Part shown: positions 1-25,507 of the stretch, in pieces | Layout: each line of letters starts with the position of its first letter | How positions within the stretch are numbered: position 1 is the first letter of the stretch | Assembly: GCA_041572575.1 (NCBI GenBank) | Contig: JBFFSH010000035.1 | Coordinates: 1 to 25,507, forward strand | Direction of reading: 5' to 3' | Length of the DNA stretch: 25,507 nt | Source of the DNA: Thermodesulfobacteriota bacterium | Lineage (GTDB): Bacteria > Desulfobacterota_D > UBA1144 > Nemesobacterales > N074bin48 | The notes under the pieces: model-generated | What the model was told of the DNA's origin: nothing | Seen by the model: the letters and a program-made list of their open reading frames with translations, nothing else | Databases searched by the model: none | Program-made: the position numbers and the translations under genes

Positions 1-345
1 GGTGTAACAGTAATGGATGATCAGACCTGTATGGTTAGGGTTGCCCAGAATCTCGCACATTTTTACAGGGATGAATCCTGCGGACAGTGCGTACAGTGCA
101 GAGAGGGTACATGGTGGCTTGAGATGATGCTTACAAAAATTGAAGCCGGTAAGGGATCAATGGAATACATAGATACCCTGCTTGATGCCTGTCATCAGAT
201 GAGAGGTACTACAATATGCGCCCTTGCCGACGGCTGTGCCATGCCCATAGAATCCATAATCAACAAATTCCGTGCCGAGTTCGAAGATCACATAACCTCC
301 GGCAAATGCCCTTTTGAAAACAAACACATGGGCGATTGGGGATAG
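1..345 (+). CDS. nuoF: NADH-quinone oxidoreductase subunit F, C-terminal part (5' truncated by the window)
   Basis: Frame is open from base 1 (GVTVMDD...). It carries the 4Fe-4S motif FYRDESCGQCVQCREG...GTTICALADG typical of NuoF/51-kDa subunits. Confidence 0.9.
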   Translation, partial: GVTVMDDQTCMVRVAQNLAHFYRDESCGQCVQCREGTWWLEMMLTKIEAGKGSMEYIDTLLDACHQMRGTTICALADGCAMPIESIINKFRAEFEDHITSGKCPFENKHMGDWG

Positions 346-436
346 TACTACAAAAGCCTGCCCCTAAATAAATTTCTACTTTTCTTATATCTTATTTATA
401 CTTTTTATAACTACAATATTGCTTCGAGGGTGTGCT

Positions 437-889
437 ATGGTTTGTTTTGAAGTATATGTAAATGATAAAAAAGTGTTTACAGCGGGGCATGAAGATTTGG
501 ATGAAATTACAACATCGCTCAAATATCAAAAAGATAAAGAAACAGTGAAATTATCCATTAATGGCGAATTAATTGGAAATGATTCTCTAAGGGGCTATGC
601 GAGATGGTTAATTTGGGTAAATAATAACAAAGCCAGAAGTATGAGAGAATTAAAAATTGGTGATGAGATTAAAATTATAGTTAACAAAGATGTGATACCG
701 GATAAACCTGCATTTTATAAATCAGGTAAAGAAGAATCATCTTCCGAGATCAAGAAATTCTGTTCATTTTGTTCTAAAGAACGTAAAGAAGTCAGGACAC
801 TCATAGCAAGTGAACACAAAAATACTTATATCTGTGGTGAATGTATAGATAAGTTTAGAGAAATTAAAGAAGAAGTAAATAAATCATAA
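437..889 (+). CDS. Hypothetical protein with C-terminal ClpX-type C4 zinc finger
   Basis: C-terminal CSFCSKERKEVRTLIASEHKNTYICGECI matches the ClpX zinc-binding domain pattern. Start moved to ATG 437 because GAGGG lies at 426-430. Confidence 0.8.
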   Translation: MVCFEVYVNDKKVFTAGHEDLDEITTSLKYQKDKETVKLSINGELIGNDSLRGYARWLIWVNNNKARSMRELKIGDEIKIIVNKDVIPDKPAFYKSGKEESSSEIKKFCSFCSKERKEVRTLIASEHKNTYICGECIDKFREIKEEVNKS

Positions 890-896
890 TTATAAC

Positions 897-2753
897 TTAG
901 TTAGCGCTTACCCTCTCGAGCAGCTCATAAACCCTGTTTACCATAGACCTCGGGTCTTCAATAAAACCTGCAGCAACAAGGGCATTATCGTATAACTGTT
1001 CGGTTACAAGCTTTGCCAGCTCTGCATCAGAATCTTTTAATTTGCTAAGATTTTTTATAAGTCCATGATTTGGATTAATTTCCAGATTAATTTCATTGTC
1101 GCTCTGGCCAATCTCTTTATGGATCGATTTCATGATCTTGCGCATGCTTGGAGTCATAACCTTATCTGCGTTTAGCGCTATCACCGGACTATCCACAAGC
1201 CTCTTGCTCACGCTTACCTCTTTTACCTTATCTCCAAGCTCATCACTTATCCATTTACAAAGCTCATCTGATTCTTTCTTTTTAAGTCCGTCTTTGGCTT
1301 TTTCTTTCTTAACATCATCAAGTTTAACCTCTGAGCTGTCTGCCGATACCAGATCTTTCTCTTCAAACTTGCCTATATTGTTCATCACAAACTCATCTAC
1401 AGGTTCCAGCAAATAAAGGACTTCGAGTTTGTTTGCCTTGAATGCCTCCATCTGAGGGCTGTTTTCAATTATCTCTCTGCTTGGGCCATAAAGGTAATAA
1501 ATCTCTTTTTGATCCTGTCCCATTCTGGAAACATAGTCAGTAAGAGAGGTAAGTTTTCCGGCTTCTGTATGAGAAGATTCATATCTTATGAGTTTTGCAA
1601 GCTGTTCTCTATTGGAAAAATCAGTGGCTATACCCTCTTTCAAATATACACCAAACATCTTATAGAACTCTTCATAGCTTTCGGTCTCTTTCTTGGCTTT
1701 ATCTTCTAAGAATTTTAAAAACCTGTTCGTTACGGCTTTATTGAGTTTTTCAATGAGTGAGGTGTCCTGCATGGATTCCCTTGAGATATTAAGAGGCAGG
1801 TCGTCACTGTCTACTACACCCTTTAAAAATCTGAGCCATTCGGGAATCAACCCCTGAGGCTTTGAGTCGATTAACACTTTACGGCAATACAAATTTACTC
1901 CAGGCTCAGTCCTGCCAAGACCAAACCGCTCTGTGTTTTCCTGCGGTACGAACAATAAGGCGTTTATCGCAAGCGGTGCGTCGGCGCTGAAGTGAAGCGT
2001 GTATCTTGGCTCATCAAACGCATTTCCCTGAAACTTATAAAACTCTGTATATTCTTCATCCTTTATCTCATTTTTGTTTCTCATCCAGATAGCCTGGACT
2101 GTGTTTACCTGCTCGCCGTTAAGTTTGATTGGAAACTGAACAAAGCTGGAATAGCGGGTTAAAATGCCTTTTATTTTCTCAGGTTCTGCAAACTCCTTAT
2201 CCTCTTCTTTTAGGTGGATAACAATCTTGCAGCCCCTTCTTTGTCCCGGCTCTTCTGATATTTCATAGCTTCCGGATCCATCACTTTCCCATCTTAGGTG
2301 TTTTGCATCTTCTTTCCAGTTGTGAGTAAAAACCTCTACTTTTTTTGCAACCATAAATGCACTGTAAAAACCCACGCCGAACTGCCCGATTAAATTACTG
2401 TTTATTTCCTCACCCTTTTTTACAGCTTCCAAAAATGCTTTTGAGCCTGAGTGAGCAATAGTTCCCAAATTTTCTACAAGCTCATCCTCTGTCATTCCTA
2501 CACCAAAATCCTTGATCGTAATTATGTTAGCTTTATCGTCAGTTGTGATCTCAATTTCTAAGTCAAGCTGTTCATCAAAGATGTCTTTTTCAGTAAGTTT
2601 TATGTGTCTTAGTTTTTCAAGCGCATCCGAGGCGTTTGATACAAGCTCTCTTACAAAAACCTCTTTATCTGTATAAAGAGAATGTACTACAATATCTAAA
2701 AGCTGTTTTACCTCAGCCTGAAATTCATGTTTATTCGTACCACTTTCTGCCAT
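897..2753 (-). CDS. htpG: Molecular chaperone HtpG (Hsp90)
   Basis: Motifs FQAEVKQLL, RELVSNASDALEKLR, NLGTIAHSG, IGQFGVGFYSAF and LPLNISRE. GAGGAG RBS upstream. Confidence 0.98.
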   Translation of the reverse strand: MAESGTNKHEFQAEVKQLLDIVVHSLYTDKEVFVRELVSNASDALEKLRHIKLTEKDIFDEQLDLEIEITTDDKANIITIKDFGVGMTEDELVENLGTIAHSGSKAFLEAVKKGEEINSNLIGQFGVGFYSAFMVAKKVEVFTHNWKEDAKHLRWESDGSGSYEISEEPGQRRGCKIVIHLKEEDKEFAEPEKIKGILTRYSSFVQFPIKLNGEQVNTVQAIWMRNKNEIKDEEYTEFYKFQGNAFDEPRYTLHFSADAPLAINALLFVPQENTERFGLGRTEPGVNLYCRKVLIDSKPQGLIPEWLRFLKGVVDSDDLPLNISRESMQDTSLIEKLNKAVTNRFLKFLEDKAKKETESYEEFYKMFGVYLKEGIATDFSNREQLAKLIRYESSHTEAGKLTSLTDYVSRMGQDQKEIYYLYGPSREIIENSPQMEAFKANKLEVLYLLEPVDEFVMNNIGKFEEKDLVSADSSEVKLDDVKKEKAKDGLKKKESDELCKWISDELGDKVKEVSVSKRLVDSPVIALNADKVMTPSMRKIMKSIHKEIGQSDNEINLEINPNHGLIKNLSKLKDSDAELAKLVTEQLYDNALVAAGFIEDPRSMVNRVYELLERVSAN

Positions 2754-2796
2754 GTTGATCTCCTCGCGGGGTTTTTTTAGTCTAATTTCCCTGAAA

Positions 2797-2824
2797 ATAT
2801 ATGTATGGAATAATAAATTTCAAG
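2797..2824 (-). promoter_or_regulatory. Putative heat-shock (RpoH/sigma32-like) promoter of htpG
   Basis: Minus strand reads CTTGAA-N15-CATATAT about 45 nt upstream of the htpG ATG, resembling RpoH-type consensus promoters. Confidence 0.45.
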
Positions 2825-2871
2825 ACCGAAACTTATGAATTACTAAAAGTTATATGGAATGTAAGCTTATT

Positions 2872-3891
2872 CTACTGATTTGTACTAAAAACATGTCCTG
2901 AAGGGGTTTGTGTTAGGTATTCATGCCAGTTTTTCTCAAGCAAATTAAGCCCGCCGGAATAGCTTTGATTTACTACGAACATCGATGGGGTTTCGTCGGA
3001 AACACTAAAGTTTTTGAGGATTTTCTTTATAGATTCGGTGCCTTCGACACTGGACATTAGATAATGGACCAGAGAATAAGCAATTGAGCGGCTTGTTCTG
3101 TCTTCTACAAGGTTTCTGTTTTTCCAAACATTATTTGAAAGACCAAAGTACTCGAGCAGTGATATCAGCTCTTTTTTACTAAGCAGCGAAGCAATTTCAC
3201 TGTGTCTGTCATACTGGGGTCTGAAAAGTACCTGATTATCTGATATTTCTATTGTTTCAAAATACTCGGCAATACCTTCATTTACCCAAACAGGTATTCT
3301 GTAACCGGCCTGCTGAATCATTGCATGGCATGCCTCGTGTATTGATATTCCTACCACTTCGTTTCGGTATTTGCTTGCATTAACAAGCGCCTCACCCGTT
3401 CGGGAGCTGAAAATTCCTGATTCTGAATAAATCTTTCCAATTAGCCTTTTTTGGTATGCAAGAAAATCTCCGTGCCTGCCGAATATCTTGATATTGATAT
3501 CTGTACCCGGGGTTATTCCATATACTTCTTTAAAATAATCGTACACGAAATGGACTCCCTTGTGTATGGCAGTTATTTGTTGAGCAGGTAAAGATAATCT
3601 TACCTGTACTATATTTATGTCCAGCTCGCCTGCGCCAAAGTTCTGAGAGGTTTGTTCAGTCTCAGTTAAATCTTCAATTTCCGGGTCAGTTGTTTCATCG
3701 TTTATTGTAAAGCTCTCTCTTGGCTTATAATTTTGTTCCTCTGTATTTTGAGGGCAGGGGGAATTGCTGTATAGAACATTTCCGTTACTATCCACACATT
3801 TGTATACCTGTGCATGGAGTAAGTTAGTTAGTGCGGTGAAGTATAGAATTAAAGCAAACGAAATAATTGTAATGCTGTTCTTAGTAAACAC
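2872..3891 (-). CDS. Secreted DUF4124 + DUF1570 (zincin-like metallopeptidase) protein
   Basis: Signal peptide, then AQVYKCVDSNGNVLYSNSPCP (DUF4124-like), HEACH zinc motif and PVWVNEGIAEYFE. GTG start. Confidence 0.8.
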   Translation of the reverse strand: MFTKNSITIISFALILYFTALTNLLHAQVYKCVDSNGNVLYSNSPCPQNTEEQNYKPRESFTINDETTDPEIEDLTETEQTSQNFGAGELDINIVQVRLSLPAQQITAIHKGVHFVYDYFKEVYGITPGTDINIKIFGRHGDFLAYQKRLIGKIYSESGIFSSRTGEALVNASKYRNEVVGISIHEACHAMIQQAGYRIPVWVNEGIAEYFETIEISDNQVLFRPQYDRHSEIASLLSKKELISLLEYFGLSNNVWKNRNLVEDRTSRSIAYSLVHYLMSSVEGTESIKKILKNFSVSDETPSMFVVNQSYSGGLNLLEKNWHEYLTQTPSGHVFSTNQ

Positions 3892-3899
3892 AGTACAAC

Positions 3900-4427
3900 C
3901 TACTTTTTATATTTTAATAAATATTGTTTCAATCCCAGTTTTTCAAGGCGTTTGTATTTGGTTTCAACCCCCTTTTCCAGGGAATCTTTATATTCTGAAA
4001 TCTTATTTTGTGTTCTTTTGTTTCCTGTACCTACGATCTGCGCTGCAAGTATCCCTGCGTTCCTTGCTCCGTTAAGTGCAACTGTAGCAACAGGTACTCC
4101 AGCGGGCATTTGCAGTATGGAAAGAACAGAATCCCAGCCGTCAATTGAGTTTGATGATTTAATTGGCACCCCAATCACGGGAAGTGGGCTTAGTGAAGCT
4201 ACCATCCCTGGCAGATGAGCCGCTCCTCCGGCTCCGGCGATAATTACTTTTATACCCCTTGTGTGAGCTGTTTTTGCAAACTTAAACATTCTTTCAGGAG
4301 TACGGTGAGCCGATACTATGGTGAGTTCTGATGCAATCCCCATTTCATCAAGAAACTGTGCTGCTTCCTGCATAACACTCAAATCTGAATCCGATCCCAT
4401 AATTATACTAACTAGCGGTTTTTTCAT
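3900..4427 (-). CDS. purE: N5-carboxyaminoimidazole ribonucleotide mutase
   Basis: Motifs IIMGSDSD, VSAHRTP, AGAGGAAHLPG and QMPAGVPVATV. ATGA overlap with purK. Confidence 0.98.
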   Translation of the reverse strand: MKKPLVSIIMGSDSDLSVMQEAAQFLDEMGIASELTIVSAHRTPERMFKFAKTAHTRGIKVIIAGAGGAAHLPGMVASLSPLPVIGVPIKSSNSIDGWDSVLSILQMPAGVPVATVALNGARNAGILAAQIVGTGNKRTQNKISEYKDSLEKGVETKYKRLEKLGLKQYLLKYKK

Positions 4428-5578
4428 GACACTGCCCTCAAATTAAGTTTAAGCCTTTGAGCTTTTTTAATTGCTTCGTTTATGTCTTTATCAATTATTG
4501 TAGCATGTCCCATTTTTCTAAACGGTTTAGTCTGCTTTTTACCATAAATATGTATTTTGACACCATCGATACCAATACATTTATCTAACCCTTCATATCT
4601 TACCTGTCCGCTAAATCCGTCCTCTCCCAATATGTTTACCATAACCGCACTGCTAATAAGCTGGGTGCTTCCAAGCGGAAGGTCAAGGATTGCTCTTATG
4701 TGTTGTTCATATTGAGAAGTGAGCGCTGTTTCAATCGTATGATGTCCGCTGTTATGGGGCCTTGGGGCAACTTCGTTTATAAGAATGTTATTTTCCTTAT
4801 CCAGGAACATTTCTACGGCAAGTACCCCTACAAGTCCAAATGTTTTTATAGTTTGTTCTGCTAACTTGATAGCTTGCTGGGCTGATTCGTTATCAATTCT
4901 GGCTGGAGAAATAAGATCTTCTACAAGGTTTGCCTGTTCATTGAATTCCATCTCAAAGGGAACGTATGATTTAATCTCGCCAGAATGATTGCGGGCTACG
5001 ATTACTGAGAGTTCCTTTTTTATATAAACTTTATCTTCAATAACTGATTGGCCATCAAAGAGGTTTTCCAGATCATCTTCGTTCTTTACAATCTGTACAC
5101 CTCTTCCGTCATATCCAAAGCGGCAGGCCTTTTGAACAAATGGGGTCTCGAGCTTTTTGTAGTCCAGGTCATTTAAAATAGTTTGCTGATTATAGTATAG
5201 CTTGTAGTTGGCGGTGCGAAGGTTATTGTTTTTGAAAAAGTTTTTCTGTTTGCCCTTATCCTGAATGATTTTTAGGATATCGGGGTCGGGACAGATGGTT
5301 TTGCCTTCCTCTTTTAGTTTAAGTAGTGCCTCGGTATTTACGTGCTCTATCTCTATTGTAACAAGATCGACCTGCTTGCCAAAATTATATACATCATCAA
5401 AATCTTTAAAATCACCCTTAATAAATTTTGTGGCAATGTTTGATGCAGGACAGCCTTCAGTGGGGTCGAGCACATAAATATCTATATCCCAGCAGCTTGC
5501 AGCCTGTATGAGCATCTTTCCAAGCTGACCACCGCCGAGTATTCCAATCTTAAATCCGCTGCTAAAATAGTCTTTCAT
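4424..5578 (-). CDS. purK: N5-carboxyaminoimidazole ribonucleotide synthase (ATP-grasp)
   Basis: Motifs GILGGGQLG, GYDGRG, NEVAPRPHNSGH and RKMGH. Confidence 0.98.
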   Translation of the reverse strand: MKDYFSSGFKIGILGGGQLGKMLIQAASCWDIDIYVLDPTEGCPASNIATKFIKGDFKDFDDVYNFGKQVDLVTIEIEHVNTEALLKLKEEGKTICPDPDILKIIQDKGKQKNFFKNNNLRTANYKLYYNQQTILNDLDYKKLETPFVQKACRFGYDGRGVQIVKNEDDLENLFDGQSVIEDKVYIKKELSVIVARNHSGEIKSYVPFEMEFNEQANLVEDLISPARIDNESAQQAIKLAEQTIKTFGLVGVLAVEMFLDKENNILINEVAPRPHNSGHHTIETALTSQYEQHIRAILDLPLGSTQLISSAVMVNILGEDGFSGQVRYEGLDKCIGIDGVKIHIYGKKQTKPFRKMGHATIIDKDINEAIKKAQRLKLNLRAVS

Positions 5579-5605
5579 ATATCCTACAATTTATAAACTA
5601 AAAAT

Positions 5606-6790
5606 TCACTTTAAACAAACCCTGTTTCTGCCTTCATTCTTTGCTTTATAGAGCGCATTGTCAGCAGCTTTGATTACATCTTGTACTTCACTTAACTTTT
5701 CAGTTTTTTGGGCAACACCAATACTCACTGTTATCTTTTCAGTTTTGTCCTTGCTGAAAAATACCGGAATCTTGGGTTTTTTCTTTGGCCTTTTCTTGCC
5801 CCGCACGCTAAACTGCTGTTTTTCGATATCTTTTCTTAAATTTTCTAAATGCTCATATGAGTGCTCTTTGTCTCTATTTGCAAATAATATAGCAAACTCT
5901 TCTCCGCCATATCTATACGCTTTTCCGCCGCCCCCTACTTTTGATAGTCTTGAGGCTACCATCTTTAGTACCTGATCACCAACGTCATGGCCGTACCTGT
6001 CATTGAATTTTTTAAAGAAATCTATATCCACAAGACCTATTGAATACTCTTTCCCAAGTCCCGGAATGGCTTCATCAAATGATCTTCTTGAGGGAAGCTC
6101 GGTGAGTTTGTCTTTATAGGCTACGTCATATGACCTAAGCACAAAGCTTACAAGAAGTATCAGGCCTGATGTGCTGAGACAAAAAATCTGATTCCAGGTA
6201 TTAAACTGTTCGCTGAACATGAAGATAGTTGTAAGAAATGACCAGAAAAACCCGCTGTCAGAGAAATCCTTTTTATATATAAAGTCGGCAAGAAAGTAGA
6301 TCAGGACACTTATATAAATGGCAAAAGAAAATTTGGAGAGTAAAAGGTCACTGAAAAAGGGCTTGTCTATTGTGCTTACATCAAAGACATTGTCTGCAAA
6401 AACTTTTTCGTGGCTGCTTATGTAGTAGTAAAGAAGAATCTGAATTACAAGGAGAATGGAATACTTCCAAAATGATAGCTGTAAAACTCCTCTTTCGTGC
6501 ATGTTGTAAATAACAAAGAAATTCAGTGGAAGACAAAGCGAGAGTAAAAACAGATTCAGATTTACTGTTACAAATTCTTTATAAAGTACAAATCCTGCAA
6601 GTGAAATTATAATGATTGAGTAAATAAGCCTGCTTCTTTTAAAAGAAAGCCCTATTAAAAATGAAGAGGCCAGTACTATGATCGAATATACTTCTATATA
6701 GTTTGCAGATAGGCCTGCAAGCACATTAAGCTTAAATAATCCCAACAGGGATAAAAATATCAATCCTCCAGGTACAAAAAAAGAAGTCAT
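5606..6790 (-). CDS. Membrane-bound diguanylate cyclase (GGDEF domain)
   Basis: Multiple N-terminal TM helices, DKLTELPSRR, DIDFFKKFNDRYGHDVGD and an intact RYGGEEF active site. No RxxD I-site. Confidence 0.93.
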   Translation of the reverse strand: MTSFFVPGGLIFLSLLGLFKLNVLAGLSANYIEVYSIIVLASSFLIGLSFKRSRLIYSIIIISLAGFVLYKEFVTVNLNLFLLSLCLPLNFFVIYNMHERGVLQLSFWKYSILLVIQILLYYYISSHEKVFADNVFDVSTIDKPFFSDLLLSKFSFAIYISVLIYFLADFIYKKDFSDSGFFWSFLTTIFMFSEQFNTWNQIFCLSTSGLILLVSFVLRSYDVAYKDKLTELPSRRSFDEAIPGLGKEYSIGLVDIDFFKKFNDRYGHDVGDQVLKMVASRLSKVGGGGKAYRYGGEEFAILFANRDKEHSYEHLENLRKDIEKQQFSVRGKKRPKKKPKIPVFFSKDKTEKITVSIGVAQKTEKLSEVQDVIKAADNALYKAKNEGRNRVCLK

Positions 6791-6887
6791 TTATATTATT
6801 GATTTAATACATTAAATAAATTGAGAATGGAAACTTAGAAGAATATTAAATCAATTGAAAAAAAATAAAATGGTTAGTGTGAAATTC

Positions 6888-7652
6888 TTACCAGACTTCG
6901 AGTTTAACCACAGTCTCTCTAAACTCTTCCGGTACTTTTTTGGGGTTGTTGGTGTAGTGTTCTGTACCGTCATTATCTATCCATTTGTACACATATTCCG
7001 GCTCGCCGCTGTCATCTTCGTATTCTTCTTCCGGGTAGTAATCTTCGGTATCTTCTTTGAGATTTGAATAACGCTCCTCCGAGTACTGCTCAGCAGGTTT
7101 TTCTTCTAAATACTCATACTGGGAGTCATCTCGTCCGGGTTCAATTTCTTCAGAGTAAATTTGATTGTCATAGTATCTGTCCTGCGAATATTTCCTGTCA
7201 TAGTACCCTCTGTCATAGGAGTAATAGTATGTAGGGTATGAATAGTATGGCTTATAACCGTAGCCATAGTATCCGTAAGGTTTGTAGTACGGCCTGTTGT
7301 AACCGTAATAGCCAAAGCTCAGGTTATTGCCGCCATAGTAGATACCGTAACTGCTTCCTTTATGCTTATTATGATGTTTGTAGTGATGCTTCTTGGCATA
7401 ATGTCCGCTTTTATGACCTTTATAATATTTATGATGACCTGAATATTTGCCATTATTATAATGAGATTTTTGCTGTCTGTTGTAGTGCTTTCCACCCGAA
7501 TGCTTGCCGGATTTAAACTGCTGGGCGGACTGTTTTCGGTGTCCTGATTTGGAATAAGCGGATTTATTGCTGCCGGATCTGGCATTAACAGAGTTGTAAC
7601 CGGATAGAACAAAAAGCAGGGTTAGGATTAGTACGCTTAAAATAATCCTCAT
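6888..7652 (-). CDS. Secreted low-complexity His/Tyr/Glu-rich protein with C-terminal DUF4124-like domain
   Basis: Signal peptide, then K/H-rich, Y/G-rich and E/D-rich blocks. C-terminal VYKWIDNDGTEHYTNNPKKVPEEFR. Confidence 0.8.
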   Translation of the reverse strand: MRIILSVLILTLLFVLSGYNSVNARSGSNKSAYSKSGHRKQSAQQFKSGKHSGGKHYNRQQKSHYNNGKYSGHHKYYKGHKSGHYAKKHHYKHHNKHKGSSYGIYYGGNNLSFGYYGYNRPYYKPYGYYGYGYKPYYSYPTYYYSYDRGYYDRKYSQDRYYDNQIYSEEIEPGRDDSQYEYLEEKPAEQYSEERYSNLKEDTEDYYPEEEYEDDSGEPEYVYKWIDNDGTEHYTNNPKKVPEEFRETVVKLEVW

Positions 7653-7696
7653 AGGTAAAGTCTAAAGCGTAATTTGCAGATTACAACTTATAAATA

Positions 7697-9661
7697 TTAA
7701 TATCCTTCTCTGTCCCAGGGCTTTATAAAATCGGAATTCTGCATGCCGTAGCTGCCAAAACCCACATAGCTTGTATCAACAAGGTTGTCCGGGATTCTTT
7801 CAAGAAAATAGGGTGAAACGTCTCTGGAATGTTCTGCTCTGTAGCCCCCGTGAAAGTTATACCTGCCGCCCTGCGATAGGTTCCTTGTAATAATAAGCTC
7901 GTCCTGTGCCCTTGTCATGGCAACATAGAGCACTCTCCGCTCTTCTTCTTCATCATCCAGCTTACCGAGGCTCCTTACATGCGGGTACATCCCGGGCTCT
8001 ACTTTAATTAAGTAACAGGTCTTGGCCTCTGTACCCTTGGCGCTGTGTACTGTTATGAGAGTGACTGCATCGTCGTTTTCGAGCCTGCTGGCCTCACTTG
8101 TAGAGATGGGATCCATGGTAAAGGTCTCTATAAAGGACAGTAAATTTTTGTGCCTCTTTGCAAGTCTTGCCAGTAAATCAAAATCTTTTCTTCTAGTATC
8201 CCACTTGCTGTATTTGGTTTTTAGAAGAGGTTCCAATACATCAATACCTGCCCTTATTGCATCATGGGGCACAGCCCATTTTTCTATAACCTTGTGCGGG
8301 CCTGCAAGTATCTCGGGCATAATTTTCTTGTTGTCTCTGAGTATTTCTATTGCCTCATTAAAGAGCGGTGCCTTTTTCATCTCTTCAATGATCCTCAGTG
8401 CAGTTATATCACCTATTTTCGGAAATAAGGTTAAATATCTTATCCATGCAATTTCATCATGATGACTTGCTGAGCAGCGCATGAGTGATAGCAAATCCTT
8501 TACATGGGCTGATTGCAGCAGGCTTGTGCCGCCGATGAATTTATACGGTACCTGTTTTTCGATTAAGATTGCTTCTAAGGTTCTTGATGCAAGACCGCTT
8601 CTTGTGATGACCATCTGATCGTCCCAGCGGTTGCCCTTATCGTGTTTTTCGACCAGATCCTGAGCAATCCAGCGTGCTTCTTCAAAGTCGTTCTCGAAGT
8701 CTATTATTGATGGCGTGATCCCACCACCCCTTATTGATTCGAGATGTTTATTGTAATCAAGAGTGGATTCATTTAGAAGCCAGTTTGAGAGTTCGAGAAT
8801 ACCCTTCGTTGATCTGTAATTTTTTTCAAGCCTAAGTACTTTGGAATTTGGAATTCTGTTTGTGAAATAATGGACATTCTTAAAGTCCGCACCCCTGAAT
8901 GAGTAGATGCTCTGTGCATCATCTCCAACACAGAAAAGCTGAGCCGGGTCGCGCAGGCCTTCAAGTATAAGCCATTGCAAGGGGTTTGTGTCCTGCATTT
9001 CGTCTACAAGAATGTGGTCATAATAACCTCTTAGGCGCTCTCTTATTTCAGGCATTTCATGTAACTTCTTGCTAAACTTGAATAGAATATCGTCATAATC
9101 CAGATAGTTGTTCTCGTATTTTCTGGTACCGTAATTTTCTATAGTCTTAACGACTTTTTCAAATGTTTCATCTTCATATTCCGTATACTTGTCCAGGTAA
9201 TCTTTTAGAGGCTGGTTGGTGTTTTTTGCATAGGAATAAACCTCTACTAATTTATCAGCAGCAGGAAAGTTCTCGCCTTCTTTCCTGTGAGCGGCCCTTA
9301 CAAGCTTCATAAGCTGAATCTGATCGTCCCTGTCAATAACCGTTGCCGCTTCTATCTCGAACATTCTTGACATCTTTCTCATCGTATAGAGACAGAAGTG
9401 GTGAAAAGTGCCTGCTACAACCATGTTTGATCTTTCGCCAACCCTAAGGCTCAGGCGGTTTACCATTTCCTGTGCGGCGCGTCTTGTAAAAGTGAGCATG
9501 AGAATCCTCTGCGGCTCTATCCCTGACTCTATCAGGTGCTCAGCCCTTGCAATGATAGTTCTTGTCTTTCCAGTGCCTGCTCCTGCAAGCACAAGCACAT
9601 GCCCGCTGTCATATTCCACAGCGGCTTTTTGCTGATTATTTAGTTCGAATTTTAATGACAT
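7697..9661 (-). CDS. UvrD/PcrA/Rep-family SF1 ATP-dependent DNA helicase
   Basis: Motifs LAGAGTGKT, LTFTRRAA, VDEMQDTN, VGDDAQSIYSFRGA, NYRS, TVHSAKGTE and EEERRVLYVAMTRA. Confidence 0.95.
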   Translation of the reverse strand: MSLKFELNNQQKAAVEYDSGHVLVLAGAGTGKTRTIIARAEHLIESGIEPQRILMLTFTRRAAQEMVNRLSLRVGERSNMVVAGTFHHFCLYTMRKMSRMFEIEAATVIDRDDQIQLMKLVRAAHRKEGENFPAADKLVEVYSYAKNTNQPLKDYLDKYTEYEDETFEKVVKTIENYGTRKYENNYLDYDDILFKFSKKLHEMPEIRERLRGYYDHILVDEMQDTNPLQWLILEGLRDPAQLFCVGDDAQSIYSFRGADFKNVHYFTNRIPNSKVLRLEKNYRSTKGILELSNWLLNESTLDYNKHLESIRGGGITPSIIDFENDFEEARWIAQDLVEKHDKGNRWDDQMVITRSGLASRTLEAILIEKQVPYKFIGGTSLLQSAHVKDLLSLMRCSASHHDEIAWIRYLTLFPKIGDITALRIIEEMKKAPLFNEAIEILRDNKKIMPEILAGPHKVIEKWAVPHDAIRAGIDVLEPLLKTKYSKWDTRRKDFDLLARLAKRHKNLLSFIETFTMDPISTSEASRLENDDAVTLITVHSAKGTEAKTCYLIKVEPGMYPHVRSLGKLDDEEEERRVLYVAMTRAQDELIITRNLSQGGRYNFHGGYRAEHSRDVSPYFLERIPDNLVDTSYVGFGSYGMQNSDFIKPWDREGY

Positions 9662-9672
9662 ATTCTTTGTTT

Positions 9673-10341
9673 TTAGACCGCCTTCTTTTTATATTCGAAA
9701 TACTGGTGTTTGAGTATATCTACAGAGCTTTGCTCAAGACCTAGCCTTTCTATATCTTTATCGAAATTTATGGCCGTTCCGTATCCGTTAATATAACCGT
9801 TTACCCTGGCTGAAGCTGTAGAATCTACAAACTGCTGCATGTTTGTAAAGATTTTTTTAAAGTCGGCAAGCAGAGCAGTGTGGTTTTGCAGATGGTATTT
9901 TTGATGATAATTCTCAGCTTGGTAGAATCTTTCATAAGGGATGATCTCGGTTGTGATTTGCTCCTTAAGCTCTTTTTCTAACTTCTGTTTAGAATTTAAT
10001 ATAATCTTTTTTTGCTTTTCATTATGAAAGAATATGGCCTTTGCATACTGGCGTTTCCAAAATGGAGAAATAGGGTTGTGGTTTTTCCAGAATACTGAAA
10101 CAATCTCTTCAAAACTCAATTTATCTAAATCAAAATCAATTTCTAAGGATTCTATATGATCGCCAATATTATGGTAAGTCGGGTCTGGCATTGTACCGCC
10201 TGCGTATCCAACTCTTGTTCTTATCACCCCGTCCATTGCCCCAAACTGCCCGTCAGGGCCCCAGAAGCAGCCTAAACAGAATGTAGCTGTTTCTACTCTT
10301 TCATGTTTTTCTAAATCTATTGGTGGTAGTGAGCTAGTCAA
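9673..10341 (-). CDS. msrA: Peptide-methionine (S)-S-oxide reductase
   Basis: GCFWG active site, TRVGYAGG and FYQAENYHQKY. TTG start with a GGAAGGA RBS. Confidence 0.92.
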   Translation of the reverse strand: MTSSLPPIDLEKHERVETATFCLGCFWGPDGQFGAMDGVIRTRVGYAGGTMPDPTYHNIGDHIESLEIDFDLDKLSFEEIVSVFWKNHNPISPFWKRQYAKAIFFHNEKQKKIILNSKQKLEKELKEQITTEIIPYERFYQAENYHQKYHLQNHTALLADFKKIFTNMQQFVDSTASARVNGYINGYGTAINFDKDIERLGLEQSSVDILKHQYFEYKKKAV

Positions 10342-10424
10342 TCTTTCCTTCCAGGTTAATTCAAAGAGTATACAATCTAAAAAGTATGAGACAATTTATA
10401 ATTATTTAGATGCTCAGATTCTGT

Positions 10425-10808
10425 CTAGTCTTTGGACAGTTGCTCAAGTTTGGTGGCATTCTGCTCCCAATTCTGCCCATCAAATTTTTCTATCTCGATC
10501 TTTTTAAATCCGCACTGATCAAGACATCTGAGATTAATGCTGTACCCATCGGGGTTTGATCTCGGCGTGTAAAAGGCTTTCACTCCGCATGTTTTACAGA
10601 ATGTGTGCTTTGCAACTCGAGTGTTAAATGTATAAGTGGTGAGATTATCACCACCCTTTAACAGCTTGAAACGGGATTTGGGGACTATTAAATGCAAAAA
10701 TCCTGTCATTGAACACATAGAACAGTTACACTCCTGAACTACAATATTTTCAGGAGCTTCGATTTCAAACTCAACAGCTTTGCAGTGGCAGGATCCTTTA
10801 TGGGTCAT
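10425..10808 (-). CDS. GFA/CENP-V family zinc protein
   Basis: Motifs GSCHCKAV, CNCSMC, HTFCKTCG and FDGQNWE. Start placed at ATG 10808. Confidence 0.9.
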   Translation of the reverse strand: MTHKGSCHCKAVEFEIEAPENIVVQECNCSMCSMTGFLHLIVPKSRFKLLKGGDNLTTYTFNTRVAKHTFCKTCGVKAFYTPRSNPDGYSINLRCLDQCGFKKIEIEKFDGQNWEQNATKLEQLSKD

Positions 10809-10816
10809 TAGCAATA

Positions 10817-10838
10817 TATTATAACAAATGTTATAATA
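10817..10838. promoter_or_regulatory. Perfect 10-bp inverted repeat: TA operator and overlapping bidirectional extended -10 promoters
   Basis: TATTATAACA-AA-TGTTATAATA. Each strand reads TGnTATAAT. It lies in the 35-nt gap between the divergent GFA and antitoxin genes. Confidence 0.75.
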
Positions 10839-10843
10839 AAATC

Positions 10844-11068
10844 ATGCATAAATTAAAAATCACAACTGTAGGAAGCTCTGCAGGAGTAGTTTTACCAAAA
10901 GATGTGTTATCTCGTATGAAAGCACAGAAGGGTGATACTCTTTTCCTGATAGAAACTAAGGATGGATATACTCTGACTACCTATGATCCTGAATTTATAA
11001 CCCAGCTGGAATCTGCGGAGAAAGTAATGAAAAAGTACCGGAATGCACTCAAAGAACTTGCTAAATGA
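10844..11068 (+). CDS. AbrB/MazE/SpoVT-family antitoxin
   Basis: KITTVGSSAGVVLPK..GDTL AbrB motif and the C-terminal YRNALKELAK typical of Doc-associated antidotes. ATGA overlap with the toxin gene. Confidence 0.9.
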   Translation: MHKLKITTVGSSAGVVLPKDVLSRMKAQKGDTLFLIETKDGYTLTTYDPEFITQLESAEKVMKKYRNALKELAK

Positions 11069-11466
11069 CAAGAAAACCTGATATAAAATGGGTACTTAAA
11101 GAAACAGTCATCTCTATACACGATATGCTAATTTCTGAACATGGAGGTTCGTCTGGAATCCGTGATGAAGGTCTATTAGATTCTGCTTTAGCCAGACCTA
11201 AAAATGTTTACAATTACAATGAAGGTTCATCAATATTCGAACAAGCTGCTTCACTGGGTTATTCACTAATCAAGAATCATCCATTTGTAGATGGGAACAA
11301 AAGGATCGCTTTGACAATCACTGCGGTATTTCTTGATTTGAATGTATGGGAGCTCAATGCATCAGAGGCAGAAGCTGTATTGATATTTACTGATCTTGCT
11401 GCGGGTAGTCTAGATGAAAGGGAATTTTCCTTATGGCTGGATGACAATTGCATTAAGAATACCTAA
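11065..11466 (+). CDS. doc: Death-on-curing (Doc/Fic) family toxin
   Basis: GIRDEGLLDSALARP and the Doc signature HPFVDGNKR. Confidence 0.93.
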   Translation: MTRKPDIKWVLKETVISIHDMLISEHGGSSGIRDEGLLDSALARPKNVYNYNEGSSIFEQAASLGYSLIKNHPFVDGNKRIALTITAVFLDLNVWELNASEAEAVLIFTDLAAGSLDEREFSLWLDDNCIKNT

Positions 11467-12283
11467 TTGATATATTCATTATTGAGTTGGCTTCTTGATC
11501 TTTACCTCTTTTCTCCAACCCCGAAATATATATCTTACACTTTTTTATCAATTCTTCCCTAGTTTTTTCATACTGCTCATCATTCAATACACCACTTTGC
11601 AGAATTTTATCCAAAGCAGCGATTCTGTACTTATCAAGACTGTGCTGAGAAGAAAGCTGATCTGGCCTGCCGCCGTGTTTGATTGTTAGTGGTTCAGGGA
11701 TGAGCTTAACCTGGTATTTATATGTTGCCCTAAGCCACAGGTCATAATCCTCACATGCCGGCAGTGATTGATCAAACATTCCTATTTCATCGAATAAATC
11801 TCTTTTAACAACCGCAGTGGACATACCAATACAGCATAATGGCAAAGCGTAAGGATAAACATATCCATCAGGTTTTTTATGCTTTATCTTCTGATTAAGC
11901 AAATTGCCATTTCTATACCAGACTTCATTTGAATGAAATATTTTTATATCGGGGAATCTATTAATGTATTCAGCAGTTCTTTCTAATTTTGTATTAACCC
12001 ACGTATCATCTGAATCAAGAAAGGATAAATACTCGCCCTTAGATTCTTTTATACCTTTGTTCCTTGCCGAAGACACGCCTCTATTTTCCTGATAAAAATA
12101 TTTGATTCTTTTATCCGTATATTCCTTAATTAATTTATCTGTACCATCAACAGAGCCGTCATCTACTATTATTAACTCGAAATCCTCATATGTCTGATTA
12201 AGCACGGAGTCTACTGCGGTTTTGATAAATACCTTTCTATTAAAAGTTGGTATAATAATAGTGAATAGTGGAGCAACAGTCAT
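11453..12283 (-). CDS. Glycosyltransferase family 2
   Basis: Motifs IIIPTFNR, VDDGSVD, GVSSARN, FLDSDD and CEDYDLWLR. Convergent 14-nt overlap with doc. Confidence 0.93.
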   Translation of the reverse strand: MTVAPLFTIIIPTFNRKVFIKTAVDSVLNQTYEDFELIIVDDGSVDGTDKLIKEYTDKRIKYFYQENRGVSSARNKGIKESKGEYLSFLDSDDTWVNTKLERTAEYINRFPDIKIFHSNEVWYRNGNLLNQKIKHKKPDGYVYPYALPLCCIGMSTAVVKRDLFDEIGMFDQSLPACEDYDLWLRATYKYQVKLIPEPLTIKHGGRPDQLSSQHSLDKYRIAALDKILQSGVLNDEQYEKTREELIKKCKIYISGLEKRGKDQEANSIMNISIRYS

Positions 12284-12391
12284 AAGTTTAATTTGTTTAT
12301 ATCAGAATTTAATAAAATGTATTATATTTAATAGTGATAGAAAACATAATTAACATAAAATCAGGATTGATATATAGGGGGGGACTCTTTT

Positions 12392-12904
12392 ATGAGACAT
12401 AAAATTTGCTTAATGCTCGTGATTACATTTTTATGTGGATACACTTTGGTTATAGCTGAATTAAAAGAGCTTAAAAGTTATTCTTTAAACGGCTCTGATA
12501 ATATAATTACAAAAACCGGAGTTGAATTTGACAGTGCCGTGTCCAGCGACGGGAATGGCTCTTATAGAATAAATGTTGAAACACCAACAATTATAAAGTT
12601 GTTTGAGACCGGAGATATAGATATAGAAAAAGCAAAATTGATTTATAGAGCAGATATAAAAACAGATAATGTGGCTGGTAGTGTATATTTGCTTATGTGG
12701 TGTGTATTTAATGATAAGGGGGAGTATTTTTCAAGGGCATTGCATGATCCCCTAACAGGTACTACAGACTGGAAAGTACAGCAAACCCCATTCTTTCTTC
12801 AAGATGGAGAAAATCCTGACAATATAAAGTTGAACCTGGTGATAAACGGGAAGGGCACGGTCTGGATTGATAATATAAAACTTCTCAAGGCTCCAATAAA
12901 TTAG
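12392..12904 (+). CDS. Secreted hypothetical protein, probable galactose-binding-like/CBM beta-sandwich
   Basis: Signal peptide, beta-rich pattern, LTGTTDWK and GKGTVWIDNIKL seen in CBM-like domains. G-rich RBS. Confidence 0.65.
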   Translation: MRHKICLMLVITFLCGYTLVIAELKELKSYSLNGSDNIITKTGVEFDSAVSSDGNGSYRINVETPTIIKLFETGDIDIEKAKLIYRADIKTDNVAGSVYLLMWCVFNDKGEYFSRALHDPLTGTTDWKVQQTPFFLQDGENPDNIKLNLVINGKGTVWIDNIKLLKAPIN

Positions 12905-12919
12905 ATATAAAACACAACT

Positions 12920-13498
12920 ATGCGAATAGTTAATATGCTTATTATCATGTTGCTCCTTTCACAGTTTGCAATGGCAGAAATCTATAAATGCATAGATGCT
13001 TCCGGTAAAACGTCTTACAGCAATCTTCCATGCCCTGAGGGCGCTAGTAAAAAACAGATCGAACCATCAGGCAACGATACCAATGTGTCTTATGAAAGCT
13101 ATGATGAAGATATAGAATATCAGCAGGAGATTGAAGAAGTAGTAACTGCACCCGCACAAAATTCACAAAGCATACTGCATATAAGCGATGGAGAGAGGGT
13201 ACAGCTACAAAATTATATTGAGTATGGGAAATACACGGCTTTTATGTTCTATGCCCCATGGTGCCCGTCATGCAGAAAGGCAAGGCCTCAGGTTCAGGCG
13301 TCGGCAAATACACATGCTAACCTGGTTTTAAGAGAGATAAATATTGTAGACTGGAAAAGCCCTGTTAAGGATCAGTATAATATAAAGGCAATACCTTATT
13401 TTAAGCTGTATGATTCCAGGGGAGTCCTTGTCTCTGAAGGAACAAGCTCTTCTTCTGATACTTATAAATATTTACTAAACCCTGACCTTCTTAAATAA
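12920..13498 (+). CDS. Secreted DUF4124 + thioredoxin-domain protein
   Basis: Signal peptide, AEIYKCIDASGKTSYSNLPCP, FYAPWCPSC and cis-Pro IPYF. Confidence 0.85.
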   Translation: MRIVNMLIIMLLLSQFAMAEIYKCIDASGKTSYSNLPCPEGASKKQIEPSGNDTNVSYESYDEDIEYQQEIEEVVTAPAQNSQSILHISDGERVQLQNYIEYGKYTAFMFYAPWCPSCRKARPQVQASANTHANLVLREINIVDWKSPVKDQYNIKAIPYFKLYDSRGVLVSEGTSSSSDTYKYLLNPDLLK

Positions 13499-13614
13499 CT
13501 TTTTTCTGTTCACCAAAACTTTATTAGCTTTCCTAATATTTCTATAAATTGTACGAATCTTTTTGTTTAGTCACTTGTCTAAATATGTAAATAACAATTT
13601 GATGGGACAGATAA

Positions 13615-13881
13615 ATGACCAGGATAATGAATAAATTAGTAATTTTAACACTACTGTTTATAGGACTCGGTTTCTCAGCTTCGGCAAGTGCGCAGACTAG
13701 TGTTTTTGGAGTCGATATAGAAAATAGAAATATGAATGCTTGCATAAACATCAAGGATGATAATGCTAAAATACGGGATGATAAATTTTGCTTAAAAGAA
13801 GACACAAATGCACCAATAGACGGAATAAAGATAGATAAAAGAATAGATAACACGGTCATAAAGGAATTTTATGCCGTCTGA
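13615..13881 (+). CDS. Small secreted hypothetical protein
   Basis: Sec signal peptide (NKLVILTLLFIGLGFSASASA-Q) and two Cys. Alternative start at ATG 13627. Confidence 0.65.
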   Translation: MTRIMNKLVILTLLFIGLGFSASASAQTSVFGVDIENRNMNACINIKDDNAKIRDDKFCLKEDTNAPIDGIKIDKRIDNTVIKEFYAV

Positions 13882-13933
13882 AATAATTTAAATGACTAAC
13901 ATTATATGCCACTTAACCCCACCATCTCCCAGA

Positions 13934-13961
13934 TGAAGCCTTGTCTTCGGATGAGGCTTCA
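13934..13961 (+). other. 12-bp stem hairpin with a cUUCGg tetraloop (possible terminator or 3' stabiliser)
   Basis: TGAAGCCTTGTC-TTCG-GATGAGGCTTCA, with two G-U pairs. No U-tract follows. Confidence 0.55.
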
Positions 13962-14053
13962 CCAACCCTCCTAAATTTTTACAGCAAGCATATCATTTGT
14001 ACTCTGAAAAAATTTCAGTAACTTATGGTCTCAATTTGAGGTGGTATGAAAAA

Positions 14054-14710
14054 ATGATTAAAGCCGTGATTTTTGATATGGACGGGGTGATGATAGACAG
14101 CGAGCCACTGTGGGAAAAGACCGAGAAGATAATGATGGCTAATAGAGGTCTTGTCTATACACCCGTGTACAGAGAAAAGATTGTAGGACTCGGGCAGAAA
14201 GATTCTGCAATTTTACTAAAAGATACGTTTGGTTTGGAGGATGAGACTGAAGAAATTATTAACAGCCGGATTTCAATTCTGCTGGATATCTATGATGAAG
14301 AACTGGAGCTTGTAAGCGGGTTGGAATCACTGCTGGAGTCACTTTCCGACAGCCCATTAAAAGTCGCCCTTGCATCAAGCTCACCCATAAGGGTTATAAA
14401 CTTTGTACTCGATAAATTTGAACTAGGTAAATATTTCGATCCGGTCGTATCAGGGGATATGGTAGAAAATGGAAAACCTAATCCGGATATTTATTTGCAC
14501 ACTGCCGGTTTAATGGGTCTAAACCCAACTGAATGTGTAGTCATTGAAGACTCAATTAACGGGGTTGTTTCTGCTAAAGCTGCTGATATGAATTGTATTG
14601 CAGTACCTGATAAAAGACTCGATCCTTCCGGGTTTAAAAAAGCAGATGTAATTATGGATGAATTGGAAATGGTTAAACTTGAAGCGTTAATGAATTTTAG
14701 AAGTTCATAA
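14054..14710 (+). CDS. HAD-superfamily phosphatase (beta-PGM/CbbY-like)
   Basis: Motifs IFDMDGVMIDSE, LASSS, KPNPDIY and VIEDSING. ATG 14054 has GAGGTG 10 nt upstream. Confidence 0.93.
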   Translation: MIKAVIFDMDGVMIDSEPLWEKTEKIMMANRGLVYTPVYREKIVGLGQKDSAILLKDTFGLEDETEEIINSRISILLDIYDEELELVSGLESLLESLSDSPLKVALASSSPIRVINFVLDKFELGKYFDPVVSGDMVENGKPNPDIYLHTAGLMGLNPTECVVIEDSINGVVSAKAADMNCIAVPDKRLDPSGFKKADVIMDELEMVKLEALMNFRSS

Positions 14711-14712
14711 GG

Positions 14713-16764
14713 CTAGATCAGGCTCTTTATCTCTGACTGCAGTTTATAGAGGTTTGAATATAACCCATTTGTAGTTATGAGCTCTCTATGTGCGCCTTCT
14801 TCGAGTATCTCACCGTTATGTATAACTATGATCCTGTTAGCATCTTTTACATTTGATAACCTGTGAGCGATTATGAGTGTGGTTTTTTTGCCATGGGCTT
14901 CTCTTATCTCTTTTTGAATGGTTTGTTCGAGAGTTGCGTCCACATGTGAAGTTGCTTCATCCAGGATGAGGAAACTGGCTTTTTTAGAAAATGCCTTTTC
15001 GAGCGAGACCAGCTGCTTTTCTCCAGATGATATGTTGTGGCCGTTTGTATTTGTTGTTACAGGATAAATTCCTTTTGGCACAGAAGCTGCCGGGCCTGCT
15101 ACATCGTCTATGCTTTCGCTATGGCCCATTAAAAAAGTGTCCTGGAATACTGAAGATATATTCTCTCTTAAGTATTTGGGATCGAAATTGCTAATATCCA
15201 TGTCGTCTATAAGTATTTCTCCCTTTGTTATCTCATAAAATTTAAGAAGTAGATTCACTATGGTCGTTTTACCCGAGCCTGTAAGCCCCACAAGCGCTAC
15301 GGTCTCTCCGGGCTCAATTTTAAATGAAATATCTCTTAGCACCCAGTTGTCCCCGTCATAGGCAAACCAGACATTTTTGAATTCAACTTTTCCTCTAAAA
15401 TCTTTTTCAGAGTTTTCTGAAATTCTCTGTTCAGGTTTTTCGTTTATTAACTCATACAGATTTTCAGATGCGGCAGCAGCGGACTGAAAAATGTTGTATC
15501 TTTCGGCAAGTTCCTGAATCGGCCGGAAAAGCATCCTAACATAATATAAAAATGCTATTAGCGCACCAAGGGATAAGTTTAAGGATATTACATTTCTTCC
15601 TCCGTACCAGAGTATAAGGCCCACGGAGAAAACGCTTATGAATTCAATCACCGGCCTAAATGTGGCAAAGGCAAAAAGCTGATCCATATTGGCCCTGAAG
15701 TTCTCATTATTTACTTTTTTAAATCTGTCAAGGTTACTGTTCTGGCGGTTGTATAGTTTTATAAGTACTATCCCCTGTATGCTTTCCTGCACATATGCGT
15801 TTAGCTTTGCAATCGAAATTCGCACCTTCCTGTATACATTTTTAAGTCTCATCCGAAATCTTACGGCTACATATGCCACGATTAGTGTAAATAAAAACAT
15901 TATTGCCGTAAGCTCTTTATTTAGAAAAAACATCACAACCAGGATTCCGGTTATTACAAGTAAGTCCTTACAGAACTGAACCAGGACAGAGGTGTACATC
16001 TCATTAATGGAGTTCACATCATTTGTGACCCGTGTCGTAAGCCTTCCAACTGGGTTTCTATCAAAAAAGGGCTGCGGCAGGGATAGAATGTGTGAGAAAA
16101 CCGATGTCCTTATTGAGTGCATTATCTTGTGGCCTGAAAAATTTAAGAGGTATGTAAAACCGGTAGTGAATGCGAAGATCAAAAACATGCATCCAAGAAT
16201 TGCAGCAGACAGGATAATCACATTTTTTACATCATTTTTTCTTAAAAACAGCAGGTCGCCATGGCTTAAACTTCTAATAGAATTAGAGTTTCCATAATAA
16301 ACATTTGCTGCACTATGAAAAATCTTTTTGTTTTTGCTTAAAATTATGCCGAGTCTTTTTTGCTGAGACTTATCAAAAGCAGCCGGATCTATTACTATAA
16401 ACCTGTTTTTGCTAATAGCCTGGGATTTTTCAAGATTCGTTTTTTCTATCCTGCTTAAATTCTTTAAGTTAATGAGTGAAGATTTATTGTCTAATTCTAT
16501 AACCGTGCTCTTATATTTTTTAGTTATATTAGTAAATATTTTCTCATCTGCAGAAGTTCTATAAATCTTTGCCCATGAAGGGGTTATATAGTTATCGACG
16601 GCGATTTTGGCTAAATACGGTATTGCAAGCTCCAGAAGTGCTGCAAAGATCATGAGTACAAATGAGATGGTCATAAAAACCCTGTATGGTCTTGCAAAAT
16701 GGAAGAGCCACTTTAATATCTTTATGTCATATGTCTTTTTTTCAGTATTTTTCACTTGAGTCAT
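14713..16764 (-). CDS. Heterodimeric ABC exporter subunit (MdlB/BmrD-like, TMD+NBD, extracytoplasmic insertion)
   Basis: Walker A GLTGSGKT, Walker B LILDEATS, H-switch IAHRLS and degenerate signature ISSGEKQ. About 120-aa insertion after TM1. Confidence 0.92.
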   Translation of the reverse strand: MTQVKNTEKKTYDIKILKWLFHFARPYRVFMTISFVLMIFAALLELAIPYLAKIAVDNYITPSWAKIYRTSADEKIFTNITKKYKSTVIELDNKSSLINLKNLSRIEKTNLEKSQAISKNRFIVIDPAAFDKSQQKRLGIILSKNKKIFHSAANVYYGNSNSIRSLSHGDLLFLRKNDVKNVIILSAAILGCMFLIFAFTTGFTYLLNFSGHKIMHSIRTSVFSHILSLPQPFFDRNPVGRLTTRVTNDVNSINEMYTSVLVQFCKDLLVITGILVVMFFLNKELTAIMFLFTLIVAYVAVRFRMRLKNVYRKVRISIAKLNAYVQESIQGIVLIKLYNRQNSNLDRFKKVNNENFRANMDQLFAFATFRPVIEFISVFSVGLILWYGGRNVISLNLSLGALIAFLYYVRMLFRPIQELAERYNIFQSAAAASENLYELINEKPEQRISENSEKDFRGKVEFKNVWFAYDGDNWVLRDISFKIEPGETVALVGLTGSGKTTIVNLLLKFYEITKGEILIDDMDISNFDPKYLRENISSVFQDTFLMGHSESIDDVAGPAASVPKGIYPVTTNTNGHNISSGEKQLVSLEKAFSKKASFLILDEATSHVDATLEQTIQKEIREAHGKKTTLIIAHRLSNVKDANRIIVIHNGEILEEGAHRELITTNGLYSNLYKLQSEIKSLI

Positions 16765-16769
16765 AGCAG

Positions 16770-18497
16770 TTATTTTATTGTCTGAATATTATAAAGACTT
16801 GCATATATGGCTTCATTTGCCATAAGTTCATTATGGCTTCCCTTTTCAATTAGCCTTCCGCTCTCAAATACGGCAATCTGATTAAAACCGCTTATTGAAG
16901 GCACCCTGCTCGAGACTGCAATAAGCGTTTTCCCCCTCATATCATCTACAATATTTTGCAGCGCAAGTTTTTCAGTCCTAAGGTCCAATGAGCTTAGAAC
17001 ATCGTCCAATATCAATATTTCGGGTTTAAAAAGTATTGCCCGCGCAAGCGCTATTCTCTGCCTCTGCCCGCCTGAAAGGCTAAGTCCCCTCTCGCCTACT
17101 CTTGTTTCGAAGCCGTCTGGAAAACTGGTGATATCATCATAAATCTCAGCAATTTTGGTTACCCGTTCAATTTCAGCCTGGCTGATATCGGGTTTCATAA
17201 AAGTGATATTGTCTCTTACGGTTCCGCTAAATACAGTTGTTTCCTGAGGGATATAGATAATCTGCCTTCTTAGGCTGTTTTTACTGATGCCTGAAAGATC
17301 ATTTCCATTTATGAATATGCTTTGCTCAGGCACACGGGGGATTTTCATTATAAGTTCAATGAGAGTGGTTTTGCCGGATGCCGTCCTTCCCGTTATTCCA
17401 AATGTAGACCCTTTGGGTATTACAAGATTTAACCCGTCCAGAGCTTTTTTGCCATTATAGGAAAAGCTTAGATTTTTGAATTCTATATCTCCGTTTAATT
17501 GAAAATCTTTCAATCCCTCTACTTTTTCAGGTGTGGGCTTAACCGCAAAAACTTCGTTTATCCTGTTTAGAGATGCAGTTGCTCTTTTTATGAGATCGTA
17601 TGCCCAGGCAAGAGCCATCATGGGCCACGAGAGCATGGTCAGATAAACCAGCATTGCTGCAAAATTACCAAGGGTAATATCAAAGGTGATGGTTTTTATT
17701 CCTCCAAGCCATATGAAAACCACGATTGCTATACCTGCGATAAGTGTTATAAGAGGCTGGAAAAAGGCCCAAATTTTTATTAGTTTTAAATTTTTATCTA
17801 GATAGTCACTGCTGGAAGCCTCAAACTTCTTCTTTTCATCATCCTCTGCAACGTATGCCTTTATTACCTTAATCGCCGAGACTGCTCCGCGCGCAGATTC
17901 TGTAAGTTGCGAAAATGAGTTTTGTATTTTAGTAAAACCTGTTTCAATAAACCTTCCAAACCTATAGATGATAAGACCAAGAATTGGGAAGGGAATAAAG
18001 GCGTAGAGAGTAAGCTCAGGTGAAATATAGAGCATCGCAATCATTATGAATATAAGAAGGAATATGCCGTCATAGGCTATTATCATCCCAAGCCCGCAAG
18101 CCATTCTGATGGTCTCAATATCATTTACGGTATGAGCCATGAGGTCACCTGTCTTTCTTTTATTAAAAAAATCAAAATCAAGGCTTTGAAGGTGGGAAAA
18201 GAACTCATTTCTTAACGACTGCTCTAACTTTCTCGATGCGCCCATAAGAAAATACCTCCACCCAAAACGAAACAGTGACATGAGGGCAGCCAGGATCAAA
18301 ATATAAACAGCATATTTATTAAGATCAGAATAGGTAGAATTCTCCTCAGTTAACGTATCAACCACTCTCTGAATAATAATAGGCACTGATAACTGACACA
18401 GATCTACCACAGTAAGTGCTATAAGGCCTGCAATTACAGAGTATTTGTATTTTAAAAGCAGAGTTGTAAGAGATTTTTTGTTGCTTGTTTCAGTCAT
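16770..18497 (-). CDS. Heterodimeric ABC exporter subunit (MdlA/BmrC-like, TMD+NBD)
   Basis: Walker A GRTASGKT, canonical LSGGQ and degenerate Walker B ILDDVLS. Start moved to ATG 18497 (MTETSNKK) to avoid overlap with the divergent gene. Confidence 0.92.
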   Translation of the reverse strand: MTETSNKKSLTTLLLKYKYSVIAGLIALTVVDLCQLSVPIIIQRVVDTLTEENSTYSDLNKYAVYILILAALMSLFRFGWRYFLMGASRKLEQSLRNEFFSHLQSLDFDFFNKRKTGDLMAHTVNDIETIRMACGLGMIIAYDGIFLLIFIMIAMLYISPELTLYAFIPFPILGLIIYRFGRFIETGFTKIQNSFSQLTESARGAVSAIKVIKAYVAEDDEKKKFEASSSDYLDKNLKLIKIWAFFQPLITLIAGIAIVVFIWLGGIKTITFDITLGNFAAMLVYLTMLSWPMMALAWAYDLIKRATASLNRINEVFAVKPTPEKVEGLKDFQLNGDIEFKNLSFSYNGKKALDGLNLVIPKGSTFGITGRTASGKTTLIELIMKIPRVPEQSIFINGNDLSGISKNSLRRQIIYIPQETTVFSGTVRDNITFMKPDISQAEIERVTKIAEIYDDITSFPDGFETRVGERGLSLSGGQRQRIALARAILFKPEILILDDVLSSLDLRTEKLALQNIVDDMRGKTLIAVSSRVPSISGFNQIAVFESGRLIEKGSHNELMANEAIYASLYNIQTIK

Positions 18498-18544
18498 TTT
18501 GCCAGGATAAAATTTATAAGCATTTAAGTATACCAGTCTATTCA

Positions 18545-19330
18545 GTGGTTTTTCCGAAACTTGCTGTATCACTTATGTTAGTTACAGGCGCCCTGGCAGA
18601 GATAAAGATTCAGGAGCTTAGTTATAAAGCCGACGATACCACACTAAAAGGTTTTCTGGCTTATGACGATTCTATAAAAGAGAAAAAACCCGGAGTAATC
18701 GTAGTCCACGAGTGGTGGGGACATAATGATTACGCAAGAGCAAGAGCAACCAAGCTTGCCGAACTTGGGTATGTAGCGCTTGCAGTTGATATGTATGGCG
18801 ACGGAAAAACCGCAGATCACCCCGACAATGCAAAGAAGTTTATGACCGAAGCGCTAGCAAATCAGGAATTGTTTTTAAAGAAATTTCAGGCAGGGCTTGA
18901 ACTTCTAAAGAGCCAGCCGCAGACAGATGCTGAAAAAGTAGCTGCAATAGGATACTGCTTTGGCGGAGCTACTGTGCTTGGTATGGCAAGAGCAGGGCTT
19001 GATCTTGACGGAGTAGTTAGCTTTCACGGAATCTTAGCAACTGAGACTCCGGCACAAAAAGGAGCTGTTAAGGCAAAAGTTCTGGCTTTTCATGGCGATA
19101 ATGACCCGTTTGTTCCAAAAGAGCAGGCTGATGCATTCAGAAAAGAGATGAACGATGCTGAAGTTGATTATACATTTGTAGTATATCCGGGAGTACAGCA
19201 CAGTTTTACCAATCCAGGAGCAACTGAAGTTGGTACAAAATATGAGCTTCCGCTTGTTTATGATGCAGAGGCTGATGCAAGTTCATGGAAACAGACTCAG
19301 GAATTTTTTAAAGAGATTTTTGCTAAGTAA
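18545..19330 (+). CDS. Dienelactone hydrolase family protein (probably exported)
   Basis: Motifs VVHEWWG, GYCFGG nucleophile elbow, HGDND and YPGVQHSF. Start uncertain (GTG 18545 or ATG 18575). Confidence 0.9.
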   Translation: MVFPKLAVSLMLVTGALAEIKIQELSYKADDTTLKGFLAYDDSIKEKKPGVIVVHEWWGHNDYARARATKLAELGYVALAVDMYGDGKTADHPDNAKKFMTEALANQELFLKKFQAGLELLKSQPQTDAEKVAAIGYCFGGATVLGMARAGLDLDGVVSFHGILATETPAQKGAVKAKVLAFHGDNDPFVPKEQADAFRKEMNDAEVDYTFVVYPGVQHSFTNPGATEVGTKYELPLVYDAEADASSWKQTQEFFKEIFAK

Positions 19331-19345
19331 AAATTAGTTTAATAG

Positions 19346-19376
19346 AGACTGGTTGTAAGTTTATTGCAGCCAGTCT
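19346..19376 (+). terminator. Intergenic 13-bp hairpin (possible terminator or processing stem)
   Basis: AGACTGGTTGTAA-GTTTA-TTGCAGCCAGTCT, with only a weak U-tract after it. Confidence 0.5.
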
Positions 19377-19403
19377 GATTTAAAGGGCAAGGGGGAGATA
19401 AAA

Positions 19404-20249
19404 ATGTCTTATCCAAACTCTGATATACTTGTAAGCCCCGCGTGGCTTTCTGAACATCTTGACGATCCTAATATCGTAATTGTAGACTGCCCTTGGGCAG
19501 CGGATGCCTATACCAAAGCCCATATCCCCGGTGCAGTATGCAGACCCGGGCACTGCTATCTCAAATCTACAGATTCTCACGGAAATATGAGTATATTTCT
19601 CCAAAATGAATCAGAGTTTGAAAAACTGTGTGGAGAGCTTGGTATTGGAGCAGATTCTACAATTGTTGCCTATGACGAATGGGGCTCTATTTTTGCAACA
19701 AGGCTCTGGTGGATGCTTAAATTCTATGGACATACAAATGCCAAAGTTTTAGACGGCGGATGGCAGGGCTGGGTAGATGCTGGCTATCCTGTTTCATATA
19801 AAAAGCCGGAAGTTTCGGCCAGCTCGGATTTTAAAGTGACAGCATATCCCGAGCTACTTATTGAGCTTGATGAGCTTAAGCAAAATTATTCGAATGATAA
19901 TTGGCAGGTTCTTGACGTGCGCTCTGAAGATGAATACAACGGTAAAGCCGCACATGGAAATAAACGAGTAGGGCATGTGCCGGGCGCAATTCATCTCGAA
20001 TGGAACAGGTTTTTGAATAACTCGACTGATTCTGAAGCTGTGAGAAACTTTAAATCAGCCGAGCAAATTCAGGCACTTTTAGATGGTTCAGGGGTAGATA
20101 AAAACAAAATAATTGCAACTCACTGCCAGGCTGCCGTGCGTGCCACTTTCGGCGCATTTGTACTGGAGCTTATGGGCTATCCTCCAGCAAAGGTATATGA
20201 CGGCTCGATGGCAGAATGGGCAAACCTCGATGATACTCCGCTTGAGTAG
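19404..20249 (+). CDS. Tandem-domain rhodanese / sulfurtransferase (SseA/TST family)
   Basis: Motifs HIPGA, ATRLWWML, VLDGGW, LDVRSEDEY, GHVPGA, active-site HCQAAVRA and YDGSMAEW. GGGGAG RBS. Confidence 0.93.
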   Translation: MSYPNSDILVSPAWLSEHLDDPNIVIVDCPWAADAYTKAHIPGAVCRPGHCYLKSTDSHGNMSIFLQNESEFEKLCGELGIGADSTIVAYDEWGSIFATRLWWMLKFYGHTNAKVLDGGWQGWVDAGYPVSYKKPEVSASSDFKVTAYPELLIELDELKQNYSNDNWQVLDVRSEDEYNGKAAHGNKRVGHVPGAIHLEWNRFLNNSTDSEAVRNFKSAEQIQALLDGSGVDKNKIIATHCQAAVRATFGAFVLELMGYPPAKVYDGSMAEWANLDDTPLE

Positions 20250-20386
20250 TATCTCCTAAAAGATCATTTGCATGCGATAATTTGTAATGGTTGAAACTTC
20301 TTAGCTCTTATATTCGTATAAATATTAAGAATCTTAACACGGCCTGTCTGAGTCTAAATTTATAAATAACACAGGCAAAAAGTTCG

Positions 20387-21001
20387 ATGGACAGACAAAA
20401 CATATTAAAAGGATTTCTTATCATATTTTCTTTCGTATCTTTTTTTATGCTCTTTTATATCTCGGCATTTGCAAAAGATGATACGATTGAAGGCAGCATT
20501 GTCTGTGTTAATAATGACAGATTTGGCAAAGTAAACACAATTACCAAATATTCAAGCTGCAGCGGGGTTCTTGTGGTGCTTGGAAATAACAGCAGGATTT
20601 ACGCGCTTTCGGGTTCTGATGAACAGGTAAGAGAAATAGAACAGAGTCCACAAAAAATCAAAAAGCTTAAGGGGCAAATAAACGGCAATGAACGGGCCTG
20701 GATTTTTAATATCTCTACTCTTACTCCTATTAATGAGCAGACTGCAAAGCAAGAAATAAAGGGTGATTTGTACTGTCTTGTGCCGGATAATGACAATGAA
20801 AATATTAAAGCCATAATATCAAATGAGTCCTGTGATACCAAAAAGCCCCACGCCCATGTGGTATCAACTAAAGACGGAGAGGTTTACACTATTCATGGAG
20901 ACCAAAGTGCAATATCGGCGTTAGAAAAGAAATCATCCCGAACTGAGTTGGTTCTTGAAGGAAACTTAAAAAAAAACGGCTCTGAACTGATTATAGATTA
21001 G
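20387..21001 (+). CDS. Secreted hypothetical protein with two internal repeats
   Basis: Signal peptide followed by two similar ~85-aa units, each with a Cys pair. Confidence 0.75.
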   Translation: MDRQNILKGFLIIFSFVSFFMLFYISAFAKDDTIEGSIVCVNNDRFGKVNTITKYSSCSGVLVVLGNNSRIYALSGSDEQVREIEQSPQKIKKLKGQINGNERAWIFNISTLTPINEQTAKQEIKGDLYCLVPDNDNENIKAIISNESCDTKKPHAHVVSTKDGEVYTIHGDQSAISALEKKSSRTELVLEGNLKKNGSELIID

Positions 21002-21087
21002 TGAATTAGATCAGGCTATTGTTATTGGGATATTTTTTTAATTCGGATGTATTAATATTGATATCCACAATTATGGATAAATAACAA

Positions 21088-22464
21088 CTAGTTATAGATA
21101 TATCTAAGAGCGAGCAGCACTGCATGCATCTGATGTTGTACTACATCTATCCTCACATTATCAAAATCCTTTGCATTTAATATACCTCCAATTCCGGATT
21201 TTTTGTGAGGCTTGGTTCTTATAAGAAATTTATTTTCATGTTCCAGCGGGCCGCCAACCTGCCAGGTTGTAAGTTTATACAAGACCTTGTCTATTATATA
21301 GAGTATTTCCGAAGCTGCCGCGTTATTACCGTTATTTTTTGCGACTAGATATCCAAAAATTAATCCTTCAAATGCATAAGAGGTATTTCGTTTTTTCTCA
21401 TCTATTTTGTTTATATGTATAGACCACCATGAAAGGCTTAGAATATAGTCTCTGAATAAATCAGAATTTTCCCACCCGGCATCCTGGTATTCCCAATATG
21501 CCATCAGGCTCCACTGAAAAAATCCCTTTGTTAATCTAGATTGCGGATCTATATGCCATTGGTCTGTAGTGTAAGTTTTGGCCATTGCCAAAACACTTTC
21601 TTTAATTAGCGGTTTATATTGAGTGTAACCCAGATATTTTGCCGCTTTAATCAAACAAAGTATTGTTTCGCCATCAAAGTAAGGACTGGAATTGTCCCAT
21701 TTTTCATTTTTCACAGGATCATATCTTTGTGAAAAATGTTTTGTATCTTTTAAATACATGAAATTCAAAAATTCTAAATAACCATTCAGTTTATCTGTTA
21801 ATTCATTTTGATATTGTTGGGATATTGTTATCTCTTCATTCTTTATTGTCCTTAAATAATCTATTATTGAGAGAGAAACCAGTGCAACAGTACCTGTTTT
21901 TACGTACCGCATTCCGGGATAATCAATTATATAACTGCCTTCAACAGGTCCTTTACTGGTATGTTTAAAGAAAAATTTGAGTCCTCTGTCAATTGCTGTT
22001 TTGACTTCAGGTGTTTGCTCATACTGATATATTGTCGTAATACCCCAGAGCGCTCCAGCCTGCCTAACCTCATTCTCGTCCGCTTCATCCATTTCTTCGG
22101 GTTGATTCACCATATAGTAATTAAGATATACAAAATTTCCCTCAGGTGTTTGATTATTAACTAGATATTGTTTGCCGAGCTGAAGCGAGGTTTCAAGTAT
22201 ATTTGCATTTAATAATTTTTTGCTGTTTCGTTTAGACCATTTACGAGTTTTTCTAAATTCTTTCATCCATTGAGGAAATTCGTCTTTGGAGAGATTATCA
22301 GGGAAATTGTAAATGTTTTTTGGTTTATCATCTGTAGATTTAGTCACCGATACCGCTTTTTTATTAACTTCTTTGTTTTCCTTTTGTGATTGATTACTAC
22401 AGGCGCATATACAGAAAATGACTGTAATCATCAACAGGCTTCTAATTTTCGTATACAGGTTCAT
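21088..22464 (-). CDS. Putative lipoprotein with an (alpha/alpha)-barrel (six-hairpin glycosidase/terpenoid cyclase-like) domain
   Basis: Lipobox-like ICAC-S. Helical-hairpin motifs QTPEGNFVY, NEVRQAGALW, KTGTVAL, YFDGETIL, AFEGL and VRIDVVQH. AGGAG RBS. Confidence 0.7.
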   Translation of the reverse strand: MNLYTKIRSLLMITVIFCICACSNQSQKENKEVNKKAVSVTKSTDDKPKNIYNFPDNLSKDEFPQWMKEFRKTRKWSKRNSKKLLNANILETSLQLGKQYLVNNQTPEGNFVYLNYYMVNQPEEMDEADENEVRQAGALWGITTIYQYEQTPEVKTAIDRGLKFFFKHTSKGPVEGSYIIDYPGMRYVKTGTVALVSLSIIDYLRTIKNEEITISQQYQNELTDKLNGYLEFLNFMYLKDTKHFSQRYDPVKNEKWDNSSPYFDGETILCLIKAAKYLGYTQYKPLIKESVLAMAKTYTTDQWHIDPQSRLTKGFFQWSLMAYWEYQDAGWENSDLFRDYILSLSWWSIHINKIDEKKRNTSYAFEGLIFGYLVAKNNGNNAAASEILYIIDKVLYKLTTWQVGGPLEHENKFLIRTKPHKKSGIGGILNAKDFDNVRIDVVQHQMHAVLLALRYIYN

Positions 22465-22486
22465 ATTAAATATTCTCCTTATTAAT

Positions 22487-23704
22487 TTAAATAGATTTTA
22501 TTTTTATTCTCCAGTTATCCAGAGCCGAAGGAATATAGAAAAAGAAAAATGTAGCTGGAAACAGAGTGAATATATATAATACAGCACTAAGACCGTTTCT
22601 TTTTTCGTTGTCTGAAGTTTGCAAAGATATACTCTTTATATTTGATGGTGATATATCTTTTTTGTTTATTACTGGCGATTTATAAGGTCTGTTGTCAACC
22701 CAGTTATATCTTCTAAGCCAGTCCAACATTTTACCGATTCTTACAAAGATCCTATGCCGTTTATTACTTGAATCATAATATACTGTGTTCTGGTGAGATT
22801 TTGGATTGATAAAAGCAATATACAACACTATCATCTGCAATGAAAATGTTTCAATGCTAACCGTAAAACCAATTCCTAGATGTAGAATCATTCCTATAAA
22901 AATGGCAAATCGTCTGAATCTCAGTATCCATAGACCAAAAGACAGGAAACCTTCCGCAAATACAGTAAATGTACCCAAGAATTTCCAGAAACTATGGCTG
23001 AATTCGATAAGATTGTATTTGTGAAATATGAAGTCAAGAAAATCAGAAAAATATCCGCTTACACTGCCCTGCTGATAAAACAGCAGGGTTATATCCCCTG
23101 TAATCCAATGAGGGTGTAGTTTTTGTATGAAGCTGAAAAAATATATAATGCTTAAAAAAACCTGTACCAGACGCAGCGGCAGGACGCAACGTTCTTTAGG
23201 TTCAACAAAATTTGTTTTTTCTCTCTTTCTCTTTATAAATCTATCCAGGCTGTAATGATCGTAACATCTGCTAAAACCCAGTATGAGCAGTACAATTACA
23301 AGATTCATAACATGATGCCGGTAGGTAAATTGACTGAGGAGGAAAAAATATAGATATATTGTTGCAGTTATCGTACCGTTTATTCTTGTATACAAACCGA
23401 TCACAAAAAAGATAGTCGTTATAAGAAGTACATCTTCTATTCTGTTGTAAGTTTCAAACGATGGGGCAGGCAGCCACTCAAGTCCGCGGATAGGCATTCT
23501 GAAGGCATCCTGGTCAAGGTAGTAGTGTTGTATGCTCTTGAAATAATGGAGGGGAAAATCTAGATAAAGCTTCTCTATATACTGCATGTTGCTGATCCCT
23601 AGAAGCTTCATCAAAAAAATTGTTACGAAGAAAACTCTCAGCAGGCACAGACTCTGAGATGAATCTGAATCAAACCAAAATTTATTCCAATGTTTTAAAA
23701 TCAT
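22487..23704 (-). CDS. HTTM-domain (vitamin K-dependent gamma-carboxylase-like) membrane protein with a degenerate C-terminal DCC1/DUF393-like domain
   Basis: Motifs WNKFWF..SLCLLRV, IGLYTR, YRHH, YSLD, IYFFSFIQKLHPHWITG and LHLGI..SIETFS. C-terminal VYYDSSN...LDW...GLSAVLYIFTLFP. Confidence 0.85.
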   Translation of the reverse strand: MILKHWNKFWFDSDSSQSLCLLRVFFVTIFLMKLLGISNMQYIEKLYLDFPLHYFKSIQHYYLDQDAFRMPIRGLEWLPAPSFETYNRIEDVLLITTIFFVIGLYTRINGTITATIYLYFFLLSQFTYRHHVMNLVIVLLILGFSRCYDHYSLDRFIKRKREKTNFVEPKERCVLPLRLVQVFLSIIYFFSFIQKLHPHWITGDITLLFYQQGSVSGYFSDFLDFIFHKYNLIEFSHSFWKFLGTFTVFAEGFLSFGLWILRFRRFAIFIGMILHLGIGFTVSIETFSLQMIVLYIAFINPKSHQNTVYYDSSNKRHRIFVRIGKMLDWLRRYNWVDNRPYKSPVINKKDISPSNIKSISLQTSDNEKRNGLSAVLYIFTLFPATFFFFYIPSALDNWRIKIKSI

Positions 23705-23725
23705 TTTGTAAAAAATTAACTGTTC

Positions 23726-24163
23726 TTAGGGATATTGAATTACAAGAATCTTTTTATTGTGTTTATCAAACGGCTCCTTGCGATTTATGTTAAATTCATA
23801 GTATATTATCGCTTTAATAGCCTTAGCATCGTTTTTTCTTTTATTTTTATATAGAAATTCGAGATAGTCATGCACCCAAGCCTTGACGGCTCCTATTGAA
23901 TATCTTGTATTATTATAATAAAGCTTTTTAAAAGCCTCTCCCCTCAATTCACCCCCGAAAAAGTGTTTAATGGTTTGATCATTATCTATTATCCAGTAGT
24001 ATTCAACGTTAAAATTAACCTGTTTTGAAAATGTGCCCCAGCCATACCTGTTGTCGTCTTTTATCATAGACCGTATTCCAAGTGCGAGTGAACCAGCGAT
24101 TAGTAATACTGCAGGGATGTTCCACCACCATTTCGGGGTTAATATTTTATTTCCTGTGCTCAT
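23726..24163 (-). CDS. Single-TM membrane-anchored protein resembling the GGCX/VKGC lumenal domain
   Basis: One TM helix, then RYGWGTFS and a C-terminal YEFNINRKEPFD. Start at ATG 24163 (TTG 24181 possible). Confidence 0.7.
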   Translation of the reverse strand: MSTGNKILTPKWWWNIPAVLLIAGSLALGIRSMIKDDNRYGWGTFSKQVNFNVEYYWIIDNDQTIKHFFGGELRGEAFKKLYYNNTRYSIGAVKAWVHDYLEFLYKNKRKNDAKAIKAIIYYEFNINRKEPFDKHNKKILVIQYP

Positions 24164-24282
24164 TAATGTAATATTAAACAAATTTTAGAGGTAAAATAAA
24201 GTATTAATAATAAATATCTGCAAATTAGTTGTGTAGTTACTTACAAATGTTAATGAAATTTTAATATTTCTGTAAAAAACGG

Positions 24283-24311
24283 TTGACACTAATTTTGATT
24301 TGCATTAGTAT
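24283..24311 (+). promoter_or_regulatory. Sigma70 promoter
   Basis: TTGACA (24283-24288), a 17-nt spacer and TAGTAT (24306-24311). The predicted start site (~24317) coincides with the riboswitch 5' end. Confidence 0.8.
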
Positions 24312-24315
24312 GTAT

Positions 24316-24422
24316 GTAGACAAAGGCACACTGCGTGAAAACGCAGGTCGCAAAGCTCATTACCTAAGGGCTTAGTAGTATGATGGATACTGAAGCCTAT
24401 GGTCGAATGGCTGCCGATTTAT
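24316..24422 (+). ncRNA. Cyclic di-GMP-I (GEMM) riboswitch
   Basis: AAAGGCACAC, P2 CTGCGT-GAAA-ACGCAG, GTCGCAAAGC junction, P3 with an 11-nt receptor CCTAAG/TATGG, and a terminal GCTGCCGA. Located in the 5' UTR of a surface-protein gene. Confidence 0.93.
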
Positions 24423-24443
24423 TTAAAGTTTGGAGTTTGGAGA

Positions 24444-25507
24444 ATGAATATGCGCAGTAATTCTGGATGTATTAGAATAAAACAATATCTCTATATTCTT
24501 TCATTTTTATTCATTTCATTATTCATATTCAACCAAACGTCTTTTTCAACAACTATAACTGTTAACGAACCAAATGATGCTATAAACGGAAATGTAAACT
24601 GTTCATTACGAGAAGCGATTCGCGCTGCAAACACCAATTCTGCTGTAGGCGGATGTCCGGCCGGTCAGTCTGGGCCAGCAGTTGTGGATGTTATTCAAGT
24701 CCCAGCCGGAACTATTACTTTATCAAGATTCAACGCATCAGCAGACGATGATGCTAATTTTGGTGATCTTGATATAACAGATGAAGTTGAGATTGTTGGT
24801 CAAGGTACTGGGCCTGGTGATACTATCATTGACGGCGACTGCCAGCTACCATATTCATTTAGTGTCCCCACAAATACAGAACCGTTCTGTGCAAATACGG
24901 AAACAAACTTAGAAAGGATCTTTGAAGTTTCTCCAAATGTAGGAACCATGGCAGATCCTGTAATAATTGCCAGTCTTACAATTAGAGGCGGACATGATGA
25001 CGGTAGTGATGATGAGGATGGAGGCGGAGGTATTTTTATACACACAGGTTCGGTTGTAAACCTTAATACTGTGATTATTGAAAGAAATAAGACTACTCAA
25101 AGGGGAGGCGGCCTAAGAAATTTTGGTAAAACAAGAATAAACTTCTCAACTATCAGAGAAAACTTCTCTGGCAACAGGGGTGGTGCTATTAGTAACATCG
25201 GTGGGCCAATCATAGAAAATGGTGGTCTAAGTGACCATCTTCTAACTTTGTTTAAAGTTCTAATTGTAGATAACTATGCAGCAGCTTCTGGAGGAGGTAT
25301 ATCAAACGAAAGAGGTCCTCAGAGCACAGGCAGCGGTAATGATCAGCAGGGAACAATACTTGCAGTAAGTTCAACAATATTCTGGAATCAATCGGATAGT
25401 GACGGGGGGGGTATTAATCAGGAAGGCGACGGTACTTCTTTTGAAGGAAATAATCTCACAATCGTAAACAACCAAACAGACGGCAACGGAGGTGGCATAA
25501 ATTTTCA
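24444..25507 (+). CDS. CSLREA-domain surface/secreted protein with Pmp-like GG(A/G)I beta-helix repeats (3' truncated; absent from the ORF track)
   Basis: Manual translation: MNMRSNSG...signal peptide...TITVNEPNDAINGNVNCSLREAIRAANTN...GDLDIT...TIIDG...RIFEV...GGGIF...GGGLRN...GGAISN...GGGISN...GGGINQ...GGGIN. No stop before the window end. GGAG RBSs precede ATG 24444 and ATG 24450. Confidence 0.92.
   Translation, partial: MNMRSNSGCIRIKQYLYILSFLFISLFIFNQTSFSTTITVNEPNDAINGNVNCSLREAIRAANTNSAVGGCPAGQSGPAVVDVIQVPAGTITLSRFNASADDDANFGDLDITDEVEIVGQGTGPGDTIIDGDCQLPYSFSVPTNTEPFCANTETNLERIFEVSPNVGTMADPVIIASLTIRGGHDDGSDDEDGGGGIFIHTGSVVNLNTVIIERNKTTQRGGGLRNFGKTRINFSTIRENFSGNRGGAISNIGGPIIENGGLSDHLLTLFKVLIVDNYAAASGGGISNERGPQSTGSGNDQQGTILAVSSTIFWNQSDSDGGGINQEGDGTSFEGNNLTIVNNQTDGNGGGINF

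Follow-up and report, generated by a model that had tools for sequence, protein, structure and literature searches.

A small single-transmembrane protein and an HTTM protein as predicted partners in a split GGCX-like enzyme of a Thermodesulfobacteriota bacterium

Genes and features of the locus

The window, meaning the whole stretch of 25,507 nucleotides that was analysed, carried three co-oriented genes on the minus strand. The gaps were 21 nt between P0002 and P0001 and 22 nt between P0001 and P0003. The first-pass annotation had described two adjacent co-oriented genes 21 nt apart, and these open reading frames were present as stated. The third co-oriented gene, encoding P0003, was absent from that annotation.

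23726..24163, minus strand: small single-TM protein P0002, 145 aa (ORF call and confident fold model)
22487..23704, minus strand: HTTM membrane protein P0001, 405 aa, the GGCX transmembrane half (PF05090 and GGCX profile match)
21088..22464, minus strand: predicted lipoprotein P0003, 458 aa, of an uncharacterised family (ORF with 697 homologues)

An alternative start of P0002 at TTG 24181 would give 151 aa, compared to 145 aa from the ATG. A Shine-Dalgarno-like stretch was located within the 22-nt gap ahead of P0003. A candidate source DNA run differed from the window by 4 substitutions over 20413-24333 and aligned there without gaps. This gapless run, together with the separate ORFs in homologues, disfavoured an assembly artefact. 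DNA runs containing the locus were labelled sediment, estuary, soil and marine, and 14 were a possible source. Two RNA-library runs gave contigs over the whole 7.5 kb at a flat depth, which cannot tell RNA from DNA, and a third run covered 16 of 30 bins.

Other features of the window were also recorded. A c-di-GMP-I riboswitch was found at 24315-24418 on the plus strand (65.7 bits). It preceded a divergent gene that ran off the window and encodes an acidic, Gly-rich secreted protein, the N-terminus of which weakly matched the CSLREA type. The true start of that ORF is probably later, since the listed ATG at 24399 falls inside the aptamer. At 9673-10341 on the minus strand, an MsrA with a match to a selenoprotein-type helical domain was found, and the profile alignment began near the ORF start; read-through at a selenocysteine codon further upstream is possible. 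DUF4124 occurred in three genes within 11 kb (2872-3891, 6888-7652 and 12920-13498), one of which was fused to a thioredoxin domain.

Correspondence of P0001 and P0002 to GGCX

P0001 matched the Pfam family HTTM (PF05090) over residues 55-301 with an E value of 3.1e-11. The VKGC lumenal domain (PF22777) gave no Pfam match on P0001 or P0002, nor in genome G000, whose contig 35 is the window. It was consistent with the proposal that the HTTM gene lacks the C-terminal lumenal domain of GGCX. P0001 alone gave no PDB match by sequence, and a profile of 26 P0001 relatives matched human GGCX with an E value of 3.4e-16. H131, K195 and H275 were found at the positions given by the first-pass annotation, and its by-eye alignment to GGCX was reproduced by the family HMM, with H131 on H160, K195 on K218 and H275 on H287. 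The same profile alignment placed W200 on W223, E251 on D263, F287 on F299 and S288 on S300. In the case of a family-member model, 274 residues were superposed on GGCX 41-332 with Z 22.7 and an rmsd of 3.2.

23120..23122, minus strand: codon of Lys195, equivalent to GGCX K218, the quinol-deprotonating base (profile alignment; K in 37/37 rows)
23312..23314, minus strand: codon of His131, equivalent to GGCX H160 (profile alignment; H in 36/37 rows, the other row being truncated)

K195, W200 and H275 were invariant in the 37 family rows, which include near-duplicates, and H131, E251, F287 and S288 were each kept in 36 of them. According to PMC12647623 and 10.1101/2025.02.09.637231, W223 and the backbone of M401 keep GGCX K218 in position, and K218 deprotonates the quinol. 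O2 then yields a strong base, the Glu carboxylate is held by N159, H160 and Y395, and CO2 stacks on F299, as the same two sources describe. Catalytic residues had been described as retained in the first annotation. This held for the quinol-activating side; the equivalents of K218, W223, H160, H287, F299 and S300 were kept. However, it did not hold for two of the three ligands of the Glu carboxylate, N159 and Y395, or for the coupling residue K217. The N159 position was His (H130) in 36/37 rows, and the K217 position was Gln (Q194 in P0001), Ser, Trp, Gly or His, with Lys in 0/37 rows. The N290 position was Ile in 37/37 rows. At the D263 position, the acid was kept as Glu (E251), though not as Asp; human GGCX D263E is reported to have 25% activity left (PMC13486548). 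The pocket for glutamate is remodelled, with Asn in place of Y395, His for N159, Gln for K217, Glu for D263 and Ile for N290, and a propeptide domain is absent. This remodelling had escaped the first-pass annotation.

The C-terminal part of P0001, which the first-pass annotation did not mention, resembled a DCC1-like domain.

22520..22792, minus strand: degenerate DCC1-like (thioredoxin-fold) C-terminal part of P0001, residues ~305-395 (alignment to PF04134-matching relatives)

The DCC1 CxxC was found in 6/37 family rows and was absent from P0001. In a model of a natural fusion described below, the DCC1-like part gave thioredoxin-like fold matches. In a tree of 31 HTTM domains, the 17 family rows grouped together with strong support, and the placement of the family relative to the fused carboxylases was unsettled.

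The small protein had been proposed to have one TM, and P0002 showed one hydrophobic segment (residues 16-34) within a model helix at 12-35. It had 21 close matches, and a profile gave 131 cluster representatives at 50% identity, one of which was a spurious repeat protein. The Pfam search of 122 aligned small-family members gave no family common to any two. DUF5819, SdpA and the VKGC lumenal domain matched 0/122 members at E up to 0.1. Hence, of the four profiles that had been suggested as a check, HTTM was found on P0001 but none of the others on the small protein. The small-family profile matched only sarcolipin among PDB sequences, with an E value of 0.83.

The fold model of P0002 had a pLDDT of 94. 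With this model, Foldseek gave GGCX chains as the top listed rows by probability (0.84 and 0.77) and by TM-score (0.47 and 0.51), with E values of 0.12 and 0.18, which were not significant. When 993 chains were realigned to the model, the top 12 rows were all GGCX with Z values of 4.5-5.5, which is moderate (below 8). The best row placed residues 7-145 of the model on GGCX 354-489 (Z 5.5, rmsd 3.4, 117 residues). A wide fold search with P0002 gave no GGCX chain among the best 50 matches listed, where the best Z was 4.7. By sequence, the comparison of P0002 to GGCX was not significant (hhalign probability 1.2%, E 0.044), and HMM scores were within background. The first reading had seen echoes of the GGCX motifs YGYSWDMM and VSINDR in the small protein. 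The structural register was as proposed, with model G43 on GGCX 400, so that W42 corresponds to W399 and T44 to M401, but the likeness was not significant from the sequence alone.

24029..24055, minus strand: predicted active-site loop D37-F45 of P0002, on GGCX L394-M402 (structural register and family conservation)

Within the small family, D37 was conserved in 118/122 members, R39 in 116/122 and W42 in 96/122. Position 44, corresponding to GGCX M401, was Met in 94/122 members and Thr in P0002. Position 38, corresponding to GGCX Y395, was N38 in P0002 and varied among Ser, Ala, Asn and Asp in the family. P0002 supplied nothing matching GGCX beyond ~490. On the basis of the fold model, P0002 is predicted to be the equivalent of TM9, the TMD-PBD linker and the first lumenal subdomain of GGCX (~354-489). 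The moderate match carries weight because the whole chain was covered and because it fell on exactly the part that P0001 lacks.

Gene order, natural fusion and related systems

The HTTM gene directly followed the small gene in 17/17 metagenome loci found by the small-protein motif, among which L027/L028 and L040-L042 were near-duplicates. In genomes of the phylum, the small family was present in 3/120, and the HTTM gene was next to it at 4/4 places. Fused VKGC forms were present in 6/120 phylum genomes and in none of the contigs of G000. Two natural fusions were also found. P0094 and the protein of L036 were 88% identical and had the order HTTM-DCC1-small, which is the order of GGCX. The fusions were located in a tandem of small gene, fusion and HTTM gene, and the linker had diverged in frame. 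The fusion may be derivable from one lost stop codon. In the P0094 model, the helix and motif of the small domain had pLDDT below 50 and the domain was not positioned as in GGCX; the rigid GGCX match stopped near GGCX 336, with ~600 columns at an rmsd of ~14. The alignment behind this model was faulty, with 20 small-protein rows on the HTTM region and 2 on the small domain, and the model was uninformative on binding. The proposal that two halves of a GGCX-like enzyme are encoded by separate genes was consistent with the profile match, the structural match, the adjacency and the fusion. However, the small protein covered only ~354-489 of GGCX, leaving the rest of the lumenal part without a counterpart.

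The reversed gene order of the first-pass annotation was correct in that the small gene came first, but it was not exceptional. Of 10 other stand-alone HTTM loci from the same taxonomic order, 9 had a gene of 100-210 aa directly upstream, and several of those upstream genes carried a similar aromatic-x-Met-Phe motif. A Sulfitobacter plasmid had the order hypothetical gene, HTTM gene and DCC1-like gene. The split layout with the small gene first is already in print for DUF5819 and HTTM-DCC1 (10.64898/2026.08.19.745780). As an additional observation, a small+HTTM subfamily (L009, L010, L011 and L015) kept the Lys and lacked the H287 and F299 equivalents. Its neighbours were glycosyltransferase and polysaccharide genes, which hints that it may modify surface glycans.

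The N-terminus of P0003, as read from its sequence, was lipoprotein-like. P0003 gave no Pfam match, and its profile gave no PDB sequence match. Its distant relatives showed weak matches to GH127, GH88, C5-epimerase and LanC models, and from these matches alone P0003 is likely an alpha/alpha barrel. The wider P0003 family flanked the pair in 3/17 metagenome loci (L032 and L038 by the P0003 profile, L034 by a distant-member profile), where 5/17 loci ended inside or just past the HTTM gene. Strong P0003-type genes were found in 5/120 phylum genomes. The three genomes that carry the small family were all among these five, and two of the three were congeneric. These results were suggestive of a link to the pair that is recurrent and not obligatory. 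G000 contained a paralogous run of small, HTTM and P0003-like genes that spans contigs 87 and 110 (L064, L065), the two contigs sharing an exact overlap of 141 bases. Beside it were a distant P0003-family member divergent from the run, a fused HTTM-like gene (~510 aa) and another small+HTTM pair. The cluster thus comprised three HTTM systems and two P0003-family genes, and the HTTM protein of this second pair was without the double-His motif. Secreted Asp/Cys-rich proteins beside this cluster could be substrates. A slot between pheS and dcd held a PurD-like ATP-grasp gene, a small gene, an HTTM gene and an aconitase-like gene in L037:4670-9697, and two P0003-family genes and an APH-family kinase in G016 / L060:7821-11477. 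It was empty in G000. A P0003 homologue with 41% identity, P0296, was named from the diatom Nitzschia inconspicua. A link of P0003 to poly-gamma-glutamate was rejected, as CapC was found in 0/120 genomes while 2 controls matched.

The architecture had been compared to SdpA/SdpB, and a small membrane protein gene adjacent to an HTTM gene was indeed found. A small membrane protein and an HTTM-like protein are likewise combined in one operon in Bacillus SdpA/SdpB and in linaridin LinG/LinL, where LinG is the HTTM relative. In contrast to SdpAB, the SdpB profile TIGR04033 scored 17 bits here against a cut-off of 178.4. Unlike both systems, the operon in the window had no precursor peptide gene, and its third gene encoded a large predicted lipoprotein. 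The SdpA/SdpB of a paper on LnsAB were set aside as unrelated Staphylococcus names.

The closest comparison was the pair in Melghirimyces thermohalophilus, where an August 2026 preprint (10.64898/2026.08.19.745780) describes adjacent single-TM DUF5819 and HTTM-DCC1-like proteins. Their predicted complex is reported to resemble whole GGCX and to bind menaquinol. Both pairs consist of an adjacent single-TM small gene and an HTTM gene with a DCC1-like tail, which is degenerate here. Both are GGCX-like together, have only part of the clamp, and carry the conserved Lys, Trp and Phe. Unlike the pair as that preprint describes it, the partner here matched neither DUF5819 nor another Pfam family (0/122), and a lipoprotein link and a natural fusion were found. 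The partner was set apart from DUF5819 by the Pfam non-match and not by a profile or fold comparison to a DUF5819 sequence. Such a sequence was found in 0/120 genomes of the same phylum and 0/401 of another phylum, and no control matched either. 

Compared to GGCX itself, the transmembrane fold and the residue equivalents named above were shared, and TM9, linker and first lumenal subdomain were moderately matched by the small protein. The differences were the two chains, nothing past ~490, the DCC1-like tail, a loop before the motif that was 8 residues shorter, and changes at Y395, N159, K217, N290 and D263. MloH, a bacterial GGCX relative of malonomycin biosynthesis, carboxylates an aspartyl residue (10.64898/2026.08.19.745780). 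It is likewise a bacterial GGCX-like enzyme with a non-Gla substrate, but MloH is described as fused and in an NRPS-PKS pathway, and none such was found around this locus or its homologues. The giant-virus gamma-carboxylase-like epoxidases of PMC13486548 also keep K218 and have Glu at D263 and Ile at N290. Theirs is a truncated HTTM enzyme, described as having no 374-418 region and as paired with a desaturase and VKOR. Here, unlike in the viruses, this region would be supplied by another gene, and neither a desaturase nor a VKOR was adjacent.

Proposed reaction, alternatives and meaning

The quinol side was intact and the M401-equivalent loop lay on the small protein, for which a heterodimer is the natural reading. 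We consider it likely that the two genes form a split GGCX-like complex. Given such a complex, carboxylation is slightly favoured as its reaction. It was put first because the equivalents of H160 and F299 were kept, as was the 374-418 region, and because MloH carboxylates other substrates. The full reading, to which we assign a probability of roughly 45%, is that the split heterodimer is a menaquinol/O2/CO2 carboxylase of an acidic, non-Gla substrate outside the inner membrane. A Gla-type or propeptide-bearing target protein is unlikely, since the substrate side was rebuilt and the propeptide-binding part was missing. From the GGCX topology, the active site is inferred to face outward.

By analogy to GGCX chemistry, Lys195, aided by Glu251 and Trp200, would deprotonate menaquinol, and O2 would then add, yielding the epoxide together with a strong base. 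With the substrate carboxylate bound by His130/His131, this base would abstract a neighbouring proton, and CO2 stacked on Phe287 would be added to the substrate. From the moderate structural match, the small protein may provide the final helix and close the site with its W42-G43-T44-F45 loop, and the conserved Asp37-x-Arg39 may replace Tyr395. P0003 might, speculatively, make, present or further process the substrate. G000 contained two futalosine-pathway genes side by side (MqnA/MqnD-family), a VKOR-family gene and two heme-copper oxidase genes. Epoxide recycling is unexplained, since bacterial VKOR homologues are described in PMC4555120 as mostly without epoxide-reductase activity.

The carboxylase reading was supported by the small protein supplying the equivalent of GGCX 374-418, a region reported to be essential for carboxylation (PMC13486548). 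Counted against it were that Y395, whose Ala mutant is reported to impair carboxylation (PMC12647623), has no counterpart, that N159, K217, N290 and D263 are changed, and that the small-protein match is moderate. In addition, the fusion is maybe one lost stop codon, and no conserved substrate gene was found beside the pair in the homologous loci examined.

These points were weighed against other readings of the same genes. The heterodimer would be an uncoupled menaquinol epoxidase or oxidase if quinol and O2 were consumed with no carboxylation, acting as a redox sink or as the driver of another enzyme. K217 was missing in 37/37 rows, as in the Leptospira homologues, which 10.1101/2025.02.09.637231 describes as lacking K217 and substrate activation. 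A Leptospira orthologue with epoxidase activity and no carboxylase activity, as cited in the first-pass annotation, was not found in the literature examined. Glu at D263 and Ile at N290 are common to the putative epoxidases of giant viruses (PMC13486548), Y395 was lost, and a thioredoxin-like DCC1 domain was fused in relatives, but with its CxxC lost in 31/37 rows. The viral enzymes are, however, described in PMC13486548 as having neither the 374-418 region nor a small ORF to supply it. In this locus the small protein would keep the region in trans, with D37, R39, W42 and F45 conserved, and the substrate-side residues H130/H131 and F287 were near-invariant, so that we regard an uncoupled enzyme as unlikely. 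The base derived from the quinol could also form a carbanion that is reprotonated or that eliminates a group, making the heterodimer an epimerase or dehydratase. SdpA and SdpB are reported to be needed for toxin maturation (PMC13343845), and the formation of dehydrobutyrine has been connected with LinG/LinE/LinL (10.1101/2020.07.09.196543). The remodelled Glu pocket and the weak matches of P0003 relatives to C5-epimerase, GH88 and LanC barrels pointed in the same direction. The SdpB match of 17 bits was weak and far under its cut-off, and operon gaps of 21, 22 and 86 nt were too short for a precursor peptide gene. No such gene was conserved in homologous loci, where ORFs of at least 100 aa were listed, and the F299/S300 equivalents of the CO2 site were kept. 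An epimerase or dehydratase therefore seems improbable to us.

It would be different if the small protein were an unrelated accessory subunit, its likeness to GGCX 354-489 being chance, and the HTTM protein acted alone or with another partner. Z values of 4.5-5.5 are in a common range for the tool, unrelated T-fold proteins reached Z 4.2-4.7, and the sequence matches to GGCX were not significant. However, the GGCX match extended over the full length of the protein, TM helix included (117-126 of 145 residues), compared to only 43-145 in the unrelated rows. It fell exactly on the part that the HTTM protein lacks, and the motifs were colinear. Together with the adjacency in 17/17 loci and the fusion in GGCX order, this made a chance likeness very unlikely. 

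A broader picture around the split heterodimer, which we hold to be doubtful, is a three-part periplasmic machine. It would combine a split menaquinol-powered carbanion enzyme, the Asp-x-Arg loop and alpha/alpha-barrel lipoproteins, and it would act on a cell-surface substrate. This substrate would be an acidic protein, a lipid head or a glycopolymer.

The split concept is already in a preprint, which limits the surprise. New here are the partner family outside Pfam, the Asp-x-Arg loop, the natural fusion and the recurring lipoprotein. A literature search, with subscription journals and the preprint supplement outside its scope, gave no paper on any of these four. The split form was extended to a partner family unseen by Pfam (131 clusters at 50% identity). 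Among bacterial GGCX relatives, MloH alone has a known substrate in the literature examined. The two-gene core has a clean GGCX residue map, and the natural fusion could serve for expression. The remodelled pocket lets the residues that tie quinol epoxidation to carboxylation be probed, and the uncharacterised lipoprotein family is a lead to the substrate. If the three-part machine were true, it would mean vitamin K-type modification of the envelope outside antibiotic and RiPP pathways, and a single sediment bacterium would have several versions of it in parallel.
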